A program made the position numbers and the translations under genes. This document shows, in pieces, positions 1 through 64,000 of a stretch of DNA of 64,000 nucleotides (within the stretch, counting starts at the first letter, position 1; every line of letters starts with the position of its first letter). The stretch is taken from contig NZ_DASRTS010000035.1 in NCBI RefSeq assembly GCF_035655815.1, positions 26,050 to 90,049 of the forward strand. Direction: 5' to 3'. The notes beneath the pieces are model-generated. The model was not told where the DNA came from. It searched no databases and worked only from the letters and a program-made list of their open reading frames with translations. This stretch comes from Lysobacter sp. Lineage in GTDB: Bacteria; Pseudomonadota; Gammaproteobacteria; Xanthomonadales; Xanthomonadaceae.

Positions 1-39
1 CTGCGGTGACCCGGCCTCGTCTTCAACTACGGCTAATGC

Positions 40-68
40 GGTCGCCGCGCCGCGAGGGCGCGGCGACC
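40..68 (-). terminator. GC-rich hairpin downstream of the histone-like gene (12-bp stem, 5-nt loop, no U-tract)
   Basis: Perfect inverted repeat GGTCGCCGCGCC / GGCGCGGCGACC at 40-51 / 57-68, just beyond the minus-strand stop at 82-84. There is no T-run after it on the minus strand, so it may be a stability or REP hairpin rather than an intrinsic terminator. Confidence 0.35.
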
Positions 69-81
69 AATCGGGGCTTGC

Positions 82-666
82 TTACTTGCTGGCAGCTTTC
101 TTCGCGACCTTCTTGGCGGGTCGCTTGGCTGCCTTGGTCGCGGCCTTCTTGGTGGGCCGCTTTACTGCCTTGGCCGCCTTGCTGGCGGCGGTTCCGGTGG
201 CCGCCTTGCGGGTGGTCTTCCTGGCGGCGGTTTTCTTGACGGCGACCTTCCTGGTCGTCTTGCGCGCGGCGGTCACGGCCTTCTTCGCCTTGGCCGTCTT
301 CTTGGCGGCCTTGCGCTTGGCGGCGCCAACGTCGCGCTTGGCGGTGCCCTTGGCCTTGGCCACCGCGGTCTTGCCAGCCTTGCGGGCGGACTTCACCTGC
401 TTGGCCGCCTTCTTCTTGGCGGTGGTCGCCTCGCGCTTGAGCGTGGCGGCCTCCTTGCGTGCCTTGGCGCTGGCCTCGGCGAGCTTCTTCTTCGCCTTGC
501 CGACCGCCTTCCTGGCGGCCTTGCGTGCGTTCTCGACGGCTTCGCGTGCGCTGGTCACGGCGTCGTCGGCGCGCTGCATGACCGCGTGACTGATGTTGGT
601 GGCCGTGTCCTTCACGTTATCGGCGGCCTGTGTCAGGGTCGCCGTCACTCCGTTGCCATTGCTCAT
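82..666 (-). CDS. Lys/Ala-rich histone H1-like / AlgP-like basic DNA-binding protein
   Basis: 194-aa ORF. A short non-repetitive N-terminus is followed by AKKA/KKAA/TRK-type low-complexity basic repeats. ATG at 664-666 is preceded by a GGAGGG RBS. Confidence 0.7.
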   Translation of the reverse strand: MSNGNGVTATLTQAADNVKDTATNISHAVMQRADDAVTSAREAVENARKAARKAVGKAKKKLAEASAKARKEAATLKREATTAKKKAAKQVKSARKAGKTAVAKAKGTAKRDVGAAKRKAAKKTAKAKKAVTAARKTTRKVAVKKTAARKTTRKAATGTAASKAAKAVKRPTKKAATKAAKRPAKKVAKKAASK

Positions 667-1081
667 GTGTGCCCTCCTGACGGGCGTCTCATTCGTTTGG
701 CGGTCGGTAATCGGGGTGGTGCGTGAGCGATGCTATACCTGCTGCATGCACGCGCAACGACACGCATCGCGCGGGCCTGCAACTGCAACACGAACGCGGA
801 GCCGGCCCGGGTTCCGCGTGCAGCACGAAGCGCGATGTCCTTTGCCGCGCTACTCCATTCCGATGGAAACCGCGCGCCTGGCGCGCTGCCGGAAGCCGAT
901 GCAGGCCGCCATTGGCGACCTGCGCCCGCCCCGGCCTGTTCCCGCTCGGCCGGACCCTGCTGCGGGGCAAATATTGCACATCCGGACGCGCCTGACCACT
1001 AGATGTTGGGTCGGGTTGGGCGGTCCGCAACTGGCGAGCATGGGCCCGGGCGGCTGAATGCGCTCGGCCGCCGGGGCTGGT

Positions 1082-1795
1082 TCAGGCCGGCGATCGGGAG
1101 TCCTGCGCGGTGCGGCCTCCGGCCAGCGGCAGGACGGGCTCGATCAGCGCACGCGCATGCACCAGGGATTCGACGACACGGTGGCCGAGCGAGCGCGTGG
1201 CCTCGTCGGGATGGACAAGGTCCGGCACCTGGATCGGCGTCATGCCGGCGGCGAGCGCGGCGCGCACGCCGGGGCCGGAGTCTTCCAGCACCACGCAGCG
1301 CGCGGGCTCCACGCCCAGGCGCTGCGCGGCCAGCAGGTAGATGTCCGGCGCGGGCTTGGCGTGGGCCACGTCGCTGCCGGTGATCACGTCGTGGAAATGC
1401 GGCAGCAGGCCGCAGCGCTCCAGCTTCTGCAGCGCGCGGTCGCGACGCGTGGAAGTGGCGACTGCGCGCGGGATGCCGCGCTCGTCCAGCAGTTGCAGCA
1501 GTTCGATCACGCCGGCCTTGAGCGGCAGCCCGGCTTCGACGTGTGCGTCGTAGCGCAGCTGCAGCTCGTGCAGCAGCGCGGCCACCTGCTCCTCGGCCAG
1601 CCGCTCGCGCAGCATGTCGTGGCAGACGCGGTCGGATAGGCCCACGAACGACAGCCACAGCGCGTCGTCCAGCGTCAGCCCCAGGTGCTGCGACGACTCG
1701 CGCCAGCACTGCAACAGCGCGCGCTCGCTTTCGATCATCAGGCCGTCCATGTCGAACAGGACCGCGGCGGGGGCGAAATCGATGGGCAGGCTCAT
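1082..1795 (-). CDS. HAD-superfamily hydrolase, subfamily IA (beta-phosphoglucomutase/phosphatase-like)
   Basis: DMDGLMIESE (DxDG motif I), a later TS motif, and K...EDSGPGVRAALAAGM (motifs III/IV). Start moved to the internal ATG at 1793-1795 (MSLPIDF...), which overlaps the rsuA stop by 4 nt. Confidence 0.8.
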   Translation of the reverse strand: MSLPIDFAPAAVLFDMDGLMIESERALLQCWRESSQHLGLTLDDALWLSFVGLSDRVCHDMLRERLAEEQVAALLHELQLRYDAHVEAGLPLKAGVIELLQLLDERGIPRAVATSTRRDRALQKLERCGLLPHFHDVITGSDVAHAKPAPDIYLLAAQRLGVEPARCVVLEDSGPGVRAALAAGMTPIQVPDLVHPDEATRSLGHRVVESLVHARALIEPVLPLAGGRTAQDSRSPA

Positions 1796-2505
1796 GTGGA
1801 TTGCGTGGCTCCGAACAGGCGTTGCAGGTCGGCATCGTCGAGCAGGCGCCACTGGCCCGCTGGCAGATCGCCGAGTTCAAGACCGCCGATGCGGCTGCGG
1901 TGCAGCGTGTCGACGTGATTGCCAACCGCGGCGAACATGCGGCGCACCTGGTGGTAGCGGCCTTCGGTCAGCGTGAGTGCGGCGTGGCGCGGGTCGGCCA
2001 CGTGCAGCTGCGCGGGCGCGAGCGGCGTGGTTTCCGACTCCAGCATCAGCGTGCCGCTGGCGAACACCTCGCCCTCGTCGCCGCGCAGGTCGTGCGCGAG
2101 CGTGGCCTCGTACACCTTCGCCAGCTTCGCCTTGGGCGAGACGATGCGATGCAGCAGCGTGCCGTCGTCGGTCATCAGCAGCAGGCCGCTGGTGTCGCGG
2201 TCCAGCCGGCCGACGCTGGACAGCAGTGGCGAACGCAGGCGGAAGCGCGGCGGCAGCAGCTCGTAGATGACGCGGCCGGGATCCTTCGTCGAGCAGGTGT
2301 AGCCGACCGGCTTGTGCAGCATCAGCGCCATGCCGGCGGGCGGATCGAGCGGCTCGCCGTCGATGCGGATGGTGTCGAACGGCACCTTGTCGTCGGCGTA
2401 CAGCACCTCGCCCGCGGCATCGGTAACGAGACCTTCGCGGAACATCGCGGCGACGTCCTTGCGGCTGCCGTAGCCGAGGTTGGCGATCAGCTTGACCAGT
2501 TTCAT
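1792..2505 (-). CDS. rsuA: 16S rRNA pseudouridine synthase (RsuA family)
   Basis: N-terminal S4-like region (MKLVKLIANLGYGSRKDV), catalytic GRLDRDTSGLLLMTDDG motif and HQVRRMF motif. ATG at 2503-2505 with an upstream GGAGCC RBS. Confidence 0.85.
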   Translation of the reverse strand: MKLVKLIANLGYGSRKDVAAMFREGLVTDAAGEVLYADDKVPFDTIRIDGEPLDPPAGMALMLHKPVGYTCSTKDPGRVIYELLPPRFRLRSPLLSSVGRLDRDTSGLLLMTDDGTLLHRIVSPKAKLAKVYEATLAHDLRGDEGEVFASGTLMLESETTPLAPAQLHVADPRHAALTLTEGRYHQVRRMFAAVGNHVDTLHRSRIGGLELGDLPAGQWRLLDDADLQRLFGATQST

Positions 2506-3563
2506 CGTGAGGCTCCTTCGCCCGCGCGCACCGCTTCGACCACCTTGAATCCGTCCTGCTGCGCCACCGTGCGCACCTGCGCGAAGTGCGCGGCGAGTTC
2601 GGCCTCGTACGGCAGGTGGCGATTGGCGACCAGCCACAGCCGGCCGCGCGGCTTCAGCGACTGCGCAGCCACCGCGATGAAGCGGCGGCCCAGATCAGGC
2701 CGGTCCGCGCGCGACTGCGCATGGAACGGCGGATTGCACACGATGGCGTCGTAGCGATGCTCCAGGCCGCGCGTGACGTCGTGCCAGTGGAACTGCAGCT
2801 TCACGCGCGGCGCGAACTCCGCCAGGTTGGTGCGCGCCAGTTCCAGCGCGCGCAACTCGGCTTCGTAGAGATCCAGCGCGGTGATCTGCGGACAGCGGGT
2901 CAGCAGTTCGCTCGACAGATAGGCGTAGCCGGCGCCGAGATCGGCGGCATGGCCGGAAAGATCGGTCGGCAGGTGCCCGGCCAGCAGGCGCGACGCCGCA
3001 TCGATGCGGTCCCACGCGAACACACCGGGGCGGCTGACGAAGCGCCCGTCGGCGATGGGCCGCGGCGCGTCGGCCTGCAACCATTGCTGCATGAGGTCCG
3101 CATCGGCAGGTCCATCCAGCGGCGCGGTCCAGAACACGCGGCACTTGTGCTTGGATTCGCTCGACAACGGCCCGGCCAGGCGCGCGAGATCGGCCTCGCC
3201 GGACTTCGCGCCTTCGTTGTTGGGCAGGCAGGCCACCACGCGTCCGCCGGGTGCGCAGCGTGCGACCGCGCGCGCAAGCAGCGCACGCGATTCCTCGCGC
3301 TGGCGCGGCGGCAGCACCAGCACCAGCGGATGGCGCTGCGCGTCGTCAGCCTCGACGAGGCTGAAACCGGAACGCTGCAGCGCATCGGCTTCGGGCCGCC
3401 AGCTCTGCTCGCACACCAGCCCGGGCCATGCGCGCTGGTGCAGCGGCCAGCCTTCGCGCGCGCGCAGGAACAACGCGCCGCCTTGCGCGGGCCACGCAAG
3501 CAAACCGTCCATGAACGGCATGAACAGGGTCGGCAGTGCGACGTCGCCTTCGTCGGCGCGCAT
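2502..3563 (-). CDS. rsmC: Class I SAM-dependent rRNA (guanine-N2)-methyltransferase, RsmC/RlmG family
   Basis: DLGAGYAYLS SAM-binding loop, VCNPPFH catalytic motif and LWLVANRHLPYE...GFKVVEA C-terminus. At about 353 aa the size fits RsmC. The start was chosen at ATG 3561-3563; the 555-aa track ORF is an upstream over-extension. The 4-nt overlap with rsuA suggests an operon. Confidence 0.7.
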   Translation of the reverse strand: MRADEGDVALPTLFMPFMDGLLAWPAQGGALFLRAREGWPLHQRAWPGLVCEQSWRPEADALQRSGFSLVEADDAQRHPLVLVLPPRQREESRALLARAVARCAPGGRVVACLPNNEGAKSGEADLARLAGPLSSESKHKCRVFWTAPLDGPADADLMQQWLQADAPRPIADGRFVSRPGVFAWDRIDAASRLLAGHLPTDLSGHAADLGAGYAYLSSELLTRCPQITALDLYEAELRALELARTNLAEFAPRVKLQFHWHDVTRGLEHRYDAIVCNPPFHAQSRADRPDLGRRFIAVAAQSLKPRGRLWLVANRHLPYEAELAAHFAQVRTVAQQDGFKVVEAVRAGEGASR

Positions 3564-3701
3564 GTACGGGTCCGTGCGTGTGATGGCCGTCAATTCTACG
3601 CAAGCCCCGCGGACTTCGCCGATGCCCGCCGCGGCGGCTTCATGCGGATTCAACGCGCGCCGGGCGACGATGACCGGCGTATCAATCGCAGGAGAAACGC
3701 G

Positions 3702-3962
3702 ATGCGCGCCCTTTTCGTCGGTGGTGTGGTCGACAACAGCGAACTCGATCTGGACGGCGCCGAGCCGCCGATGCACTACCCCGAGAACACCGGTGGCGGA
3801 CAACCCCGTTACCGTCTGCACCAGATCGGCCTGCGCGATGGCGAGATCGCGTATGCCGTCTACGGCGCGCCGGAACTGGCGCACGAGGAAGTGGACCGCG
3901 TGGTGCGCGAACGCGACTATCCGCGGCGTTTCAGCGCAAGGCCGCAGGGTGTTGTGCAGTAG
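3702..3962 (+). CDS. Hypothetical small protein (86 aa)
   Basis: ATG at 3702 is preceded by GGAGAA 7-8 nt upstream. Amino-acid composition is balanced (D/E/Y/V rich), unlike the Arg/Ala shadow ORFs. It is divergent from rsmC. No recognisable domain. Confidence 0.45.
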   Translation: MRALFVGGVVDNSELDLDGAEPPMHYPENTGGGQPRYRLHQIGLRDGEIAYAVYGAPELAHEEVDRVVRERDYPRRFSARPQGVVQ

Positions 3963-4196
3963 CGCGATGCCGGTTGCGATGCGTATGTAGCCCGGGCAAG
4001 GCCGCAAGTCGCACCCGGGTTGCGGCGAGGCGATACCCGGGGTGCTTCGCCTACTTGGGCCAGCTTGCGGCGACGCTTCGTTCATCGCACCGCCGCCCTC
4101 CATGGCGCAACCGTGGAACGAACGGACCACCCGGCCCGACCATCCATGGTCGTGCGTTCGGCAGACCACGCGGCCGTGCCGCGTAAGCGGCCTACC

Positions 4197-6695
4197 TCAC
4201 CCCTGCAGCTCGCGCAGCGTCACCGACGGTGGCGCATCGAGAACGCGCCGTGTCGCGAACAGGCCGGCCAGCAACGCGGCCAGCACGCCCAGCGCGGCAC
4301 CGACGGCGGCCATGCGCCAGTCCGGTTCCCACGGCAGGTCGAACACCTGCGTGGCCACCACGCCGGCCAGCACCGAGGCCGCGATGGCGGCAGTGAGGCC
4401 TGACAGAAGGCCGATGGCGGCGAACTCCGATGCCTGCGCCAGTCGCAACTGGCGACGGCTACCGCCAATGGCGCGCATCACGCCGCCTTCGAGCAGGCGT
4501 TCGTCCTGGCTCGCGCTCACTGCGGCCATCAGCACCAGCAGACCGGCCACCAGCGAGAAATAGAAGACCACTTCGACCACCGTCGACACCTGGTCGGCCG
4601 TGCTGCGCACCTGCTTGAGCACGGCGTCGATGTCGATGACCGACAGGTTGGGGAAGCGCTCCACCAGATCCGCGGTGAAGCGCGTGCGTTGCGGCGGCAC
4701 GCTGACCGCGGTGATGTGGCTGGCCGGGAATCCGTCCAGCGAACCCGGCGAGGCGATCACGAAGAAGTTGGGACGGAAGCTCTCCCATTCCACGCTGCGC
4801 AGGCTGGTGATGGTGCCGGTGAACGCCTGGCCGGCGATGTCGAACGAGATGCGGTCGCCGATCTTCCAGCCCAGGCGCTCGGCGAACTCCTCCTCCACCG
4901 ACACTTCCGGCTTCGCGGGCTTGCGCCCGTTCCAGAACTCGCCGGCGGTGACGCGGTTGTCGTCGCGCAGGTGGTCGGCCACCGACAGGTTGAACTCGCG
5001 TTCGGCCAGGCGCTGCGCGCGTGCGCCCTGTTCGACGTAATCCTTGCCGGTCACCGGCTTGCCGTTGTGGGCGACCAGACGGCCGCGGATCATCGGATAC
5101 AACGTCGGCGGCGCCACGCCCTGCTCGGCGATGAAGGCGCGCACGTCGGCGACCTGGTCGTCCTGCACATTGATGATGAAGCGGTTGGGCGCTTCCTCGG
5201 CCAGCGCGAGCTGCCAGCGGTCCAGCAGGTCGGTGCGCACGAAGGTGAGCAGCAGCAGTGCCATCAGGCCAAGGCCCAGCGCCGACACCTGCGCGATGCT
5301 CGCGCCCGCACGCCGGCTGACGTTGGCCAGGCCGTAGCGCAGGCTGCCGCGCAGGCGCGAACGCGCGCGGCGCACCACCACGATCAGCAACCACGCCAGC
5401 AGCGCGAGCACCGCCAGCGTCGCGACGATGCCCAGCAGCATCGACAGGCCCAGTGCCGCCGAGCCGGCCTTCCACCACAGCAGCGCCGCCAGACCGCCGA
5501 GACCCGCGATGGCGACGAGCCACGCGCTGGGCTCCGTCGGATCGAGATCGCGGCGCAGCACGCGCAGCGCGGGCACGCGGCGCAGCGCGAGCACCGGCGG
5601 CGCACCGAACGCCATCAGCACCACCAGGCCGACGCCGTACCCCTGCACCGCCGGCATCCAGCCCGCCGGCGGAATCGACAACTTCAGCGCCTGCGCCAGC
5701 CAGCCGCCGATGGCCCACTGCAACGCGAACGCGAGCGCGACGCCCACGCTGCTGGCAATGAGTCCCAGCATCAGCAACTCGCCCAGTTGGATGCCGACCA
5801 GCGTGCGCTGGCTGGCACCCAGGCAGCGCATCACGGCCGAACCGGACAGATGCCGCGCGCTATGCCGGCGCGCCGCCATCGCCACCGCCACCGCAGCCAG
5901 CACCACCGACACGAGCGCCGCCAGGCCTAGGAAGCGGCCGGCACGATCGAGTGCGGAGCGGATCTCCGGACGCGCGTCGGAAATGGTTTCCAGCCGCTGT
6001 CCGCGGCCGAGCGCCGGTTTGGCCATGGCGACGAATTGCTCCACGGCCGACGCGGGCCCGGCGATCACCAGCCGATAGCGGATGCGGCTGCCTTCCTGCA
6101 CCAGGCCCGTGGACGGCACGTCGGCCAGGTTGAGGAACACCTTCGGCGCGACGTTGAAGTAATCCAGCGCGGCATCCGGCTCCTGCACCACCAGCGCGGC
6201 GAGGCGGAAGCGCGCATCGCCCAGCGATACCTCATCGCCCACGCGCGCGCCGAGCGTGTCCGCGCCGGCACGGCTCATCCACACGGTGCCGCGTGCGGGC
6301 ACGTCGCCTGCGTCGCGTTCGACACCGCCTGCGTCGACGATGCGGAAACTTCCGCGCAACGGAAAGCCGCTGCCCAACGCACGCAGATCGCCGAGCTGCA
6401 GGCGCTCGCCGGCGCGGATCATGGTCTGCAGTTCCATCGTCTCGGTGCGCTGCAGCTGCGGCGCGTTGGCCGCCTCGCGCACCGCGCCGGTGATGGGCGT
6501 ATCGCCGCGCACCACCGCATCGCCGCCGAGCAGGCGATTGGCTTCGATGGCGAGCGCACGCTCCGCACGGTCCGTCACGAAGCCGACCGCCGTGACCGCG
6601 AGCACCGCCAGCACCAGCGCCGCGATCAGGATGCGCACGTCGCCCGCCGCGAGATCGCGGCGCAGCTGGCGCCACGCGAGCGTGAACGTCCTCAT
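4197..6695 (-). CDS. ybbP: ABC transporter permease with duplicated FtsX-type domains (YbbP-like)
   Basis: 832 aa with two blocks of hydrophobic helices separated by large soluble loops. Its start overlaps the upstream ATPase stop (ATGA). The tesA / ybbA-ybbP divergent synteny matches that of enterobacteria. Confidence 0.8.
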   Translation of the reverse strand: MRTFTLAWRQLRRDLAAGDVRILIAALVLAVLAVTAVGFVTDRAERALAIEANRLLGGDAVVRGDTPITGAVREAANAPQLQRTETMELQTMIRAGERLQLGDLRALGSGFPLRGSFRIVDAGGVERDAGDVPARGTVWMSRAGADTLGARVGDEVSLGDARFRLAALVVQEPDAALDYFNVAPKVFLNLADVPSTGLVQEGSRIRYRLVIAGPASAVEQFVAMAKPALGRGQRLETISDARPEIRSALDRAGRFLGLAALVSVVLAAVAVAMAARRHSARHLSGSAVMRCLGASQRTLVGIQLGELLMLGLIASSVGVALAFALQWAIGGWLAQALKLSIPPAGWMPAVQGYGVGLVVLMAFGAPPVLALRRVPALRVLRRDLDPTEPSAWLVAIAGLGGLAALLWWKAGSAALGLSMLLGIVATLAVLALLAWLLIVVVRRARSRLRGSLRYGLANVSRRAGASIAQVSALGLGLMALLLLTFVRTDLLDRWQLALAEEAPNRFIINVQDDQVADVRAFIAEQGVAPPTLYPMIRGRLVAHNGKPVTGKDYVEQGARAQRLAEREFNLSVADHLRDDNRVTAGEFWNGRKPAKPEVSVEEEFAERLGWKIGDRISFDIAGQAFTGTITSLRSVEWESFRPNFFVIASPGSLDGFPASHITAVSVPPQRTRFTADLVERFPNLSVIDIDAVLKQVRSTADQVSTVVEVVFYFSLVAGLLVLMAAVSASQDERLLEGGVMRAIGGSRRQLRLAQASEFAAIGLLSGLTAAIAASVLAGVVATQVFDLPWEPDWRMAAVGAALGVLAALLAGLFATRRVLDAPPSVTLRELQG

Positions 6696-7393
6696 GACGA
6701 CACCAGGCGACCGCTGTCCAGGCGCAGCAGGCGGCTGCAGCGCGACGCCAGGTGTTCGTCGTGCGTGACCAGCACGAGCGTGGTGCCGGCGTGCGCGTTG
6801 AGTTCGAACAGCAGCTCGATGATGGCCTGGCCGGTGTGCGTGTCGAGGTTGCCTGTAGGTTCGTCGGCGAACAGCAGCGAAGGCTGCGTCACGAACGCGC
6901 GCGCCAGCGCGACGCGCTGCTGCTCGCCGCCGGACAACTGGCGCGGGTAGTGGCCCAGGCGCTGGCCCAGCCCGACCTTCTCCAGGATGCCGCGGGCGGG
7001 CGCCTCGACTTCGCGATCGCCGCGCAGTTCGAGCGGCAGCATCACGTTCTCCAGCGCAGTCAGCGACGGCAGCAGCTGGAAGTTCTGGAACACGAAGCCG
7101 ACCTTCTCGCCGCGCACGCGCGCACGGCCGTCTTCATCCAGCGTCGACAGCGGCTCACCACCCAGCGTCACACGCCCGCTGCTGGGCGTGTCCAGCCCAG
7201 CGAGCAACGACAGCAGCGTGCTCTTGCCCGAACCCGAGGCTCCCACTATCGCCACGGTGTCGCCGTGCGCGATGTCGAACGACACATCATCCAGGATGGT
7301 GAGTTCGCCCGACGGCAGCATCACGCGCTTGCCGAGGCCGGCAACCTGAAGCACGGCGGAAGTGGTGGTACGCGGCGCGATGGAATCGGCCAT
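6692..7393 (-). CDS. ybbA: ABC transporter ATP-binding protein (YbbA/LolD-like)
   Basis: Walker A GASGSGKSTLL, signature LSGGEQQRVALARA, Walker B LLFADEPTGNLD, and H-loop VLVTHD. Start set at ATG 7391-7393 (MADSIAP...). Confidence 0.85.
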   Translation of the reverse strand: MADSIAPRTTTSAVLQVAGLGKRVMLPSGELTILDDVSFDIAHGDTVAIVGASGSGKSTLLSLLAGLDTPSSGRVTLGGEPLSTLDEDGRARVRGEKVGFVFQNFQLLPSLTALENVMLPLELRGDREVEAPARGILEKVGLGQRLGHYPRQLSGGEQQRVALARAFVTQPSLLFADEPTGNLDTHTGQAIIELLFELNAHAGTTLVLVTHDEHLASRCSRLLRLDSGRLVSS

Positions 7394-7538
7394 GATGGTC
7401 CTTATGCTGGTGGAGCCCGGGCGGGGTTCTTCGATCATCGGGAGCAAGGATTAAATGTTCTTTAAAGATCTGTTCTACGGCGCATCCGTGCCGTCCATGA
7501 GGGCATATGGCCGATCACGCGGCCTCGTGCAATGTGCC

Positions 7539-8180
7539 ATGCGCTGGGTTGCGGCGATGTCGCTGGCCTTGGCCGTTGCCCTGCCCGCGTCCGCGCAGAC
7601 CGCGGCGAAGGCCACGCCCGCACCGAAGCCGGCACGCACGGTGCTGGTAATGGGCGATTCGCTGTCGGCCGGATACGGGCTGACTGCATCGCAGGGCTGG
7701 GTGGCGCTGACCGCGGACCGCATCGCGAAAACGAAGCCGGGCTGGCGCGTGGTCAACGCGAGCATCAGCGGCGAAACCACCGCCGGTGGTGCCGCGCGCA
7801 TCGATGGCGAACTCAAGCGGAACAAGCCGTCAGTGGTGGTGATCGAACTGGGCGCCAACGATGGCCTGCGCGGATTGCCGCTGGCGCAGTCGCGCAGCAA
7901 TCTCGATCGCATGATCCGTGCATCGAAGGCCGCCGGTGCGAAGGTATTGCTGATCGGCATGCGTATGCCGCCGAACCTGGGCCGCGAGTACACGCAGGGA
8001 TTCAGCGACAACTACGCCGCATTGACGAAGCAGCATGGCGTGGCGTTGCTGCCGTTCCTGCTGGAGCCGATCGCACTGGATCGCAATGCGTTCCAGGACG
8101 ACAACCTGCATCCGGTCGCAACCGCGCAACCAAAGCTGCGCGATCACGTGTGGATGCAGCTCGAGCCATTACTGCGATGA
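7539..8180 (+). CDS. tesA: SGNH/GDSL arylesterase / acyl-CoA thioesterase I (TesA-like), secreted
   Basis: Signal peptide MRWVAAMSLALAVALPASAQ, GDSLSAGYG block I, GANDGLRG block III, and DNLHP block V. Divergent from ybbA. Upstream in-frame starts exist (7455, 7497). Confidence 0.85.
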   Translation: MRWVAAMSLALAVALPASAQTAAKATPAPKPARTVLVMGDSLSAGYGLTASQGWVALTADRIAKTKPGWRVVNASISGETTAGGAARIDGELKRNKPSVVVIELGANDGLRGLPLAQSRSNLDRMIRASKAAGAKVLLIGMRMPPNLGREYTQGFSDNYAALTKQHGVALLPFLLEPIALDRNAFQDDNLHPVATAQPKLRDHVWMQLEPLLR

Positions 8181-8270
8181 CAGCGAGCCGGATCCGCGAA
8201 CAGGAATTCCATCGCACGCATCGACCACGCATCTACCGCGTGTCTACCAATCATTTCCCGACGAACGGTC

Positions 8271-8299
8271 TTGCATTCAAATTTACGAATGCGTAACGT
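8271..8299 (+). promoter_or_regulatory. Candidate sigma70 promoter (TTGCAT-N17-TAACGT) in a locally AT-rich patch
   Basis: The hexamers and 17-nt spacer were read directly from the sequence. It sits about 90 nt after the tesA stop and about 185 nt upstream of an intrinsic terminator. Confidence 0.35.
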
Positions 8300-8305
8300 G
8301 CGCGG

Positions 8306-8522
8306 CCTTCGCAGTCACACATCAATTTGATCTTCGCAACGCCATGAACATTTTCTTCCCCATCGCCCAGCACGACGCACGCAAGCCCAACGGCTTCGGT
8401 CTGCGTGCGCGCGACGAACACGGCCACTGCGACTGATCTCCTGCACACGGGAGGTCGGTCACCCCGACCTCCCGAGGAACGCGAACGCCCTCGGGTCCGC
8501 AACCCGGGGGCGTTTTCTTTTT
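8306..8522 (+). ncRNA. Candidate ~215-nt independent transcript (sRNA or tiny-ORF mRNA) bounded by a promoter and an intrinsic terminator
   Basis: Predicted TSS lies downstream of the 8271-8299 promoter. There is a perfect 10-bp hairpin at 8449-8473 and a terminator at 8484-8522. The contained 30-codon ORF (8344-8436) has no Shine-Dalgarno sequence. Confidence 0.3.
8484..8522 (+). terminator. Rho-independent terminator
   Basis: 12-bp stem AACGCCCTCGGG / CCCGGGGGCGTT (one G-U pair), 7-nt loop, followed by TTCTTTTTGG. Confidence 0.75.
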
Positions 8523-8837
8523 GGCGTTCGCAAAGGCCAACACACGATCACAACGCGATTGCATCGCGCGATCCCGAAGCATCCGGAACATGCTGGTTTC
8601 GAGGCAGGGAACGCCGTGAAGCGCTGATGCGCTGTGCCTGGATGCTTCGGCACGGGCGGCACGCGGATGCACTCGCACAACGGATTGATGTCTTCGGGTT
8701 CGCCGCCCGGAGGCGTCAGTGCACGGCACATCGGCGGAACATCCACAGCGGCACGGGTTCGTGGCGGAAGCCTCACCCTTCCGGTGCGCGCGGCGCTGCC
8801 GTGGCGTATGCCGTGGATCGATGCAGTGTGTCGTGAG

Positions 8838-8907
8838 CGGACGATAGCTCAGCAGGAAGAGCATCGGCTTCACGCCGACGCCACCGGTTCGAATCCGGTT
8901 CGTCCAC
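8838..8907 (+). ncRNA. tRNA-like element 1 (non-canonical: truncated anticodon arm, C1-A72 mismatch)
   Basis: Canonical D-arm (TA GCTC AGCAGGAA GAGC) and T-arm (ACCGG TTCGAAT CCGGT). Acceptor CGGACGA / TCGTCCA gives 6 bp plus a terminal C-A mismatch. The anticodon arm is TCGGC-TTCAC-GCCGA, a 5-nt rather than 7-nt loop. Total length is about 70 nt. The 3' end reads ...TCGTCC-ACCA if the stem is taken as 6 bp. Confidence 0.6.
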
Positions 8908-8983
8908 CACTGGATAGCTCAGTCGGGTAGAGCATCAGGTTCATCACCTGAGTGTCGCGGGTTCGATTCCCGCTCCAACGACC
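8908..8983 (+). ncRNA. tRNA-like element 2 (non-canonical: weak acceptor stem, CAT-type loop with C at position 37)
   Basis: It starts with zero spacer after element 1. D-arm is TA GCTC AGTCGGGTA GAGC. Anticodon arm is TCAGG-TTCATCA-CCTGA. Variable loop is GTGTC. T-arm is GCGGG TTCGATT CCCGC. Acceptor CACTGGA / TCCAACG pairs at only 5 of 7 positions. The 3' end is ACC-T, so no CCA is encoded. Confidence 0.6.
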
Positions 8984-9392
8984 TGTCACGTCGTTATCCA
9001 AGGGCGAAAGCCCACAACGGAAACACCCCGCGCGGTGTTCCACCGGCACGTCGCCATGTGCGTCGTGCACAACGGAACGCCGCAGCGGTGACATCGCCGA
9101 CCTGTTGCCCTCGAAGCATGAGCGACGGTTGTACGAACGCAATCCTGGCAGCGTCATCGCCATGGAGCGCGGAACGCAGCCGCCGCGTGCAGGCAGCGCA
9201 ACGGGGCCGCGATGTTGGCGTGGGGTGTTTCCATCTTCTTCTTTTCCTCCTGTCTGCAGGAGGGAGCGTGCTCGGTTTGGCGCATGCGCCGACGTATGCC
9301 GCAACCCTCTTCCAGCGAAGAGCAGCATAAGCAACGCGACAACCGATCCCTCGCGCACAAGCGGATCGGACCACCAGAGCCAACAAGGAGAC

Positions 9393-10526
9393 ATGAAGAT
9401 GTTCTGGACCAAGAGGGTCGTGATCGGTGACGGCGAGCGCGGCCTGGTGTATCGCAACCGTCAACTCGAAGCCGTGCTGAAGCCCGGCGTGTACAGCTGG
9501 TTCGATCCGCTGGACCGGATCGAAGTGAAGCTGCACAACATCGTGCTGCGCCCGGAATACGTGGGCAGCGACGAGAGTGCGCTGATCGATCGCCTCGGCG
9601 ATGCGCTCGGCGAGACCTTCGTGCTGGCCGACATCGGCATGGACGAGGTCGGCCTGGTACTGAAGAACGGCAGGATCGAAGAGGTCCTGGCGCCCGGCGA
9701 GCGTCGCCTGTACTGGAAGGGCCCGGTGTCGGTGGAGGTTCGCACGCTGTCGCTGGACGAGACGCTGGAAGTTCCGGCGGCGGTCGCCGCGCGCCTGCGC
9801 CAGTTGTCCTCGCTGGAGCGTGTGGCGGTGGTGCTGGCGGTGCCGGCGGAGTTCGCCGGCCTGGTCTTCATCGACGGCAGGCTGGCGCGCGTGCTCGATC
9901 CGGGCACCTACGCGTTCTGGAACTTCCGCCGCAACGTCGTGGCACAGTCGGTCGATCTGCGCGTGCAGTCGATCGACGTGTCGGGCCAGGAGCTGCTGAC
10001 GCGCGACAAGGTGAGCCTGCGCGTCAATCTGGCCGCCAGCTTCCGCGTCACCGACGCGGTGGCCGCGATCACGCGCGTCGCCAAGTACGGCGAGTACGTG
10101 TACCGCGAGCTGCAGTTCGGCCTGCGCAAGGCGATCTCCGCCAAGACGCTGGACGAACTGCTGGGCGACAAGGCCTCGCTGGACGCCGACATCTTCGGCT
10201 ACGTGCGCGGCCGCACCGGCGAACTCGGCATCCAACTGCTCGGCGTGGGCGTCAAGGACGTGATCCTGCCGGGCGAGATGAAGGAGATCCTCAACAGCGT
10301 CGTGCAGGCGGAGAAGGCGGCCCAGGCCAACGTGATCCGTCGTCGCGAGGAGGCGAACGCCACGCGTTCCCTGCTCAACACCGCACGTCTGATCGAGGAG
10401 AGCCCGGTGCTGATGCGCCTGAAGGAGCTGGAGGCTCTGGAGAAGGTGACCGAGAAGATCGACAAGCTGACTGTGTTCGGCGGCCTGGATGGCCTGATGA
10501 AGCAGTTGGTGAGCCTGAAGCAGTAA
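9393..10526 (+). CDS. SPFH/Band-7 (stomatin/prohibitin-like) protein, apparently soluble, with a triplicated N-terminal repeat
   Basis: AAGGAG RBS at 9385-9390 and ATG at 9393. The C-terminal half has an SPFH-like core (LLTRDKVSLRVNLAASFRV ... GIQLLGVGVKDVILPGEM ... AEKAAQANVIRRREE coiled coil). There is no N-terminal hydrophobic anchor. The 524-aa track ORF is an upstream over-extension across the tRNA-like elements. Confidence 0.85.
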   Translation: MKMFWTKRVVIGDGERGLVYRNRQLEAVLKPGVYSWFDPLDRIEVKLHNIVLRPEYVGSDESALIDRLGDALGETFVLADIGMDEVGLVLKNGRIEEVLAPGERRLYWKGPVSVEVRTLSLDETLEVPAAVAARLRQLSSLERVAVVLAVPAEFAGLVFIDGRLARVLDPGTYAFWNFRRNVVAQSVDLRVQSIDVSGQELLTRDKVSLRVNLAASFRVTDAVAAITRVAKYGEYVYRELQFGLRKAISAKTLDELLGDKASLDADIFGYVRGRTGELGIQLLGVGVKDVILPGEMKEILNSVVQAEKAAQANVIRRREEANATRSLLNTARLIEESPVLMRLKELEALEKVTEKIDKLTVFGGLDGLMKQLVSLKQ

Positions 10527-10641
10527 CCCGTGGGCCGGACGGATTCGGCCCGCGGACAGGCACGGACTGAGCAATCGCAACGACTGAAACACCGAATCAG
10601 AACGACGCCCGGCGTAGTGTCGGGCAGACAAGGACAACGTC

Positions 10642-11865
10642 ATGAACACGCAACACGATTACGAGCTCCTGCACGCCGAGGGTGCGTCCACGCCGATCAA
10701 GGGCTGGGTGCGCGGCGTGCCGGTCGAGGACAAGGCACGGCAGCAGCTGCGCAACATCGCCACCCTGCCCTTCGTCGGGCCGTGGGTGGCGGTCATGCCC
10801 GACGTGCACCTGGGCATTGGTGCGACGGTCGGATCGGTCGTGCCCACGCAGGGCGCGATCATCCCGGCCGCCGTCGGCGTCGACATCGGCTGCGGCATGG
10901 CCGCGGTCCGCACGACGCTGCGCGCCAGCGACCTGCCCGACGACCTGTCGCTGCTGCGCAATTCCATCGAGCGCAGCGTCCCGGTCGGCAACGGCCCGGG
11001 CGGCGATCATCGCCGCATTCCGGACAGCGTCGAGACGAGGCTCGCGCAGTCGGGCCTGATGGCACGGCTGGAGGTGATCCGTCGCAAGCATCCGAAGATC
11101 CGCCCCGACAAGGCGGACCGCCAGATCGGCACGCTGGGCGGCGGCAACCACTTCATCGAGATCTGCCTGGACGAGAGCGACGCGGTGTGGGTGATGCTGC
11201 ACTCGGGCTCGCGCGGCACCGGCAACCTCATCGGCACGTACTTCATCGAGCTGGCGCGCCGCCAGCTGGAGAAGCGCGTGCTCGGTTTCCACGTGCCCGA
11301 CCGCGACCTCGCGTTCTTTCTGGAAGGCGAGGACCTGTTCGCGGACTACGTGGAGGCGGTGTCGTGGGCGCAGGACTACGCGCGTGCCAACCGCGAGGCC
11401 ATGATGGGCCGCGTGCTGCACGAGATGCGCCACCGGCTGCCGAAGTTCCAGCTGGAGAAGGCGGCAGTGAACTGTCACCACAACTACGTCCAGCGCGAGG
11501 AGCACTTCGGCCAGCCGCTGCTGGTGACCCGCAAGGGCGCCGTCAGCGCACGCGAAGGCGAGCTGGGCATCATCCCGGGCAGCATGGGCGCACGCAGCTA
11601 CATCGTGCGCGGCAAGGGCAACGCGGACAGCTTCCACAGCTGCAGCCACGGCGCCGGCCGCGTGATGAGCCGCACCGCCGCCCGCGCGCAGATCACGCTG
11701 AAGCAGCACCGCGAGGCCACCGCACACGTCGAATGCCGCAAGGACGCCGGCGTGATCGACGAGTCACCCGCCGCGTACAAGGACATCGACGCGGTGATGG
11801 CCGCGCAGTCGGAGCTGGTGGACATCGTGCACACGCTGAGGCAGGTGGTGTGCGTGAAGGGGTGA
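10642..11865 (+). CDS. rtcB: RNA-splicing/repair ligase RtcB (3'-phosphate/5'-hydroxyl RNA ligase)
   Basis: 407 aa with MPDVHLGIG, GVDIGCGM, HSGSRGTGN, NCHHNY, IPGSMG and SCSHGAGR metal/GMP-histidine motifs. AAGGA RBS. It lies 115 nt downstream of the SPFH gene on the same strand. Confidence 0.95.
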   Translation: MNTQHDYELLHAEGASTPIKGWVRGVPVEDKARQQLRNIATLPFVGPWVAVMPDVHLGIGATVGSVVPTQGAIIPAAVGVDIGCGMAAVRTTLRASDLPDDLSLLRNSIERSVPVGNGPGGDHRRIPDSVETRLAQSGLMARLEVIRRKHPKIRPDKADRQIGTLGGGNHFIEICLDESDAVWVMLHSGSRGTGNLIGTYFIELARRQLEKRVLGFHVPDRDLAFFLEGEDLFADYVEAVSWAQDYARANREAMMGRVLHEMRHRLPKFQLEKAAVNCHHNYVQREEHFGQPLLVTRKGAVSAREGELGIIPGSMGARSYIVRGKGNADSFHSCSHGAGRVMSRTAARAQITLKQHREATAHVECRKDAGVIDESPAAYKDIDAVMAAQSELVDIVHTLRQVVCVKG

Positions 11866-12480
11866 GGCCACGCGCTTGCGAAGCGTAGCTTCGCGCGTGG
11901 CCGAACGCCCGGCCATGGATGGCCGGGCCGGGCGTTCCGGAGCCGATCGCGTTACGCCCTGGATGGCAGCGACACCTTCATCGAAGCACCGAACGCGGCC
12001 TGCCGCGCGGCAGGCCGAACGCCCGGCCATGGATGGCCGGGCCGGGCGTTCCGGAGCCGGTCGCGCTACGCCATGGAGGGCAGCGACACCTTCATCGAAG
12101 CAGCACGTGCGCCATGTCGCGCGTGGCCGAACGCCCGGCCATGGATGGGCGAGGAGGAATGCTTGCGCGCCACTGGCGCGCATTCCGACGAGCGCCCGGC
12201 CATGGATGGCCGGGCCGGGCTTTCCGAAGCCAGTCGCGTCGCGCCATGGATGGCAGCGACACGTTCATCGAAGCACCGAACGCGGCATGCCGTGCGACAA
12301 GCCGAACACCGGCCATGGATGGGCAAGGAGGAATGCTTGCGCGCCACTGGCGCGCGTTCCGACGAACGCCCGGCCATGGATTGGCCGGACCGGGGCTCCA
12401 AAGCCAGTCGCGCTACGCCATGGATGGCAGCCACACGTTCAATCGAAGCACCAAGCGCGGCATGTCGTCATTTCCGCAAG
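11866..12480. repeat. Mosaic array of palindromic intergenic repeat modules (BIME/REP-like), at least 6 core copies
   Basis: It starts with a 10-bp hairpin at 11866-11902. The core GAACGCCCGGCCATGGATGGCCGGGCCGGGCGTTCC recurs at about 11903, 12017, 12129, 12190, 12303 and 12364. A second module, CGCCATGGATGGCAGCGACAC.TTCATCGAAGCA, recurs 4 times. A third module, GGAGGAATGCTTGCGCGCCACTGGCGCGC.TTCCGACGA, recurs twice. Confidence 0.85.
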
Positions 12481-12602
12481 ACCGGAATCCACGGACCTTT
12501 TTTGAGCCTTGCTGTCCGCCTGCTGAAACATAGTTCCGCGCTAGCCTGGCTGGCAGAAGCTATGGCTCTCGTAATCAGGTGCACCGGGAAAGCGTGAAAC
12601 GT

Positions 12603-12630
12603 CCCTGGATCCCCGCCTTCGCGGGGACGA
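12603..12630. repeat. Solo diverged copy of the ATTCCC-N8-GGGAAT-type palindrome (GGATCCCCGCCTTCGCGGGGACGA)
   Basis: Palindrome TCCCCGC-CTTC-GCGGGGA. It is related to the termini of the elements at 34.1-34.4 kb. Confidence 0.5.
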
Positions 12631-12660
12631 GCAAAGGCAACAGCAACACCATCAGTAACG

Positions 12661-12715
12661 ACATCAAACATCAACAACATCAAACATCAACAACATCACG
12701 ACATCAGACATCAAT
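12661..12715. repeat. A/C-rich microsatellite: (ACATCAAACATCAACA) x2, then degenerate ACATCANN units
   Basis: Exact 16-nt duplication at 12661-12676 and 12677-12692, followed by ACATCACG, ACATCAGA and CATCAATG. Confidence 0.8.
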
Positions 12716-12923
12716 GCCGCGCGGCAGCCCGAACGCCCGACCATGAATGCCATCGATCTTCGTCGCATGCGGCGCATTACGCCTTCGGCTAATGCGCCCT
12801 ACGTGGATGGGCGGTACGGCCGGATATGACTCTGTATGGCGCAATAACATTGCGCCACGGCGCTCTCGATCTCCATCGCATGCGGCGCATTACGACCTAG
12901 CCTTTGCGCCCCACGTGGGTTTG

Positions 12924-13412
12924 TCAGGCGCGTCGCAATGCTCCCGGCGCAGCGGCGAAACGCATGGCCAGTTGCCAGAGCGCCGAGATCGCCAGGCATG
13001 CCACCACCAGCACGCTCCAGTCGGACGATGGCGTGGAGGAAGCCGGCCACAGCGCAGCAAACGCCGGCCACCACGACGCGCCGTAAGCATCGACGACCAC
13101 CATCGCCGCGACCACCAGCGCGCCCATCAACCCGCGCAACAGCCAGCGTTCCACGCGTTCGCCGAACATCTGCGCGTCGGCCACGCGCTGCACGATCTGC
13201 GCGGCCAGGTCGAACGGCAGCGGTTCCATCGCGGGCGTGCGCAATGCGCGCGCGATCAGCCGGTACTCGGCCAGGCGCGAATCGGCCGGGTCCAGCGGCA
13301 GGCCACGGCGTTCCTGTTGCAGCGCGCGTTCCTGCGCACGCCATTCCTCGTCGTGCCGGCGCCATCCGGCATCGTGCGGTGGATCGGGGCGTCGATCGTT
13401 CGTCGTGTTCAT
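12924..13412 (-). CDS. Putative anti-sigma factor / membrane protein co-transcribed with the ECF sigma factor
   Basis: 162 aa. Its ATG at 13410-13412 overlaps the sigma-factor stop (ATGA). It has a charged N-terminal region and two C-terminal hydrophobic helices (LMGALVVAAMVVV..., WSVLVVACLAISALW). No zinc-binding HxxxCxxC motif is visible. Confidence 0.6.
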   Translation of the reverse strand: MNTTNDRRPDPPHDAGWRRHDEEWRAQERALQQERRGLPLDPADSRLAEYRLIARALRTPAMEPLPFDLAAQIVQRVADAQMFGERVERWLLRGLMGALVVAAMVVVDAYGASWWPAFAALWPASSTPSSDWSVLVVACLAISALWQLAMRFAAAPGALRRA

Positions 13413-13978
13413 GCGGTCACTCCCATCCGGGCATGCAGGCGCTCGCGCAGACGCGCCCGGCTCCGGAACAGATGGCTCTTGATCGTACCTTCGGCGAGTC
13501 CGGTGATGCGGGCGATCTCGCCAATGGGCACTTCGTCCAGGTGATACAGCGTGAGCAGGGTCCGCTGCAGCGGCGGCAGGGCCTCGATCTCCTCGTGCAG
13601 GCCGGCCGCGATCTCGGCGTCCGCGCAGGCCGCCTCGATGTCGAACCCGTCGCTGACCTGGTCCAGCAGCGACACGCCGTCGTCGTCGCCCACCGGTTCG
13701 GCGATGGCGATGCGGCGCTTTTCCAGGTGACGCTTGGCCATGGAGTAGGCGACCTGGCCGATCCACGACTTCAGCGCGCTTTCGCCGCGGTACTGGTGCA
13801 GGCACTGGTGCACGCGCAGGAAGGTTTCCTGGCACAGCTCGCGGGTGTCTTCCGGCTGGCGGACCATGCGCTGGATGATGTGCCAGCACAGACCTTGGTA
13901 CTCGCGCACGAGCCGTTCGAACGCGCCGGGCACGTTGCCCAGCACGGCATCCACCAGAGCGCGATCGTCCTCGGTCAC
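13409..13978 (-). CDS. ECF-type RNA polymerase sigma factor (sigma-70 family, group 4)
   Basis: Region 2 (QETFLRVHQCLHQYRGESALKSWIGQVAYSMAKRHL) and region 4 HTH (LPPLQRTLLTLYHLDEVPIGEIARITGLAEGTIKSHLFRSRARLRE). Confidence 0.9.
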   Translation of the reverse strand: MTEDDRALVDAVLGNVPGAFERLVREYQGLCWHIIQRMVRQPEDTRELCQETFLRVHQCLHQYRGESALKSWIGQVAYSMAKRHLEKRRIAIAEPVGDDDGVSLLDQVSDGFDIEAACADAEIAAGLHEEIEALPPLQRTLLTLYHLDEVPIGEIARITGLAEGTIKSHLFRSRARLRERLHARMGVTA

Positions 13979-14120
13979 GGGGTTTCACCGGTCATGACCA
14001 TGTGGATACGCCGGGGAGGCCGATGGTTGCAACGGATCCTTCACGTCGCTGCTGCAACCGGGCCCGCCCCCGCCGTATCCATGGCCTCAGACCCACCCGA
14101 ACACTCGACGAGAGGCCGCC

Positions 14121-14447
14121 ATGGACTTCGAAACGCTGATCCCCATCACCCTGTTCATCTGCATCGCCTACGCCATCAAGGCCGTGGTCGATGCGCGCAC
14201 GCGCGCCAAGTTGATCGCCAGCAACGGCTCGGAAGAGCTGATCCGTTCGCTGGTGCAGGCCGAGGCGTTGCAGCGCCGGCATGCGTCGCTGCGCTGGGGC
14301 ATCCTGCTGCTGGCGGTGGCGCTGGGCTTCGCGCTGATAGAGGCGTTCGGCTGGCACGAAGTCACCCCTGGCGTGATCGCGGTGCTGCTGGCCGTGACGG
14401 GCGTGGGCAACCTGCTGGCGTACGCGGCGTCGCGCAAGCTGGGTTGA
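14121..14447 (+). CDS. Small integral membrane protein (3 predicted helices), hypothetical
   Basis: 108 aa. ATG with GAGAGG upstream. Hydrophobic segments IPITLFICIAYAI, WGILLLAVALGFALI and GVIAVLLAVTGVGNLLAY. Divergent from the ECF sigma operon. Confidence 0.6.
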   Translation: MDFETLIPITLFICIAYAIKAVVDARTRAKLIASNGSEELIRSLVQAEALQRRHASLRWGILLLAVALGFALIEAFGWHEVTPGVIAVLLAVTGVGNLLAYAASRKLG

Positions 14448-14515
14448 CGGAACGTTTGCCGCGTTGCTCCCCTTCGCCCGGAACATGACGCGAAGTGGAA
14501 GGCCGGCTCGCCGCC

Positions 14516-14950
14516 TCAGCGCCGGTCCAGCGTCGTACGCAGCACCGGCACCGTGGTGACGTCGTCCACGCCCTTGAAGCCGGCGATGCGTTCGCGCAGG
14601 TCGGCCAGTTGGCCCGGCGTGTCCACCTGCACCAGCACCAGCAGGTCCAGTTCACCGGCGACGCTGTGGCACAGGCGCACCTGCGGCAGCGAGGACAGCA
14701 GCGGCATCACGTCGTCGCAGCTGAAGCCGTCGGCGTAACGCAGCATCAGCCAGGCCTGCAACGGATCGCCACCGCTGCCCAGGCGCACGGTGTACTGGGC
14801 GATCACGCCGGCGTTTTCCAGCCGCTGCAGCCGCTCCTGCACCGTGGTGCGCGACAGGCCCACGGCCTTGGCCAGTGCGACGGTGGACAGCCGCGCGTTG
14901 TCCTGCAGCAGGGCGATGAGCTGGCGGTCGGTTTCGTCGAGGGTCTTCAT
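14516..14950 (-). CDS. Lrp/AsnC family transcriptional regulator
   Basis: MKTLDETDRQLIALLQDNARLSTVALAKAVGLSRTTVQERLQRLENAGVI (HTH) plus a C-terminal RAM/ASNC domain. Start set at ATG 14948-14950. Confidence 0.85.
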   Translation of the reverse strand: MKTLDETDRQLIALLQDNARLSTVALAKAVGLSRTTVQERLQRLENAGVIAQYTVRLGSGGDPLQAWLMLRYADGFSCDDVMPLLSSLPQVRLCHSVAGELDLLVLVQVDTPGQLADLRERIAGFKGVDDVTTVPVLRTTLDRR

Positions 14951-15047
14951 GCGGGGGAGCGGTGCCGGCGACACCGGCATTGTGCCGGGTTGAGACCGGC
15001 GTCGGCGAGCGCGCATCGTGGCGTCCTCCCACACGGCATCACCCAGC

Positions 15048-15413
15048 ATGAGCCACTCCCACGGCTTCGCCACGCTTCCGCCACCGCCCTATTACGCGGT
15101 GATCTTCTCCTCGCAGCGCAACGGCGCCGACGAGGACGGCTATGCGGCGACCGCCGCGCAGCTGTTCGATGCCGTGCACGGGCAACCGGGTTTTCTGGGC
15201 GCGGAATCGGCACGCGATGCGCAGGGCTTCGGCATCACGGTCGCCTACTTCGACAGCGAGGCCTCGATCGCCGCATGGCGCGACGACGCCGCGCACGCGG
15301 CCGCGCGCGAACATGGCCGTCGCCACTGGTATCACCACTACGAGCTTCGCATCGCCCGCGTCGAACGCGCCTACGGTGCACGCACGTCCGTCGCTGCGGA
15401 GGCCACGGCATGA
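15048..15413 (+). CDS. Antibiotic-biosynthesis-monooxygenase (ABM/Dabb fold) family protein
   Basis: YYAVIFSSQR...GFLGAES...ITVAYFDSEASIAAWRDD...H pattern typical of ABM domains. Divergent from the Lrp gene. An alternative GTG start lies at 15018. Confidence 0.65.
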   Translation: MSHSHGFATLPPPPYYAVIFSSQRNGADEDGYAATAAQLFDAVHGQPGFLGAESARDAQGFGITVAYFDSEASIAAWRDDAAHAAAREHGRRHWYHHYELRIARVERAYGARTSVAAEATA

Positions 15414-15982
15414 ATTTCGATGCACGCACCGCGCTGATTCCCATCGACGTGCAATGCGGATTCGATTTTCCGCCGTGGCTGGCGCGCAACAACCCGGCGA
15501 TGGAAACCAACGGCCTGCGCTTGCTCGACGCGTGGCGACGGGCCGGCCTGCCGTTGATCCACGTGCGCCACGATTCGGTGATGGCCGGTTCCTCGCTCGC
15601 ACCGGGTCATCCGGGCAACGCGCACCGCCCCGGCTTCGCGCCGCTGGAAGGCGAAGCGCTGGTCACCAAGTCGGTCAACGCCGCCTTCATCGGCACCGAT
15701 CTGGATCTGCGCCTGCGTCGCTTGGGCGTGGATACCGTGGTGCTGTTCGGCATCAGCACGGACATGTGCGTGTCGACCACCGCGCGCGTGGCGGCGAATC
15801 TCGGCTACCGCACGGTCGTGGTGGGCGATGCCTGCGCCTGCTTCGACCTGCCGGATGCGGACGGCCGCGTCATTCCCGCCGACCAGATCCAGCGCGCGCA
15901 CCTGGCCACGCTGCGCGCGGAGTTCGCGCAGGTGGTGGACACCGACGAGGCGATCGCCGCGCTGATGACCCGCGCGGCCTGA
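15410..15982 (+). CDS. Isochorismatase-family cysteine hydrolase
   Basis: ALIPIDVQ (Asp), K in VTKSVNAAF, and the nucleophile Cys in FGISTDMCVSTTAR. Its ATG overlaps the upstream stop (ATGA). Confidence 0.85.
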   Translation: MNFDARTALIPIDVQCGFDFPPWLARNNPAMETNGLRLLDAWRRAGLPLIHVRHDSVMAGSSLAPGHPGNAHRPGFAPLEGEALVTKSVNAAFIGTDLDLRLRRLGVDTVVLFGISTDMCVSTTARVAANLGYRTVVVGDACACFDLPDADGRVIPADQIQRAHLATLRAEFAQVVDTDEAIAALMTRAA

Positions 15983-15997
15983 TCCGCGCAAGGACAC

Positions 15998-16035
15998 CCA
16001 AAAAAACGAACGCGCCCCGGAGGTCCGGGGCGCGT
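15998..16035 (-). terminator. Rho-independent terminator of nrdJ (possibly also stops the convergent isochorismatase gene)
   Basis: 11-bp stem ACGCGCCCCGG / CCGGGGCGCGT with a 4-nt loop. On the minus strand it is followed by TCGTTTTTTTGGG. Confidence 0.8.
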
Positions 16036-16102
16036 CGTCGTCATCATCGCGGCGGAAGGCGCGGCTCAAGTACTGCCGTGAGCCTTCCGACGGGCAAGGT
16101 CG

Positions 16103-18256
16103 TCAGAACTTGCCGTAATACCCTTCCTTGAGCGCGTCGAACAGGTTGGCGGCGGTGTGCATCTCGCCGTCGTACTCGATCTGCTCGTTGCCCTTCACTT
16201 CCAGCACGCTGCCGTCTTCCAGTTCGAAGCGGTAGGTGGTGTTCTCCAGGTCCGCTTCCTTCACCAGCACGCCCTGGAAGGCGGCCGGGTTGAAGCGGAA
16301 CGTGGTGCAGCCCTTCAGGCCCTGCTGGTGCGCGTAGCGGTAGATGTCCTTGAACTGCTCGTACGGATAGTCCGTCGGCACGTTGGCGGTCTTGGAGATC
16401 GAGCTGTCTACCCACTTCTGCGCGGCCGCCTGCACGTCGACGTGTTCTTTCGGCGTGATGTCGTCGGCGGCGATGAAGTAGTCCGGCAGCTTCGCATCCG
16501 GCTCTTCGGAGAACGGCATCGCCTTGGCGTTGATCAGTTCGCGGTAGGCCAGCAGCTCATAGCTGTAGACGTCGACCTTTTCCTTGGTCTTCTTGCCTTC
16601 GCGGATCACGTTGCGGCTGTAGTGGTGCGCAAACGAGGGCTCGATGCCGTTGGACGCGTTGTTGGCCAGCGACAGCGAGATGGTGCCGGTCGGCGCGATC
16701 GAGCTGTGGTGGGTGAAGCGTGCGCCGGTGTCGGCCAGTTCGTCGACCAGTTCCGGCGCGACTTCGGCGATGCGCTGCATGTAGCGGCTGTAGCGCGCGT
16801 GCAGCACGCGGCCCGGGATTTCCTGGCCGATCTTCCAGCCGTCCTTCTTCATCTCCGGACGCTTGCGCAGCATCTCGGCGGTGACGGTGAACACCTCGTC
16901 CATGATCGGCGCGGCGCCCTTTTCCTTCGCCAGCGCCAGGCCCATTTCCCAGCCGGCCACGGCCATCTCGCGGGCGATGCGCTCGGTGAACTCGCACGAT
17001 TCCTTGCTGCCGTACTTCATCTTCAGCATGGTCACGGTGCTGCCCAGGCCCAGGAAGCCCATGCCGTGCCGGCGCTTGCGCATGATCTCGTCGCGTTGCT
17101 GCGGCAGCGGCAGGCCGTTCACCTCGACCACGTTGTCGAGCATGCGGGTGAACACGCGCACGACTTCCTTGTATTCCTCCCAGTCGAAGGAGGCCTTGTC
17201 GGTGAACGGGTCGCGCACGAATTTGGTCAGGTTGACCGAGCCCAGCAGGCAGGCGCCGTACGCCGGCAGCGGCTGCTCGCCGCACGGATTGGTGGCGCGG
17301 ATGTTCTCGCACCACCAGTTGTTGTTCATCTCGTTGACGCGGTCGATGAGGATGAAGCCCGGCTCGGCGTAGTCGTACGTCGAGACCATGATCATGTCCC
17401 ACAGGTGGCGCGCACGGATGTGGCCGTAGATGCGGCAGGCCACCAGGCCGTCGTCGCGGACGATGTAGTTGCGGTGGGTCGGCCACTCGCGCCACACCAC
17501 CTGGCTGGCGTCCGCCAGGTCCAGGTCGTCGCGCTCCTTCACGTGTACCGGGAACACCAGCGGCCAGTCGGCGTCCTGGTCCACCGCTTCCATGAAGCCG
17601 TCGGTGATCAGCAGCGAGAGGTTGAACTGGCGCAGGCGGCCGTCCTCGCGCTTGGCGCGGATGAAGTCCTTCACGTCCGGATGGCTGACGTCGAACGTGC
17701 CCATCTGCGCGCCGCGGCGACCGCCAGCGGAGGACACGGTGAAGCACATCTTGTCGTAGATATCCATGAAGGACATCGGGCCGGACGTGTACGCGCCGGC
17801 GCCGGCGACGAACGCGCCGCGCGGACGCAGCGTCGAGAACTCATAGCCGATGCCGCAACCGGCCTTCAGCGTCAGGCCGGCCTCGTGCACCTTCTCCAGG
17901 ATGCCGTCCATCGAGTCCTCGATGGTGCCCGACACGGTGCAGTTGATGGTCGAGGTGGCGGGCTTGTGCTCGAGCGCGCCGGCGTTGGAGGTGATGCGGC
18001 CGGCGGGAATCGCCCCGCGGCGCAGCGCCCACACGAAACGCTCGTTCCAGTACTGCTGCTTCTCGGACGTGGGCTCGGCCTCGGCCAGCGCCCTGGCCAC
18101 GCGCTGGTAGGTGGCGTCGATGTCGGCGTCCACCGCCTGGCCGGCCTTGGTCTTCAGCCGGTACTTCTTGTCCCAGATGTCCTGGGACGCGGGCTGCATC
18201 GGGATCTCCCGCTCGGCCGCGGCTGTCTTGACCGCCTCGAGGCGCACTGTGCTCAT
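16103..18256 (-). CDS. nrdJ: Class II (adenosylcobalamin-dependent) ribonucleoside-diphosphate reductase
   Basis: 717 aa. TNPCGEQPLPAYGACLLGSVNL active-site Cys/Glu block, SSIAPTGTISL, and the CTTFRFN C-terminal region. AGGAGA RBS. Confidence 0.9.
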   Translation of the reverse strand: MSTVRLEAVKTAAAEREIPMQPASQDIWDKKYRLKTKAGQAVDADIDATYQRVARALAEAEPTSEKQQYWNERFVWALRRGAIPAGRITSNAGALEHKPATSTINCTVSGTIEDSMDGILEKVHEAGLTLKAGCGIGYEFSTLRPRGAFVAGAGAYTSGPMSFMDIYDKMCFTVSSAGGRRGAQMGTFDVSHPDVKDFIRAKREDGRLRQFNLSLLITDGFMEAVDQDADWPLVFPVHVKERDDLDLADASQVVWREWPTHRNYIVRDDGLVACRIYGHIRARHLWDMIMVSTYDYAEPGFILIDRVNEMNNNWWCENIRATNPCGEQPLPAYGACLLGSVNLTKFVRDPFTDKASFDWEEYKEVVRVFTRMLDNVVEVNGLPLPQQRDEIMRKRRHGMGFLGLGSTVTMLKMKYGSKESCEFTERIAREMAVAGWEMGLALAKEKGAAPIMDEVFTVTAEMLRKRPEMKKDGWKIGQEIPGRVLHARYSRYMQRIAEVAPELVDELADTGARFTHHSSIAPTGTISLSLANNASNGIEPSFAHHYSRNVIREGKKTKEKVDVYSYELLAYRELINAKAMPFSEEPDAKLPDYFIAADDITPKEHVDVQAAAQKWVDSSISKTANVPTDYPYEQFKDIYRYAHQQGLKGCTTFRFNPAAFQGVLVKEADLENTTYRFELEDGSVLEVKGNEQIEYDGEMHTAANLFDALKEGYYGKF

Positions 18257-18514
18257 GCCTGTCCTGTCTCCTGTTGCGGGCGGCGGATCGGGACCGCCAC
18301 CGTGGATTCTTATGTTGGGTCCAGCCCCGTCGCGAACCGCTCAACGGCCAGCGACGGCTATGCCCGCGGCCGCGTTTCCGCGGTCGCGACGGCATCGGTT
18401 TTTCGTCGAATCTGCGCTCATCCTGCTCCGTTCCGCGCCCTCCCCCGAAGGCGCTCACAGCTCAGCAACTCAGGCCTGCGGAACCCCAAGTTTGGGCTCC
18501 TCCCGCCTGCACGA

Positions 18515-18530
18515 CCACTACATCTTGTGG
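18515..18530 (-). promoter_or_regulatory. Candidate NrdR box (CCACAAGATGTAGTGG on the nrdJ sense strand)
   Basis: 16-bp imperfect palindrome matching 12 of 16 positions of the acaCwAtATaTwGtgt NrdR consensus as I recall it. It lies just downstream of the predicted nrdJ -10 element. Only one box was found, whereas NrdR sites are usually paired. Confidence 0.4.
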
Positions 18531-18545
18531 CGAAGGCGAGGGGTC

Positions 18546-18574
18546 AAGCTACCCCCGCCTCCCGGAAGTGTCAA
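18546..18574 (-). promoter_or_regulatory. Candidate sigma70 promoter of nrdJ (TTGACA-N17-TAGCTT)
   Basis: Hexamers read on the minus strand: -35 at 18574-18569 and -10 at 18551-18546. This implies a 5' UTR of about 280 nt. Confidence 0.45.
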
Positions 18575-18700
18575 CGCTTTTTTGATGGCAGTCACGTGTT
18601 GTGACGAACGTCGGACGGGCCCTGGGCGCACCGGCACGCGACGGCGCATGGGCGCCTGCGAAACAGGCGCGACGGCGCTCGCAGGGATGCGCACGCGCGT

Positions 18701-18729
18701 GAAACTTCATCGCATATTTAGTGGTCTTT
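18701..18729 (+). promoter_or_regulatory. Candidate extracytoplasmic-stress (RpoE/AlgU-type) promoter upstream of the DegP-like gene
   Basis: GAAACTT-N16-GTCTTT resembles the GAACTT-N16/17-TCTGA/TCAAA consensus. It lies in an AT-rich patch about 120 nt upstream of the start codon. Confidence 0.35.
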
Positions 18730-18848
18730 GCAGACACTGGCCGCCTGCGGATTCCTTGCGGAGCCCGGTCACGACGGCCCCCGACCGTCTTGATCCGTGT
18801 CGCAGCGCCACGATCTACCACCCTGTTCACCTTCCACAGAACGACGCA

Positions 18849-20279
18849 ATGCGCCCTCTGCCGACCCTGCTCACGCTGACCCTGGCCGCCGCTTTCGGCG
18901 GCTTCGCCGCCACCGCGATCCGCGACGGCCTGGAGGCCCCTGCGAACGCTGCGCCCGCGGCCGCCGTTCCCACGCCCACGGTCGCGGCGCTGCCGGCGGT
19001 GGTCAGCGGCCAGCCGTTGCCGTCGCTGGCGCCGATGCTGGCACGGGTGACGCCGGCCGTGGTGAGCGTGCACACCAAGCAGCGCGTGCGGGTCAGTCCG
19101 TTCGGCAACGACCCGATCTTCCGCCGCATGTTCCCCGAGCTGTCGCAGGAGCGGATCAACGAGTCGCTGGGTTCGGGCGTGATCGTCGACGCGCAGCGCG
19201 GCTACGTGCTGACCAACCACCACGTGATCGAGGGCGCCGACGAGGTGTCGGTGACGCTGGCCGACGGCCGCACGCTGGCGGCCGAGTTCGTCGGCTCGGA
19301 CCCGGACACCGACGTGGCGCTGATGAAGATCCCGGCGCAGAACCTGACCGCCCTGCCACTGGCCAACTCCGACGCGCTGCGCGTGGGCGACTTCGTGGTG
19401 GCGGTGGGCAATCCGTTCGGCATCGGCCAGACGGTCACCTCCGGCATCGTGTCCGCGGTGGGCCGCACCGGGCTGCGCGGGCTGGGCTTCCAGAACTTCA
19501 TCCAGACCGACGCCTCGATCAACCCCGGCAATTCCGGCGGCGCGCTGGTCAACCTCAACGGCGAGCTGGTCGGCATCAACACCGCCAGTTTCAATCCGCG
19601 CGGCTCGGCGGCAGGCAACATCGGCCTGGGTTTCGCCATTCCCACCAGCCTGGCGCGCAACATCATGGGCCAGCTGATCGCCAACAACGGCGTGGTGATC
19701 CGCGGCACGCTCGGGCTTGAGTCGCAGGACGTCGATGCGCGCATCGCACAGGCGCTGGGCCTGGGCGAAGCGCGAGGCGCGGTGGTGACACAGGTGTTCA
19801 CCGGCGGGGCCGCCGCCAGCGCTGGCCTGAAGGTGGGCGACGTGATCGTCGGCGCCAACGAGGAACGCATCGACAGCCGCGACGAGCTGCGCAACTACGA
19901 AGGCCTGCAGCCGGTGGGCTCGCGCATCGCGCTGGACGTGCGCCGCGACGGCAAGCCGCTGAAACTCATGGCGACGCTGCGCGAGCAGCCGCGCTCGTTC
20001 GCCGGGCAGGAGATCGATCCGCGCCTGAGCGGCGCGGTGTTCGCCGAACTGCCCGAACGCCTGCGCCAGGCGGGTCTCTCGGGCGTGATGATCGAGTCGG
20101 TCGCGCGCGGCAGCCGCGCCGAGGCCAACAGCCTGCGCAAGGACGATGTGGTGATCGCCTCGAATACGGGAAACTTCGAGGACCTGCCGGGTTTCCGCGC
20201 GAGCTTCACGCAGGCTCCGGCACAGTTGGTACTGCGCATCCTCCGCGGCAACCGGCGGGCCGATCTGCTGATGCAGTGA
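18849..20279 (+). CDS. Periplasmic serine endoprotease, DegP/DegQ/MucD (HtrA) family, two PDZ domains
   Basis: Signal peptide; catalytic His (LTNHHVIEGA), Asp (DTDVALMKI) and Ser (GNSGGALVN); followed by two PDZ-like regions. Start at ATG 18849. Confidence 0.9.
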   Translation: MRPLPTLLTLTLAAAFGGFAATAIRDGLEAPANAAPAAAVPTPTVAALPAVVSGQPLPSLAPMLARVTPAVVSVHTKQRVRVSPFGNDPIFRRMFPELSQERINESLGSGVIVDAQRGYVLTNHHVIEGADEVSVTLADGRTLAAEFVGSDPDTDVALMKIPAQNLTALPLANSDALRVGDFVVAVGNPFGIGQTVTSGIVSAVGRTGLRGLGFQNFIQTDASINPGNSGGALVNLNGELVGINTASFNPRGSAAGNIGLGFAIPTSLARNIMGQLIANNGVVIRGTLGLESQDVDARIAQALGLGEARGAVVTQVFTGGAAASAGLKVGDVIVGANEERIDSRDELRNYEGLQPVGSRIALDVRRDGKPLKLMATLREQPRSFAGQEIDPRLSGAVFAELPERLRQAGLSGVMIESVARGSRAEANSLRKDDVVIASNTGNFEDLPGFRASFTQAPAQLVLRILRGNRRADLLMQ

Positions 20280-20323
20280 CGCCGCTACGCCGCCGCGCCC
20301 GTTCACGACACAGGAGCCGTTCG

Positions 20324-20743
20324 ATGAATACCAGCCCCAACGATCCGACCCTCACCGGCGGAACCGATACCGGCGCCTCGGCCACCACCAGCTACGGCGA
20401 AGGCCTGCGCACCAACCTCAACCAGGCCGGCGGCAGCCTCAAGCAGGCCGCCAGCGATGCCGGCACCGCGCTGCGCGACGCGGCCAGCGCCGCAGGCGAG
20501 GAGCTGCGCGTGGGCAAGGCCAACGTCAAGGCCGATCTGGCCGACAGCGCGCTGGCCGGAATTGCCGCGGCCGAGAACGCCGGCGGTGCCGCGCGCGAGC
20601 AGGTCGACGCGCTGATGGACAAGGGCCGCGACCTGATCGACAGCGCCGCCGAGCTCATCCGCGAACGTCCGCTGGCGTCGTTCGGCGTCGCCTTCGCGGC
20701 GGGCTGGATCATCGCCAAGCTGGCGCGCAGCGGCGACAAGTAA
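20324..20743 (+). CDS. DUF883/YqjD-ElaB family stress-associated, C-terminally membrane-anchored protein
   Basis: 139 aa, Ala/Gly-rich helical region, and the conserved C-terminal tail IRERPLASFGVAFAAGWIIAKL. AGGAG RBS at 20312-20316. Confidence 0.75.
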   Translation: MNTSPNDPTLTGGTDTGASATTSYGEGLRTNLNQAGGSLKQAASDAGTALRDAASAAGEELRVGKANVKADLADSALAGIAAAENAGGAAREQVDALMDKGRDLIDSAAELIRERPLASFGVAFAAGWIIAKLARSGDK

Positions 20744-20746
20744 GCC

Positions 20747-21292
20747 GTGAGCGAACCCGGCGAGGAACGCCAGGCCAAGGACACGGCGCCCGAGCCACCC
20801 GACCTGGCCGAGTCGCTGCGCGAGATCGGCGCCACCGCCAAGGCCAGCCTGGGCGCCACCGCCGCGTCCGCGCGCGCACTGCGCACGCTGGTGGCGGCCG
20901 ACCTGTCGCTGGCGCGCAGCGCACTCGGGCGTGCGCTCACCTTCGCCGGGGTAGCTATCGTGTTCGGTGCGTCCGCTTGGCTGCTGCTGATGGCCACGCT
21001 GGTGGCGCTGCTGCGCACGTTCGGCGTGTCGTGGCTGGTGGCGATGCTGATCGCCGCAGGGATCAGCCTGGCGGTGACGATCTTCGCCGGCGTGCGCGCC
21101 ATGCATTACTTCGAACACACCCGCCTGCAGGCGACGCGTCGCCAGCTGGCCCGTCTGGGCATCGGCGAACTGGCCGACCTGATGCCCACGCCGGACTCGG
21201 CCGAGTCCGCGCGTGCGGCGGCGGAGAAACTGCGCGAGGATGCGGAGAAGCTCCCGCGCAAGCCCGACGGCATCGACATCACCCCGCCCTGA
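20747..21292 (+). CDS. Phage-holin-3_6 / YqjE-like membrane protein
   Basis: 181 aa with a GTG start. Two adjacent hydrophobic helices (VAIVFGASAWLLLMATLVALL, WLVAMLIAAGISLAVTIFAGV). It occupies the second position of a yqjD-yqjE-yqjK-like operon. Confidence 0.65.
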   Translation: MSEPGEERQAKDTAPEPPDLAESLREIGATAKASLGATAASARALRTLVAADLSLARSALGRALTFAGVAIVFGASAWLLLMATLVALLRTFGVSWLVAMLIAAGISLAVTIFAGVRAMHYFEHTRLQATRRQLARLGIGELADLMPTPDSAESARAAAEKLREDAEKLPRKPDGIDITPP

Positions 21293-21293
21293 C

Positions 21294-21770
21294 ATGGCAC
21301 GCCAGAAAGTCAAAGCGCTGCGCTTCGAGCAGCTCATCGCCAAGGTCCAGCAGGCCGAGGACATGCTGGAAGCGCAGGAACGCAGCGTCGCGGCGGACCT
21401 GCGCCAGTTGCGGGATACGTGGCGCAAGGCGTGGACGCCGGGGCGCATCGTCATCGCCGGCCTGGCCAGCGGTTTTCTGATCGGACGCGCCGAGCCCGGC
21501 CGCGCGATCGGCAAGAGCGGACAGCTGATGCACCTGGTGTCGATGGTGTCGAGCCTGTTCGCCGGCGGCAGCGCCCAGGCCGCCGCCGAAGAGGCCGGCG
21601 AAGCGAAGGAAGAAGTGCGCGAGGCCGCCCCCGCCGCGGCAGCAGCGGCCGCCGTCGACGAAGTGCCGCCTGCCGTGCGTGCGCCCGACGAGGAGGTAGT
21701 GGCGCTGGCGCGTGCGGAAGCCGCGTTGCGCGCCGCGCGCACCGCCACCGTCGACCAGGTGCAGCCTTGA
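21294..21770 (+). CDS. YqjK-like protein (single TM, coiled-coil N-terminus)
   Basis: 158 aa starting 1 nt after the upstream stop. It has one hydrophobic segment (GRIVIAGLASGFLIG) and occupies the third position of the yqjDEK-like operon. Confidence 0.55.
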   Translation: MARQKVKALRFEQLIAKVQQAEDMLEAQERSVAADLRQLRDTWRKAWTPGRIVIAGLASGFLIGRAEPGRAIGKSGQLMHLVSMVSSLFAGGSAQAAAEEAGEAKEEVREAAPAAAAAAAVDEVPPAVRAPDEEVVALARAEAALRAARTATVDQVQP

Positions 21771-22885
21771 ACGCGTCGCCACCCGCCGCCGAACCCTCGT
21801 CCGAGGATCCGGCCGAACAACCCGCCAGTCGTCCTCCACCGCCGCGTCCGCGTTCGCCAACCGCGGTGGTCGTGCTCGCGGTGCTGGCCGTCGGCTTCAC
21901 GCTGTGGGCCGCGCAGGAATTGATCCTGCCGATCCTGCTGGCGATGTTCTTCGCGCTGGTGGGCAACCCCATCATCCGTGGCCTGCAGCGGCTGCACGTG
22001 CCGCGCTTCATCGGCGCGGTGATGGTGCTGCTGGGCGGCCTGTCGGTCGGCATGGCACTGGCCAACCAGCTGATCGAGCCCGCCGGCGAATGGATCCGCC
22101 AGGTGCCGCGCGAGATGAAGCAGATCGCGCCGAAGCTGCGCGACCTGACCAAGCCGATGCTCGACGCGAACAAGGCGGCGCAGAACATCGCGCGCGCCGC
22201 CGGCGGCGAAAGCACCTCGCGTCCGGTGCAGGTGATCCGCACCGAACTCAACGAGCCCTACAAGGTGCTGACGGCGACGCCGCGCCGCATCGCCTCGGTG
22301 CTGGCGGTGGTGCTGCTGACGTTCTTCTTCATGGTGTACGGGCAGACGCTGCAGCGAAACGCCATCGCCCTGCTGCCCACGCGCCAGCAGAAGAAGCTGA
22401 CGGTGGACATCCTGCATTCGATCGAGCGCGAGATCTCGCGCTACGTGCTCACCATCACCGTCATCAACACCGCGGTGGGCCTGGCGCTGGCGGGCGCGCT
22501 GTACTGGCTGGGCGTGCCGCTGCCCGAATCGCTGCTGTGGGGCACGATGGCGGCGATCCTCAATTTCGCGCCCTACGTCGGCCCGCTGATCGGCATCATC
22601 ATCATGCTGCTGATGGGCTTCGTCGCGTTCGACGAGCTGTTCCCGTCACTGCTGCCGGCCGGCATCTACCTGCTGCTGCACACGCTGGAAAGCCAGATCG
22701 TCACGCCCATCATCCTGGGCCGCAGCATGCGCCTGTCGCCGCTGATCCTGATCCTGGCGCTGATGGTCTTCGGCTGGCTATGGGGCATCATCGGCCTGCT
22801 GCTGGCGGTGCCGCTGCTGGTGTGCATCAAGCTGGTGCTGGCGCGCATCGAGGGCCTGGAAGGCTGGGCGCGGTTGCTGGAATGA
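21767..22885 (+). CDS. AI-2E family transporter (PerM/YhhT-like permease)
   Basis: Multi-helix membrane protein with a conserved C-terminal region (LNFAPYVGPLIG..., LLHTLESQIVTPIILGRSMRLSPL, GLLLAVPLL). The start is uncertain. I chose TTG 21767, which overlaps the previous stop; downstream in-frame starts are possible. Confidence 0.75.
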   Translation: MNASPPAAEPSSEDPAEQPASRPPPPRPRSPTAVVVLAVLAVGFTLWAAQELILPILLAMFFALVGNPIIRGLQRLHVPRFIGAVMVLLGGLSVGMALANQLIEPAGEWIRQVPREMKQIAPKLRDLTKPMLDANKAAQNIARAAGGESTSRPVQVIRTELNEPYKVLTATPRRIASVLAVVLLTFFFMVYGQTLQRNAIALLPTRQQKKLTVDILHSIEREISRYVLTITVINTAVGLALAGALYWLGVPLPESLLWGTMAAILNFAPYVGPLIGIIIMLLMGFVAFDELFPSLLPAGIYLLLHTLESQIVTPIILGRSMRLSPLILILALMVFGWLWGIIGLLLAVPLLVCIKLVLARIEGLEGWARLLE

Positions 22886-22892
22886 CGAAGGA

Positions 22893-22918
22893 CGGAAGTC
22901 CCGCGGACGGGACTTCCG
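22893..22918. terminator. Hairpin between convergent genes (11-bp stem CGGAAGTCCCG / CGGGACTTCCG)
   Basis: Perfect inverted repeat with a CGGA loop, 8 nt after the AI-2E stop and 17 nt before the convergent stop. No clear U-tract. Confidence 0.5.
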
Positions 22919-22934
22919 GTGCGGCCCGTGCGCC

Positions 22935-23162
22935 TCAGTCGGGACACTGCAACGGCACGATCGTGTACGTGTCCGTGCGCTGGCCGGTGAAGCTGTAGCT
23001 GTTGTCGCAGTGGCCGATCTGCCAGCCCACGGCGTTGCCCGCCTCGTCGTAGAACGTCATCACGTAAGGCCAGCGACCCGCGACGACGGTGCCGGCGACC
23101 ATGAGTGCCAGCAGGGCCGCGACGGCGAGCAAGCGGCGTGGGGAACTGCTCGGGTGGCGCAT
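22935..23162 (-). CDS. Small secreted or membrane-anchored hypothetical protein (75 aa, two Cys)
   Basis: ATG 23160-23162 with a GGAGGA RBS. Signal/anchor RRLLAVAALLALMVAGTVVAG, followed by a 45-aa domain with Cys...Cys. Confidence 0.55.
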   Translation of the reverse strand: MRHPSSSPRRLLAVAALLALMVAGTVVAGRWPYVMTFYDEAGNAVGWQIGHCDNSYSFTGQRTDTYTIVPLQCPD

Positions 23163-23387
23163 ACATCCTCCAGCGTTGGGCCGGGGCGCGAGCCGTCCTG
23201 GGCGCACCGGCGACGGGATTGCGGCACGCGCGCCGGGGTCCGGGCGGCTCCACGGGTGCCGCGACCTGCTTACACCGCACCGGAGGCCCGAACCGGGACG
23301 GTGACCACGGATGAGGCCTCCCGGCGGCTGCCTCGCGACGGACGGCGCCACCACGGGGGAACGCGGCCGGCAGGCTAAAATGTGGGA

Positions 23388-24104
23388 ATGCCGTTATCCA
23401 TCCGCGCGATCACCCTCGACCTCGATGACACGCTCTGGCCGTTCGCCCCGATCGGCGAGCGCGTGGAGCGCGTGCTGCACGCATGGCTGCTGCAGCACTG
23501 CCCGCGTACGGCGCAGCAGTATCCCGCCGAGGCGATGCGCGAACTGCGCGCGCGGATCCATGAGGAGCACCCGCACCTGGCGCACGACCTGTCGGGACTG
23601 CGCAAGCTGACGCTGGCGCGCGCGATGGAGCTCAGTGGCGACGATCCGGCGCAGGCCGATGTCGCCTTCGAAGCGTTCTTCATCGAACGCAACCGCGTGG
23701 AGTTCTACGAGGACGTGCTGCCCGCGCTGGAGCGCCTGGCCGCGCGCGTGCCGCTGGCGGCGCTGAGCAACGGTAATGCCGATCTCACCCGCATCGGCGT
23801 GCACCATCACTTCGCGTTCCAGCTGGGCGCGTTCGAACACGGCACGCCCAAGCCCGCCGCCAGCATCTTCCATGCCGCATGCACACGCCTGAGCGTGTCG
23901 CCGCACGAGGTGCTGCACGTGGGCGACGACATCGACATGGATGTGGTGGGCGCGCATCGCGCGGGCCTGCGCAGTTGCTGGCTCAACCGCACCGGCGCCG
24001 CATGGCCGCATGCCGACGTGCAACCCGATCTTCAGTTCACCACCCTCGCCGAACTGGCCGACTGGCTGGACGCGGCCCACTCCCCGGAAAACGTCGCCGC
24101 ATGA
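23388..24104 (+). CDS. HAD-superfamily hydrolase (subfamily IA)
   Basis: ITLDLDDTLW (motif I), SNGNAD (motif II), K...HVGDDIDMDVVGA (motifs III/IV). Confidence 0.8.
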   Translation: MPLSIRAITLDLDDTLWPFAPIGERVERVLHAWLLQHCPRTAQQYPAEAMRELRARIHEEHPHLAHDLSGLRKLTLARAMELSGDDPAQADVAFEAFFIERNRVEFYEDVLPALERLAARVPLAALSNGNADLTRIGVHHHFAFQLGAFEHGTPKPAASIFHAACTRLSVSPHEVLHVGDDIDMDVVGAHRAGLRSCWLNRTGAAWPHADVQPDLQFTTLAELADWLDAAHSPENVAA

Positions 24105-25477
24105 GCCTGCCGCCTGGATTCACCACCTCCGCCACCGAAGCGCTGCCGCTGCACGTGGTCACCCGCGACACGCTGCCGGCCTGGCGTGCGGCGCAGCCGG
24201 CCGCGACGGGCGCATGGCTGGACGCGCAGGGCTTCGACGGAGCGCCGCTCTCGATCATCACGCTGCCGGCGGCCGAGGGCGGCATCGCCGCAGCGCTGAT
24301 CGGGGTGGGCGACGTGCTCGATCCCTCGTCCTACGGGCATGCGCCTTTCGGACTTCCGGCGCGTGCATGGACGATCGCGACGGAACTGCCGGCCGATGTC
24401 ATGGCGGCGCTGCAACTGGGCTGGGGCCTGGGCAGCTACCGGTTCGATCGCTACCGCAAGCCGCTGCGCGTGCCGGCGCAGTTGCTGGTAAAGGACCTCG
24501 AAGGCGAAGCATTCGCGCAGCTGGCCGCCTGCCTGCGCGTGCGCGACCTGGTCAATACGCCGACCGAACACATGGGCCCGGACCAGCTCGAACAGACCGT
24601 GCGCGAGATCGCCGAGCGTTTCGGCGCGCGCATCGAAGTCGTCAGCGGCGAGGACTTGCTCACGCGGAACTTTCCGGCCATCCATGCCGTCGGCCGCGCC
24701 AGCCATCGCGCGCCGCGCCTGATCGCGCTGCGCTGGGGCGACGAAGCGCACCCGCACGTGGCGATCGTCGGCAAGGGCGTGTGTTTCGATACCGGCGGCC
24801 TGGACCTCAAGCCGGCCGACGGCATGCGCAACATGAAGAAGGACATGGGCGGCGCCGCACACGCGATCGCCCTGGCCGAACTGGTGATGTCGCGCGGCCT
24901 GCCGCTGCGCATCACGTTGCTGGTGCCGGCGGTGGAGAACGCGGTGGGACCCGACGCGTTCCGTCCGGGCGAAGTGGTCGCCACGCGTGCCGGCCTCAGC
25001 GTGGAGATCGACAACACCGACGCCGAAGGCCGCGTGATCCTGTGCGATGCGCTGACCTATGCGGTGGAACAGAAGCCAGCGCTGCTGCTCGATTTCGCCA
25101 CGCTTACCGGCGCGGCGCGCATCGCGCTGGGCCCGGACCTGCCGGCGCTGTACAGCAACGACGACGCGCTGGCGCAGCAGTGGCTCGACGCCGGCGTGCA
25201 ACTGCGCGACCCGCTGTGGCGCATGCCGCTGTGGCGTCCGTACGTGCGCTACCTGGTCAGCAACGTGGCCGACATCGCCAACGGCGGGCCGTCGAAGATG
25301 GCCGGCAGCATCACCGCGGCGGTGTACCTGGACCGCTTCGTGCCACCGACGCAGAAGTGGGCGCACCTGGACGTGTACAGCTGGAACGACATGGACCGCC
25401 CGGGCCGCCCCGCCGGCGGCGAGGCACAGGGCCTGCGCGGCGCGTATGCGCTGCTGAAGCGGCACGCGGGGGTCTGA
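24101..25477 (+). CDS. M17 family leucyl aminopeptidase
   Basis: VGKGVCFDTGGLDLKP, MKKDMGGAA and NTDAEGRVILCDAL metal-binding signature blocks. Its ATG overlaps the HAD stop. Confidence 0.9.
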   Translation: MSLPPGFTTSATEALPLHVVTRDTLPAWRAAQPAATGAWLDAQGFDGAPLSIITLPAAEGGIAAALIGVGDVLDPSSYGHAPFGLPARAWTIATELPADVMAALQLGWGLGSYRFDRYRKPLRVPAQLLVKDLEGEAFAQLAACLRVRDLVNTPTEHMGPDQLEQTVREIAERFGARIEVVSGEDLLTRNFPAIHAVGRASHRAPRLIALRWGDEAHPHVAIVGKGVCFDTGGLDLKPADGMRNMKKDMGGAAHAIALAELVMSRGLPLRITLLVPAVENAVGPDAFRPGEVVATRAGLSVEIDNTDAEGRVILCDALTYAVEQKPALLLDFATLTGAARIALGPDLPALYSNDDALAQQWLDAGVQLRDPLWRMPLWRPYVRYLVSNVADIANGGPSKMAGSITAAVYLDRFVPPTQKWAHLDVYSWNDMDRPGRPAGGEAQGLRGAYALLKRHAGV

Positions 25478-25547
25478 GGCGCAGCTTTCGCGCGCGGTGC
25501 GGTAACAAGCCCCCCGTTCGCCCCTTCGGGGCACCGCACGACGCGCG

Positions 25548-26165
25548 TTACAGCCAGCCTTTCTGTCGCGCCAGCCGATACGCCTCGATGCGGTTGCCGA
25601 CGCCGAGCTTGCCGATCGACTCCGACAGGTAATTGCGCACGGTGCCCTGCGAGAGGTTCAGGCGCGCGGCAATGTCCGCGGCGGTCAGGCCGTCGCCGGC
25701 CAGTCGCAGTACCTGGCGTTCGCGGTCGTTGAGCGGATCGGCCTCGCCCCATGCGTCCACTGCCAGTTGCGGATCGATCACGCGGCCTCCGCGGTGCACC
25801 TGGCGGATCGCCTCGGCCAACTGCTCGGCCGGCGCATCCTTCAGCAGATAGCCGCTGGCGCCTGCGTCCAGCGCGCGCCGCAGGAAGCCGGCTCGCGCGA
25901 ACGTGGTGACGATGATGACACGCGTGGAAAGCTCATGCCGCTGGATGCGTTGCGCGAGTTCCAGGCCGCTGAGGCCCGGCATCTCGATGTCGGTGACCAG
26001 CACGTCGGGTCCGCGTCCATCGCGATGCAGGCGCTGCAGCAGCGCCCACGCTGCTTCGCCGTCTGCTGCGCCACCAAGCACGTCGATGTCCGATTCCAGG
26101 CGCAGCAATGCGGACAGCGCACCCAGCACCATCGCCTGGTCTTCGGCCAGCAAGACTCCGATCAT
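25548..26165 (-). CDS. NarL/FixJ (LuxR-type HTH) response regulator
   Basis: Receiver domain (VLLAEDQ..., VLVTDIEMPGLSGLE, K in YLLKDAP) and a LuxR HTH (RERQVLRLAGDGLTAADIAARLNLSQGTVRNYLSESIGKLG). Confidence 0.9.
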   Translation of the reverse strand: MIGVLLAEDQAMVLGALSALLRLESDIDVLGGAADGEAAWALLQRLHRDGRGPDVLVTDIEMPGLSGLELAQRIQRHELSTRVIIVTTFARAGFLRRALDAGASGYLLKDAPAEQLAEAIRQVHRGGRVIDPQLAVDAWGEADPLNDRERQVLRLAGDGLTAADIAARLNLSQGTVRNYLSESIGKLGVGNRIEAYRLARQKGWL

Positions 26166-26215
26166 CGTCCGCACCCGCGCCGCGTTTGCGCGCACGTTAG
26201 CACCGCTCGCGGCGC

Positions 26216-27415
26216 TCACGCCGCGGCGGACGGCACGTGCACGCAACAGGCATCGACGCGGGCGTCATCGCATGGCGACGCATGCACCGGCACGCAGGCC
26301 TGCACGCGCGTGCCCTGGCCCGGCACCGAGTCGATCCGTAAACGACCGCCAAGCGCTTCGAGCCGCTCGCGCATGCCCGACAGCCCGTTGCCCGGCGTGA
26401 TCGCGCCGCCGCGTCCATCGTCCTCGACACGCAGCACCACCTCGGTGCCTTCGATGGCGAGCCGCGCACGGGCTCCCCGCGCGCGCGCATGACGCTGGAT
26501 GTTGGTCACCGCTTCGCGCAGCGTCATCGCCAGCACCGTCTCGACATTCGACGGCAGAGTCATCGATGCGTATTCGTAGGCGAACGTCACGCCGTCTGTT
26601 TCCAGCAGCAGGCGGGCGGAAGCGAGTTCGGACGCGACACCGGCCGCGCGGATGCCGGTGACGGCGCTGCGCACCTGGCTGAGCGCATCGCGCGCCACGC
26701 GCGTGACCTCGACCAGTTCGCGCTGCGCCGCATGCGGATCGCGCTCGACCAGCTTGCCGGCCAGCTCGGACTTCAACGCCACCAGCGACAGCGTGTGGCC
26801 GAGCAGGTCGTGCAGGTCGCGGCCGATGCGCTCGCGCTCGGCCAGGGCTGCGAGCCGGCGTACTTCATCATGCGACAGCTGCAGCGCGGCCTGCTTGCGC
26901 CGGCTCTCCAGGTAGTGGTGGTTGCCGAAGAACACCGCTACCGCAACGATGGTGGTGACCAGGAAGATGAAGATGGAATCGTGCAGCAGCACGACTTCCA
27001 GCAGCAGTCCCCCGAGCATTCCCACCATCCACGCCACCCGCTTCCACAGCGGCCCGCCGAGCGTCGCCGCGAAAGCCACCGCATAGGTCAGGTAGGTGTT
27101 GGCGAAGGCATTGGTCGGCAGCAGCGCGTAACCCAGCGCGGCGATGCCGAGCATGCACGCCACCCGCCTCGCGCCGATCTGCCGGTAGGCGAAGAAGTAC
27201 AGCGGCAGGAACACGATGATCGAGAGGATCGTGGGCCACAGGATGACCTCGCGTCCGAACGGGCTGCGGCTGTCGCCCGTCCAGACCATGATCGCGGGCA
27301 GGAACAGGAAGACCAGGTAGCCCAGCAGCAGGAACGGCGCCCAGCCCATTCCCACCGACTCGGGAATCAGGCGCCCCCGCCAGCGCATCAGCACCGGCAT
27401 GATCGAAACGGACAT
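26216..27415 (-). CDS. DesK/LiaS-type sensor histidine kinase (HisKA_3 + HATPase_c), multi-TM sensor
   Basis: Five to six N-terminal helices; H-box RIGRDLHDLLGHTLS; N-box REAVTNIQRHA; G-box DDGRGG...GNGLSGMRERLE. Confidence 0.85.
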   Translation of the reverse strand: MSVSIMPVLMRWRGRLIPESVGMGWAPFLLLGYLVFLFLPAIMVWTGDSRSPFGREVILWPTILSIIVFLPLYFFAYRQIGARRVACMLGIAALGYALLPTNAFANTYLTYAVAFAATLGGPLWKRVAWMVGMLGGLLLEVVLLHDSIFIFLVTTIVAVAVFFGNHHYLESRRKQAALQLSHDEVRRLAALAERERIGRDLHDLLGHTLSLVALKSELAGKLVERDPHAAQRELVEVTRVARDALSQVRSAVTGIRAAGVASELASARLLLETDGVTFAYEYASMTLPSNVETVLAMTLREAVTNIQRHARARGARARLAIEGTEVVLRVEDDGRGGAITPGNGLSGMRERLEALGGRLRIDSVPGQGTRVQACVPVHASPCDDARVDACCVHVPSAAA

Positions 27416-27462
27416 GGCGCGGTCTCCGTGACGCGTCGGCATGACTCTATCCCCCCGTCCCG

Positions 27463-28239
27463 TCAGCGCGAAAGCCGCCGCCGGGCCAGCACGAAGAACA
27501 CCACAGTGATCGCCGCCAGCACCAGCACGTGCAGGCCCACTGCGGAGCCGGCATCACGTCCGACCACCTTCAGCGCCAGCTGGCCCAGGTGCCAGGCCGG
27601 CCACACCGGCGCGATCTGCGCGAACACCGGCGGCAGCACGTGCAGTGGCATCCACAGACCGGACAGGAACGCCATCGGCATGTACACCAGATTGATCACG
27701 GCCGGCGCGCCACTGCCGCTGACGAGACTGCCCAGGTACAGGCCGAGTGCGCAGAACGGCAGTGCTCCGGCCACGTTCACCACCAGCAGCAGCGCCCATT
27801 GCGATGGCGCCAGCGACACGCCCGCCGCGACGGTTCCGAGCAGCGCCAGGAATACCGAGATGCTGGCCGAGAACAGCATCGCCATTGCCATCTTCGCCAG
27901 CAGATAGGCACCGCGCGGCATCGGCAGCACGCGCTTGAGCACGAGATAGCCGTTCTCGCGCTCGATGGCCACGCTCGCGCCGAAGCCGAACAGCGATACA
28001 CCGATCGCGCCGAATACCCCGTAGGTCGTCATCAGGTACTGCGCCATCGCGGCGCCGCCGCGCGAACCAGGCAGCACCACGCCGAACAGCAGGTAGAACA
28101 GGACCGGAAACAGCAGCGTCGGGATCGCGAACATCGGCGTGCGCAGCAGGCGCAGGAACTCGTACTTCGCTTCCAGCCAATGACTGCGCAACGTGCCGTG
28201 CGGATGCGCACTCCCGATTGTCGTCGCGGCGTCCATCAC
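27463..28239 (-). CDS. ABC-2 type transporter permease
   Basis: 258 aa with six hydrophobic helices. Its start overlaps the stop of the upstream ATPase (ATGA). Confidence 0.8.
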   Translation of the reverse strand: MMDAATTIGSAHPHGTLRSHWLEAKYEFLRLLRTPMFAIPTLLFPVLFYLLFGVVLPGSRGGAAMAQYLMTTYGVFGAIGVSLFGFGASVAIERENGYLVLKRVLPMPRGAYLLAKMAMAMLFSASISVFLALLGTVAAGVSLAPSQWALLLVVNVAGALPFCALGLYLGSLVSGSGAPAVINLVYMPMAFLSGLWMPLHVLPPVFAQIAPVWPAWHLGQLALKVVGRDAGSAVGLHVLVLAAITVVFFVLARRRLSR

Positions 28240-29144
28240 GCGGCCTCCTTGATCTCGTCGCGGGTGAGTTCGAGGAACGCATCGGCGAGGCCGGCGCGCT
28301 TCACTTCCAGTTCGCGCAGCGTGGCGTCTTCGGCAAGCAACCGGCGCACCACCGGCTCGGCGGCATCAACGACCAGCTCCAGCCGGTCGCCCTCCCCGCG
28401 TGCATCGATCACGTGCGCCCAGCCCGCCACGCGTTGTGCGGACAACGCGGTGACGCACCGTATGCGCAGCTGCACGAGATGGCCGCGCAGATCACTCACC
28501 GAGCCCTCGACGACGACGCGACCGTGGTTGATCACGACGACGCGATCGGCCAGCGCCTCGGCTTCTTCCAGGTAATGCGTGGTCAGCAGCACGCCGCAGC
28601 CGTCGGCCACCAGTTCGCGGATGGCGCGCCACAACAGTTGCCGGGCCTGGATGTCGAGGCCGGTGGTCGGCTCGTCCAGGAACAACAGTTGGGGACGCCC
28701 GCACACCGCCAGCGCGAACTGCACGCGGCGCTGCTGCCCGCCGGAAAGCCGGCCGTAGCGCCGATCCAGTAACCCATGTAGGCCGGCCAGCACGACGCAG
28801 TCGCTGATGCTGCGCGGATGCGGGTAGTAGCTGCGCGTGAGTTCCAGCAGTTCGGACACCTTCAACGTGTCCGGGATGCCCGCGCTCTGCAGCATCACGC
28901 CGGTGCGCCGACGCGCCTGCAGCTCATGCGGTGTCATGCCGAACGAGGACACCGTGCCCGCATCGGGCGCGTATTGGCCCAGCAGCAGGCCGATCGCGGT
29001 GCTCTTGCCTGCGCCGTTGGGGCCCAGCAGCGCCAGCAATTGCCCGCCGCGCACCTCCAGGTCGACGCCGGCCAGCGCTTCCACCCTGCCGTATGACTTG
29101 CGCACCTGTTCCAGGCGCGCCAGTACCGCGTGTTCGCCCTTCAT
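28236..29144 (-). CDS. ABC transporter ATP-binding protein (ABC-2/DrrA-like)
   Basis: Walker A GPNGAGKST, signature LSGGQQRRVQFA, Walker B LLFLDEPTTGLD, H-loop LLTTHY. Confidence 0.9.
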   Translation of the reverse strand: MKGEHAVLARLEQVRKSYGRVEALAGVDLEVRGGQLLALLGPNGAGKSTAIGLLLGQYAPDAGTVSSFGMTPHELQARRRTGVMLQSAGIPDTLKVSELLELTRSYYPHPRSISDCVVLAGLHGLLDRRYGRLSGGQQRRVQFALAVCGRPQLLFLDEPTTGLDIQARQLLWRAIRELVADGCGVLLTTHYLEEAEALADRVVVINHGRVVVEGSVSDLRGHLVQLRIRCVTALSAQRVAGWAHVIDARGEGDRLELVVDAAEPVVRRLLAEDATLRELEVKRAGLADAFLELTRDEIKEAA

Positions 29145-29372
29145 CGCCTTGCCCTCTCCATGCGGGTCCGATGGCGGGCATCATCTGCAACATGTGGTTT
29201 ACGCTGCAGTCGCAGGCGTCACCCGGATGACATGACAAGCATCAGGTGACCGCATGGCCCGCATCGCATAGGCTGTGCCCCATTCACGGCGCCGCGCGGC
29301 GAAAAAGTTACTTCCGGCCCCTAGCGCCGGCGCGACCGGCCTGTCCAAACTTCCCCCTTTCCATCGTCCTGG

Positions 29373-30629
29373 ATGTCGATGAACAACTCTGCCGATCTGC
29401 TGAAGGAACTGCGTATCGACCGGAGCGCCCCGCCTCCGCCGCCTTCCCGGCGCGGGCTGTGGATCGCATTGGCGGCTATCGCCGCGCTTATCGTGCTGGC
29501 ACTGGTGGCGTGGGCCGTGTTCGGCCGCAGCCGCGGTGTGGAGGTGCAGACCGCCACCGTCACGGCCATCGGCAATGGCGGCGGCAGCGCGTCCGTGCTG
29601 GATGCCAGCGGCTACGTGGTCGCGCGGCGCATGGCGACGGTGTCGGCCAAGATCACCGGCAAGGTGCGCGAGGTGCTGATCGAGGAAGGCATGCGCGTCG
29701 AGGCCGGCCAGGTGATGGCCACGCTGGATCCGATCGATGCCGATGCCGAACGCGCGCTCGCCACGGCGCAGGCCGGCGCAGCTCGCAGCCAGGTCGAGAG
29801 CGTGCGCGCACGGCTGGCACAGGCCGAGGCCGATGCGCGCCGCCTGTCCACGCTGGTGGGCCAGCAGCTGATCTCCAGGTCGCAGTACGACGAGGCGATC
29901 GCCGCGCGCGATTCGCTGCGCGCCGAACTCATCACCTCCGAGCGCAATGCCAAGGTCGCCAACGACCGCCTGCGCATCGCCGACATCGGCGTGGACAACA
30001 CCATCGTGCGCGCGCCGTTTGCCGGCGTGGTCACCGCCAAGGCGGCGCAGCCGGGCGAGATCGTCTCGCCGCTCGCGACCGGCGGCTTCACCCGCACCGG
30101 CATCGGCACCATCGTCGACATGGAATCGCTGGAAGTCGAAGTCGAGGTCGGCGAGGCCTTCATCGGGCGCGTGCAGCCGAAGATGCCGGTGGAAGCCACC
30201 CTCAACGCCTATCCCGACTGGAAGATTCCGGCCGAGGTCATCGCCATCATCCCGGCCGCCGATCGCGGCAAGGCGACGGTGAAGGTGCGCGTGGCGCTGA
30301 AGCAGAAGGATCCGCGCATCGTGCCGGACATGGGCGTGAACGTACGCTTCCTCGAAGCCGCGCCGCCCAAGGATGCGCCTGCAGTGGCGCGCGGCGTGCG
30401 TGTACCCGCATCGGCGCTGACCGAGCGCGACGGCCGGGAGGTCGCCTTCGCCCTCGCCGGCGAGTCGTCCGATCGCGTCGAACTGCGCGCGGTGAAGACA
30501 GGCCGCACGCTCGGCGAGGATCGTGAGGTCCTGTCCGGCCTGTCCGCGGGCGACGAGGTCGTGCTGGATCCTCCGGCCGAGCTGGAAGACGGCGCGCGGG
30601 TACGCGTCGGCAGTGCCGCCGACGAGTAA
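29373..30629 (+). CDS. Efflux periplasmic adaptor (HlyD/MacA-type membrane fusion protein)
   Basis: N-terminal TM anchor (LWIALAAIAALIVLALVAWAV), coiled-coil hairpin region, a lipoyl-like motif and beta-barrel motifs (IVRAPFAGVVT). Confidence 0.85.
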   Translation: MSMNNSADLLKELRIDRSAPPPPPSRRGLWIALAAIAALIVLALVAWAVFGRSRGVEVQTATVTAIGNGGGSASVLDASGYVVARRMATVSAKITGKVREVLIEEGMRVEAGQVMATLDPIDADAERALATAQAGAARSQVESVRARLAQAEADARRLSTLVGQQLISRSQYDEAIAARDSLRAELITSERNAKVANDRLRIADIGVDNTIVRAPFAGVVTAKAAQPGEIVSPLATGGFTRTGIGTIVDMESLEVEVEVGEAFIGRVQPKMPVEATLNAYPDWKIPAEVIAIIPAADRGKATVKVRVALKQKDPRIVPDMGVNVRFLEAAPPKDAPAVARGVRVPASALTERDGREVAFALAGESSDRVELRAVKTGRTLGEDREVLSGLSAGDEVVLDPPAELEDGARVRVGSAADE

Positions 30630-30727
30630 CCCGCGGACCCGGGGGACACTCGTCCGCCACAACGTTGTCGCTATAGGCATGTCGAAATGGTCCCTGCCCG
30701 TTCGTCGAACGGCAGTGGCTTCCAGCG

Positions 30728-30774
30728 GGGCGACGTCCCCCGCGCCGGTTCCGTTCATGTCGGGGACGTCGCCC
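30728..30774 (+). promoter_or_regulatory. 13-bp perfect inverted repeat (GGGCGACGTCCCC ... GGGGACGTCGCCC) in the intra-operon spacer
   Basis: Arms at 30728-30740 and 30762-30774 with a 21-nt loop. It lies in the 167-nt gap between the adaptor and ATPase genes and ends 22 nt before the ATPase ATG. Confidence 0.4.
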
Positions 30775-30796
30775 GACCGTTGACGAGGCAAATGCG

Positions 30797-31489
30797 ATGG
30801 CTTCCCTGGTTTCGCTCCGCAATCTGCACAAGACCTACCAGCGCGGTCCTGAAAAGGTGGACGTGCTGCACGGCATCGACCTGGACATCGACAAGGGCGA
30901 CTTCGTGGCCCTGATGGGCCCGTCCGGTTCGGGCAAGAGCACGCTGCTCAATCTGATCGGTGGTCTCGATACGCCGACCTCGGGCGAGATCGAGGTCGGT
31001 GGCCAGCGCATCGACAGGCTGAGCGCCGGCCAGCTGTCGCAATGGCGCAGCGACCACGTCGGGTTCGTGTTCCAGTTCTACAACCTGATGCCGGCACTGA
31101 GCGCGCAGAAGAATGTCGAACTACCGTTGCTGCTGACCAACCTCGGTGCCGCGCAGCGCAAGCGCAACGCGGAGATTGCCCTGCAGCTGGTGGGCTTGGC
31201 CGAACGCGGCAAGCACAAGCCGAACGAGCTGTCGGGCGGCCAGCAGCAGCGCGTGGCGATCGCGCGGGCCATCGTCTCCGACCCGACGCTGCTGATCTGC
31301 GACGAACCCACGGGCGACCTGGACCGGCAGTCGGCCGAGGAGATCCTCACGCTGCTGCAAACGCTCAATCGCGAGCACGGCAAGACCATCGTGATGGTCA
31401 CCCACGATCCCAAGGCCGCCGAATACGCCTCGCACACGTTGCATCTGGACAAGGGCACGCTGGTCGAACAGGCAGCGCACGCCGCCTGA
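30797..31489 (+). CDS. ABC transporter ATP-binding protein (MacB/LolD-type ATPase)
   Basis: Walker A GPSGSGKST, signature LSGGQQQRVAIARA, Walker B LLICDEPTGDLD, H-loop MVTHD. Confidence 0.9.
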   Translation: MASLVSLRNLHKTYQRGPEKVDVLHGIDLDIDKGDFVALMGPSGSGKSTLLNLIGGLDTPTSGEIEVGGQRIDRLSAGQLSQWRSDHVGFVFQFYNLMPALSAQKNVELPLLLTNLGAAQRKRNAEIALQLVGLAERGKHKPNELSGGQQQRVAIARAIVSDPTLLICDEPTGDLDRQSAEEILTLLQTLNREHGKTIVMVTHDPKAAEYASHTLHLDKGTLVEQAAHAA

Positions 31490-31505
31490 GACAGGAGTCG
31501 ACGCC

Positions 31506-32672
31506 ATGAAATATCTCCACCTGATATGGGCCGAGCTGTTCCGGCGCAAGACGCGCACCGTGCTGACGCTGCTGTCGATCCTTGCCGCCTTCCTGCTGTT
31601 CGGCCTGCTCAACGGCGTGCGCGAGAGCTTCGCGCAGGCTGGCAAGAGCGCGGCCGGCGCGCAGCGCCTGCAGACCGGTTCGCGCCTGTCCTTCATCCAG
31701 ACCCTGCCGCTGGCGCTCAACGAGCGCATCAAGCAGGTCGATGGCGTGTCCACGGTCACCTACGCCAACTGGTTCGGCGGGGCGTACCAGGACCCGCGCA
31801 ACCAGATCTTCAGCTTCGCGGTGGCACCGAACTACCTCGACCTCTATCCAGAGATCGAAGTGAGCGCGGCCGAACGCGCGGCATTCGACAGCACGCGCAC
31901 CGGCATACTCGTCGGCGAGACGCTGATGAAGCGCTTTGGCTGGAAGGTGGGCCAGAGGATCCCGCTGCAGTCGACGATCTTTCCCAACCGCGACGGCACG
32001 AAGAACTGGAGCTTCGACATCGTCGGCACGCTACGTTCCAAGGACAAGAAGAGCGGTGGCTGGTACGACAGCCTCGTACTGATGCAGTGGAAGTACTTCG
32101 ACGAGTCCACGCCGTACAACCGCGGTGAAGTCGGCTGGTACGTGGTAAAGGTCAAGGACGCCGGCCAGGCCGACCGCGTCGCAAAGCGCATCGATGCCCT
32201 TTCGGCGAATTCAGCCAACGAAACCAAGACCATGACCGAGCAAGCCGCGTTCGCTTCATGGATGAAGCAGACGGCGAACATCGGCCTGATCGTGGGCTCG
32301 ATCATGGGTGCGGTGTTCTTCACCCTGTTGCTCCTGACCGGCAACACCATGGCCCAGGCGGTGCGCGAGCGGATCCCCGAGCTGGCGATCCTCAAGACCA
32401 TCGGTTTCAGCAACGGCAGCGTGCTGGGGCTGGTGCTGACGGAATCCGTGCTGCTTGTCCTGATCGGCGGCGCGCTGGGGCTGGGCCTGGCCGCGGTAAT
32501 CGGACCGATCGTGAACGTCGGCAGTGGCGGGATGATCAACATGCCGCCGGTCGGCCTGAGCAGCTGGGCACTGGGCCTGGCCCTGATGATCGGCATCGGC
32601 CTGCTGGTCGGCGCGTTGCCGGCGCTGCGTGCGATGCGCCTGAACATCGTGGACGCGCTGTCGGGCCGCTAA
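31506..32672 (+). CDS. ABC transporter permease, FtsX/MacB-like (4 TM with large periplasmic loop)
   Basis: N-terminal TM, a soluble domain of about 230 aa, then three C-terminal helices with the FtsX-type motif (ILKTIGFS...). Confidence 0.85.
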   Translation: MKYLHLIWAELFRRKTRTVLTLLSILAAFLLFGLLNGVRESFAQAGKSAAGAQRLQTGSRLSFIQTLPLALNERIKQVDGVSTVTYANWFGGAYQDPRNQIFSFAVAPNYLDLYPEIEVSAAERAAFDSTRTGILVGETLMKRFGWKVGQRIPLQSTIFPNRDGTKNWSFDIVGTLRSKDKKSGGWYDSLVLMQWKYFDESTPYNRGEVGWYVVKVKDAGQADRVAKRIDALSANSANETKTMTEQAAFASWMKQTANIGLIVGSIMGAVFFTLLLLTGNTMAQAVRERIPELAILKTIGFSNGSVLGLVLTESVLLVLIGGALGLGLAAVIGPIVNVGSGGMINMPPVGLSSWALGLALMIGIGLLVGALPALRAMRLNIVDALSGR

Positions 32673-32682
32673 GGAGATCCTC

Positions 32683-34008
32683 ATGAACAAGTTGAAGTCG
32701 TTCTTCGGTGGTCTCGGTCTGGTGCTGTTGGTGGCACTGGGCCTGGTGGCGTGGCTGGCATTGCCCTGGTACGCGCTGCTGGCGCTCGCCGTTGCCTTTG
32801 CACTTTGGATGCTGCTCAGCCGACGCGGCCGCCAGGCCAGTTCGGTGACGCAGGTTGGCGTGTCCACCCTGCGCCAGCGGCTGGGATCCTCGTCGGTGAT
32901 CGTGATCGGCATCGCCGGCGTGGTCGCCGTGCTGGTGGCGATGCTGGCGATGGCCGAGGGCTATCGCGAGACATTGCGCCGCAGTGGCAGCGAGGACACC
33001 GCCATCGTGCTGCGCGGCGCCTCTGCGGCGGAGGTGATGTCCACGCTCAACCACGACAGCATCAACGTGATCGCCCAGGCTCCGGGCATCGCGCGTGACG
33101 CGCAGGGTCGTCCCATCGCCTCGGCCGAACTCGTGGTGGCGGCCAACATGCCGCTGCGCGACGGTGGACCCGACGAGGACGGAAGCGTGCAGTTGCGCGG
33201 CGTGGGCGAGCAGGCATGGGCGGTGCGCCCCAACGTGAAGCTCGTCGAGGGCCGCCGTTTCAACACCGGCATGCGCGAGATCGTCGTCGGCGTGGGTGCG
33301 CAGCGCCAGTTCCGCGGGCTCGAAGTCGGCAAGCAGGTACGCATCGGCAGCGACCAGTGGACCGTGGTCGGCGCATTCAGCTCCGGCGATGCGATGGAGT
33401 CGGAGGTCTGGGCCGACGCGGAAGTGGTGGCCACCACCTATCGGCGCGGCAGCACGCGCACCTCGGTGACCGCGCGGCTCGATAGTGCCAAGTCGTTCAA
33501 GCCGTTCAAGGCCGCACTTGCAGGGGACCCGCGCCTGGACACCGATGCCACCACCACGCTGGAGTACTTCAGCAAGCAGTCCGAGCAGATGGTGAAGATC
33601 ATTCGCGTGATCGGCATCGTCGTGGGCGCGATCATGGCGATCGGTGCCATCTTCGGGGCACTCAACACCATGTTCGCAACCGTGGCGACACGCGCACGGG
33701 AAATCGCCACGCTGCGCGCCATCGGCTTTCGTTCGGTGCCGGTCGTGATTGCGGTGATGCTGGAAACCATGCTGCTGGCGTTGGTTGGCGGCCTGATCGG
33801 CGGCGCGCTCGCCTGGCTCATCTTCAACGGATACACCGCCTCCACCATTGCCGGCGGCGTGGGACAGCTGACCTTCGAGTTCAAGGTCACGCCGGCGGTA
33901 ATGTGGACGGGCCTGAAGTGGGCGCTTGCCATCGGCTTCGTCGGCGGCCTGTTCCCCGCATTGCGCGCGGCGCGCCTGCCGGTGACGGATGCACTGCGCG
34001 CGGCATGA
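32683..34008 (+). CDS. Second FtsX/MacB-like ABC permease
   Basis: Same architecture as the preceding gene (TLRAIGFR... motif). Two paralogous permeases follow one ATPase. Confidence 0.85.
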   Translation: MNKLKSFFGGLGLVLLVALGLVAWLALPWYALLALAVAFALWMLLSRRGRQASSVTQVGVSTLRQRLGSSSVIVIGIAGVVAVLVAMLAMAEGYRETLRRSGSEDTAIVLRGASAAEVMSTLNHDSINVIAQAPGIARDAQGRPIASAELVVAANMPLRDGGPDEDGSVQLRGVGEQAWAVRPNVKLVEGRRFNTGMREIVVGVGAQRQFRGLEVGKQVRIGSDQWTVVGAFSSGDAMESEVWADAEVVATTYRRGSTRTSVTARLDSAKSFKPFKAALAGDPRLDTDATTTLEYFSKQSEQMVKIIRVIGIVVGAIMAIGAIFGALNTMFATVATRAREIATLRAIGFRSVPVVIAVMLETMLLALVGGLIGGALAWLIFNGYTASTIAGGVGQLTFEFKVTPAVMWTGLKWALAIGFVGGLFPALRAARLPVTDALRAA

Positions 34009-34031
34009 TGTCCACGCGGTGATGGCAACCG

Positions 34032-34063
34032 AAAGGCCGCGAGCGATCGCGGCCTTTCTTTTT
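34032..34063 (+). terminator. Rho-independent terminator of the efflux operon
   Basis: 10-bp stem AAAGGCCGCG / CGCGGCCTTT followed by CTTTTTCC, 24 nt after the stop. Confidence 0.8.
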
Positions 34064-34089
34064 CCGGCGATGAAGGTTTCGAGCAACCG

Positions 34090-34216
34090 CATTCCCGCAC
34101 AACAGCCGTCATTCCCGCGAAGGCGGGAATCCAGCGACCAGATGGGGGCAAGCCTTACGCAGTGCGTGATGCGTCAGGCAGATGGATTCCCGCTTTCGCG
34201 GGAATGACGACAATCA
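34090..34216. repeat. MITE-like ~100-125-bp element bounded by inverted ATTCCC-N8-GGGAAT palindromes (copy A)
   Basis: Left end GTCATTCCCGCGAAGGCGGGAATCC and right end GGATTCCCGCTTTCGCGGGAATGAC are reverse complements of each other with 1 mismatch. The internal sequence is shared with copy B. Confidence 0.75.
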
Positions 34217-34292
34217 GGTTCATAGCCAATGCCGCCATTCCCGACGCATCATCACTAACGCAACAGTATCGTCATACCGCGCAAGACCCCAT

Positions 34293-34416
34293 CAGCCCCG
34301 CACAACAGTCGTCATCCCGCGAAAGCGGGAATCAGCGATCAGATGGGCCAAGCCTTACGTAGGGCGTGATGCGTCATGCAGATGGATTCCTGCTTTCGCG
34401 GGAATGACGGCTATCA
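34293..34416. repeat. MITE-like element, copy B (direct repeat of copy A, slightly degenerate)
   Basis: GTCATCCCGCGAAAGCGGGAATC ... GGATTCCTGCTTTCGCGGGAATGAC, with the internal CAGATGGG..AAGCCTTACG.AG.GCGTGATGCGTCA.GCAGATGG conserved relative to copy A. Confidence 0.75.
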
Positions 34417-34459
34417 GGCGAAGATCCAGTCACTACGTAAGACCACGCATGGCTCCACA

Positions 34460-34969
34460 CTACGCGCGAGTCCGCGCGACCCGCTCCGCCTCGATCTTCC
34501 CCAACAGCCACTGCAGGCCCGCCAAGTGCTGCTGGTCGTGGCTGCACAGGTAATGCGCCAGGCTGCGCAGTGTGAGCGGGCCATAACCTTCGAACTCGGC
34601 CGTGCGCGCCAGCTGGCGCTCGTCCAGGCGCGCGATGGTCTCGACCGTGCGCGAACGTGCGTCGCGGAACGCGTGCAGCACCTCGTCGGCATCGGCATCG
34701 CCGTAGCGCCGCTCGATCGCCAGCGGTTCGCTGTCGATGGAAGGCAGCAGCGGATGTTCTTCGTCCAGCGTGCGGCGAATGCGCTCCTGGTAGCCCTCCA
34801 CCTCGATGTCGCGCACGTGGCACAGCTGCTCGATCGCGGTGAAATGCTCGCTGGGAATGCCGTCCCAGCTCGGCGGTGCCCAGTGGCGGAACTCGCGCGG
34901 AATGGCCGCGTAGTGCGCCTCCAGTTGCAGCGGAAACAGTGCCAGTGCGTTCAACGTGGTCTTGTTCAT
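34460..34969 (-). CDS. DinB-family (four-helix bundle, metal-dependent) protein
   Basis: 169 aa. The HxxxxE / H...HDQQH pattern (LCHVRDIEVE..., HYLCSHDQQHL) is typical of DinB/YfiT-like proteins. Confidence 0.65.
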   Translation of the reverse strand: MNKTTLNALALFPLQLEAHYAAIPREFRHWAPPSWDGIPSEHFTAIEQLCHVRDIEVEGYQERIRRTLDEEHPLLPSIDSEPLAIERRYGDADADEVLHAFRDARSRTVETIARLDERQLARTAEFEGYGPLTLRSLAHYLCSHDQQHLAGLQWLLGKIEAERVARTRA

Positions 34970-34988
34970 CGCAGGCCTCAGGAAGGAA

Positions 34989-35897
34989 TCAGGCGGCGGC
35001 CGGCGCAATCGGCCGGCGCGCGCGCATCAGCCCGTCGGTGGCGAACACCGCCAGGCCGCACCAGATGAAAACGAAACCGACCAGCCGCGCGGCGTCGAAC
35101 GGCTCGCGCAGGATCAGCACGCCGATCAGGAACTGCAGCGTCGGCGCGATGTACTGCATCAGCCCGACCACCGACAGCGGAATGCGCCGTACCGCGTAGG
35201 CGAAGCCGATCAGTGGCAGCGCGGTGAGCACGCCGGCGAACACCAGCAGCAGGTCCATCGCGATGCCCCAGCCGCCGAGGAAGCCGCCCATGCCGTGCGT
35301 CTCGCCCCACAGCATCACCGCCAGCCCAGGCAGGAACAGGTAGAGGCTCTCCACGCCCAGGCCGGCGACGGCATCCACCGCGACCAGCTTGCGCACCAGT
35401 CCGTACAGGCCGAACGACAACGCCAGCGCGATGGCGATCCACGGCGGTCGGCCGTACTGCCAGGTCAGCCACGCCACACCGAGCAGCGCCAGCATGACCG
35501 CCACCCACTGCAGGCGTGTGAGCCGTTCGCGCAGGAACGCAACGCCGATGACGACGTTGAGCAGCGGATTGATGAAGTAGCCCAGGCTGGTCTCCACGAC
35601 ATGTCCGGCGTTAACCGCCCACACGTACAGGCCCCAGTTGAACGAAATGAGCGTGCCGCTCAGCGCCAGCATCCACGCCGCGCGCGGCCGGGCCAGCGTG
35701 GCGCGCAGCCAGCCGCGTCCCTGCTTCCAGAACAGCCAGCCGGCGACCAGCAGCGCGCTCCACACGATGCGATGCACGACGATCTGGATCGACGGCACGG
35801 TCTTGAGCAGATGCCAGTACAGCGGCATCAGGCCCCACAGCACGAACGAAGCCGCGGCGATCCACAGCCCGTTGCGCGTCTCGTGCGCGCCGGTCAT
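34989..35897 (-). CDS. rarD: EamA/RarD-family (DMT superfamily) transporter
   Basis: 302 aa with 10 helices. RarD-like N-terminus (GLWIAAASFVLWGLMPLYWHLL) and the NPLLNVVIGV motif. Its ATG 35895-35897 overlaps the upstream stop. Confidence 0.75.
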   Translation of the reverse strand: MTGAHETRNGLWIAAASFVLWGLMPLYWHLLKTVPSIQIVVHRIVWSALLVAGWLFWKQGRGWLRATLARPRAAWMLALSGTLISFNWGLYVWAVNAGHVVETSLGYFINPLLNVVIGVAFLRERLTRLQWVAVMLALLGVAWLTWQYGRPPWIAIALALSFGLYGLVRKLVAVDAVAGLGVESLYLFLPGLAVMLWGETHGMGGFLGGWGIAMDLLLVFAGVLTALPLIGFAYAVRRIPLSVVGLMQYIAPTLQFLIGVLILREPFDAARLVGFVFIWCGLAVFATDGLMRARRPIAPAAA

Positions 35898-36832
35898 GCC
35901 GCCGGCTCCGAGGTGGACGCCGGTGCCACGGGCTTGCTCGCACGCGCCTTGGACAGGGTGATGATCACCACGCCCAGCAGGATCACCGCCATCGCGCCGA
36001 GGTCGTGCGCGGTGAAGCGCTCGCCGCCGATGAGCGCGCCGAACACCACCGCGATGGGCGGATTGACGTAGGCATAGCTGGTCGCCAGCGCCGGCCGCAC
36101 GTGATGCAGCAGCCAGATGTAGGCGGTGAAGCCGAAGATCGAACCGGCCACGACCAGGTACAGCATCGCGGTGGTCGCGCTGACGCTCGGCATCTGCGTG
36201 ATGCGCTCGCCGTGCAGGACCGCGGCGAGCAGCATCCACACGCTGCCGGTGAGCATCTGCCCCGCCGCCGACATGAAGGGCTGCGGCAGGTCCTGGTCGC
36301 GGCTCCAGATCGAACCCCAGGCCCAGGCGATCGGCGCGATGACCAGGCACACCAGGCCCAGCGTCGAGGACGACAGCTCGCCGCCTGCGCTCAGCCACAG
36401 CACGCCGAGGAAGCCGATCACCAGGCCCACCCATTCGATGCGCGAGGGATGGCGTCCGCGCAACATCGCGAACACGCCGGCGAACAGCGGCATCGAGGCC
36501 ACCGCGATCGCGGCCAGGCCGGAACCGACCTCGGTCTCGGCCAGGTTCACCAGCCCGTTGGACAGCAGCACCATCCAGATCGAGAGGATCCACAGCGTGC
36601 GCCACTGCCGGCCGGTCGGCGATGCGCCGCCGCGCCAGCGCAGCACTACGTACATAATCAGGCCGGCCAGGAACATGCGGCCGGCGCCCAGCAGGAACGG
36701 CGGGTAGCTCTCCAGCGCGAAGCGGATGGCGAGGTAGGTCGAGCCCCAGAGGATGTAGACCGAGGCCAGGGCAAAGGCGACGGCCAGCGCGCCGGGGGCG
36801 GCCCGGGCGACGGTGGGTGCAGCGGTGCTCAT
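35894..36832 (-). CDS. EamA-family DMT transporter
   Basis: 312 aa with a duplicated EamA 5-helix repeat. It is divergent from the Lrp-type regulator gene at 37038. Confidence 0.8.
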   Translation of the reverse strand: MSTAAPTVARAAPGALAVAFALASVYILWGSTYLAIRFALESYPPFLLGAGRMFLAGLIMYVVLRWRGGASPTGRQWRTLWILSIWMVLLSNGLVNLAETEVGSGLAAIAVASMPLFAGVFAMLRGRHPSRIEWVGLVIGFLGVLWLSAGGELSSSTLGLVCLVIAPIAWAWGSIWSRDQDLPQPFMSAAGQMLTGSVWMLLAAVLHGERITQMPSVSATTAMLYLVVAGSIFGFTAYIWLLHHVRPALATSYAYVNPPIAVVFGALIGGERFTAHDLGAMAVILLGVVIITLSKARASKPVAPASTSEPAA

Positions 36833-37037
36833 GCGGTGTCCAGACGTGGGGTGGAGGTGCGGCACTGCCAACAGCGTGTTTTGCCCCGAACGCCGCGGGC
36901 ACCGCGCCGTGCGGAGCCCTTGCCGATGTGGCCGGAGCCCCGCACCGCCGGTGCAGGAAACGTTCGGATAGGCAAAGCGTAACGCCGGATGCCGCGACGT
37001 GATTGATAAATCCTGCGCAAGAACGCAAAAATTTTGC

Positions 37038-37538
37038 ATGGCCGCCACACCCCTGATGCTCGACGAATTCGACCATCGCCTGCTGGAGCTCCTGCAGCGC
37101 GATTCCGCATCCACGCTGACCGCGCTGGGCGAAGCGGTGGGCCTGTCGGCCAGCGCCGTACAGCGCCGGCTGACGCGCTATCGCCGCAGCGGGCTGATGC
37201 GCGAGATCGCCGTGCTCGACCCCAGGTCACTGGGCGGAACGATCACGCTGGCGACGGTACTGGTGGCGATGGAGCGCGACTCGGCGAAGCTGCACGCGGC
37301 CTTCCACGCGCGCATGCGCGGTGCGCCGGAGGTGCAGCAGTGCTACACGCTGGCCGGCGAGTGGGACTATCTGGTGATCCTGGCCACGACCGGCGTGGCC
37401 CATTGCCGCGAAGTCGCCGACCGGCTGTTCGGCGGCGACGAGAACCTCAAGCGCTACGAAACCCGGATGGTGTTCGAGCCGATCAAGCTGGGCCTGGAAC
37501 TGCCCACGCGCCCACCGCCGGCGCGACGCAGGAAATAG
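37038..37538 (+). CDS. Lrp/AsnC family transcriptional regulator
   Basis: LDEFDHRLLELLQRDSASTLTALGEAVGLSASAVQRRLTRYRRSGLM HTH plus a RAM domain. Confidence 0.85.
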   Translation: MAATPLMLDEFDHRLLELLQRDSASTLTALGEAVGLSASAVQRRLTRYRRSGLMREIAVLDPRSLGGTITLATVLVAMERDSAKLHAAFHARMRGAPEVQQCYTLAGEWDYLVILATTGVAHCREVADRLFGGDENLKRYETRMVFEPIKLGLELPTRPPPARRRK

Positions 37539-37567
37539 CGCGTCCGCGCCGGTTCATCGAACGGTAC

Positions 37568-38014
37568 TTACGACGGCTGGCGGTACACCAGCACCGGAAT
37601 GGTCGAGTGGGTGAGTACCTTCAGCGTCTCGCTGCCCAGCACCAGCGCCTTGATGCCGCGCCGGCCGTGCGAAGCCATCGCGATGAGATCGCAGCCACGC
37701 TCGTGCGCGATCGCGATGATCGCCTCGTACGGGAACTCGTCCTCGATGACCACGCTGTCGCACGGCACGCTCAGCGCGTGCGCCCGTGCTTCCACGGTCC
37801 GCAGGTGGCTGCGCGCCATTTCGCGCGCCTCGCGCTCGTAGTCGTCGCGCACCGCGATCATCTGTTCCGGCGTCACCGCGAACACGTGGTACGGCTGCGT
37901 CACGCACAGCACGGTCACGCGGGCGCGCAGCGTCTTCGCCAGCTCCAGCGCCTGGTCGATGGCGTGGTCGGACAGCGGCGATCCATCGGTGGGAATGCAG
38001 ATGTGGTGGTACAT
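37568..38014 (-). CDS. Universal stress protein (UspA family)
   Basis: 148 aa: MYHHICIPTDGS..., the ATP-binding G-2x-G-9x-G(S/T)-type motif MASHGRRGIKALVLGSET, and a VLVY C-terminus. Confidence 0.9.
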   Translation of the reverse strand: MYHHICIPTDGSPLSDHAIDQALELAKTLRARVTVLCVTQPYHVFAVTPEQMIAVRDDYEREAREMARSHLRTVEARAHALSVPCDSVVIEDEFPYEAIIAIAHERGCDLIAMASHGRRGIKALVLGSETLKVLTHSTIPVLVYRQPS

Positions 38015-38125
38015 GGCGGCCTCCGCAGGGTGGATGTACCACCACCTTCGGGTTCCGGCGCGGCCATGCCGTTGATCCGGCTCAACCGTCGGCCGGTGTT
38101 CCGACGAGCGGCACGGTCAAGGCGC

Positions 38126-38956
38126 TCAGGCCGCGCGTTCACGCGCCAGGACCTGCTGTTTCATCGGCAGGCCCCATCGGTAGCCGCCCAGTGAGCCGTC
38201 TCCGCGCACCACGCGATGACAGGGCACGACCACGGCCAGGCGGTTGCCGGCGCAGGCGTTGGCGACGGCGCGCGTGGCGCGAGGATGGCCGATCTGCCGC
38301 GCGATGTCGGCGTAGCTGCGCGTCTGCCCGCGCGGGATCTTCATCAGGGCGTCCCAGACCTTCTTCTGGAACGCGGTACCGATGAGGTCGACCGGTACCT
38401 GCGCCTGCCTGCCGGCCAGCGCATCGGCCACGGCGCGCAGGCGCGGCGCGAGGAACTCGTCGCGTCCGGAGTCCACGCGCTCGAGCTGCGCCTTGGGGAA
38501 CTCGGCATGCAGTTGTGCTTCCAGCTGCGCCGCGTCCTCGCCGAGCTCGATCATGCAGATGCCGCGCGAGGTCGTCGCCACCAGCGCCTGGCCGAGCGCC
38601 GTGTCGGCGATGCTCCAGCGGATCTGTTCGCCCGCGCCGCCCGACCGGTACCGCGCCGGCGTCATACCCAGTCGCGCCGCGCCGCCTTCGTACACGCGCG
38701 AGGGCGACCCGTAGCCGGCGTCGTACAACGCCGCGCTGACGTCGCTGCCTTCGCGCAGCGCCAGCTTCAGCGTCCCCAGCTTGCGCTGGGCGAGGTACTC
38801 GGCGGGACTCAGTCCGAAATGTTCGGCGAACCGGCGCTGTAGGTGCGAGGCGCTCAGGTCCACCTGCGCCGCCAGCTCGGCCAGCGTCGGCTCACCGTCG
38901 TCGAGCAGGCGCCTGGCGTGATCGAGCTTGTCGCGAAGCTGGCGGGCGGTGTTCAT
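38126..38956 (-). CDS. AraC-type HTH fused to O6-alkylguanine-DNA methyltransferase (Ada-like, lacking the N-terminal Zn methyl-phosphotriester domain)
   Basis: N-terminal AraC HTH (LAELAAQVDLSASHLQRRFAEHFGLSPAEYL) and a C-terminal MGMT domain with VVPCHRVV and the YADIA helix. Start at ATG 38954-38956. Confidence 0.85.
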   Translation of the reverse strand: MNTARQLRDKLDHARRLLDDGEPTLAELAAQVDLSASHLQRRFAEHFGLSPAEYLAQRKLGTLKLALREGSDVSAALYDAGYGSPSRVYEGGAARLGMTPARYRSGGAGEQIRWSIADTALGQALVATTSRGICMIELGEDAAQLEAQLHAEFPKAQLERVDSGRDEFLAPRLRAVADALAGRQAQVPVDLIGTAFQKKVWDALMKIPRGQTRSYADIARQIGHPRATRAVANACAGNRLAVVVPCHRVVRGDGSLGGYRWGLPMKQQVLARERAA

Positions 38957-39034
38957 GGGGCAAAGCCTAGCGAGGACGCCGCATAGCCCGCTATCCGGAT
39001 CTTGCTGCAGGTCTGGAGCTCCGCAGACCCCGTG

Positions 39035-39205
39035 AATCTCCCCCGGCCCCTCTTTTTCAAAGAGGGGAGAAGCGCAAGCGAAGCTCCGTTCTTTGGCCCA
39101 AGGAGGGAGCAGGAGCGAAGCTCCGTCCGTTGTTCCAAGGAGACAAAGCACGCCCCGCGCTTTTCAACTTCCCCCTTTGAAAAAAGGGGGATTGAGGGGG
39201 ATTAG
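39035..39205. repeat. Composite REP/BIME-like element bounded by two A/T-looped palindromes; inverted partner at 57793-57925
   Basis: CCCCTCTTT-TTC-AAAGAGGGG (39047-39067) and CCCCCTTT-GAAA-AAAGGGGG (39171-39190), followed by ATTGAGGGGGATT. Both ends reappear in reverse complement at 57.8-57.9 kb. Confidence 0.75.
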
Positions 39206-39225
39206 CTCTTGGCTTTACCCAAGCC

Positions 39226-41484
39226 TCAGTCGGCCCAATGACCCGCCGTCGTCGCGGTCGGCAGCACCTGTGCCGAGAGCTGGCGGTCGTTGTTGAGCAG
39301 GCGTACCGCGTCGGCCAGGATCGCCGCGGACTCGCGCAGCAGCGGATCGGGGCGCTTCTCGGCCAGCTTCTCGCGCTCGGCATCCTTGGCGATGTCGCGC
39401 TCGTTCGCCGACAGGCCGTCGTCGTACGCGTCCTCGGCCAGCGGATCCAGGTCCAGGCCCAGCGCCTTGCGCTGCTCCTGGCGCTGCTTGCGCTTGGCGT
39501 CGTCGCGGTCACGCTCGGCGCGGCGCTCGGCCTCGTTGAGGCTCACCCACTTCTTCGCGCGCTCCTCGCGGAACTGCGCGACGTCCTCGGACCACCACTG
39601 GAATTCCTTGTCGTTGGCGATGCGCGTGGTGTGCAGCGCTTCCAGCTTCGGCAGCAGCGGCGCGAAGTTGCCGTACGCGGTGTGCGGCACCGCGGAGATG
39701 CGGGTCCACGGCAGCGCGTTGTCGTAGGTGCTTTCGCCGTATTCGCTGGCATCCACCGACACCGGGAACGAGACGTCCGGCACCACGCCCTTGTTCTGGG
39801 TCGAGCCGCCGCTGACGCGGAAGAACTGCGCGATGGTCAGCTTCACCTGGCCGAAACGCGCTTCCTCGTTCGCCGGCCAGCGGTCCAGATCGACCAGGTT
39901 CTGCACCGTGCCCTTGCCGAAGCTCGTCTCGCCGATGACCAGGCCGCGACCGTAGTCCTGGATGGCACCGGCGAAGATCTCCGACGCCGAGGCCGAACCG
40001 CGGTTGATCAGCACCGCCAGCGGGCCTTCCCAGGCGATGCCGCTGTCGCTGTCGCCTTCGACGCTGACGCGGCCGCCGGATTCGCGCACCTGCACCACCG
40101 GGCCGCGGTCGATGAAGAGGCCGGTCAGCTCGATCGCCTCGTTGAGCGAACCACCACCGTTGTTGCGCAGGTCCAGCACGACACCATCGACCTTGTCGGC
40201 GCGCAGCTTGGTCAGCAGCCTGGCCACGTCGCGCGTCGCCGACGCGTAGTCGTCGCTGTTCTTCCGGCGGCCCTCGAAGTCCTGGTAGAAGCCCGGCAGT
40301 TCGATCACGCCGATGCGCTTTTCCGGCGCGCCGTCGGCGGCGGGAATGGTGATGACCTTGGACTTGGCGGCCTGGTCTTCCAGGCGCACCTTGTCGCGCA
40401 CCAGCACCAGGCGGCTCGGCTCGCTGTCCAGGCCGGCCTCGGCCGGAATCACGTCAAGACGCACCTTGGTGCCCTTGGCGCCGCGGATCTTGGCGACGAC
40501 GTCGTCGATGCGCCAGCCGATCACGTCCTCCATTGCGCCGCTTTCGCCCTGGCCCACGGCGACCACGCGGTCACCGGGCTTGAGCTTGCCGGACTTGCCG
40601 GCCGGACCGCCCGGCACGATCTCGCGGATCGCGACCACGTCGTCCTGCTTCTGCAGCACCGCGCCGATGCCTTCCAGCGACAGCGACATCGAGACGTTGA
40701 AATTGTCCGCGGTCTTGGGGGTGAAGTAATCGGTGTGCGGATCGACCGAGTTGGCGTAGCTGTTGAGGAAGGTCTGGAACACGTCCTCGCCCTTCAGCTG
40801 CGCGATCGACTTGCCCATGTTCGCGTAACGCTTGTCGAGCGTCTTGCGGATGTCTTCCTGCTTCTTGCCCGCCAGCTTCAGGCGCAGCCAGTCGTTGCGC
40901 ACCGACTGCTTCCACAGCGTGTCCAGCGCGGTCGCCTCGGCCCACGGTGCATCCTCGCGGTCGTACTCGTAGCGATCGGCGCCGGTGAATTCGAAGATGT
41001 CCTGCTTCAGCAGGTCGCGCGCATAGGCCACGCGCTGGTCGACGCGCTGCTTGTACAGCGCGAAGATCGCGTAGGCCGGCGCGAGGTCGCCGCTCTTGAT
41101 CGCGTCGTCGAACTTGAGCTTGTACGCGTCGAACTTGGCGATGTCCTGCGCGGTGAAGAACTGCTTGCCGCCGTCCAGCGCTTCCAGGTAGCGCTTGTAG
41201 ATGTCGGCCGACAGCGTGTCGTCCAGCGCGACCGGCCGGTAGGCGTAGCGACTGTCGGAGAGCAGTCCGTACACGAGCTTGGCGGCCGTGGTCTGGTCGG
41301 CGGTGGCCGCGCGCGGCAGCGGCGACGGCTCCATCGACTTGATCAGGTTCGGCTTCTCGTGCGCGGGCACCTCGACCTGCGAGGTCTTCTTGTCGCCCGC
41401 GCTGTCGGACTGCGCGAGCAGCGCAACCGGCGTGGTCAGCAAAAAGGCGACAAGGACGGAGGCAGGCGTGGTCTTGGCTTTCAT
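39226..41484 (-). CDS. prc: Carboxy-terminal processing (tail-specific) protease, S41 family
   Basis: 752 aa. Signal peptide, PDZ region (GIGAVLQ...PGGPAGKSG.LKPGD) and the S41 catalytic block (INRGSASASEIFAGAIQDYGRG ... K). Start at ATG 41482-41484. Confidence 0.9.
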   Translation of the reverse strand: MKAKTTPASVLVAFLLTTPVALLAQSDSAGDKKTSQVEVPAHEKPNLIKSMEPSPLPRAATADQTTAAKLVYGLLSDSRYAYRPVALDDTLSADIYKRYLEALDGGKQFFTAQDIAKFDAYKLKFDDAIKSGDLAPAYAIFALYKQRVDQRVAYARDLLKQDIFEFTGADRYEYDREDAPWAEATALDTLWKQSVRNDWLRLKLAGKKQEDIRKTLDKRYANMGKSIAQLKGEDVFQTFLNSYANSVDPHTDYFTPKTADNFNVSMSLSLEGIGAVLQKQDDVVAIREIVPGGPAGKSGKLKPGDRVVAVGQGESGAMEDVIGWRIDDVVAKIRGAKGTKVRLDVIPAEAGLDSEPSRLVLVRDKVRLEDQAAKSKVITIPAADGAPEKRIGVIELPGFYQDFEGRRKNSDDYASATRDVARLLTKLRADKVDGVVLDLRNNGGGSLNEAIELTGLFIDRGPVVQVRESGGRVSVEGDSDSGIAWEGPLAVLINRGSASASEIFAGAIQDYGRGLVIGETSFGKGTVQNLVDLDRWPANEEARFGQVKLTIAQFFRVSGGSTQNKGVVPDVSFPVSVDASEYGESTYDNALPWTRISAVPHTAYGNFAPLLPKLEALHTTRIANDKEFQWWSEDVAQFREERAKKWVSLNEAERRAERDRDDAKRKQRQEQRKALGLDLDPLAEDAYDDGLSANERDIAKDAEREKLAEKRPDPLLRESAAILADAVRLLNNDRQLSAQVLPTATTAGHWAD

Positions 41485-41742
41485 CGCGGCAGCTCTAGGC
41501 CGCATGCGGCCTGGTCAGGTCTTCTAGGGAGTCGAACGCAGAATGGACCCGGAGTCCGACAGCCCCACAGTGCCGAAAGTTGCACCGGCTGTCACCCCGC
41601 GAAGGTGGGATTAAGCGTGCCATGCGGCGCACTTTCCCCATTCATCGGCGGGCATTCAGCTGCGCGCAGGCGAACCGTTAGGCGTACGTTAGCCTCGGGC
41701 ACCGGTGGTCAAAGAAGCGTGATGCAGGCCGCCGCCGCGGGA

Positions 41743-42756
41743 TCAGACCGCTGCGACGACGCCGGCTTCCATCGCCGAGCGGTCGGCGTGGTAGGACGAA
41801 CGCACCAGCGGGCCCGAGGCGACGTGGGTGAACCCCAGCGCCATGCCGTATTCCTCCAGCGCCTTGAATTCCTCCGGCGTCCAGTAACGCAGCACCGGAT
41901 GGTGGTGCGCGCTGGGCTGCAGGTACTGGCCGATGGTGATCATGTCCACGTCATGCTCGCGCAGGTCGCGCAGCGTCGCCTGAACCTGCTCAAGGGTCTC
42001 GCCCAGGCCGAGCATGATGCCGCTCTTGGTCGCGACCTCCGGATGCTGCGCCTTGAATTTCTTCAGCAGCGTTAGCGACCACTGGTAATCGGCGCCCGGA
42101 CGCACGTTGCGGTACAGGTCAGGCACGGTTTCGACGTTGTGGTTGAACACGTCCGGCGGATTGGTCGCCAGGATCTCCAGCGCGCGCTCCATGCGGCCCT
42201 TGCCGCGGAAGTCGGGCGTGAGCACCTCGATCTTGGTGCCGGGGCTCTGCTCACGGATCGCGGCGATGCAGTCGACGAAATGCTGGGCGCCGCCGTCGCG
42301 CAGGTCGTCGCGGTCGACGCTGGTGACCACCACGTACTTCAGGCGCATGTCGGCGACGGTGGTCGCCAGGTGCATGGGCTCGGCCGGGTCCGGCGGCTTC
42401 GGGCGGCCGTGGGCGACGTCGCAGAAGCTGCAGCGGCGCGTGCAGACCTCGCCCAGGATCATGAAGGTAGCCGTGCCGTGGCTGAAGCACTCGTGGATGT
42501 TCGGGCAGCTGGCTTCCTCGCACACCGTCACCAGGCGGTTCTCGCGCAGCTTCGCCTTGAGCTGCTGCACCGAGTTGCCCGAAGGAATGCGCACGCGGAT
42601 CCACGACGGCTTGCGCAGCACCGGCGCATCGGCGAACTGCACCGGCGAACGCGCAATCTTGTCGCCGGCGACCTGCTTCACCCCCGGTTGCAGGGTCGCA
42701 GGTACGTCGCTACCGACGACAGCGAGGGGAATGGTCTTGGCGGCAGGTTCGTTCAT
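41743..42756 (-). CDS. lipA: Lipoyl synthase
   Basis: [12 protein letters not shown] auxiliary cluster and [10 protein letters not shown] radical-SAM CxxxCxxC motif. Start at ATG 42754-42756. Confidence 0.95.
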
Positions 42757-42817
42757 GGTCTCTTCTTTGACACGGATTACGCGGAAGGACGCGGATAGGG
42801 CAAGCCCGGGAAGGTCC

Positions 42818-43555
42818 TTATCCGCGTTTATCCGTGGAATCCGCGTCCAATGCTTTCTCTGGCGGAAAGGCAGACGGCGGTGCCGCTTCGACGACAAGGC
42901 CGAACTGGCGGGCGACGTGCCCGATCAGCACCGGCTTGACCGCTTCCAGCCCGGACGGGCCGCCCAAGTCTAGCATCGAGGTCACCTGCAGCCCCTGGTA
43001 GCCGCAGGGATTGATGCGGCGGAACGGCTCCAGGTCCATCGCGATGTTGAACGCCAGGCCGTGGAAGGTGCACCCGCGGCGCACGCGGATGCCCAGCGCG
43101 CCGATCTTGGCTCCGTTCACGTAGACGCCCGGCGCACCGTCGCGGCGCTCGGCGTGGATGTTCCAGTCGCCCAGGGTGTCGATCATGGCCTGTTCGATGC
43201 GGTGCACGTAGTCCTTCACGCCTACCTTCAGGCGCTTCAGGTCGAGCAGCGGGTACAGCACGATCTGGCCCGGCCCGTGGTACGTCACCTGGCCGCCGCG
43301 ATCGACGTGGATCACCGGGATCTCGCCCGGAAAGAGCACGTGCTCGTCCTTGCCGGCCTGACCCAAGGTGAACACCGGATCGTGCTCGACCAGCCACAGC
43401 TCGTCGGGCGTATCCGGTGTGCGCGCGTCGGTGAAGGCCTGCATGGCGTGCCAGACCGGCTCGTAGGCCTGGCGGCCCAGGTCGCGCAACTGCGTGGGTG
43501 GCAGGAGACGCGGCGCCTCCGCCACGTCCGCTACCGGCGCGGCTACAGCGTCCAC
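42818..43555 (-). CDS. lipB: Octanoyltransferase (lipoyl(octanoyl) transferase)
   Basis: [24 protein letters not shown] and FHGLAFN motifs. The start is uncertain: GTG 43553-43555 overlaps ybeD by 13 nt. Confidence 0.85.
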
Positions 43556-43821
43556 TTCACTTCCGGATGGTCGCGCAGGACCTGGTGCGCGCGGTCGTAC
43601 TGCTCGCGGCTCTCGGCACGGAAGCTGATGCGCACGGACACGAAACGGCCGTTGCTGGAGAGCTTCCAGTTGACCGTCTCGTGCAGCACTTCGATGCCTG
43701 CATCCATCAGCAACGTGGGAAGCACGGTTTCCAGGTCCTTCTCGGCCGCGCCCATCGCACTGAGCTCGAACGTGCCGGGAAACTGGAACCCATGCTCCGG
43801 GTTGTCGGATTTGATTTCCAT
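43543..43821 (-). CDS. ybeD: DUF493 family protein YbeD
   Basis: 92 aa with [11 protein letters not shown]... and the conserved ybeD-lipB-lipA context. Start at ATG 43819-43821. Confidence 0.85.
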
Positions 43822-43905
43822 GGGCGGATTATCGGGGTGGGAGGCGCGGAACCCAAGGGACGGGTTCGACATAAGATGCCCGGATCACCCAAGCAGGGAC
43901 GCCGG

Positions 43906-44679
43906 ATGGACCGGAAATGGGACTTCTACTTCTGCCATGTGGACGACAAGCCCGCATCCATCTACGTCGACCTGCACCTGCGTGACCAGGCGCCCCTGGC
44001 GGCATTGCCCGATCGCGCCTACCTCAGCCTCGTGTTGCGCCAGCCGCGTCCCGACGGGCTTTCCAGCCATGACGAATTCGACGCGCTCAAGGCCATCGAG
44101 GACGCCCTTGAGGAACACCTCGCCTCGCCCACCACGATGTACGTCGGACGCAACACTTCCGACGGGCGGCGGGACTACTGGTTCTACGTCGCGGACGCCG
44201 CTGCCTGGAAGCGGCAGGCGGCGGATTTCATGGCGCGGTTTCCCGACTACTCCCACGAGGCGGAGTCGGAACCGGATCCCGCATGGTCCGCATACCTCGA
44301 ATTCCTGTACCCGAATGAGCAGGGCTGGGACTTCATCACCAATCGCCAAGTGTGCGATAGCTTGGAGGAAAACGGCGACCCGCTGACGCAGGCGCGCGAA
44401 ATCGAACACTGGGCCTACTTTCCCGACGCGTCCTCGTGCGAGGTGTTCGTCGCCCGCGTAACGGCACTGGGGTTCGAAGTGCGCGAGTCGTGGGTAACGG
44501 AGTCGGCAGGTGACGAGGTCGGCGTGCGTCTTGTCCGGCGCGACGTCCCCAGCCATCGCGACATTCACGACGTCACCGTTCCACTGCTCCGCGCAGCGCG
44601 CGACGCGGGCGGGCGCTACGACGGGTGGGAGACGCAATGCCTGCCATCCAACGAACGGCGGGGCTCGCCGCACCAATGA
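43906..44679 (+). CDS. DUF695-like N-terminal domain fused to an RraB-like (regulator of RNase activity B family) C-terminal domain
   Basis: 257 aa. The N-terminal half (WDFYFCHVDDKPASIYVDL...GRRDYWFYV) looks like DUF695. The C-terminal half (DPLTQAREIEHWAYFPD...GFEV...) looks like RraB. Assignment is by motif memory only. Confidence 0.55.
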   Translation: MDRKWDFYFCHVDDKPASIYVDLHLRDQAPLAALPDRAYLSLVLRQPRPDGLSSHDEFDALKAIEDALEEHLASPTTMYVGRNTSDGRRDYWFYVADAAAWKRQAADFMARFPDYSHEAESEPDPAWSAYLEFLYPNEQGWDFITNRQVCDSLEENGDPLTQAREIEHWAYFPDASSCEVFVARVTALGFEVRESWVTESAGDEVGVRLVRRDVPSHRDIHDVTVPLLRAARDAGGRYDGWETQCLPSNERRGSPHQ

Positions 44680-44681
44680 AG

Positions 44682-44705
44682 AAGCCGGCAATTGCCGGCT
44701 TTTTC
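44682..44705 (+). terminator. Rho-independent terminator (AAGCCGGCA-AT-TGCCGGCTT followed by TTTTC)
   Basis: Palindrome starting 3 nt after the stop at 44679, followed by a T-run. It lies between convergent genes. Confidence 0.75.
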
Positions 44706-44741
44706 ATGCGCCCGAAGCCGCGTGCCTGAACCGGGAAAGAA

Positions 44742-45740
44742 CTACCCGCCCGCCGCCGGGTGCGGATCGCGCGGGTCGTACTTGGACAGCTCCAGCAGGG
44801 TCGACGACACCCAGCCCTTGTTGCCCAGTTCGTCCTCGACTTCCCACATCGCGCCGTCTTTGGTGCCGGTGGGGTACAGCATCATGCCCACGTCCAGCGA
44901 GCGCACTGCCTTCGTACCGGCAGGCGTGGTGAACAGGCGCGCCGGCTTGATCACGGTGACCGCGCGGGCGGCGTTCGCCGCGGACGCGTCGTCGGGCAGG
45001 CCACCCAGTTGCGCGACGATGTCGGTGTAGGCCTGCAGGTACGCCATGGCGATGACCTGGCCGATCTCCGTATTGGCGTAACCGCCCACGCCGGCGCTGC
45101 CGAGGCCACTGCCGCCGAACAGGCTCCCGCTTGCGCCGAAGCCGATGTCGGTCTTCTTTGCGCTGCCTTCGGCCATGGCGACCTGCTCGGAAGACCGCAC
45201 GTCGGTGATGGTCAGCACCACGTCGGCGGTCTTGCTGCGCATGTTCAGCGCGCCGCCAAGTGCGGCGCCGCGACTGCCGCCGAGCAGGCCGCCCACCAGT
45301 GCGCCGATGCCGCTGCCGCCTGCGTTGCTGTTGCGCGCGACCAGGTCCGGAACCATCACGTAGTCGGCCGCCTTCACCTGGCCCTTGCCCACGTTGGAGC
45401 GGTTGCGCAGTTCGCCGCCGTAGGACAGCTCGCGCTCGCGCATGGCCGCGTCCATGCCGGCGCCGCGATCGACCAGGGTGAAGCATCCAGACTTGCTGAC
45501 GAAGACCTTGATCAGCTTGGACGGCGCGGGCAGCTGCTCGCCGCTCCACCAACTTGTGGCGTCTTCCGGTTCCAGCACCGAGATGCTGCCGAGCTTCTTG
45601 CTGCACACGGGTATCTGCGCGGTCTTCTCCGCGCGGATCTGCTGCGCGCTCTTGCGTTGCGCGACCGCCGGCGTGGCGATCGTCCCCGCGATGACCAGCA
45701 TGGCCGCGGTCCATACGGCCGCGCGTCCGGTGTGATTCAT
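44742..45740 (-). CDS. Secreted protein with a CsgG/LpoB-like domain, a Gly-rich linker and a C-terminal SH3-like domain
   Basis: 332 aa. Signal peptide; KKLGSISVLEPED...KVFVSKSGCFTLVDRG resembles the CsgG family; Gly-rich stretch GGSGIGALVGGLLGGSRGAALGG; C-terminal SH3_3-like region (RSLDVGMMLYPTGTKDGAMWEVEDELGNKGWV). Confidence 0.55.
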   Translation of the reverse strand: MNHTGRAAVWTAAMLVIAGTIATPAVAQRKSAQQIRAEKTAQIPVCSKKLGSISVLEPEDATSWWSGEQLPAPSKLIKVFVSKSGCFTLVDRGAGMDAAMRERELSYGGELRNRSNVGKGQVKAADYVMVPDLVARNSNAGGSGIGALVGGLLGGSRGAALGGALNMRSKTADVVLTITDVRSSEQVAMAEGSAKKTDIGFGASGSLFGGSGLGSAGVGGYANTEIGQVIAMAYLQAYTDIVAQLGGLPDDASAANAARAVTVIKPARLFTTPAGTKAVRSLDVGMMLYPTGTKDGAMWEVEDELGNKGWVSSTLLELSKYDPRDPHPAAGG

Positions 45741-45938
45741 TCGATCTGCTCCCTGATGAGTTTCCGTCTTCCGTGAGGCTGCGATGCAGCTCCCGCCGTG
45801 TTGCCGCGGCGAGACGGACGCGCGCGGACCGGCGCGAGACGGTAGCGGGCCATGGCACGCACTGCCTTCCGAATTTGTCCCATGGAAACCGGGCGCGCAG
45901 TCGTGCATCGCGCGACGCATGGCGATCGCCCAAAAGAA

Positions 45939-45963
45939 AAGGCCGGCAAGTTGCCGGCCTTTA
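45939..45963 (-). terminator. Rho-independent terminator of the D,D-carboxypeptidase gene
   Basis: AAAGGCCGGCAA / TTGCCGGCCTTT stem. On the minus strand it is followed by TTCTTTTGGG, 24 nt after the stop at 45987. Confidence 0.8.
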
Positions 45964-45986
45964 TCAAGCGACGTTCGTCGAAGGAG

Positions 45987-47201
45987 TCAGTCCGACTCCC
46001 ACCACATCCAGAATTCATCCCACAGGCGCTTGAAGAAGCCGCCCTGCTCGACCGCGTTCAGCGCGACCAGCGGACGCTGTGCGACGACCTTGCCGTCCAG
46101 CGTGACCTTCACCGTGCCGATCTTCTGGCCCTTGGCGATCGGTGCGACCAGCGTCTTGGGCACGTCCATCATCGGCTTGAGCTGGTCGTACTTGCCGCGC
46201 TGCACGGTCACCAGCATCGGCTCGGCGACGCCCAGTTGCACTTCGTCCGCGGCGCCCTTCCACACCTTCTGCCTGGCAATGGCCTTGCCGACGTCGTAGA
46301 GCTTGTGGGTTTCGAAGAAACGGAAGCCCCAGTTGAGCAGCGCCTGCGAATCGACGGCGCGCTGGTTCTCGCTGGTGGAACCCATGACCACCGAGATCAG
46401 GCGCTGGTCGCCGCGCTTGGCCGAGGCCATCAGGCAGTAGCCCGCGCCGGAGTGGTGGCCCGTCTTGATGCCGTCCACGCTCGGATCGCGCCACAGCAGC
46501 AGGTTGCGGTTGGGCTGCGTGATCGGACCGACCGTGAATTCCTTGATCTTGTTGTACGAATACGCGACCGGATAGTCGTGGATCAACGCACGGCCGAGCA
46601 GCGCCAGGTCGCGCGCCGTGGAGACGTGTCCCTCAGCCGAGAGGCCGGTCGGGTTCACGAAATGCGAGTTCTTCATGCCGATGCGGGCGGCGTACTGGTT
46701 CATCAGCGACGCGAAAGCATCCGTGCTGCCGGCGACGTGCTCGGCCAGCGCGATCGCGGCATCGTTGCCCGACTGGACGACCATGCCCTTTTCCATCTCC
46801 AGCAGTGGCGCGGTCTTGTTGACCTCGAAACCGGAGTAGCTGCCGTCGGTGCCCGCGCCGCCGACGCGCCAGGCGTTCTCGGTCATCATCACCTGGTCGT
46901 CTGGCTTGATCTTGCCGGCCGCCATTTCCGCGGCGATCACGTAGCTGGTCATCACCTTGGTGATGCTGGCCGGCTCCATCGGCTGGTCGTAGTTCTCGCC
47001 GGCCAGGATGTTGCCGCTGGCGGCATCCATCACCACCCAGGCGGTGCCGGTGACCTTCGGCGGAGGCGGCACCGGCAGCGAGTCGCTGGCCGGCGGCTGC
47101 GCGGTGCGCGGCTGCGGCGTGGTCTGCGCGATGGCAAGGCCCGCCACCAGCGTGGTGGCGGCAGCGAGTACGGCGGCTCTGGCGAGAGCGGGGACTTTCA
47201 T
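45987..47201 (-). CDS. dacA: D-alanyl-D-alanine carboxypeptidase (PBP5/6 family, S11)
   Basis: Signal peptide; SITK (SxxK), SGND (SxN) and KTGH (KTG) motifs; C-terminal beta-sandwich domain. Start at ATG 47199-47201. Assignment to a specific paralog (dacA versus dacC) is uncertain. Confidence 0.85.
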   Translation of the reverse strand: MKVPALARAAVLAAATTLVAGLAIAQTTPQPRTAQPPASDSLPVPPPPKVTGTAWVVMDAASGNILAGENYDQPMEPASITKVMTSYVIAAEMAAGKIKPDDQVMMTENAWRVGGAGTDGSYSGFEVNKTAPLLEMEKGMVVQSGNDAAIALAEHVAGSTDAFASLMNQYAARIGMKNSHFVNPTGLSAEGHVSTARDLALLGRALIHDYPVAYSYNKIKEFTVGPITQPNRNLLLWRDPSVDGIKTGHHSGAGYCLMASAKRGDQRLISVVMGSTSENQRAVDSQALLNWGFRFFETHKLYDVGKAIARQKVWKGAADEVQLGVAEPMLVTVQRGKYDQLKPMMDVPKTLVAPIAKGQKIGTVKVTLDGKVVAQRPLVALNAVEQGGFFKRLWDEFWMWWESD

Positions 47202-47262
47202 CTTCTGGGCGGCTCCGGCGGCCGGACGAGCCGGCCTGTGACAAAAATAAAGAGGAGAAATT

Positions 47263-48369
47263 CTAGTCGCGCACGCGCTGCGGCTGGCCGAAACCCAGAC
47301 CCGCGATGCGGGCGGCGAGTTCCGTGACCTGGGCGGGCTGCAGCGGCCCCACCCGCACGCGCCAGATGGTCTGGCCGTTGGTGCTGGCATCGCTGAGCTG
47401 CGCAGTGTCGATACCGGCCTGGCGCAGCTGCGACAGGGCGCGATCGGCGTTGGCGCGGGCGGTGAAGCTGGCGACCTGGTACATCACGCCCGGGTCGCCC
47501 GAAGCCACGGGCGATGTGGGCGCCGGCGCGGGCCGGCCCGTCGCGATGCGCACGCCCGGCGGCAGTTCGCCGGCCTTGGCATTGGCGATGGGCATGGCGG
47601 CGACCAGGCGGTCCATCGCGCTCGGCGCCGCTGGCTTGGCGGGCCCCGCAGCCGGCGCGGACGCCATGGTCGCCTCGTCATCGCCCGGCGTCAGTGCGCG
47701 CACCTCGACCCGGCCCGTGCCGCGCTGGGTGATGCCCAGCTTGACCGCGGCGGCGTAGCTGAGGTCGATCAGACGCCCGTCGTGGAAGGGTCCGCGATCG
47801 TTGACGCGCACCACCACCGACTTGCCGTTGTCGAGGTTGGTGACGCGGGCGAAGCTCGGCAGCGGCAGTGTCTTGTGCGCGGCGGTGAAGGCGTACATGT
47901 CGTACACCTCCAGGTTGGACGTGCGGCGGCCGTGGAACTTCTGCCCGTAGTACGAGGCGGTGCCGCGCTCGCTATAGCCCTTGGGGTTGTCGAGCACCTT
48001 GTAGGTCTTGCCCAGCACCTTGTACGAGGGCCGGTTGCCCACGGCCGAACGCGGCTCGGCGGTGACTTCGGGCTCGGGAATCGCATCCACGTCCGGGATG
48101 TAGTCCGGCGTGGTGTCCGGCACGCCCGGCTTGTACAGGCCGCCAGCGATGTAGTCGCCACGCGTGCGCGGGTCTTCCTGGGCGGGCGCGTACGGGGATT
48201 TCTTCTTGCCTCCGGGAAGCGGCGCGCGATGCACGCCATCGCGATCCGGGGCCGGCACCGCTTCGGAAGCGGACTTCTTGGGATTGCTCGCGCAGGCCGC
48301 CAGGCCCAGCACCAGCGCGGCGGCAAATACCCTCAGGGCCACGCCGCGATGAAGGCTGGCGCCGTTCAT
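47263..48369 (-). CDS. rlpA: Septal ring lytic transglycosylase RlpA (DPBB domain + C-terminal SPOR domain), lipoprotein
   Basis: Lipobox LGLAAC; ASYYGQKFHGRRTSNLEVYDMYAFTAAHKTLPLPS...VRVNDRGPF (DPBB); C-terminal SPOR (YQVASFTARANADRALSQL...WRVRVGP). Its ATG overlaps the mltB stop. Confidence 0.9.
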   Translation of the reverse strand: MNGASLHRGVALRVFAAALVLGLAACASNPKKSASEAVPAPDRDGVHRAPLPGGKKKSPYAPAQEDPRTRGDYIAGGLYKPGVPDTTPDYIPDVDAIPEPEVTAEPRSAVGNRPSYKVLGKTYKVLDNPKGYSERGTASYYGQKFHGRRTSNLEVYDMYAFTAAHKTLPLPSFARVTNLDNGKSVVVRVNDRGPFHDGRLIDLSYAAAVKLGITQRGTGRVEVRALTPGDDEATMASAPAAGPAKPAAPSAMDRLVAAMPIANAKAGELPPGVRIATGRPAPAPTSPVASGDPGVMYQVASFTARANADRALSQLRQAGIDTAQLSDASTNGQTIWRVRVGPLQPAQVTELAARIAGLGFGQPQRVRD

Positions 48370-49517
48370 GCCGCCGGTTGCCCCGTGCCGGCATCGGCGA
48401 CCGGCACATCCCGCCCGACGATCGCCTCGCTCAGCTGGTACACCGCCATCGCGTAGTGCTTGGAGATGTTGTAGCGGGTGATCGCGTAGAAATTGCGGAA
48501 GCCGAACCAGTATTCCGGCCCGGCCACGCCATCCAGGCTGACCACGGTAGCGGTCTGGCCGGGCGCGACGGCGCCCAGCGGCCGGAAGCCGCGCCTGGCC
48601 AGATCGTCGAGCGTGTATACGGGATCCAGGCTTTCCGGCTGGATCGGCTGCGCGCCGACGTCCGCATTGGCCCGCAGCGTCACCGGGCCGCCACGCACCC
48701 AGCCGCCCTTCTTGACGAAGTAGTTGGCGATGGACGCGAACACGTCGTCGAGGTTGTTGAACAGGTCGCGCTTGCCGTCGCCGTCGCCGTCGACGGCGAA
48801 CTCGCGATAGCTCGACGGCATGAACTGACCCCAACCCATCGCGCCGGCATAACTGCCGGTGAGCGTGGTGATGTCGAGTCCGGTTTCCTTGCCCAGCGCG
48901 AACAACTGCGCCAGTTCGCCGCGGAAGAACGCCTCGCGGCGGTTCTCGCGATCGGCCTTGGCCGGATCGCCGCTGCGCGGATAGGCGAAGGCGAGCGTGT
49001 ACAGCGCATCCAGCACCGGATACGAACCGGTGTTGCGGCCGTAGTTGGTCTCCACGCCGATGATTGCGACGATCACCTGCGCGGGCACGCCGTACTGGGC
49101 CTCCACGCGCGCCAGCGCATCGCGGTGCTGGGCGAGGAACTCGCGGCCGCCGTCGATCCGGGTCTGGGTGATGAAGATGGGGCGGTAGTCGCGCCAAGGC
49201 TTGGCCTCGGCCGGGCGCGACATGGCGGTGATGATGCTGTCGCGGATCTCGGCGCGTGCCAGCACCGACTCGATATAGGCCGGATCGATGCCGTACTGCG
49301 TGGCGGTGTCGCGTACGAACGCGGCGCGCGCCTGCTCCAGGGGCTGCTGCACCACCGGTTCGGGCAAGGCGGGCGTGCCCGGGACCTGCGGCACGGGCGC
49401 AGCGGGAGCAGGGGTCTGGGCGGGCGCGGGCGGCGGCGCAGCGGGTGTCGCGCAACCGGCCAACGCGAGCAGGAGCGCGCTGATCACGGCGCTACGGGGC
49501 ATGTGGCGTCGGGTCAT
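48366..49517 (-). CDS. mltB: Lytic murein transglycosylase B
   Basis: Lipobox LALAGC; GVETNYG catalytic-Glu block; MGWGQFMPSSY; YNISKHYAMAV C-terminal motif. Confidence 0.9.
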   Translation of the reverse strand: MTRRHMPRSAVISALLLALAGCATPAAPPPAPAQTPAPAAPVPQVPGTPALPEPVVQQPLEQARAAFVRDTATQYGIDPAYIESVLARAEIRDSIITAMSRPAEAKPWRDYRPIFITQTRIDGGREFLAQHRDALARVEAQYGVPAQVIVAIIGVETNYGRNTGSYPVLDALYTLAFAYPRSGDPAKADRENRREAFFRGELAQLFALGKETGLDITTLTGSYAGAMGWGQFMPSSYREFAVDGDGDGKRDLFNNLDDVFASIANYFVKKGGWVRGGPVTLRANADVGAQPIQPESLDPVYTLDDLARRGFRPLGAVAPGQTATVVSLDGVAGPEYWFGFRNFYAITRYNISKHYAMAVYQLSEAIVGRDVPVADAGTGQPAA

Positions 49518-49631
49518 CGACGCGAGGGTAGCACGCGTTCCGGGACGTCAAAACCGCGTGTTTGCGCGATGATCGGCTGCGAGTCAGCTTCGTCGGTGCG
49601 TGCGCCCACGCTGAATGCGCATTGGTGCGAG

Positions 49632-50744
49632 TCAGCGTGCGTAGATCGGCCGATGCGCGCGCACCGCCATCACCACGCCGAGGCCCGCGAGCAGCGAGAC
49701 CGCCGACGTGCCGCCGTAACTCAGCAACGGCATCGGCACGCCGACCACCGGCAACAGGCCCGAGATCATGCCGCCATTGACGATGACGTACACGCAGAAC
49801 GCCAGGCCCAGCGCGCCGGCAATCAGGCGCGAATAGCCGTCGCGTGCTTCCGCGGCGATCCACAGGCAGCGGCCGACCACGAACAGGTACAGCGCCAGCA
49901 CGGTGGCCACGCCGGCCCAGCCGAACTCCTCGCTGAGCACGGCGAAGATGAAGTCGGTGGTGTGTTCGGGCAGGTAGTTGAGGTGCGACTGGCTGCCCTG
50001 CCCCCAGCCCTTGCCCGTGAGGCCACCGGCGCCGATGGCGATCTTCGACTGGATGATGTTCCAGCCGGTGCCCAAAGGATCGGACTCGGGGTTGAGGAAG
50101 GTGAGGATGCGGTCCTTCTGGTACGGCCGCAGCAGCCAGAACCACGCGACGGGTGCGACCGCGGCAACCGCGCCGAACGCCATGCCGAACCACCACCACG
50201 GCAGGCCGGCCAGGTACAGCGCGAAGGCGCCGCTCACCGCCACCAGCATGGCCGTGCCGAAGTCCGGCTGCAGCAGGATCAGCCCGGTCGGCACGGCGAT
50301 CAGGATCGCGGCGACCAGCACGGTGCGCAGCCGCGGCGGCAGCGCCTGCCGGTCCAGGTACCAGGCCACCATCATCGGCAGGCTGAGCTTGAGCAGCTCG
50401 GCCGGCTGCACGTACACCACGCCCAGGTTGATCCAGTGCCGCCCGTGCTTGCCGGTGCCGATCAGCAGCACCAGGATCAGCGGGATCAGCGAGCCGGCGA
50501 ACAGGATCGGCGTCCAGTTGCGCAGCTGGTTCGGCGGAATGCGCGAGAGCACCCACATCACGCCCAGGCCGGCGACGAAGAACGCGCCCTGCCGCACGAC
50601 CAGGCCCATCGAGTGGTCGGCCGCGCTGTACAGCACCGCCAGGCCGATGCCCATCAGCGCCAGCAGCGCGCCGACCAGCGGCAGGTCGAGCGTGCGCGCG
50701 AAGCGCACCAGCAGGTCGAACAGCCAGCGCAGGATCTGCCTCAT
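49632..50744 (-). CDS. rodA: Rod-shape SEDS peptidoglycan glycosyltransferase RodA
   Basis: 370 aa with 10 helices. PDFGTA, EHTTDFIFAV and PLLSYGGTS motifs. Its start overlaps the mrdA stop. Confidence 0.95.
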   Translation of the reverse strand: MRQILRWLFDLLVRFARTLDLPLVGALLALMGIGLAVLYSAADHSMGLVVRQGAFFVAGLGVMWVLSRIPPNQLRNWTPILFAGSLIPLILVLLIGTGKHGRHWINLGVVYVQPAELLKLSLPMMVAWYLDRQALPPRLRTVLVAAILIAVPTGLILLQPDFGTAMLVAVSGAFALYLAGLPWWWFGMAFGAVAAVAPVAWFWLLRPYQKDRILTFLNPESDPLGTGWNIIQSKIAIGAGGLTGKGWGQGSQSHLNYLPEHTTDFIFAVLSEEFGWAGVATVLALYLFVVGRCLWIAAEARDGYSRLIAGALGLAFCVYVIVNGGMISGLLPVVGVPMPLLSYGGTSAVSLLAGLGVVMAVRAHRPIYAR

Positions 50745-52876
50745 CGGGTGGGCTCCTGCGGGCGCTGCAGCCGTGCCTCATCGGCGGCGCCATTGGACCG
50801 GACGGCCGAGGGTCCGGCCGGAGCAGTTGTTGCGGGCGCCGGCCGGCCAGCGTCCGCGGCTCCGCCGACCCTCACCCCAACCCCTCTCCCGGCGGGAGAG
50901 GGGCTTCGCGTGGCGGGCGCCGAGGGCGTTGCCGCGCTTGCGGGTGCGGGTGCGGCGGGAGCGGCAGGCGCCGGGCCGATCGGCTCGGCCTTGGGCTGCG
51001 GCGGACGCACGTACTTGGGATCGGTCGGGATCGGTTCGGGCATCTTGCCCAGCAACCAGGCGTCGAAGATCTTGCGCGCGATCGGCGCCGCGGTGCTGCC
51101 GCCGAAGCCGCCATGTTCGACCGAGATCGCTACCACGATGGTCGGGTTGTCGGCCGGTGCGTAGCCGACGAACAGCGCCTGGTGGCGCAGGTGGTACGGC
51201 AGCGAATGCGGATCGAAGCTCTGGCTGCCCTTGCGGCTGATCTTCTGCGCGGTGCCGGTCTTGCCGGCCATGAGGTACGGAGCGCCGGCGGCCATCGCGC
51301 GGCCGGTGCCGCCGGGGCCCATCGTGGCGATCATGCCTTCCTGCACCGCGCGCAGGTTGGACGGGTTGTCGGTGATGCGCGGCGGCGTGGGCTGCGGCAG
51401 CTTCAGCCACGGCGTGTCATAGCCATCGCGGCGTTCGACGACGAGGTGCGGACGCACCAGGTCGCCACCGTTCGCGATGGCCGCGGTGCCGCGCACCAGC
51501 TGCAGCACCGTGGCGATCCAGTAGCCCTGGCCGATGCCGGCGTTGACCGTCTCGCCCGCGTACCACGGCTCCTTGCTGCGCTTGCGCTTCCACTCCGGCG
51601 ACGGCACCACGCCCACGTTCTCGCCGGCCAGGTCGATGCCGGTGCGCGCGCCGAACCCGTACTTGTGCATGTACTGGGCGAAGCGGTCGATGCCCATGTC
51701 GTAGGCGAGCTTGTAGTAGTAGTAGTTCACCGACGCGGCGATCGACTTGCGCAGGTCGGTCCAGCCCGCGCCGCCGTGCGCGTCGCGCCAGCCGCGGCGC
51801 TGGCCGGGGATGTAGAACGTGCCGGTGGAGAACACCGCGTCCTCGGGACGGCGCAGGCCGCTGTCCAGGCCCGCCAGCGCGATCAGCGGCTTCACCGTCG
51901 AACCCGGCGGGCCGCCGCCGAGCACGTTGCGGTTGAACAGCGGACGCGACGGGTTGTCCATCAGCGCGCGGTAGTCGGCGTTGGAAATGCCGTTGACGAA
52001 CAGGTTGGTGTCGTAACCCGGCAGGCTGACCATGCCGAGGATCTCGCCGGTGCGCGGATCCATTGCCACCGCCGAGCCGTCCATGTCGCCGAACGCGGTG
52101 ACCATGGCCTGCTGCAGGTCCAGGTCGATGCTGAGCCTCAGGTCCGAGCCCGGCGTGGCCGGCACGTGGCCGACCTGGCGCATCGGTCGGCCGTCGACGT
52201 TGGTCTCGATCTGCTCGTAGCCGACCTTGCCGCGCAGCACGTCCTCGTAATAGCGCTCCAGCCCGGTCTTGCCGATATGGGTGAGCGCGGCGCTGCCTTC
52301 GCCGAGCTGCTTGACGTCGTCGGCGTCGATGCGGCCGACGTAGCCGATGACGTGAGAGAGCAGTTCGCCGTAGGGGTAACGCCGGTTGAGGTACGGCACC
52401 AGTTCGATGCCGGGGTAGCGCCAGCGGTCCACCGCGAACCTCGCGGCCTCCTCCTCGGTCACGCGCAGCTTCAGCGTGATCGGCTTGAAGCCGCGCGTCG
52501 CCCTGCGCTCGTCCTCGAAGCGCGCCACGTCTTCGGGGCTGATGGCGATGATCTGCGACAGGGACGGCAGCCACTTGTCCGACTTGCCGGCTTCGAACGG
52601 CGTCACTTCGATGCGGTAGGCCGGCACGTTGTCGGCCAGCACGCGCCCCTTCCGGTCGAGGATCAGCCCGCGCCCCGGCACGACCGGGCGCAGCTTGATG
52701 CGATTGGCTTCCGACTGCGTGGCGTAGTCGTCGTGCTGCCACACCTGCAGGCGGAAGTACCAGAACGACAGGCCCACCAGCGCCACCAGCACGCAGGCGA
52801 AGGCGATGGCGGAGCGCAGTCGGAACTGGTTGGCTTCGGCTGCGCTGTTCTTCAGGACGCGGCGGCGCGGGCCCAT
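50741..52876 (-). CDS. mrdA: Penicillin-binding protein 2 (elongasome transpeptidase) with a ~100-aa Pro/Ala-rich C-terminal extension
   Basis: STVKP (SxxK), SVN (SxN) and KTGTA (KTG) motifs. Start at ATG 52874-52876. The tail reads through a REP palindrome at about 50868-50905. Confidence 0.9.
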   Translation of the reverse strand: MGPRRRVLKNSAAEANQFRLRSAIAFACVLVALVGLSFWYFRLQVWQHDDYATQSEANRIKLRPVVPGRGLILDRKGRVLADNVPAYRIEVTPFEAGKSDKWLPSLSQIIAISPEDVARFEDERRATRGFKPITLKLRVTEEEAARFAVDRWRYPGIELVPYLNRRYPYGELLSHVIGYVGRIDADDVKQLGEGSAALTHIGKTGLERYYEDVLRGKVGYEQIETNVDGRPMRQVGHVPATPGSDLRLSIDLDLQQAMVTAFGDMDGSAVAMDPRTGEILGMVSLPGYDTNLFVNGISNADYRALMDNPSRPLFNRNVLGGGPPGSTVKPLIALAGLDSGLRRPEDAVFSTGTFYIPGQRRGWRDAHGGAGWTDLRKSIAASVNYYYYKLAYDMGIDRFAQYMHKYGFGARTGIDLAGENVGVVPSPEWKRKRSKEPWYAGETVNAGIGQGYWIATVLQLVRGTAAIANGGDLVRPHLVVERRDGYDTPWLKLPQPTPPRITDNPSNLRAVQEGMIATMGPGGTGRAMAAGAPYLMAGKTGTAQKISRKGSQSFDPHSLPYHLRHQALFVGYAPADNPTIVVAISVEHGGFGGSTAAPIARKIFDAWLLGKMPEPIPTDPKYVRPPQPKAEPIGPAPAAPAAPAPASAATPSAPATRSPSPAGRGVGVRVGGAADAGRPAPATTAPAGPSAVRSNGAADEARLQRPQEPTR
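50868..50905. repeat. REP-type palindrome (CCCCTCTCCC-GGCG-GGAGAGGGG with flanking CTCACCCCAA) embedded in the mrdA 3' coding region
   Basis: Same family as the intergenic element at 59971-60003 (CCCTCCCCTG-CTTG-CAGGGGAGGG-TTGGGTTGGG). Here it is translated as ...SPSPAGRGVGVRV... Confidence 0.7.
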
Positions 52877-52877
52877 C

Positions 52878-53363
52878 TCAACGTACCCGCCAGCGGCCAT
52901 GCCGCATCGAATCCAGCGCCACGTACACCAGCGGCCATAGCAGCATGCCGGTCAGTGGCGAGAGCCAGTACGACGGCGACAGGGTCGGCGCGCCCACGGC
53001 GACGTGCACCGCCGCGGTCACGATGCGGTCGTTGAGCAACAGGCCGCCGATGGCCAGCGCCTGCTGCGACATCGGGAAGAAGCGCAACCGCGCGCGGAAG
53101 CGCTGCAGGATGTAGGTCATCACGACCAGCCGCAGCGCATGCTCGCCGAGCAGGCCGCCGTAGACCAGGTCGCCGAGCAGGCCGACCAGGAACGCCGCGC
53201 CCAGGCCGAAGCGGTCGGGGTCCTCGATCACCCAGTAGGCCAGCACCAGCGCCAGCCAGTACGGGCGTAGCGGCTGCGCCACCTCTGGCAGCGGCAGCAG
53301 GCCCAGCAGCAGGGCCACCGCCAGGCTCACCGACACCACCCATTGCGGTCGGGCGCGCGTCAT
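52878..53363 (-). CDS. mreD: Rod shape-determining protein MreD
   Basis: 161-aa polytopic membrane protein between mreC and mrdA. Its start overlaps the mreC stop. Confidence 0.85.
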   Translation of the reverse strand: MTRARPQWVVSVSLAVALLLGLLPLPEVAQPLRPYWLALVLAYWVIEDPDRFGLGAAFLVGLLGDLVYGGLLGEHALRLVVMTYILQRFRARLRFFPMSQQALAIGGLLLNDRIVTAAVHVAVGAPTLSPSYWLSPLTGMLLWPLVYVALDSMRHGRWRVR

Positions 53364-54472
53364 CGGCGCACCTCCGGCGGGTTCTGTTCCGACCCGCGGC
53401 GCGCTGGCGCGGGTGTCGAGGGTTGCGGAGCAGGCGTGGCCGGCGATCGAGAGGCGCCATTGGCGGGCGGCGTCGCCGGCGTGGCCGGTGCAATTGCCGG
53501 AGCGGTTCCACCCGGCTGCGACGGATTTGCGGCCGAGGCCGGCGGGTCGGCTGCCGTGCCGGTCGCAGGCGTGGCGCCGGCCCGCTGGGCACCTTCGGCC
53601 TGGTTGAAGGCGGTAGCCGCGGGCAGCGGGTTCGGCATCGACAGCAGCACCAGCACCTCACGGCCACGGTCGAGTTGCGCGGCCGGCTTCACCTCGCCGA
53701 CCAGGAAGGCGCGGCTGTCGTCCGGCTTGAGCGAGGCGATGGTGCCGACCGGGAAGCCCGGCGCGAAGCGACCGCCCAGGCCCGAGGTGACCAGCACGTC
53801 ACCGACCTTCACGTCGCTGGAAAGCGGCACGCTGGTCAGGCGCAGCACGTCGCTGCGGCCCTCGCCGTACACCACCAGGCGCACGCCGTTGCGCGCCACT
53901 GCCACCGGGACCGCGTGCGACGGATCGGTCAGCAGCAGGACGTTGGCGTACATCGGCGTCACCGCGATGACCTGGCCGAGCAGGCCGCCGGAGTCGATCA
54001 CGCTCTGCCCGACCTCGACGCGGTCGCGCGTGCCCACGTCCAGCACCAGCCGCTGCCGGGTCGGATCCAGGTCGACATCGAGGACCGGCGCCAGCACCAC
54101 CTCGAGCTTGCCGCGGTCGGCGGCGTCCAGCAGGCCGCGCAGGCGCGCGTTGTCGGCCGCCAACGTGGCAAGCCGCGCCATGCGGGCCTGGTTGAGCATC
54201 AGCTCGTTGCGCAGGCGGCGATTCTCGGCGGTGAGCTGGGTCAGCGTCCCGGCGTCCTCGCGGATGCGCTCGACCGCCTGTCCCGGCCAGCCGGCGACCA
54301 TCCACAGGGGCTGCACCAGCACGGTGAGCTGTTGCCGCGCCCGGGTCAGCCAGCCGCCGCGGTGGTCCAGCACGATCAGCACCACCGCCAAGGCCAGGTA
54401 GGCCAGCAGCTTGAGCGTGCCAGCCACGTCGCCGGTGCGTGCGGAACTGGGAGGACCGGCGTAGGTGGGCAT
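53360..54472 (-). CDS. mreC: Rod shape-determining protein MreC (with Pro/Ala-rich C-terminal tail)
   Basis: N-terminal TM, coiled coil (LTAENRRLRNELM), a beta-barrel core (VVTSGLGGRFPPGFPVG-like VLVTSGLGGRFAPGFPVGT), and position downstream of mreB. Confidence 0.9.
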   Translation of the reverse strand: MPTYAGPPSSARTGDVAGTLKLLAYLALAVVLIVLDHRGGWLTRARQQLTVLVQPLWMVAGWPGQAVERIREDAGTLTQLTAENRRLRNELMLNQARMARLATLAADNARLRGLLDAADRGKLEVVLAPVLDVDLDPTRQRLVLDVGTRDRVEVGQSVIDSGGLLGQVIAVTPMYANVLLLTDPSHAVPVAVARNGVRLVVYGEGRSDVLRLTSVPLSSDVKVGDVLVTSGLGGRFAPGFPVGTIASLKPDDSRAFLVGEVKPAAQLDRGREVLVLLSMPNPLPAATAFNQAEGAQRAGATPATGTAADPPASAANPSQPGGTAPAIAPATPATPPANGASRSPATPAPQPSTPAPARRGSEQNPPEVRR

Positions 54473-54637
54473 CGTGGCCGGGAGTCGGGAACCGGTTAGA
54501 GGGAATCGTCAGAGCGTCGCGTCTGTACGCGTGTCGTCGCCGGGCGGAGATGCAGGCCCGGCGCGGTCGGAAACCGGGCGGAAGCGCATTGCGGGACACG
54601 CCGCAACCATTCCCCTTCCCGGTTCCCCATTCCCGGC

Positions 54638-55729
<1,092 letters not shown>

Positions 55730-55960
55730 CTATCAACGCCCCCCTTGTCGAGCAAGGAAAAAACCTGCATTTCCGGGCACTTCGTGCCCTGCGCCGTCAC
55801 CTGAACGAGCCCATCGCCCGCGGCGGCCCCGCCGGTCCGGCTGGCCGGCCGCTGCCCCAGCCGCTACCCTAGCGCCCGCGCGCCACCGTGGCCGCCGTCA
55901 CGCGAACCCTCGCACCGCTTCGCCCGCTCCGCGCGGGCATCAACACTGGGTGACTTTCCG

Positions 55961-56893
55961 ATGTCTGCACTGATCTGCGGCTCGCTGGCCTACGACACCA
56001 TCATGGTGTTCCCGGACCAGTTCAAGAACCACATCCTGCCGGACAAGGTGCACATCTTGAATGTGTCCTTCTTGGTGCCGCGGATGCGCCGCGAATTCGG
56101 CGGCTGCGCCGGCAACATCGCCTACAACCTCAAGCTGCTGGGCGGCGATCCGATCCCGATGGCGACCGTCGGCCAGGACTTCGGTCCGTATCGCGAGCAC
56201 TTCGAGCATTGCGGCATCAACCTGTCGCAGGTGAAGGAGATCGAAGAACTGTTCACGCCGCAGGCCTTCATCACCACCGACCACGACAACAACCAGATCA
56301 CCGCGTTCCATCCCGGCGCGATGATGCGCAGCTACGAGAACCACGTGAAGGACGTGAAGGGCGTGACGTTCGGCATCGTCAGCCCCGACGGTCGCGAAGG
56401 CATGCTGCAGAACGCGAAGGAATTCGCCGAGGCCGGCATTCCCTTCATCTTCGACCCGGGCCAGGCCATGCCGCTGTTCAACGGCGAGGAGCTGCGCAAC
56501 TTCATCGAACTGGCCGACTACGTCACCGTCAACGACTACGAGTCGAACCTGCTGCAGGAGCGCACCGGCTGGAGCGAGAACGACATCGTCAAGCGCGTGA
56601 AGGCCTACATCACCACGCGCGGTCCGCACGGCTCGCAGATCCACACGCCCGACAAGACCTATGACGTGCCGCCCGCGCACGAGCGCCGCGTCACCGATCC
56701 GACCGGCTGCGGCGACGCGTTCCGCGCCGGCCTGATCTACGGCATCGAGAAGGGCTACGACTGGCTGACCATCGGCCGCATGGGCAACCTGATGGGCGCG
56801 CTGAAGGTCGAGCATCCGGGCACGCAGAACCAGCGCTTCGACTTCGAAGAGTTCAGCGAGCAGTTCAAGCAGCAGTTCGGTTACGCGCTGTAA
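55961..56893 (+). CDS. PfkB-family carbohydrate/nucleoside kinase (adenosine kinase-like)
   Basis: GGCAGNIAYNL N-terminal motif and DPTGCGDAFRAG C-terminal PfkB signature. Confidence 0.85.
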   Translation: MSALICGSLAYDTIMVFPDQFKNHILPDKVHILNVSFLVPRMRREFGGCAGNIAYNLKLLGGDPIPMATVGQDFGPYREHFEHCGINLSQVKEIEELFTPQAFITTDHDNNQITAFHPGAMMRSYENHVKDVKGVTFGIVSPDGREGMLQNAKEFAEAGIPFIFDPGQAMPLFNGEELRNFIELADYVTVNDYESNLLQERTGWSENDIVKRVKAYITTRGPHGSQIHTPDKTYDVPPAHERRVTDPTGCGDAFRAGLIYGIEKGYDWLTIGRMGNLMGALKVEHPGTQNQRFDFEEFSEQFKQQFGYAL

Positions 56894-57019
56894 GAAGCCG
56901 GGAATCGGGAACGGAGAACCGGGAATCGTACGAGCGGGTTACGGCTCGCTCTCTGGTTCCCGCCTTTGGCTCTCGATACCAGCCAGCGAATCGCGCGCAA
57001 GCTTGGGCTTCGCGCGCGC

Positions 57020-57047
57020 CACGATTCACGATTCACGATTCACGATT
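57020..57047. repeat. Heptanucleotide tandem repeat (CACGATT) x4
   Basis: Four exact consecutive units read directly from the sequence, lying between convergent gene ends (56893 and 57059). Confidence 0.9.
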
Positions 57048-57058
57048 CCCGGCGATCG

Positions 57059-57526
57059 TCACATCATGTGCGCCAGCCAGAGCATCTCCGGCGCGGCGAG
57101 GCGTTCGAATTCCGCATAGGGCATGCGCACCACTTCGGTGTGGTTGCCGGCGTTGAACGCGATTTCCTGCTGATGCGCCAGGCGTGAGTCGATGTACACC
57201 GGCATGCCGTACAGGTGGCCGAAAGGCGGCATGGCGCCGGGTTCGCAATCGGGAAAGGCGTCGCGGAATTCGCTTTCCTCGGCCAGTTCCACGGGCACGC
57301 CGCCCAGCGCGAGCGAGAGCCGGTACAGGTCGGCGCGATACGTCGCGGGCATGACGACCATGGCGAGCTTGCCGTCGGCCTTGATCATCACCGTCTTGGC
57401 GAAGTGATTGGGCTCCACGCGCGCGGCCGATGCGGTCTCGTGCGCGGTGACGGTGCGCGGATGCGTCAGCGTCGTGTATGGCGCTTGGCCTTGGTCGAGC
57501 AGGTTGTGCAGTCGTGGGGAGAGCAT
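57059..57526 (-). CDS. YbaK/EbsC-like aminoacyl-tRNA editing-domain protein
   Basis: 155 aa with a GGAGGA RBS. The FAKTVMIKADGKLAMVVMPA...PGAMPPFG pattern is typical of the YbaK/ProX deacylase fold. Confidence 0.6.
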   Translation of the reverse strand: MLSPRLHNLLDQGQAPYTTLTHPRTVTAHETASAARVEPNHFAKTVMIKADGKLAMVVMPATYRADLYRLSLALGGVPVELAEESEFRDAFPDCEPGAMPPFGHLYGMPVYIDSRLAHQQEIAFNAGNHTEVVRMPYAEFERLAAPEMLWLAHMM

Positions 57527-57792
57527 GGCGTCCTCCACGTGGCGCAGCAGCGCTTCCACTCGCGGCCGTGCCGTCGATGAACCCGGCACGCGCTTCCGTT
57601 GCACGCGCCGCCCGATGCGTGTGCTGCCCGCATCGGTTCCGAGCTTACGGGCACGACCGTAAGGCGCGCGTGCAGGAATGCGTTCACGTGGGGCGTTTCA
57701 GCGACCGAGTGGTTCTCTTCGGACTTGCCTCTCGCTGTTAGAAGCCGGAGGCCGGGAAAATTCGCCCTCCATTCGCAATCGCTGCTGTGGGC

Positions 57793-57925
57793 AATCCCCC
57801 TCGATCCCCCTTTTTCAAAGGGGAGGAAACACCTACTGCGGCTGAAAGTACCTCGACGGCCCATCGCACCGTATCGGCCCCCGGTCTTCTCCCTCCTTTG
57901 AAAAAGGAGGGCCGGGGAGGATTCG
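57793..57925. repeat. Composite REP/BIME-like element, inverted copy of the family seen at 39035-39205
   Basis: AATCCCCCTCGATCCCCCTTTTTCAAAGGGGA (57793-57824) and CCCTCCTTT-GAA-AAAGGAGGG-CCGGGGAGGATTC (57891-57925) are near reverse complements of the two ends of the 39-kb element. Confidence 0.75.
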
Positions 57926-57977
57926 CTTCTGCCTCGGACGCCTTCAGGTTCTGCGTATCAGCAAGCGGCACGATCCT

Positions 57978-58217
57978 TTACTGATCGAACTCCTCCGCCA
58001 TCCGCTCAAGCCATTGCGGCAGATCGCGCCGACGTACCCGAAGCCGTCGCGCTTCGGCCAGGCGCTCCAGCATGTACGCGCGCCGCGCCTCGTCTTCGCC
58101 TGCCAGGCGCAGTGCGAGGTCGCGGTCCATCCAGCCGCGGATCTTCCAGTACAGCCCTGCGTGCAATGCGATCACCAGCACCGTGGTGATCACGACGATG
58201 ACGTAGGCGATGTTCAC
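57978..58217 (-). CDS. Small single-TM membrane protein, hypothetical
   Basis: 79 aa with an N-terminal helix (IAYVIVVITTVLVIALHAGLYW) and a charged tail. It lies 18 nt downstream of the preceding gene in the same operon. Confidence 0.5.
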   Translation of the reverse strand: MNIAYVIVVITTVLVIALHAGLYWKIRGWMDRDLALRLAGEDEARRAYMLERLAEARRLRVRRRDLPQWLERMAEEFDQ

Positions 58218-58235
58218 GCCGGACGTCCCACCCGC

Positions 58236-58961
58236 TCAGTTCCACTTCGGCAGCTTGTTCGCGTCCAGTCCTCCCACTTCGAACACTGCCGTACGCGTAC
58301 CGCCGGCCTTCACCGGAAACTCGATCGCGATGACTTTCGCGCCCTTCACGGTGCGCCACAGCATCTTCTCGTCTTCGATGAACATCGCGATGGCCTCGTC
58401 GGTCTTTGGCCGGCTCGCGTCCACCGGCTTCGGCTCGGCGTCGTCGACCTTCAGGCTCACCTTGCAACCGCCGTAGCAGTCGAAATCACCCTTCTCCAGC
58501 ACCAGGTAGCTGCTGCGGCCCCAGTCGGGGTGATCGCGGAAGATCAGCTGCACCGGGCGCGCGCCGCTGCCGTCCGTGTCGACATGGTCCTTGGCGTAGA
58601 TCGACGCGGACAGTTGCTCGCCGCCTTTCACCGGCTGCGTCTGGTAGGTCCACAGCACGCTCAGCCGGCGTTGTTCACGCGCCTGCGTGGCGCGGCCCTT
58701 CACTTCGTTGTAGCGCTCTTCGATGCGCGCCGCGGCGGCGCTGGACGGATATTTCGACATCAGCACGTCGCCGTGCGCGCGCGCGAGTTCCCAGTTCTGC
58801 CTGCCGTACTCCGCCTCGAAGGCCTTCGCCATTTCCTCGGCGGCCTGCTCCTGCGCGGCGGCCTGCGCCGCGGCTTCGGCCTTGGGGTCCTGCGCCGGCT
58901 GGCATGCCGCGAGCACGCCTGCAAGCACGAGCACCGGAACCTGCAATGCGGAGTGTTTCAT
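58236..58961 (-). CDS. Hypothetical lipoprotein
   Basis: 241 aa. Lipobox LAGVLAAC, an Ala/Gln/Glu-rich helical region, then a beta-rich domain with CYGGC. Its ATG overlaps the upstream stop (ATGA). Confidence 0.6.
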   Translation of the reverse strand: MKHSALQVPVLVLAGVLAACQPAQDPKAEAAAQAAAQEQAAEEMAKAFEAEYGRQNWELARAHGDVLMSKYPSSAAAARIEERYNEVKGRATQAREQRRLSVLWTYQTQPVKGGEQLSASIYAKDHVDTDGSGARPVQLIFRDHPDWGRSSYLVLEKGDFDCYGGCKVSLKVDDAEPKPVDASRPKTDEAIAMFIEDEKMLWRTVKGAKVIAIEFPVKAGGTRTAVFEVGGLDANKLPKWN

Positions 58962-59932
58962 CGTCCCCTTCCTCGTTCGATCAGCATGATCACGGCCTGC
59001 GCGACCGCATCGGGTTGCTCCACCAGCGACATGTGGCCGCAGCCGTCGAGCAGCACGCGCTGCGCCTGCGGCATGCGCTCGCCATAGATGGCCAGCGCAC
59101 TGAGGTCGATCACCGCGTCCTGCCGGCACCATAGCAACATCGCCGGCTGACGGATGTCGGCGGCGGCCTCGCCGGGCAGGAAGCGCTCTTCGCCACGGCC
59201 GATGCGGTCGAGCACGCGTTGCTCGAATGCCGCATCGCGCCTACGCCGCTCGATGTAGATGCCGTCCACCGGCCACGGAATCACGGGTTTGGTCGCGTCG
59301 TCCTCGAACACCGTGTCCAGATAGCGTTGCAGGGATGCCTCGTCGCTCACCGCGAACGGGTTGCGCCCGGCCAGCACGTCCTCGCCGAAGCGGTTGTCGT
59401 TGAAGCGCACGCCGGCGGCGTCCAGCAGGCCGACGCGCGTCACCTGCTTCGGATGGCGAGCGGCCGTCAACGCCGCGATGCCGCCACCCATTGAATGCCC
59501 CAGCAGCACGACGCCCTCGCCCGCCACCGCATCGATGAAGTCGGCGACGCGATCGCTCTGCGCGTAAAATCCGTAATCGGCGCCCTCGATGCGCCCGCTC
59601 TCACCCCAGCCCGGCAGGTCGGGAATGATCAGGCGATAGCGTCCCTGCAGGCGCCTGGCGACCGGATACCAGTTCTCCTTGCTGCCGGTGAAGCCGTGCA
59701 GCATCACGACGACAGGCGCGCCTTCGGGCGCGTCGTCGCTGTAGGCGTACACCCAGCGGTGGTCGCCCACCTGCACGTGCGCCTTGGACAAACCCGCGGC
59801 GATGCGCTGGCGGGTGAAGTCGCCGCTGATGAGGGCGTACGGGTTGCGCCACAGCAGCGCGGCGGCGATGAGCAGGAGCGCAATGAGCGCGACGGAGACG
59901 ATGCGGAGTTTGCGGTGGCTTGCCACGGTCAC
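58958..59932 (-). CDS. Alpha/beta-fold hydrolase with N-terminal membrane anchor
   Basis: HGFTGSK oxyanion region, GHSMGG nucleophile elbow, and a C-terminal GCGHMS (His) motif. Confidence 0.85.
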   Translation of the reverse strand: MTVASHRKLRIVSVALIALLLIAAALLWRNPYALISGDFTRQRIAAGLSKAHVQVGDHRWVYAYSDDAPEGAPVVVMLHGFTGSKENWYPVARRLQGRYRLIIPDLPGWGESGRIEGADYGFYAQSDRVADFIDAVAGEGVVLLGHSMGGGIAALTAARHPKQVTRVGLLDAAGVRFNDNRFGEDVLAGRNPFAVSDEASLQRYLDTVFEDDATKPVIPWPVDGIYIERRRRDAAFEQRVLDRIGRGEERFLPGEAAADIRQPAMLLWCRQDAVIDLSALAIYGERMPQAQRVLLDGCGHMSLVEQPDAVAQAVIMLIERGRGR

Positions 59933-59970
59933 CTCATCTCGCCTGATGCCGAAGGACTGCCGCGCCTTGC

Positions 59971-60003
59971 CCCTCCCCTGCTTGCAGGGGAGGGTTGGGT
60001 TGG
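59971..60003. repeat. REP-type palindrome CCCTCCCCTG-CTTG-CAGGGGAGGG followed by TTGGGTTGGG
   Basis: Intergenic copy of the family that also occurs inside mrdA (50868-50905). Confidence 0.7.
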
Positions 60004-60014
60004 GAACCCTTGCC

Positions 60015-61952
60015 TTACTGCTTCGACGGCTGCTTCGCCTTGGCGATGGTCTCTTCGACCGAGGCGGTGGTGATCGGGTGATAGCCCGGACGCGCCTTGG
60101 CGAAGGTTTCTTCCGCCAGCTTCAGGCCTTCGGGCGTCTTAACCAGTTCGCTGTAGGTCGGCATGATCAACTTGCGGCGGCCGACGCGGGTGATGAACTC
60201 CGCCGCAGCCTGGTTGGCCTGCGTGTATGCGCTGCGCACCGCCAGCGGATACCAGCGCTGCGCGATCTCGCCGTTGGGCGTGCCGGTGAAGTGGAACGCG
60301 CCATCCAGCGCGGCCAGCTGTTCGGGCTTGAGCGTCTGCGGCATGCCGTCGATGAAGTGCACCCATTCCTGCGTGCTCCACTTCGCGGTGGCGTCCGATG
60401 CAGGCAGCGTGCCGGTGTCGAGCCAGGCCTTGCGCGCGGCGTCCACCGCGTCGAAGCGCGGCGACACGGTCTTCGGCGCACTGGCCGGCACGCCCGGCTG
60501 GTAGATCCACTCGTCCAGTTCGGCCTCGGTGACCTTGCCCGGATACTTGTCCAGCAGGTTCGCCTTGGCGTACTCGATGAACTTGGTGGTCGGGATCGAC
60601 TGGAACGCGAAGTGGTTGAAGTACTCCTTCAGGAACGGATCGAACGCCTCGCGGCCGAAACGCTCCTCCAGGAACTGCAGGAACCACGCGCCCTTGGTGT
60701 ACACGGTGGAGCTGCTGGCGCCATCGGGATCGGACAGCGTGCCCGGACGTAGCGCCAGCACCTGCAGCTTCGGGTCGATTTCCTTGTACTCGGCGGCCAG
60801 TTCGTTGCGCGAGATCACCTTCTCCATGTCGGCCGCTTCCTTGCCGTACAGGTCCTCGACGATGCGGTTCTCGACGTAGCTGGTGAAGCCTTCGTTGAGC
60901 CAGCCGTCCTTCGGCGTGGAGAACGTCACCAGGTTGCCCGACCAGCTATGCGCGAGTTCATGCGCGACCAGCGACACCAGCGACTTGTCGCCGACGATCA
61001 CGGTGGGCGTGGCAAAGGTCAGGCGCGGATTTTCCATGCCGCCGTACGGGAACGAGGGCGGCAGCACGAGGATGTCGTAGCGCTCCCAGCGGTACGGGCC
61101 GTACAGGCGCTCGGCGGTGGCCATCATCTTCTCGGTGTCGGCGAACTCGGTGGCGGCCTTGCTCACCATCCCCGGCTCTGCCCAAACGCCGGCGCGTGCG
61201 CTGATCGGCTGGAAGGTGAGGTCGCCCGCGGCGATCGCCAGCAGGTACGACGGGATCTTCTGCGGCATCTTGAAGGTGTAGTCGCCGTCGCGCGCCGCCT
61301 TCGGGTCGTTGTCGGCGCTCATCAGCACCATCGTGTCCTGCGGTGAGGTCACGTGCGCGGTGTAGGTGAAGCGCACGCGCGGCGTGTCCTGCAGCGGCAC
61401 CCACGAACGCGCGTGGATCTGCTGCGACTGGCTGAACATGAAGGGCGACTTCTTGCCCTGGGTCATTTCCGGCGTCAGCCACTGCAGGCCCGATGCGTCC
61501 GGCGAGGTGCGGTAGGTCACGCGGATGCGCGGATTGCGCTGCGGCGTCTGGATGGTGAGCTTGCTGCCCAGCACCTTGTCCTTGTCGGCCAGCGCGAACT
61601 CCAGGTCTTCCCACTTGCCGTCGCTGCGCTCGCCGACGACCTTCTCGACGGTGATGTCGCGCGTGTCCAGGACCAGCTGCGTGGCCTTCGCATCCAGCCA
61701 GTTGAGCGTGTAGGTGGCGCTGCCGGCCAGCTGCTTCTGGTCGAAGTCGACCTTCAGTTCCAGCGCGAGATCCTCGATGCGGACCTTGTCCGGCTCGGAG
61801 TACGAGTACTCGTCCACTTCGGCGACGGTCTTCTGGTCGGCGGTCACGGCGGCGGCCTCCTTGCTGGCGGTGTCGGCGGGCGGCGCGGCATCGCGCGAGC
61901 AACCGGCGGCGAGAGCGGCGGCAAGGCACAGGGAGAGGATCGAATAACGCAT
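60015..61952 (-). CDS. M1-family zinc aminopeptidase (leukotriene A4 hydrolase-like), lipoprotein
   Basis: Lipobox LAAGCS, GGMENP exopeptidase motif, HELAHSWSGN-x18-E zincin motif, and a C-terminal Leuk-A4-hydro_C-like helical domain. Confidence 0.9.
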   Translation of the reverse strand: MRYSILSLCLAAALAAGCSRDAAPPADTASKEAAAVTADQKTVAEVDEYSYSEPDKVRIEDLALELKVDFDQKQLAGSATYTLNWLDAKATQLVLDTRDITVEKVVGERSDGKWEDLEFALADKDKVLGSKLTIQTPQRNPRIRVTYRTSPDASGLQWLTPEMTQGKKSPFMFSQSQQIHARSWVPLQDTPRVRFTYTAHVTSPQDTMVLMSADNDPKAARDGDYTFKMPQKIPSYLLAIAAGDLTFQPISARAGVWAEPGMVSKAATEFADTEKMMATAERLYGPYRWERYDILVLPPSFPYGGMENPRLTFATPTVIVGDKSLVSLVAHELAHSWSGNLVTFSTPKDGWLNEGFTSYVENRIVEDLYGKEAADMEKVISRNELAAEYKEIDPKLQVLALRPGTLSDPDGASSSTVYTKGAWFLQFLEERFGREAFDPFLKEYFNHFAFQSIPTTKFIEYAKANLLDKYPGKVTEAELDEWIYQPGVPASAPKTVSPRFDAVDAARKAWLDTGTLPASDATAKWSTQEWVHFIDGMPQTLKPEQLAALDGAFHFTGTPNGEIAQRWYPLAVRSAYTQANQAAAEFITRVGRRKLIMPTYSELVKTPEGLKLAEETFAKARPGYHPITTASVEETIAKAKQPSKQ

Positions 61953-62065
61953 GCGGAATCCACGCAGGACAAGGGTGAGCGGCCGAGTTTAGCGCCTCCG
62001 CGCCGGCGGCTCGAATGGCGGAAGCTCACATTCCGCCCATCTCCGGGCCTCTACCTTGCGGCCCC

Positions 62066-63757
62066 ATGAGCCCGCATTCCGCCCTGGGAGATTCCGGCAA
62101 CCGCTGGGCCGCGGCGGCCCTCCCCTTCGTGCTGGCGACCACGCTGGCCGCCTGTGTCGCGCCACATGGCCGCGAGCAGGCACCGTCCGCCGCCGCACCG
62201 GTCACGCCCGACCTCGCCTACCCCGAGCTGTTCGACGCCGTGCAAAGGCGGCCGCTGTTTGCGGACCAGAAGACCTTCGCCGACGCGCGCCCGCTGCGTG
62301 ATCCCGCGCGTATCCGCGCCGACTATCTGGCGCAGCGCGATGCGCCGGGTTTCGACCTGCAGACGTTCGTCGCGCGCGAGTTCGCGCTTCCCGCACCGGC
62401 GCAGACCACGCACGTCGAACCCGGACGCAACGTGCAGGAACACATCGACCGCCTGTGGCCGGCACTGACGCGACGCAATCCGCCGCCTCGACCCGGTGAT
62501 AGCCTGCTGACGCTGCCGCAGCCCTACGTCGTGCCCGGCGGGCGCTTTCGCGAGATGTACTACTGGGACTCGTACTTCACCATGCTCGGCCTGGTCGAAA
62601 GCGGCGAGCACGAACGCTCGCGACAGATGCTCGCCAACTTCGCGTTCCTCATCGACGCGTACGGCCACATTCCCAACGGCACGCGCAGCTATTACCTCAG
62701 CCGCTCGCAGCCGCCGTTCTTCTCGCACATGGTCGAACTGGAGGCGCGCGTCGAAGGCGACGCCATCCTCGTGCGCTACCTGCCGCAACTGCGGCGCGAA
62801 CATGCGTGGTGGATGCAGGGCGAGCAATCGCTGGAACCCGGGCAGGCGACGCGCCGCGTCGTGCGGCTGGCCGACGGAAGCGTACTCAATCGTTACTGGG
62901 ACGACCGCGACACGCCGCGACCGGAAGCCTGGCTGCACGACGTGAAAACCGCCGCAAGCGTGCCACAGCGCGCGGCCGCCGAGGTGTATCGCGACCTGCG
63001 CGCGGGCGCCGAAAGCGGATGGGACTATTCCAGCCGATGGCTCGACGATCCACGCACGCTTGGCACCATCCGCACCAGCGCGGTGGTCCCGGTCGACCTC
63101 AACTCGCTGATGCATCACCTGGAAAGGACCATCGCGAAGGCATGCCACAAGGCCGCCGATGCCGCCTGCGTGCGGGAGTTCGACGCACGCGCATCGCGTC
63201 GCCAGGCCGCGATCGAACGGCACCTGTGGAATGCCGCCGGCTATTACACCGACTACGACTGGCAACGCCGCACGTTGCGCACGCCGGTCACCGCCGCGGC
63301 GCTGTATCCGCTGTACACCGGCATCGCGTCGCCGCAGCGCGCGCATCTCACGGCGGTGACGGTGCGCACGCGACTGCTCCGTCCGGGCGGACTGGCCACG
63401 ACCACGCTGCGCACCGGCGAGCAGTGGGACGCACCCAACGCCTGGGCGCCCTTGCAGTGGGTCGGCGTCGAAGGTCTGGAACGCTATGGCGAACACGCAC
63501 TGGCGCGCGACATCGCCGACGGATTCCTGCGCCGCGTGGAAGACGTGTTCCAGCGCGAGCGGCGCCTGGTGGAGAAGTACGACGCCGATGGAGACCAGGG
63601 ACTCGGTGGCGGCGGCGAGTACGCGTTGCAGGACGGCTTCGGCTGGACCAACGGCGTGGTGCGTGCGCTGCTGTCGAAATATCCGCGGCCTGCCCAGACA
63701 ACCGCGCAGCGTGAAGCGAAGGCCGCCGCGGAGTCAGCTGCATCCTCGCAACGGTGA
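62066..63757 (+). CDS. treA: Periplasmic trehalase (GH37)
   Basis: PGGRFREMYYWDSYF and QWDAPNAWAPLQ GH37 signature blocks, plus a signal/lipoprotein-like N-terminus (LATTLAAC). Start at ATG 62066. Confidence 0.9.
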   Translation: MSPHSALGDSGNRWAAAALPFVLATTLAACVAPHGREQAPSAAAPVTPDLAYPELFDAVQRRPLFADQKTFADARPLRDPARIRADYLAQRDAPGFDLQTFVAREFALPAPAQTTHVEPGRNVQEHIDRLWPALTRRNPPPRPGDSLLTLPQPYVVPGGRFREMYYWDSYFTMLGLVESGEHERSRQMLANFAFLIDAYGHIPNGTRSYYLSRSQPPFFSHMVELEARVEGDAILVRYLPQLRREHAWWMQGEQSLEPGQATRRVVRLADGSVLNRYWDDRDTPRPEAWLHDVKTAASVPQRAAAEVYRDLRAGAESGWDYSSRWLDDPRTLGTIRTSAVVPVDLNSLMHHLERTIAKACHKAADAACVREFDARASRRQAAIERHLWNAAGYYTDYDWQRRTLRTPVTAAALYPLYTGIASPQRAHLTAVTVRTRLLRPGGLATTTLRTGEQWDAPNAWAPLQWVGVEGLERYGEHALARDIADGFLRRVEDVFQRERRLVEKYDADGDQGLGGGGEYALQDGFGWTNGVVRALLSKYPRPAQTTAQREAKAAAESAASSQR

Positions 63758-63861
63758 TTTCCGTCGCGCAGGCGGCGCAACGATCCTTCCCGCCAGACCC
63801 CGCTGAAGAGCGCGTGCGGCCTTCCTAGCCTGTCGTCCTTCCTCATCCATGGACATGCGAC

Positions 63862-64000
63862 ATGAGCGATCTGAAAGGCAGGGTGGCCCTAGTCACCGGT
63901 GGCAGCCGCGGCATCGGTGCGGCGACGGCATTGCGGCTGGCGCGGGACGGCGCCGACGTTGCGATCACCTACGCCAGTTCCCCGGACAAGGCGCAGGCCG
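63862..64000 (+). CDS. Short-chain dehydrogenase/reductase (SDR), 5' partial at window end
   Basis: [21 protein letters not shown] (TGxxxGIG Rossmann motif). The ORF runs off the window. Confidence 0.8.

Follow-up and report, generated by a model that had tools for sequence, protein, structure and literature searches.

What role could a pair of tRNA-like elements have when, on the same strand, the genes for a soluble SPFH/Band-7 protein and an RtcB RNA ligase follow directly downstream? The question is raised by a locus of Lysobacter sp. in a 64-kb stretch of DNA (the window, by which the whole stretch analysed is meant). An earlier account made from the letters alone (the sequence-only reading) had described there two abutting, non-canonical tRNA-like elements, an anchor-less SPFH gene and a complete rtcB, and had proposed an RNA-repair module with a dedicated non-coding RNA. 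All these elements have been recovered:

8838..8908, + strand: distal tRNA-like unit (ARAGORN; Rfam tRNA, 50.2 bits)
8908..8983, + strand: proximal tRNA-like unit (ARAGORN; Rfam, 52.7 bits; model R1, 86.2 bits)
9393/9399..10526, + strand: SPFH/Band-7 ('slipin') gene (Pfam Band_7, Foldseek, AF2)
10642..11865, + strand: complete RtcB RNA ligase gene, 3'-phosphate/5'-OH type (Pfam RtcB)
11859..11909, + strand: GC-rich hairpin overlapping the rtcB stop codon (inverted repeat I21, arms 11859-11875 and 11893-11909)

ARAGORN calls the two units tRNA-SeC(tca) and tRNA-Met(cat), its only tRNA calls within the window, and the tRNA scanners and Rfam, a check that had been suggested, thus match both, the RF00005 gathering score being 29. 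The acceptor stem of the distal unit is 6 bp long and mismatched at 1:72 (C1/A72); a D arm and a T arm are present, a 5-nt loop stands where the anticodon loop is expected, and the 3' end in ACCA abuts the proximal unit. The minimum free energy fold of the distal unit is a cloverleaf (z = -3.1). In alignment A7 (25 loci) its acceptor, D and T stems are 85.5%, 98% and 98% paired, with double changes at 17 pairs, and in about 50 loci a T-loop motif ends some 21 nt 5' of the proximal unit and is followed by NCCA.

The proximal unit carries a 7-nt loop (TTCATCA) and mismatches at acceptor-stem positions 2:71 and 3:70. The tRNA elbow formed by its D and T arms hardly varies (19 invariant columns among 53 loci). 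In alignment A2, comprising those 53 loci, pairing is kept in 92% of cells (shuffles, 69%), covariation scores 0.60 against 0.16, and the pairing of the anticodon-type stem reaches 99%, 5/5 of its pairs showing double changes. Only the four inner acceptor pairs are conserved; the outer three are unpaired in 40-55% of loci because the 5' strand of a further hairpin (hairpin A, below) overlaps their 3' strand. The test by covariation that the sequence-only reading had asked for therefore yields many compensatory changes in favour of a tRNA-like fold.

What is not conserved is the loop. Its triplets vary even among close relatives (CAT, TGT, TTT, GTT, AAG, CTC) and both its sequence and its length are free. 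A 7-nt loop, mostly like a real anticodon loop and with CAT as the commonest triplet, is found in 47 of 57 loci lacking RtcR, and a tetraloop-type cap in 12 of 14 loci linked to RtcR, a correlation that comes from a few clades and so reflects few independent events. Since the elbow and the NCCA junction are kept while the loop is free, the units fit a mimic of tRNA shape rather than a decoding tRNA, as judged from the aligned sequences.

The non-coding RNA proposed earlier is not limited to 146 nt: a longer structured RNA spans about 8735-9250, with the tRNA-like pair in its middle, joined by a 5' domain (8735-8825) and a 3' domain (9019-9232). Its remaining parts, and the block before the SPFH start codon, are the following:

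8735..8825, + strand: structured 5' RNA domain of four helices, P1-P4 (covariation, covariance model R2)
8741-8745 with 8814-8818, + strand: P1, a 5' domain helix, 70% paired
8746-8751, + strand: CAGCGG junction within the 5' domain
8750-8751 plus 8753-8757 with 8776-8782, + strand: P2, 97.5% paired
8784-8789 with 8804-8809, + strand: P3, 98.7% paired
8791-8794 with 8798-8801, + strand: P4, 88% paired
8977..8995, + strand: hairpin A (AACGAC, loop CTGTCAC, GTCGTT), conserved in Xanthomonadales
9002..9013, + strand: hairpin B with GNRA tetraloop (GGGC GAAA GCCC), 92% paired in alignment A5
9019..9232, + strand: 3' RNA domain of Xanthomonadales (inverted repeat I17, covariation)
9233..9251, + strand: U/C-rich tract directly 3' of the long-range helix, read from the sequence
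9343..9390, + strand: hairpin CCGATCC (9343-9349) with GGATCGG (9363-9369), motif ACCACCAGAGCC and ribosome-binding site AAGGAG (9385-9390)

Pairing in P1-P4 was taken from the model-fitted alignment A6. In the MAFFT alignment A3 (41 loci), pairing is kept in 88% of the cells of the 5' domain, against 66% in shuffles and 30-48% in slid controls, and the covariation score is 0.61 against 0.20 in shuffles (0/500). Covariance model R2, built on this domain, gives one match per locus in 62 loci, the window scoring 68.3 bits, and no stray match outside the loci in the 1.0 Mb searched. At least 62 related loci, from every clade sampled, thus combine the 5' domain with the tRNA-like units; no Rfam family matches this domain.

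Hairpin A is 87% paired in Xanthomonadales, with double changes at four pairs, and one pair of hairpin B is GC in 9 loci and AU in 8 (alignment A5). The 3' domain is closed by a long-range helix, 9019-9029 with 9222-9232, which in 18 Xanthomonadales loci is 92% paired and shows compensatory changes at 9 of 11 pairs (slid controls, 36-50%), and it contains a second GCAGCGG...GCCG motif at 9082-9101. A T-rich run after this helix is kept in the Xanthomonadales alignment, which ends in the conserved block 9343-9390. The RNA may end in the tract 9233-9251, or the tract may work as an attenuator; owing to the length of the enclosed loop, a simple terminator scan does not flag it. All four RNA parts covary strongly, which demonstrates, by comparison of sequences, that the folds are under selection.

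The sequence-only reading had taken the flanks for insulating non-coding DNA. Downstream, REP-like palindromic repeats fill 11866-12760; upstream, at least 8735-9250 is conserved structured RNA and belongs to the element, because the 5' and 3' domains accompany the tRNA-like units in relatives.

The open reading frame 9393-10526 encodes 377 aa, of which residues 150-321 match Pfam Band_7 (E 7e-34). Translation probably begins at ATG 9399, given the ribosome-binding site at 9385-9390 and the 375 aa of an identical (100%) Lysobacter sp. protein, which NCBI names 'slipin family'. As had been claimed, no N-terminal hydrophobic hairpin or anchor is found; the chain has one hydrophobic patch (KD 1.92, around residue 144), which the model folds into beta strands. 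The AF2 model, a monomer with pLDDT 88.9, comprises two extra N-terminal beta-repeat modules, the SPFH domain and a long C-terminal helix. Foldseek matches it to stomatin (4e-16) and to the major vault protein (MVP; E about 1e-10, 414-484 alignment columns covering nearly the whole chain), and the modelled architecture resembles that of MVP. The family has 584 representatives at E <= 1e-30. Deletion of an SPFH gene in P. aeruginosa (PaFlo8) has been reported to leave growth, secreted virulence factors, virulence in Galleria, motility, biofilm and peroxide assays normal, RNA-damage conditions not being among those described.

Downstream, RtcB matches its Pfam profile over its full length (416 bits, positions 1-426 of 426), has PDB relatives in the Thermus and Pyrococcus enzymes, and carries in its translation the metal- and GMP-binding motifs DIGCGM, GGGNHFIE, HSGSRG, NCHHNY and SHGAGR, so that the ligase is complete with intact motifs, as had been read. 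The hairpin at its stop codon likely ends the transcription unit, a terminator role that we can only infer since there is no T-run. RtcR was found nowhere in the window by tblastn, no sigma-54 promoter matched near the locus, RtcA, Ro/TROVE, archease and PrfH had no match among the neighbouring open reading frames scanned (about 5 kb on each side), and PADLOC matched no defence system. The arrangement is therefore neither the classical rtcBA nor the rsr-Y RNA one, in agreement with the sequence-only reading.

The comparison of related loci shows which of these parts belong together. Among related SPFH loci whose upstream sequence reaches 700 nt or more, a tRNA-like unit is found in 74 of 74, on the same strand and at most 1 kb upstream of SPFH, in gamma- and betaproteobacteria and in single Chloroflexota and Moduliflexus MAGs. 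The synteny thus reaches, over these classes and two other phyla, far beyond close relatives; this span, the 74/74 count and the strong covariation mean that the linkage is not due to chance, and across proteobacterial classes SPFH and the RNA are inseparable. Of the 62 loci with full flanks, 45 have RtcB (42/62 as an orthologue 3' of SPFH, on the same strand and starting within 2.5 kb). The other 17 lack it and have unrelated downstream genes, and in enterobacteria (E. coli, Citrobacter) the SPFH partner is instead the RlaP nucleotidyltransferase (PF10127). RtcB is thus a frequent and not an obligatory partner, the invariant core being the RNA and SPFH, and RNA repair may not be the core function.

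In 14 loci RtcR is divergently placed, and the 5' domain is preceded, at a distance of about 25 nt, by a sigma-54 promoter, CTGGCACG-N4-TGGCA, with no other promoter candidate seen before the SPFH gene, which argues for a single RtcR-controlled transcript of RNA, SPFH and rtcB in these lineages. Long tRNA arrays, with 3 to 24 or more tRNA genes and an HNH gene, adjoin 13 of 80 related loci, directly upstream of RNA-SPFH-RtcB, and also one IMG/VR contig.

Among known systems, the locus agrees best with one predicted by Burroughs and Aravind (NAR 2016), a Band-7 (SPFH) / b7a-tRNA / RtcB RNA-repair system which the sequence-only reading had named and in which, according to papers citing it, the Band-7 protein was treated as an MVP homologue. 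As far as those papers describe it, the system shares with the locus an anchor-less Band-7/MVP-like protein, a tRNA-like RNA directly upstream, an adjoining RtcB and a patchy spread, and nothing in them contradicts membership. No report of an experimental test was found in the literature, in line with the sequence-only reading. To the picture given by the citing papers are added here the universal four-helix 5' domain, the NCCA-joined tandem, the 3' domain of Xanthomonadales, the lack of RtcB in about a quarter of loci and the tetraloops of RtcR-linked clades.

The Ro60 (Rsr)-Y RNA (YrlA/YrlB)-RtcB operon of Salmonella and Deinococcus, under RtcR/sigma-54 control in many species, likewise combines an RNA with a tRNA-like module, a ring or scaffold RNA-binding protein and RtcB. 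However, no Ro/TROVE gene lies among the scanned neighbours, the SPFH fold is unrelated to Ro60, and the Rfam YrlA model reaches 25 bits against a gathering score of 69, its match being the T arm of unit 1 and then the D arm of unit 2. With the vault (MVP and vault RNA) the modelled protein shares beta-repeat modules, an SPFH-like shoulder and a long helix, and both associate with a structured RNA. MVP has nine repeats, whereas here there are only two extra ones and a cage would be an extrapolation; stomatin, not MVP, is the best match in both sequence and fold, there is no TEP1/TROVE or PARP partner, and the RNA, which is small in the vault, is here much longer and tRNA-like. Membrane SPFH scaffolds (stomatin/slipin, HflK/C, QmcA-YbbJ with NfeD) have a homologous SPFH core and C-terminal helix (PDB stomatin match, E 5e-22), but the Lysobacter protein is without the N-terminal membrane hairpin, no NfeD lies in the window, and the neighbours are an RNA and RNA-repair genes rather than proteases. 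Finally, the cyanobacterial long tRNA arrays (L-arrays) of Santamaria-Gomez et al. (NAR 2021), with an HNH endonuclease and a co-regulated rtcB, recall the arrays described above, although the Lysobacter window itself has none; a term search of that paper gave no mention of SPFH, Band 7 or stomatin.

On balance, we lean towards considering the locus a dedicated RNA-protein module working with RNA-repair enzymes. An RNA of about 0.5 kb (8735 to about 9250), composed of the four-helix 5' domain, the head-to-tail tRNA-like pair and the helix-closed 3' domain, would be made directly upstream of the soluble SPFH and RtcB genes on the same strand. By extrapolation from relatives, the SPFH protein, like the vault and other SPFH proteins, may form oligomers in the shape of a soluble ring or cage, and may bind RNA, the invariant 5' (and 3') domain being the probable protein-binding part. 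The units would act as tRNA mimics through the D/T-loop elbow and the NCCA acceptor end, tethering or presenting either broken tRNAs or repair enzymes that recognise tRNA (RtcB at this locus, RlaP and RtcA at others), in the manner proposed for Y RNA, which would tether Ro60 to an effector. RNase P could cut at the 5' end of the proximal unit (about 8908), freeing the distal unit with its ...ACCA 3' end. Counting against this reading are the PaFlo8 deletion, without a phenotype in the assays named above, the 17 loci that lack RtcB and the absence of a PADLOC match.

The main rival, unlikely though deserving of real weight, is that the RNA acts in cis as a leader, controlling SPFH and rtcB as an attenuator or sensor. 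The units would then report the state of the tRNA pool or of enzymes that cleave or process tRNA, the long-range helix and U-rich tract (9222-9251) would form a conditional terminator, and cleavage or misfolding of the tRNA-like part would give read-through, the RNA substituting for RtcR as damage sensor in lineages without it, Lysobacter included. As a 5' leader would, the RNA fills the whole space from the promoter region to the SPFH start codon, and the U/C-rich run lies directly 3' of the helix, but the simple scan flags no intrinsic terminator here. A local pairing of 9019-9027 with 9035-9043 is available in about half of the clade (by eye, alignment A5) but is not conserved across it. 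The association of 7-nt loops with the lack of RtcR also suits a sensor, with the few events noted above. Against this, RtcR/sigma-54 loci, which already have a sensor, retain the 5' domain and units, and the encoded NCCA at the junction, with an elbow as well preserved as that of real tRNAs, suggests that the product is an RNA that is processed and folded.

It is improbable that the units are decoys or sponges for tRNA-targeting toxins (anticodon or acceptor-end nucleases), RtcB resealing the units or real tRNAs. Loops that differ between close relatives would be expected of rapid diversification in conflict, the presence of RtcB and, beside 13 loci, of long tRNA arrays fits, and a sponge role has been proposed in the literature for a cyanobacterial array. 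Nevertheless, the general anticodon-nuclease decoy envisaged by the sequence-only reading loses force, because the anticodon loop is variable and, in RtcR-linked clades, is replaced by tetraloop-type caps that offer no anticodon-loop target; the distal unit too is capped by a 5-nt loop or tetraloop, a single-copy RNA is a poor sponge against the abundant tRNA pool, and the invariant 5' domain and strict coupling to SPFH are left unexplained.

Little credence is likewise given to the units being mainly processing signals (tRNA punctuation) without a function of their own, where cuts by RNase P and RNase Z would free the 5' domain RNA from the SPFH-rtcB mRNA. The units do abut exactly, with NCCA at the junction, like co-transcribed tRNA genes, and the elbow nucleotides recognised by RNase P are conserved, but the D and T arms are more strongly conserved in sequence than a processing signal requires, and in Xanthomonadales the proximal unit would be a poor RNase Z substrate because hairpin A takes its 3' acceptor strand. 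That these are ordinary or decaying tRNA genes (e.g., the remnant of an integration site) beside SPFH-rtcB by chance, for which the ARAGORN and Rfam calls speak, is very improbable and contradicted by the comparative data: all 74 loci, from several phyla, have the arrangement, the 'anticodons' are not conserved between orthologous loci, the 5-nt distal loop and mismatched proximal acceptor stem are not those of ordinary tRNAs, and the compensatory changes mean that the fold is maintained and not decaying.

The Lysobacter locus is thus a real example of the predicted bacterial RNA-repair module; if it is, as we favour, a dedicated RNA-protein module, it would aid the resealing of tRNAs or rRNA cut by ribotoxins or stress nucleases.

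On the forward strand of the Lysobacter window, a structured RNA region precedes a gene for an SPFH/Band-7 protein and a gene for the ligase RtcB, and the elements recognised in this locus are the following:

8735-8825, + strand: 5' domain, a conserved structured RNA (alignments and covariance model)
8741-8745 with 8814-8818, + strand: P1, closing helix of the 5' domain, followed by the junction CAGCGG and hairpin P2
8784-8789 (GTGCGC) with 8804-8809 (GCGTAT), + strand: P3, enclosing hairpin P4
8838-8908, + strand: distal tRNA-like unit; ARAGORN tRNA-SeC (tca), Rfam tRNA 50.2 bits (gathering score 29)
8908-8983, + strand: proximal tRNA-like unit; ARAGORN tRNA-Met (cat), Rfam tRNA 52.7 bits (gathering score 29)
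8977-8995, + strand: hairpin A, with the loop CTGTCAC conserved in Xanthomonadales
9002-9013, + strand: GNRA hairpin (Xanthomonadales)
9019-9029 with 9222-9232, + strand: long-range helix, 92% paired, with compensatory changes in 9 of 11 pairs (Xanthomonadales)
9393-10526, likely start 9399, + strand: SPFH/Band_7 gene, 377 aa, Pfam Band_7 at residues 150-321 (E 7e-34)
10642-11865, + strand: rtcB, Pfam RtcB (PF01139) 416 bits, profile positions 1-426 of 426

The sequence-only reading of this DNA had described the tRNA-like pair, an SPFH protein devoid of membrane anchor and a complete RtcB, and these elements were confirmed as written by ARAGORN, Rfam, Pfam and translation. The SPFH stop codon and the rtcB start lie 115 nt apart on the same strand. 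Two in-frame ATGs are present in the SPFH ORF, at 9393 and 9399, and the spacing from the RBS AAGGAG (9385-9390), together with a 375-aa database entry ('slipin family protein' of Lysobacter sp., 100% identical), suggests that the second one is the true start. The RtcB translation contains the motifs DIGCGM, GGGNHFIE, HSGSRG, NCHHNY and SHGAGR in a full-length domain, which assigns it by sequence to the RtcB family, these motifs including, by the residue roles of the E. coli and Pyrococcus enzymes, the metal-binding Cys/His/Asp residues and the GMP-accepting His. The genes upstream (FtsX permease, ABC ATPase and GDSL/TesA esterase) and downstream (an isochorismatase-domain protein and ORFs with no Pfam match) have no tie to RNA repair, and no PADLOC defence-system model matches the SPFH protein or RtcB.

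Several features separate this locus from better-known arrangements. As had been proposed from the sequence, it is not a classical rtcBA operon under RtcR control, since tblastn detected no RtcR in the 64-kb window, no RtcA was found among the neighbouring ORFs scanned, and the seven matches to the sigma-54 consensus in the window (15.5 expected by chance) all lie away from the locus. It also differs from Ro60/Y RNA systems, no TROVE domain being present in the neighbouring ORFs scanned and the match to YrlA (Rfam RF02553) being below the gathering score. This match, located at the junction of the two units, reaches 25-33 bits across loci against a gathering score of 69 (25.1 bits in the window, model positions 28-81 only), and it is explained by the succession of a T arm and a D arm, which is the arm order of the matched YrlA part. 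Weak Rfam matches to plastid UTRs were attributed to tRNA-likeness alone.

The SPFH protein differs from membrane stomatin/slipin-NfeD scaffolds in lacking an N-terminal hydrophobic hairpin or segment, and no NfeD is found in the window. Its sole hydrophobic window, with KD 1.92 at residue 144, takes the form of beta strands in the structural model. In the AlphaFold2 model, obtained with a 43-sequence alignment (pLDDT 88.9), strands start at residue 6, and the SPFH domain (about 145-291) and long C-terminal helices (294-355) are predicted to come after two additional modules of beta strands (about residues 6-49 and 76-120), each with helices behind it. The closest solved structures by sequence are stomatins, and a stomatin is also the best fold match in Foldseek (4e-16). 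The longest fold alignments are those to the major vault protein (MVP), covering 414-484 columns with a significant E of about 1e-10, but with low TM-scores (0.36-0.44, query-normalised). This likeness agrees with a 2026 preprint in which such proteins are called 'MVP homologs' sharing operons with ncRNAs and RtcB. The comparison with the vault concerns a modelled fold: the cage is known for the vault, and here the model is of a single chain. The family contains 584 cluster representatives (50% identity clustering, E <= 1e-30), mostly of 365-395 aa, some members being longer and carrying more N-terminal repeats.

For comparison, 80 genomic loci were retrieved, with an alignment of 43 diverse SPFH members. 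These loci come from Xanthomonadales, Stenotrophomonas, Burkholderia, Acidovorax, Delftia, Pseudomonas, Competibacter, Marinicella and Methylococcaceae, as well as from one Chloroflexota MAG and one Moduliflexus MAG. In most of them ARAGORN calls tRNA-like elements 250-600 nt upstream of the SPFH gene, often as abutting pairs and with varied 'anticodons'. Taking into account that ARAGORN alone missed the unit in about 20 loci, a covariance model of the proximal unit was built from 53 units, and with this model a tRNA-like unit was found, always on the SPFH strand, in all 74 loci having at least 700 nt of upstream sequence. The link between both elements is therefore not due to chance. Of the loci, 62 extend at least 3.5 kb beyond the SPFH gene, and 45 of these contain RtcB; 42 have it downstream and co-oriented, with a start no more than 2.5 kb after the SPFH stop codon. 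The genes sampled downstream in the 17 loci lacking RtcB are unrelated (e.g., transporters, a TPR regulator or an IS66 transposase). Thus, in the three-part module proposed from the sequence, the RNA and the SPFH gene form the invariant pair, and RtcB is the commonest third partner, present in most loci but not in all.

Other genes can lie between SPFH and rtcB. These encode a ClpP-like SDH protease/NfeD-like protein (locus L036 7148-8233 and locus L038 2875-3903), a small treble-clef zinc-finger protein (L079 7212-7574) or, in beta-proteobacteria, proteins of about 250 aa (e.g., L060 7164-7910). The latter had no Pfam match in the five loci tested (L043, L054, L060, L062 and L065), and that of L060 was discarded as RlaP because it has no similarity to the E. 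coli protein.

The two abutting units are the only tRNA calls made by ARAGORN in the 64-kb window. The check with tRNA scanners and Rfam supports their tRNA-like nature, and neither has all the features of a canonical decoding tRNA. In the distal unit the loop at the anticodon position is of 5 nt, and C1 and A72 are mismatched; the proximal one has a normal-looking 7-nt loop (TTCATCA) and acceptor mismatches at 2:71 and 3:70. Moreover, the 'anticodons' vary between orthologous loci, with loops of 3 to 8 nt.

Covariation, the test on which the tRNA-like fold had been made to depend, was positive for the proximal unit (53 units) and for the distal one (25 loci). In a sequence-only MAFFT alignment of the proximal unit, 92% of the cells form standard pairs versus 69% after shuffling, the covariation score is 0.60 versus 0.16 (a value reached by 0 of 500 shuffles), and slid controls are paired at 36-47%. 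Pairing is complete (100%) in the T stem and reaches 99% in the anticodon-type stem, whose five pairs all show double changes, and the D stem does not vary; 19 invariant columns correspond to the D-arm and T-arm nucleotides that form the tRNA elbow. In the acceptor stem only the four inner pairs are kept, the outer three being unpaired in 40-55% of loci, and in the clade of the window the 3' strand of these outer positions enters the conserved hairpin at 8977-8995. In the distal unit the acceptor stem has 6 bp and, recurrently, a mismatch at 1:72, and pairing reaches 85.5% in this stem, 98% in the D stem and 98% in the T stem; the 46% obtained for the variable arm is an underestimate, because MAFFT mis-registered this arm. 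In about 50 loci the distal end, NCCA, meets the proximal start exactly. As cmsearch omits a distal unit that shares its last base with the proximal match, probably through overlap removal, the presence of this unit was judged by its T-loop motif and a separate alignment. In one group, which has just one full unit, an additional T-arm minihelix follows this unit.

The RNA extends further than had been noted from the sequence: the tRNA-like pair was confirmed, but structured domains have to be added at both its 5' and 3' sides. In every clade, alignments of the upstream regions revealed conservation of a block that lies 5' of the tRNA-like units. Within this 5' domain RNAalifold found P2 and P3 unguided, and one pair of P3 is U-A in 21 loci and C-G in 20, a clean switch. 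In the MAFFT alignment 88% of the cells are paired versus 66% in shuffled alignments, with a covariation of 0.61 versus 0.20 (0 of 500 shuffles) and slid controls of 30-48%. After fitting to the covariance model, which leans the alignment toward the structure of the model, pairing amounts to 97.5% in P2, 98.7% in P3, 88% in P4 and 70% in P1. Run over 1.0 Mb at E <= 0.1, this model matched 62 loci, each exactly once and with the position and strand expected, and matched nothing else; the domain has no match in Rfam 15. A TGGCGC-type motif in this domain was considered as a sigma-54 site and rejected, since its GG-GC spacing falls 1-2 bases under N10 (loci L027, L031 and L035), the flanking hairpin covaries, and the loci with RtcR have their true promoter further upstream.

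On the 3' side, the long-range helix of Xanthomonadales is directly followed by a U/C-rich run, and in other clades conserved structured blocks also lie between the units and the SPFH start codon. This part has no match in Rfam. A coding origin of 8952-9392 was discarded, because the in-frame upstream extension has no Pfam match and the relatives align as conserved structural blocks with variable-length gaps, unlike coding sequence. A second GCAGCGG-short hairpin-GCCG motif, near-invariant in Xanthomonadales, is present at 9082-9101 within the 3' domain; it resembles the CAGCGG/P2/CCGG junction of the 5' domain and, judging from this likeness, may be a repeated protein-binding motif.

Scanning of 8100-13100 detected no sigma-70 promoter and two intrinsic terminators, none of them between the RNA and the SPFH gene. 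One is a strong terminator at 8483-8515 (14-bp stem and T-run), which accounts for a weak ctRNA_pGA1 match in Rfam and probably ends the upstream transcription unit. It lies 3' of a 30-aa ORF (MNIFFPIAQHDARKPNGFGLRARDEHGHCD, 8344-8436) located between the GDSL/TesA gene and the conserved RNA. Downstream of rtcB (11890-12760) there is a REP-like repeat field, in which a 35-nt unit with the palindrome GCCCGGCCATGGATGGCCGGGC appears six times inside a larger unit of about 133 nt, itself present in four copies, a further copy being found 8 kb off (4134-4156, - strand); it looks like ordinary repetitive extragenic DNA, outside the module.

In relatives from beta-proteobacteria and Pseudomonas, RtcR and sigma-54 are present. 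In loci with a divergent rtcR, the 5' domain is preceded, at a distance of about 25 nt, by a good sigma-54 promoter (CTGGCACG-N4-TGGCA), the only promoter candidate seen before the SPFH gene, which argues for co-transcription in these lineages. To judge from promoter placement, the RNA, SPFH and rtcB are probably a single RtcR-controlled transcript in them. The activator of RtcR is the 5' half of a tRNA with a cyclic-phosphate end, and the proximal loop varies with the presence of this regulator: it has 7 nt (YU-NNN-RA), mostly anticodon-like and with CAT as the commonest triplet, in 47 of 57 loci without RtcR, and takes the form of a tetraloop-type cap (GNRA or UUCG) in 12 of 14 RtcR-linked loci. 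Since few clades are involved, so that the association is confounded by clade, it is taken as a lead, which hints that the loop could matter only where RtcR is absent. At locus L060, from an Acidovorax MAG, the immediate neighbour of rtcR is the RNase P RNA gene (3219-3654, - strand; Rfam 194.8 bits), at some 2 kb from the tRNA-like units, in what may be a coincidental local synteny.

Arrays of 3 to at least 24 canonical-looking tRNA genes lie a short way upstream of the 5' domain and share its strand in 13 of the 80 loci (L023, L032, L036, L038, L040, L041, L043, L048, L049, L058, L065, L068 and L075), upstream of position 5400, and also on a 94-kb IMG/VR contig (L082, 917-5400). The ORF of about 190 aa between the array and the 5' domain is an HNH endonuclease in L032 and L048, and ORFs of similar size and place exist in several other array loci. 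The cyanobacterial 'L-arrays' (PMC8421152) are alike in combining arrays with HNH and rtcB, which in cyanobacteria is co-regulated, and an SPFH partner did not turn up in a term search of that article.

A variant of the module exists in enterobacteria, where a slipin gene and the RlaP nucleotidyltransferase (PF10127) are inserted, in E. coli, between yjbD and lysC:

L086 5283-7736; L087; L085 5540-7913: enterobacterial loci with slipin and RlaP

This variant appears in 1629 of 5426 complete E. coli genomes; Citrobacter freundii keeps the divergent rtcR and the sigma-54 promoter. The RNA there is reduced to what resembles, by eye, a 5' domain-type block and a T-arm/acceptor minihelix; the covariance model of the 5' domain reported no match at this RNA, and PGAP annotates no RNA there. 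A zeta-toxin gene adjoins the module in strain WAT.

Systems of this kind have already been predicted in the literature, and the window is a typical member. Wang et al. (bioRxiv 10.1101/312249) credit Burroughs and Aravind (2016) with the finding of RtcB beside a Band-7 protein and a predicted 'b7a-tRNA' with a strong resemblance to tRNA, described in 2018 as 'not validated experimentally'. Three traits of that prediction are found here: a same-strand tRNA-like RNA upstream, conserved across lineages, an adjacent RtcB ligase, and a soluble MVP-like Band-7 protein, the MVP matches spanning most of the chain. The P. aeruginosa homologue, PA4582/PaFlo8, belongs to an RtcR-controlled operon with rtcB, RlaP and rtcA, and its deletion gave no phenotype in general assays, conditions of RNA damage not being among those described. 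Possible novelties are the universality of the 5' domain, the tandem joined through NCCA, the existence of a 3' domain, the fact that RtcB is optional, and the association with tRNA arrays.

The comparative alignments show that the RNA is multi-domain and that its folds are under selection. They also show its strict coupling to an SPFH protein, one with an MVP-like model and no N-terminal anchor, and its recurrence beside RNA-repair genes (RtcB, RlaP and RtcR) and, in 13 loci, beside long tRNA arrays. The mechanism that we favour, with moderate confidence, is that the SPFH protein would assemble into a soluble ring or cage, to which the invariant 5' (and 3') domain of the RNA would bind. The tRNA-shaped modules would then offer their elbow and NCCA end to tRNA-recognising enzymes or to broken tRNAs, tethering repair activities by analogy with the way in which Y RNA tethers Ro60.

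The main rival is that the RNA is a cis-acting leader or attenuator of the downstream genes, which would fit its position, the long-range helix with its U-tract, an alternative hairpin that is conserved in part, and the association between loop and RtcR; however, lineages in which RtcR already senses damage retain this RNA, and we judge this reading unlikely. The RNA as a decoy, as a processing signal or as a chance tRNA is less likely. Returning to the particle, a more extensive proposal is put forward tentatively, as possible rather than probable: the tRNA-like pair would be one module of a multi-domain RNA of about 500 nt whose invariant four-helix 5' domain would be an undescribed RNA family, and this RNA and the soluble MVP-like SPFH protein would form a vault-like particle acting as a tRNA-repair platform, the proximal anticodon-type loop serving in addition as a built-in damage sensor in lineages devoid of RtcR, such as this Lysobacter.

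The wide distribution of the system (584 representatives, a variant with RlaP in E. coli, and another in the rtc operon of P. aeruginosa) places genetics and biochemistry within easy reach, and the well-supported folds (5' domain, tandem units and 3' domain) are concrete targets for mutagenesis, CLIP and cryo-EM. Should the RNA and the SPFH protein form a particle that works with RtcB, bacteria would have a second, Ro/Y RNA-independent, RNA-protein cofactor system for RNA repair. The system also bears on the vault problem, and it would provide, if the proposal is true, a vault relative in bacteria that is tractable; in eukaryotes, neither the function of the vault nor its RNA component has been explained.

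Follow-up and report, generated by a model that had tools for sequence, protein, structure and literature searches.

What are the two tRNA-like units that stand head to tail about 415 nt 5′ of a slipin gene, itself followed by rtcB, in a Lysobacter sp. contig: tRNAs that decode, remnants of tRNAs, or RNAs that keep the tRNA shape without the decoding function? We examined a 64,000-nucleotide stretch of this contig (the window), whose relevant features are collected in Table 1. Standard tools take both units for tRNAs: ARAGORN names tRNA-SeC(tca) at 8838-8908 and tRNA-Met(cat) at 8908-8983 as its sole tRNA calls in the window, and the Rfam tRNA model places both above its gathering threshold of 29 bits (E ~1e-8, whole window). 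Relatives were chosen via the neighbouring slipin protein only, which gave 80 Lysobacterales loci; the alignment comprises 81 sequences, and the survey of an anticodon-stem-loop (ASL) mimic that follows the pair comprises 86 loci. A homologous pair stands at the corresponding position in all 80 protein-selected loci; its features are no sequencing errors and lie far beyond chance. It is always found 350-550 nt 5′ of slipin on the same strand; the tRNA-like element travels with the slipin gene.

Table 1. Features of the RNA and of the genes that follow it, in window coordinates
Feature	Position	Strand	Basis
Two very stable hairpins with U-run (terminator-like), left edge of conserved module	8448..8529	+	terminator scan, folding, conservation
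Three-way-junction leader domain	8740..8819	+	RNAalifold covariation, 81 sequences
Junction outer helix	8740-8744/8815-8819	+	pairs GC 34/AU 30; CG 28/GC 21/GU 13
Junction hairpin A	8749-8757/8776-8783	+	pairs AU 60/GC 11; CG 66/UA 11
Junction hairpin B	8784-8794/8798-8809	+	contains near-invariant block GGTGCGCGCGGC...GCCGTGGCGTATGCC
tRNA-like unit 1, full cloverleaf, 5-nt loop TTCAC instead of anticodon loop	8838..8907	+	ARAGORN; Rfam tRNA 50.2 bits
A-CCA junction between units (N-CCA, then CTGGA of unit 2)	8906..8909	+	junction alignment
tRNA-like unit 2, near-invariant D- and T-arms	8908..8980	+	Rfam tRNA 52.7 bits
Free-standing ASL mimic AACGAC-CUGUCAC-GUCGUU	8977..8995	+	loop comparison across loci
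GNRA-tetraloop hairpin GGGC-GAAA-GCCC	9002..9013	+	present in minimum-free-energy fold
Hairpin GGAAACACC / GGUGUUCC	9019..9041	+	fold; conserved block 9008-9037, conservation 0.83-0.89
Slipin (SPFH/Band_7), 375 aa	9399..10526	+	Pfam Band_7 117.8 bits
RtcB 3′-phosphate/5′-OH RNA ligase, 407 aa	10642..11865	+	Pfam RtcB 416.5 bits

Genomic setting of the pair

The RNA is flanked upstream by a GDSL lipase gene and downstream by slipin and then RtcB. The slipin, 100% identical to an NCBI entry named 'slipin family protein [Lysobacter sp.]' and with 7,937 homologues at E <= 1e-10, has an N-terminal region of beta-repeat modules and is cytoplasmic, as judged by eye rather than with a predictor, no transmembrane segment being evident on such inspection. 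Its sequence relatives in the PDB are stomatin and QmcA, and its AF2 model (pLDDT 67.8) matches the cage-forming stomatin, HflK/C, prohibitin, flotillin and vault cage structures. The rtcB gene lies 3′ of slipin on the same strand in 74/80 loci; RtcB is absent from the fetched stretch in five complete loci that retain the pair and slipin, and a sixth locus, L071, is cut off. Eight ORFs scanned between 4197 and 13978 gave no match to the TROVE (Ro60) family, and rtcR is not among the genes adjoining the RNA in the window. Descent from a phage was considered and rejected, as no slipin homologue occurs in the phage collection.

The left edge of the conserved module is marked by the terminator-like element, about 310 nt 5′ of unit 1, for which a terminator scan returned 8483-8515 plus a T-run and whose fold over 8448-8529 reaches -57.3 kcal/mol (z = -5.9). 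This element is common to 79/80 loci regardless of the upstream gene, and conservation sets in sharply at about 8430-8440. No sigma-70-like site was found in 8150-9450, and no match to a sigma-54 promoter of the TGGCAC-N5-TTGC type in 7922-10558 of the window.

Anatomy of the two units in 81 sequences

The shape of the RNA is under selection. Pairing holds in 87% of the cells of the 81-sequence alignment and drops to 30-49% once partners are slid; compensatory change is seen in 29 pairs against 15.8 in shuffles, with 0 of 500 shuffles reaching any of these measures. Thirty-seven alignment columns are invariant, and the slipin proteins of the 81 genomes differ by 18-28%. The random decay of homologous loci that would mark pseudogenes was looked for and not seen; stems covary and spacing is fixed, and among the conserved traits of the family are three that were noticed earlier in the window sequence, namely unit 1's short loop, weak acceptor stems and the direct contact of the two units. 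What is conserved is the tRNA body, that is, the D/T elbow and the acceptor/T stack, and not the decoding parts.

Unit 1 has the D-arm (GCTC/GAGC) and T-arm (ACCGG-TTCGAAT-CCGGT) ascribed to it in the earlier note, and only 20 nt separate its D-stem from its T-stem, where a TCGGC/GCCGA stem closes the 5-nt loop. Among the relatives this loop is 4 nt long in 56/81, 5 nt in 10 and 7 nt in four, and is often a GNRA-like tetraloop. The acceptor stem is effectively 6 bp (8839-8844/8900-8905), the length found in 58/81 loci, and six of its seven pairs covary. The C1-A72 mismatch was read correctly (C8838/A8906), but its interpretation as an initiator hallmark does not hold, as position 1:72 is unpaired in many forms (C.A 29, A.A 12, A.C 10, G-C 9; unpaired in 68/76), because the unit 1 stem comprises six pairs and is then followed by N-CCA.

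The ACCA at the end of unit 1 does overlap the first nucleotides of unit 2, and the junction takes a few recurrent forms across the family (ACCAC 39, CCAC 11 and GCCAC 7, n=81), with a fixed spacing of 16-18 nt from the unit 1 T-stem to the unit 2 D-stem. A T-CCA-CTGGA junction is also present in the Burkholderiales-like locus L121 and absent from L081 and L085. The zero spacer is a trait of the family, yet no rarity as such: Cys-Val and Thr-Met are examples of genuine tRNA genes that lack an encoded CCA and likewise stand without a gap.

In unit 2, the D- and T-stems are invariant in the 81 loci, which at the level of sequence shows strong constraint and is silent on the binding partner. Its acceptor pairs at five of seven positions with no CCA after it, as had been described, and reduces to a conserved 4-bp TGGA/TCCA helix (8911-8914/8974-8977; 4 bp in 52/81 loci, 5 bp in 24/81), while the 3′ strand continues directly into the next hairpin and leaves no free 3′ end. 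The 17-nt anticodon arm (8935-8951) has a stem that is 99.3% paired, with covariation at all five pairs. Its loop is TTCATCA in the window, with CAT at 34-36 and C37 as first reported; the pyrimidine, however, is peculiar to the window's own clade. Across 58 clean 7-nt loops A37 is present in 57, C32 in 47 and U33 in 41, and at least 24 different triplets occur. A TTCA(T)CAC core shared by the loops of both units as a common recognition element must be given up, given that both loops differ already among relatives whose slipins are 95-98% identical and that, family-wide, unit 1 has mostly GNRA-like tetraloops and unit 2 the many triplets just mentioned. Complementarity between the unit 2 loop and either the unit 1 loop or a TGAT hairpin at about 8620-8635 was likewise rejected, no covariation being apparent on inspection of close relatives.

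The unit 2 triplet differs at 37.5% of sites, compared with 8% of slipin third-codon positions (~4.6x). Other unconstrained loop sites of the same RNA differ at 25%, so that the triplet is only 1.3-1.5x faster; positive selection on the anticodon was rejected on this ground, and because comparable loop sites are nearly as fast we claim only a lack of constraint. In one locus, L090, 8/17 anticodon-arm sites are changed against 0/59 in the body (p = 1.3e-5), and this rewritten arm could be a single recombination event. Unit 2 loops across loci resemble real Asn, Met, Ile and Lys loops. Copying of the arms from cellular tRNAs was nevertheless rejected, since a generic CU-NNN-AA frame explains the likeness and each stem is particular to the family. 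Descent of unit 2 from tRNA-Phe, guessed at in the earlier note, is still a conjecture: blastn against E. coli genomes returned no match, with a query (unit 2) too short for that database.

A longer structured RNA and its spread

The pair is embedded in a larger RNA in which a three-way junction, unit 1, the N-CCA junction, unit 2, the anticodon-arm mimic and a GNRA hairpin follow one another in this order. The earlier note had considered the units without this larger RNA and without the slipin and rtcB context. The ASL mimic overlaps the outer acceptor of unit 2 as first drawn, and its loop in the window is identical to the anticodon loop of tRNA-Asp. Within 120 nt, 72/86 loci have an ASL-like hairpin, compared with 3/86 in a control region, and its loop is 7 nt long in 64/86. 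Within these 64 loops the canonical positions are strongly kept (C32 63, U33 63, G34 56, U35 59, A37 63) and N36 varies (C37/A17/T8/G2); GU stands at 34-35 in 55/86 loci. Identical loops occur in the genuine tRNAs compared, namely Tyr CTGTAAA (9/9), Asn CTGTTAA (5/6) and Asp CTGTCAC (2/4), and the stems of the mimic exist in compensatory variants (AACGAC/GTCGTT, CATGAC/GTCATG, CCAGA/TCTGG). The GNRA hairpin follows about 22 nt after the mimic in nearly all loci, and the motif GGTGTT(T)CC of the hairpin beyond it recurs 5′ of unit 1 in 48/81.

Vibrionaceae and Burkholderiales share this architecture. Even where slipin identity is down to 40-47% the pair is recovered, with 102.6 bits in Photobacterium and 65.5 bits in Burkholderia; the pair model R1 is not specific to the family, as genuine tRNA pairs reach up to ~100 bits with it. 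The Burkholderia version has an acceptor/T minihelix for unit 1 and a GAAA tetraloop on unit 2, and in Burkholderiales a GNRA hairpin replaces the ASL mimic and neither body has an anticodon loop; motifs equivalent to the three-way-junction leader are visible in the Burkholderiales loci L081 and L121. Enterobacterial slipin-RlaP loci keep only a T-arm remnant and have RlaP in place of RtcB. Because of these loci, and of those that have the pair and slipin without RtcB, the link to RtcB is looser than that to slipin. A reciprocal, RNA-first search of metagenomes with an abutting T-arm/D-arm pattern found slipin in only 4/61 usable loci; its matches were mostly genuine tRNA pairs and the pattern is unspecific.

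Sigma-54 promoters (TGGCACGCTTCTCGCA, TGGCACGCTTCTGGCA, TGGCACGCTCCTCGCT) stand 5′ of the leader in beta- and gammaproteobacterial relatives, among them Citrobacter, E. coli and Burkholderia. In Citrobacter, where rtcR is divergently placed, the features of an RtcR/sigma-54 rtc operon are present (rtcR and promoter), which is not the case in the window. With a sigma-54 promoter ahead of it, the equivalent leader is part of the operon transcript in these relatives. In L121, L123 and L124, the first of which has RtcB, arrays of genuine tRNA genes precede the pair on its own strand.

Candidate roles and known relatives

The acceptor, loop and anticodon features of the whole family bear out the earlier expectation that neither unit is charged or decoded normally, and the units are probably non-decoding tRNA mimics that form part of a longer structured RNA 5′ of slipin-rtcB in the same orientation. 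Their most likely role is that of a tRNA-shaped RNA partner of a slipin-RtcB repair module, with scaffold, nuclease decoy and sensor as candidate functions. That this partner tethers or gates the ligase is a possibility we hold tentatively, a little short of probable. The tRNA-shaped domains would be bound by oligomeric slipin and/or RtcB, and through this contact the RNA would tether or gate a ligase that would naturally act on broken tRNAs. For such a partner the anticodon loops of both bodies would be dispensable, and the separate GUN-type anticodon-arm mimic may present a generic 'tRNA anticodon' surface; Y RNA (YrlA) with Ro60 in rsr-yrlBA-rtcBA operons would be a parallel. A slipin scaffold is plausible from the modelled fold, which is akin to that of SPFH proteins that form cages, the vault shell among them.

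The RNA may instead be a decoy, competitive inhibitor or sentinel for tRNA-cleaving toxins, a reading we consider unlikely, in which the bodies bind anticodon nucleases and the breaks are resealed by RtcB; unit 1 would lack a cleavable anticodon loop and the GUN-type mimic would soak up or report colicin-E5-like nucleases. In agreement with this, most loci retain C32-U33-G34-U35-N36-A37 in the hairpin that follows unit 2, with the loops of genuine Asp, Tyr and Asn tRNAs, and colicin E5 cuts tRNA-Tyr(GUA), His(GUG), Asn(GUU) and Asp(GUC) between G34 and U35, leaving a 2′,3′-cyclic phosphate (PMC6277466), which is the end chemistry ligated by RtcB. [quoted passage not shown] The anticodon arms are also the fastest-changing parts, as in the rewritten arm of L090, but this falls short of positive selection, given how little the triplet outpaces comparable loop sites. 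Nor is an anticodon bait universal, as the Burkholderiales have a GNRA hairpin in its place and bodies without anticodon loops, and no toxin or immunity gene is linked to the locus. Against the decoy counts, too, that a U33-G34-U35 motif could equally serve tRNA-guanine transglycosylase. Still less likely is an elaboration in which a multi-domain 'tRNA decoy' RNA sits in a vault-like slipin cage with RtcB, intercepting or reporting colicin-E5-type nucleases and being resealed by RtcB; if this were true, an arms race would have left its trace in the fast change of the anticodon arms, and the ASL mimic would be a mimic of GUN (queuosine-family) tRNAs.

We regard as improbable that the element acts solely in cis, as a leader that provides processing or stability signals (RNase P/Z/E 'punctuation') or a read-through sensor for slipin-rtcB. 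Its constant place and strand ahead of slipin are what a leader would have, as are its position between the sigma-54 promoter and the slipin start codon in relatives and the structured elements that flank the pair, including the terminator-like hairpin at the module edge; in L121, L123 and L124 the pair comes after the tRNA arrays as if in one tRNA-mRNA transcript. However, the 4-bp acceptor of unit 2 and the 1:72 mismatch of unit 1 would make poor RNase P substrates, and a processing signal would need neither near-invariant D- and T-arms in 81 genomes nor an additional anticodon-arm mimic. A putative second terminator before slipin also fails on folding (z = +1.6) and was rejected.

It is very improbable that the units are genuine decoding tRNAs of an unusual kind, such as an opal suppressor or SeC-like tRNA beside an initiator- or Met-like one. 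The ARAGORN labels and the supra-threshold Rfam scores speak for this; the units share with canonical tRNAs the cloverleaf, the elbow signatures (G18G19 and T-loop) and head-to-tail abutment. The comparative data on anticodons, loops and acceptors contradict it: the anticodon is not conserved among orthologues, and ARAGORN calls L053 (anticodon tta) tRNA-Stop; the unit 1 loop is shortened to 4-5 nt; and neither unit combines a 7-bp acceptor with a free 3′ end, the acceptors being truncated to 6 and 4 bp and unit 2 having no free CCA end. Of the canonical 7-nt loop with U33 and a purine at 37, unit 2 has the length and U33 but C37. The scores of both units also lie below that of the single genuine tRNA scored with Rfam (tRNA-Pro, 68.9 bits). 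Decaying tRNA pseudogenes or integration-site remnants, which the mismatched acceptor ends, shortened loop and missing CCA would resemble in one sequence alone, deserve next to no credence and are refuted by the compensatory stem substitutions and fixed spacing, alongside the invariant columns in 81 genomes and the shared architecture in Vibrionaceae and Burkholderiales.

Returning to a non-decoding RNA partner of slipin and RtcB, the closest counterpart is the b7a-tRNA (Band-7-associated tRNA-like RNA), a class predicted in 2016 and described in a preprint that cites Burroughs & Aravind 2016 (bioRxiv 10.1101/312249) as a predicted non-coding RNA strongly resembling tRNA and adjoining a Band-7/SPFH gene and RtcB; as of that 2018 preprint it was not experimentally validated. 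The locus has the same marks, with detection by the tRNA model, a Band-7 neighbour on the same strand and RtcB in the neighbourhood, and set against this secondary-source description it belongs to the b7a-tRNA kind. The secondary source makes no mention of tandem units, a unit 1 tetraloop, a free anticodon in unit 2, the three-way junction or the GUN mimic, and Rfam has no family for b7a-tRNA.

YrlA (Rfam RF02553), encoded in rsr-yrlBA-rtcBA operons and proposed as a cofactor or nuclease competitor (bioRxiv 10.1101/312249, PMC7790460), is likewise an RtcB-operon non-coding RNA with a tRNA-like domain (acceptor-like stem, D- and T-arms), and its model gives a weak match over the unit 1 T-arm and unit 2 D-arm (25.1 bits against a gathering score of 69). 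In contrast to YrlA, with its single such domain on a Ro-binding stem, the RNA here has two complete cloverleaves; no Ro60/TROVE gene immediately flanks the RNA, and the partner is slipin, not Rsr. Vaults (major vault protein and vault RNA) and Ro60/Y RNA likewise join an oligomeric SPFH-type or ring scaffold to a small structured RNA. Among the many SPFH cages that the slipin model matches is the human vault cage (E = 1e-6); this likeness lies in the slipin protein fold, in a model of moderate confidence, and RNA binding or caging by slipin is putative. In Anabaena, a tRNA array, rtcB and slipin are under one repressor (PMC10272220).

In the literature searched the slipin/b7a-tRNA branch of RNA-repair systems appears in only one preprint, as an unvalidated prediction. 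Because standard tRNA finders accept these elements under arbitrary labels (SeC, Met, 'Stop', '???'), genome annotation can mistake them for suppressor or selenocysteine tRNAs. The locus and its 80-plus relatives give this branch a concrete anatomy, with a conserved tRNA body, anticodon loops that the bodies can do without, and a separate, constrained mimic of Asp/Tyr/Asn/His anticodon arms just 3′ of them.

The tandem tRNA-like pair and its homologues

The pair at 8838-8983 comprises two head-to-tail tRNA-like units in a window of ~68% G+C. ARAGORN, suggested as a check in the earlier note, calls both as tRNAs, tRNA-SeC(tca) at 8838-8908 and tRNA-Met(cat) at 8908-8983, with no others in the whole 64 kb. 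With the Rfam tRNA model, units 1 and 2 score 50.2 and 52.7 bits, above the gathering score of 29 and below the 68.9 bits of a genuine tRNA-Pro, the only genuine tRNA so scored. All of the departures from tRNA rules that the earlier note described for the two units were confirmed in the sequence and are entered in the table.

Features of the window and tRNA arrays in related metagenome contigs
Feature	Position	Details
ybbP/ybbA-like ABC transporter		upstream of pair
GDSL lipase	7455-8180	upstream of pair
Two hairpins and U-run	8448-8529	-57.3 kcal/mol, z = -5.9
Three-way junction	8740-8819	just 5' of unit 1
Unit 1	8838-8907	D-stem to T-stem 20 nt; 5-bp stem closes 5-nt loop TTCAC
Unit 1 terminal mismatch	C8838/A8906
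ACCA	8906-8909
Unit 2	8908-8980	loop TTCATCA, with C37; acceptor stem 5/7 pairs formed; 3' end without CCA
Unit 2 anticodon arm	8935-8951	TCAGG-TTCATCA-CCTGA
Anticodon-arm mimic	8977-8995	AACGAC-CUGUCAC-GUCGUU, directly 3' of unit 2
GGTGTT(T)CC recurrences	9019-9041; 9224-9232	first in hairpin GGAAACACC/GGTGTTCC
Slipin (Band_7/SPFH)	9399-10526	downstream, same strand as pair; Pfam 117.8 bits
rtcB	10642-11865	downstream, same strand as pair; Pfam 416.5 bits
REP-like palindromic repeat array	11890-12750	right after rtcB
Locus with tRNA array, L121	5099-3 (minus strand)	upstream of pair
Locus with tRNA array, L123	3739-1	upstream of pair
Locus with tRNA array, L124	3791-6	upstream of pair

We compared the pair across 80 Lysobacterales loci picked solely through alignment of slipin homologues (72-82% protein identity). 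A homologous pair lies 350-550 nt upstream of slipin in 80/80 loci, a count that, like the others across loci, does not represent independent events because most of the sample comes from one order. In an 81-sequence alignment (A2), which also supplies the pairing counts below, the two-cloverleaf structure is 87% paired, versus 30-49% after the 3' partners are shifted 1-3 columns; 29 pairs change on both sides versus 15.8 in shuffles, and none of five pairing measures was reached by any of 500 shuffles. The D- and T-stems of unit 2 show no variation, and its anticodon stem is 99.3% paired with 5/5 pairs covarying. Because of this pairing, the two-sided changes and the shuffle results, the alignment identifies both units as selected RNA structures. 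The earlier note had proposed looking for decay in homologous loci; the comparative pairing data rule out both tRNA pseudogenes and sequencing error.

The short loop that replaces the anticodon loop of unit 1 is a family trait, but a length of 5 nt is found in just 10/81 sequences; most have 4 nt (56/81), frequently GCAA (14), GAAA (10), GCAT (9) or GCGA (4), and the only four 7-nt loops are all from Dyella. The unit 1 acceptor stem has 6 bp in 58/81, and the proposed likeness of its C1-A72 mismatch to initiator tRNA fails because the unpaired position 1:72 takes many forms (C.A 29, A.A 12, A.C 10). In unit 2, the acceptor stem is just 4 bp, TGGA/TCCA, in 52/81 loci, and position 3:70 is C.A in 64/81. 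The unit 1 T-stem and unit 2 D-stem are separated by 16-18 nt in every locus, with (N)CCA-C at the junction in ~59/81. The zero spacer pointed out earlier is present but not anomalous alone, since genuine tRNA genes without encoded CCA also abut in a metagenome scan (Cys-Val, Thr-Met, Tyr-Thr-Met).

Anticodon arms and the hairpin 3' of unit 2

The loop frame of unit 2 is canonical (C32 47/58, U33 41/58, A37 57/58, A38 41/58) around at least 24 different triplets at positions 34-36. The pyrimidine at position 37 that had drawn attention is real in the window but a local peculiarity; among relatives with 95-98% identical slipin, three (L087-L089) have U37 and a fourth (L090) has A37. When the window is set against five contigs with the same synteny and slipin 95-98% identical, differences cluster in both anticodon arms, and each relative has changed 1-3 of the 5 unit 1 loop positions. 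The TTCA(T)CAC core that the two units seemed to share thus fails to hold even in the closest relatives. In L090 (JGI contig Ga0597100_0000279; slipin 97% identical) the unit 2 arm is rewritten to TCGGA-CTTTTAA-TCCGA, with a Lys-like loop; 8/17 arm sites are changed, compensatory stem changes included, compared with 0/59 in the rest of unit 2 and 5-12% in the flanks (Fisher p = 1.3e-5), a pattern closer to a recombinational swap of the arm than to stepwise drift. For every pair of loci with a 5-10% difference at slipin third-codon positions, the difference rate was taken part by part: it is 37.5% for positions 34-36, 12.9% for the anticodon stem and 2.0% for the T-arm. Since other unconstrained loop positions of this RNA reach 25% in the same bin, we conclude that the unit 2 triplet is unconstrained, and we do not claim positive selection.

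The loop of the hairpin directly 3' of unit 2 has 7 nt in 64/86 loci and is replaced by a GNRA tetraloop in 19/86. The 7-nt loops resemble an anticodon loop, with C32 (63/64), U33 (63/64), G34 (56/64), U35 (59/64), A37 (63/64) and a variable N36 (C 37, A 17, T 8, G 2). The commonest are identical to loops of genuine tRNAs recovered for comparison, where CTGTAAA is Tyr in 9/9, CTGTTAA Asn in 5/6 and CTGTCAC Asp in 2/4, and the form CCAGA-CTGTAAA-TCTGG has a 15-nt core in common with real Tyr arms. A uniform scan of 86 loci placed such a mimic no more than 120 nt from unit 2 in 72, versus 3/86 for a control region within slipin, with G34-U35 in the mimic of 55 loci. A GNRA hairpin usually lies ~22 nt past the mimic, and in Burkholderiales loci a GNRA hairpin takes the place of the mimic. 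A partial third unit, whose arm reads CTGGA-CTGTCAC-TCCAG, is present at the distant, Firmicute-like locus L123. U33-G34-U35 is the recognition motif of tRNA-guanine transglycosylase.

The surrounding RNA, slipin and distant relatives

The pair sits within a longer structured RNA. Conservation starts sharply at ~8430-8440, where the two very stable hairpins and U-run bound the conserved module on its left in 79/80 loci, whatever the upstream gene; the element could be a module-borne insulating terminator, an attenuator or a small-RNA 3' end. Within it, CCCGAGG (8472-8478) has an alternative partner, CCTCGGG (8491-8497). The outer helix of the three-way junction covaries strongly (GC 34/AU 30; CG 28/GC 21/GU 13), one of its arms holds a near-invariant block, and Burkholderiales loci show equivalent motifs. 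The motif GGTGTT(T)CC, with a background frequency of ~0.08 per kb, occurs 5' of unit 1 in 48/81 loci; there the window has a degenerate GTGTGTCG. It also forms the 3' arm of the GGAAACACC/GGTGTTCC hairpin and recurs in a GGGGCGTTTCCAC plus T-rich block ~175 nt before the slipin start, where folding gave no support for a terminator.

The gene calls come from third-position GC, with confirmation by Pfam. The gene upstream of the module varies (GDSL lipase in only 10/80 loci), and RtcB follows slipin on the same strand in 74/80. Five complete loci (L015, L017, L036, L042, L051) keep the pair and slipin with no RtcB found in the stretch fetched, and because of these the RNA is tied more closely to slipin than to RtcB. 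The next long ORF of L042 and L051 has no RtcB similarity and presumably resembles glutamate dehydrogenase; L036 has a partial slipin duplicate. After rtcB in the window, GCCCGGCCATGGATGGCCGGGC recurs in 4-6 copies starting 114-174 nt apart, inside 114-nt and 133-nt direct repeats, and the array generates spurious long ORFs with repetitive translations.

An NCBI Lysobacter sp. protein matches the window's slipin at 100% identity. By sequence, the relatives of this slipin with solved structures are stomatins and QmcA, and inspection by eye showed no transmembrane segment in it. Its AlphaFold model, of moderate confidence (pLDDT 67.8), has N-terminal beta-repeat modules, an SPFH domain and long helices, and matches the cage-forming assemblies of stomatin, HflK/C, QmcA, prohibitin and flotillin as well as the human vault cage (E = 1e-6), which fits a putative scaffold role.

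Chromids and plasmids carry slipin homologues of 33-47% identity; none was found in phages. The full tandem pair is present in Photobacterium, where unit 1 again has a short loop and unit 2 a 4-bp stub; in Burkholderia, unit 1 is an acceptor/T-arm minihelix only and a GAAA tetraloop replaces the unit 2 anticodon loop. In Citrobacter (L082 3547-5913) and E. coli STEC639 (L083 3283-5736), the RlaP nucleotidyltransferase (PF10127, 323 bits) follows slipin in place of RtcB, and the structured leader holds only a T-arm-like remnant, ATGGGTTCGATTCCCA. Across these relatives, then, what is universal is the tRNA 'top half' plus elbow, with anticodon loops dispensable.

A sigma-54 promoter precedes the leader in the Citrobacter, E. 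coli and Burkholderia relatives (TGGCACGCTTCTCGCA, TGGCACGCTTCTGGCA, TGGCACGCTCCTCGCT), with a divergent rtcR beside it in Citrobacter, and for this reason the tRNA-like RNA is predicted to be the 5' part of the operon transcript in these relatives. In the window, the stretch 7922-10558 gave no sigma-54 match and 8150-9450 no sigma-70-like site. Three metagenome contigs each carry an array of 5-11 apparently genuine tRNA genes immediately upstream of the pair and slipin, on the same strand; RtcB follows slipin in L121, and L123 and L124 end within slipin. These arrays recall Anabaena, in which a single repressor, TrcR, is common to a tRNA-array operon, rtcB and a slipin gene (PMC10272220).

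Class, mechanism and annotation

We assign the pair with high confidence to the predicted b7a-tRNA class, as a tRNA mimic that does not decode and goes with slipin and, usually, with RtcB. In its Discussion, bioRxiv 10.1101/312249, citing Burroughs & Aravind 2016, names a class for this RNA/Band-7/RtcB combination, and by that account the class itself is already predicted. That Discussion makes no mention of the tandem layout and its fixed junction, the unit 1 tetraloop, the free triplet of unit 2, the three-way junction or the GUN anticodon-arm mimic; the primary paper may already describe these features. Rfam has no b7a-tRNA family, and a reciprocal, RNA-first search for the pair gave unspecific matches.

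Our favoured mechanism, held tentatively, is that the RNA would serve as the RNA partner of a slipin-RtcB module, with slipin and/or RtcB binding its tRNA-shaped domains, in a parallel to YrlA and Ro60 of Rtc operons. The main rival is a decoy or sentinel against tRNA-cleaving toxins, for which both the GUN anticodon-arm mimic and a proposal about YrlA speak: colicin E5 targets exactly the GUN anticodons (Tyr, His, Asn, Asp), cutting between G34 and U35 to leave a 2',3'-cyclic phosphate (PMC6277466), and Hughes et al. [quoted passage not shown] Burkholderiales loci without anticodon-type loops argue against this rival. A purely cis-acting leader is possible, and a decoding tRNA is excluded by the comparative data.

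Across loci, standard tRNA finders attach arbitrary labels to the units (SeC, Met, 'Stop', Pyl-like neighbours, '???' with 2-nt anticodons), and automated annotation could list such elements as suppressor or selenocysteine tRNAs.

Follow-up and report, generated by a model that had tools for sequence, protein, structure and literature searches.

SPFH proteins are regarded as organisers of membranes, and the usual partners of the membrane-bound members are NfeD and membrane proteases. Within the solved SPFH cages (HflK/C and the flotillin literature) the SPFH1 subdomain forms the membrane-proximal tier. We know of no role for the SPFH proteins that are linked to rtc genes. Control by RtcR and sigma-54 is a feature of the Pseudomonas and E. 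coli forms of the RNA-repair system and does not define all of its members. In the abstract of their 2016 paper, Burroughs and Aravind reportedly described SPFH/Band-7 modules as potential scaffolding cofactors together with tRNA-like RNA.

According to the portion of a preprint available to us (bioRxiv 10.1101/312249), Burroughs and Aravind (2016) predicted that in some bacteria RtcB has a Band-7 protein and a tRNA-like RNA, the b7a-tRNA, as its neighbours, and this arrangement is paralleled there with Ro60 and Y RNA. As far as this portion goes, the idea of a Band-7 scaffold that is soluble and occurs beside RtcB together with a tRNA-like RNA is not new but dates from 2016, and a physical association of the Band-7 protein with RNA or RtcB has the status of a prediction (bioRxiv 10.1101/312249). 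Ro60 (Rsr) with Y RNA or YrlA, likewise found by RtcB, represents in the same pages an analogous combination of a scaffold and a tRNA-mimicking RNA (bioRxiv 10.1101/312249), but its protein fold is unrelated to SPFH. The Pseudomonas aeruginosa gene paFlo8 (PA14_60630) is an SPFH gene within the rtc locus, and in the sections of the report consulted its deletion produced no phenotype in growth, virulence-factor, motility, biofilm and oxidative-stress assays (PMC13086221). An SPFH protein is unmentioned in a preprint on RlaP (10.64898/2025.12.29.696909; term search) and in PMC6514570. We found no description of tandem SPFH1 modules in the literature open to our search, outside of which lay most subscription papers and Burroughs and Aravind 2016.

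Here we describe an SPFH gene of Lysobacter sp. in a stretch of 64,000 nucleotides, referred to below as the window. The locus shows the same order as the Band-7/b7a-tRNA/RtcB system, i.e. tRNA-like RNA, Band-7 gene and RtcB, and its Band-7 protein has no transmembrane (TM) segment. It differs from that system in the presence of two tRNA-like modules within a leader of about 830 nt and in the lack of matches to RtcR (PF06956), RlaP and TROVE/Rsr in the Lysobacter genome, which is 100% complete; the lack of a TROVE match also sets the locus apart from the Ro60 arrangement. Since a single RtcB is found and none of these three is matched, the locus represents a minimal form. PaFlo8 is comparable as an SPFH gene among RNA-repair genes, but according to the sections consulted its locus includes RtcR, RtcA and RtcB (PMC13086221). 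In stomatin (Pyrococcus horikoshii PH1511), HflK/C and QmcA a TM helix or hairpin accompanies a single SPFH1 subdomain, whereas the protein described here lacks a TM segment and contains SPFH1 modules in three copies. As the system itself has already been predicted in print, what is gained is a sharper anatomy and not a new system, and this sharper anatomy is the SPFH1 module in three copies here together with independent expansions elsewhere in the family.

The gene (9399..10526, forward strand) encodes an SPFH/Band-7 protein of the slipin type with 375 aa. An alternative ATG at 9393 gives a 377-aa form; ATG 9399 is the likelier start, because AAGGAG ends 8 nt before it and the database homologues have 375 aa. 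Residues are counted throughout from ATG 9393 (377-aa form). The nearest named homologues are Lysobacter proteins with 81-82% identity, labelled 'slipin family protein' by NCBI. Pfam reveals a single match to Band_7 (PF01145) at aa 150-321 (117.8 bits, cut-off 23.6) and leaves aa 1-149 unmatched; Band_7 is found in each of the 29 aligned relatives as well, and no Pfam family covers the N-terminal part of any of them. The six best PDB sequences are all stomatins (E 5e-22 to 2e-14), and the predicted fold is that of the SPFH superfamily, an alpha/beta core followed by a long helix. NCBIfam gave sub-threshold HflK/HflC matches only, and PADLOC assigned neither the SPFH protein nor RtcB to a defence-system family. 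The last 230 residues correspond to an ordinary unit of the stomatin type, consisting of an SPFH1 module, the SPFH2 alpha/beta core (9963..10268, aa 191-292), long coiled-coil helices and a conserved tail. The helices (aa 293-359; H293-335 and H338-359) and the tail (together 10269..10523) are highly conserved in the alignment and align to the C-terminal region of stomatin.

The preliminary description of this DNA had reported the motif that opens an SPFH domain three times in the N-terminal part. All cores quoted there are present in the translation of 9393-10526 (forward strand). They lie at aa 14-39, 84-111 and 154-178, so that the second position had been given exactly and the first and third were off by one. 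Pairwise local alignments of the three segments scored 56, 50 and 47 as compared to 22-24 for shuffled sequences (sd 4.0-4.5), and none of 500 shuffles equalled the real score for any of the three pairs. An HMM of the unit, built on the three modules of 29 relatives, matched the SPFH protein three times with about 60 bits each. Elsewhere in the genome, among 27,516 further ORFs, it gave one weak match (20.7 bits), to an HflK-like ORF right where its Band_7 domain begins. Module A spans 9411..9542 (aa 7-50, 63 bits), and its helical linker continues to aa 75 (nt 9617). Module B spans 9618..9755 (aa 76-121, 61 bits), with a helical linker to aa 144. Module C (9834..9962, aa 148-190, 60 bits) is the SPFH1 subdomain proper to the protein, and with it the Pfam Band_7 match begins; all three modules are on the forward strand. 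As the Band_7 match is confined to aa 150-321, the third copy is the normal SPFH opening and the first two are extra.

The fold of the modules was addressed with AlphaFold2, using the 29-sequence alignment as input for a full-length model (mean pLDDT 86.9; aa 11-290 in blocks above 90). Here the claim of a triplicated N-terminal repeat stood, but its unit is not the single beta-hairpin previously proposed; the model shows it as a beta module of five strands with a helical linker behind it. Strands extend over residues 6-49 in module A and 76-120 in module B, followed by a helix (61-75) and by helices (129-144), respectively, while the strands of module C (145-188) pass directly into the SPFH core. 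A separate model of aa 1-148 (pLDDT 89.5, pTM 0.79) was aligned to 48,161 representative PDB chains with no prefilter. The first seven chains in this ranking were all SPFH proteins, each aligned at its N-terminal SPFH1 region: prohibitin (23-70), HflK (88-137, 27% identity, two entries), QmcA (11-60), erlin (18-64) and stomatin (46-97 and 44-97, two entries). Upon re-alignment of 998 chains the best 15 were again exclusively SPFH proteins. Foldseek with the same model returned no match at E<=0.001; its first rows were cyclic-nucleotide-binding kinases of low probability, and SPFH chains appeared with high probability and poor E-values. By the structural alignments of the predicted models, modules A and B are shown to have the fold of the SPFH1 subdomain. 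The repeats might also be taken for an internal duplication that is neutral or in decay and serves no function itself, a reading for which nothing speaks beyond the general possibility and which we regard as extremely improbable: the three-module layout is retained at 36-82% identity in the 29 members aligned, which come from Gamma- and Betaproteobacteria and also from outside these two groups, distant members still score 20-60 bits per module with the unit HMM, and both AlphaFold2 models are confident.

Concerning the distribution of this architecture, a search with aa 1-150 alone against 1.84 billion cluster representatives retrieved 453 clusters (50% identity) at E<=1e-3 and 127 at E<=1e-10. 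The anchor-less protein with several SPFH1 modules is thus a standard family and not a one-off. Module number in this family ranges from three to seven or more. Applied to 40 full-length sequences, the unit HMM counted three modules in 28, four in 3, five in 8 and two in one, a protein of 924 aa. This protein (P0238, a metagenomic representative) carries about 690 residues before the SPFH core, comprising at least six B-like modules and then C, and is the most vault-like architecture of the family. Module-specific HMMs indicate that the long forms arose by different duplications, with the orders A-B-C-B-C, A-B-A-B-C and A-B-B-B-C. Variation of module number by different internal duplications agrees with a wall element of modular build. 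The N-terminal domain was detected in 17 of 400 further genomes sampled from the Pseudomonadota, and its spread over genera is patchy (12 of 212, the window's own genome counted). The 17 sampled loci comprise 15 with three modules in a single ORF, one with five modules and one in which the gene is split by TAG. In the latter (L095, G087:C1:2813266-2816661) a single TAG is situated between modules B and C, either as a pseudogene or as a sequencing error.

The absence of a membrane anchor, as stated in the preliminary description, held. A Kyte-Doolittle scan, the hydropathy analysis on which our TM evidence is based, revealed no TM segment, and there is no N-terminal cysteine that could serve a lipobox. 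The peak 19-residue mean is 1.92 at aa 144-162, the junction of modules B and C, which forms two beta strands in the model. The four other SPFH ORFs encoded in the genome served as a positive control, and each has a segment of 2.15-2.84 near its Band_7 domain. The TM helix or hydrophobic hairpin that precedes the SPFH domain of stomatins and slipins is accordingly lacking in this protein. A window of 2.0 or above is absent from 39 of the 40 full-length sequences of the family. The sole exception, P0168 (416 aa), has an N-terminal TM-like segment (3.23) before the same three modules and may be a membrane-tethered form.

Since SPFH1 is the membrane-proximal tier of SPFH cages and P0168 has a TM-like N-terminus, peripheral membrane binding is conceivable. 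In its full form this explanation holds that the protein is a peripheral membrane SPFH protein, whose additional SPFH1 modules provide a membrane-binding surface in place of the TM helix, as in TM-less flotillins, and that it organises a membrane patch, the RNA-repair neighbours reflecting co-regulation under stress and not physical partnership. The orientation of SPFH1 towards the membrane in the solved cages and the one member with a TM-like N-terminus speak in its favour, but a hydrophobic segment is absent in 39 of 40 members, no cysteine or lipobox is found near the N-terminus, and the tight and widespread linkage is to a tRNA-like RNA (55 of 72 loci, see below) and not to NfeD or membrane proteases. 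We consider this explanation unlikely, though it deserves some weight. A cytosolic scaffold linked to RNA, as the preliminary description proposed, would be a plausible and partly supported reading.

Upstream of the gene, the preceding unit ends in a terminator-like site (8483-8515), after which comes a leader of about 830 nt (8560-9392). The leader is conserved in eight Lysobacterales loci and contains complementary blocks on either side of two tRNA-like modules. Its 5' part (8560..8837) is a conserved structured RNA, as judged by conserved blocks in the alignment of these eight loci. The first tRNA-like module (8838..8907), detected by ARAGORN and by the Rfam tRNA family (50.2 bits), has an anticodon loop shortened to 5 nt; the second (8908..8981), detected in the same way (52.7 bits), has two mismatches in the acceptor stem. 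The 3' part (8984..9392) contains hairpins and a long-range pair of complementary blocks and ends at the ribosome-binding site. All of these elements are on the forward strand. One conserved block of the leader lies immediately 5' of the ribosome-binding site. The anticodon of module 2 differs between species, and module 2 is therefore not a decoding tRNA. Over the junction of the two modules Rfam gives a weak match to YrlA (25.1 bits), below the gathering score of 69. Altogether, the leader looks like one large structured RNA and not like two separate tRNA-like genes.

A scan for sigma-70 promoters gave no sites. A sigma-54 promoter at the GGCAC block of the leader, considered by eye, was rejected, as the GC spacing does not fit the consensus and the block pairs with its upstream complement. 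Logan contigs from four soil RNA libraries (two of which, X11 and X12, are apparently one data set) are short and 90-99% alike; they derive from relatives, DNA carry-over is possible, and no starts or ends are visible in them. They cover 8736-9087, 9958-10526 and parts of rtcB. Their cover of the repeat-coding part is almost nil, which carries no evidential weight.

Downstream, the gene encoding the RNA ligase RtcB (10642..11865, forward strand; Pfam RtcB 416.5 bits) is the only RtcB found in the genome, and it starts 116 nt past the stop codon of the SPFH gene (a gap of 115 nt) on the same strand. The RNA-repair context that had been noted earlier, with two tRNA-like genes upstream and RtcB downstream, was thus confirmed, and this linkage is kept in relatives. 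We analysed 80 loci from a collection of species-representative genomes. ARAGORN places a tRNA-like gene on the same strand, no more than 1 kb upstream, in 55 of the 72 loci with enough upstream DNA, and RtcB (tblastn) follows downstream on the same strand in 44 of the 67 with enough downstream DNA. In this linkage the family matches the predicted Band-7/b7a-tRNA/RtcB RNA-repair system. Had the repeats belonged to an SPFH subfamily unrelated to RtcB loci, the proposed RNA-linked role would have lost its basis; the loci of the relatives are linked to RtcB. The remaining 23 of 67 loci have no RtcB downstream, so the job of the protein may not depend on RtcB. A recurring family replacing RtcB was not observed among 42 of 44 candidate ORFs in 22 of these 23 loci, a scan that omitted L021 (cut at its start) and two ORFs below 100 aa and in which many candidate ORFs are possibly spurious because of the GC-rich DNA.

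Several further arrangements were seen at these loci. In 11 of the 72 loci, 5 to 20 ordinary-looking tRNA genes on the same strand directly precede the tRNA-like RNA and the SPFH gene (e.g. L043:411-3679, L042:172-3737, L038:1332-3294, L029:32-971), which links tRNA gene arrays to the RNA-repair unit. In another locus (L077:972-2135) RtcB is placed upstream, not downstream, of the tRNA-like RNA and the SPFH gene. In the window itself, the same peptide strings recur in ORF translations of both strands at 11876-12600, downstream of rtcB, which suggests a cluster of REP-like intergenic repeats.

In another explanation the extra modules themselves serve in RNA recognition. Of the two tRNA-like modules of the leader, module A would dock one and module B the other, and the protein would be an RNA chaperone or holder and not a cage. 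This explanation can draw on the coincidence of two extra modules and two tRNA-like modules in the locus, on the tRNA-like RNA as the most constant neighbour of the gene, and on two residues of module A, E15 and R16, kept in 24 and 27 of 29 members, respectively. However, the net charge of the modules is close to zero (means of +0.7, -0.2 and -0.4 in 29 members) and hence gives no electrostatic hint of RNA binding, and conservation within the modules falls mainly on G, P, L and W, the pattern to be expected of fold determinants. Moreover, the 17 sampled loci have 0 to 3 tRNA-like genes near the SPFH gene according to ARAGORN, while the number of modules is three in 16 of them (one split by the stop codon), and the sole locus with five modules has no upstream ARAGORN match. 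A module number that tracks the number of tRNA-like genes was considered and discarded, since no relation was seen across these 17 loci. We hold docking of the RNA by the extra modules to be very unlikely.

On balance, the gene probably encodes the Band-7/SPFH protein of the predicted RNA-repair system of Band-7 protein, tRNA-like RNA and RtcB, in which the TM anchor has been replaced by two further copies of SPFH1 and which forms a ring or dome and so a soluble chamber. According to this preferred explanation, the usual TM anchor would have been exchanged for two more SPFH1 modules, each with its helical linker. The SPFH2 core and the helical parts would drive assembly into a ring or dome, like the solved complexes of stomatin, HflK/C and QmcA, and the stacked SPFH1 tiers would extend the wall where relatives meet the membrane. 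The outcome would be a chamber or platform that is soluble or at most peripherally attached and that may act on damaged RNA jointly with the tRNA-mimic leader RNA, co-transcribed with the gene, and with the RtcB ligase. Oligomerisation, location and contact with RNA or RtcB are what we infer from this architecture and from the solved relatives.

The arrangement of beta modules, SPFH core and long helix, in this order, is common to the SPFH protein and to MVP (major vault protein) of eukaryotic vaults, a likeness we put forward as an analogy only. A variable or high number of modules and an RNA partner are likewise common to both. Profiles of the vault family (Vault repeat, MVP shoulder) matched none of the 29 members at E<=1. 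A more far-reaching and distinctly unlikely extension is that these proteins build soluble vault-like ribonucleoprotein shells, in which an SPFH dome is closed by tiers of SPFH1 (three here, up to seven or more in the 924-aa member) and not by a membrane, two domes perhaps meeting rim to rim like the halves of a vault and enclosing the tRNA-mimic RNA and RtcB. If this were true, tandem SPFH1 would be a bacterial counterpart, and possibly an evolutionary model, of the MVP repeat barrel.

If the membrane anchor of an SPFH protein has been replaced by stacked SPFH1 modules, whose number changed several times in evolution, the question arises of whether the family forms a soluble cage around an RNA-repair reaction. 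An answer to it would also bear on the origin of the vault shell, which likewise combines beta repeats with an SPFH shoulder.
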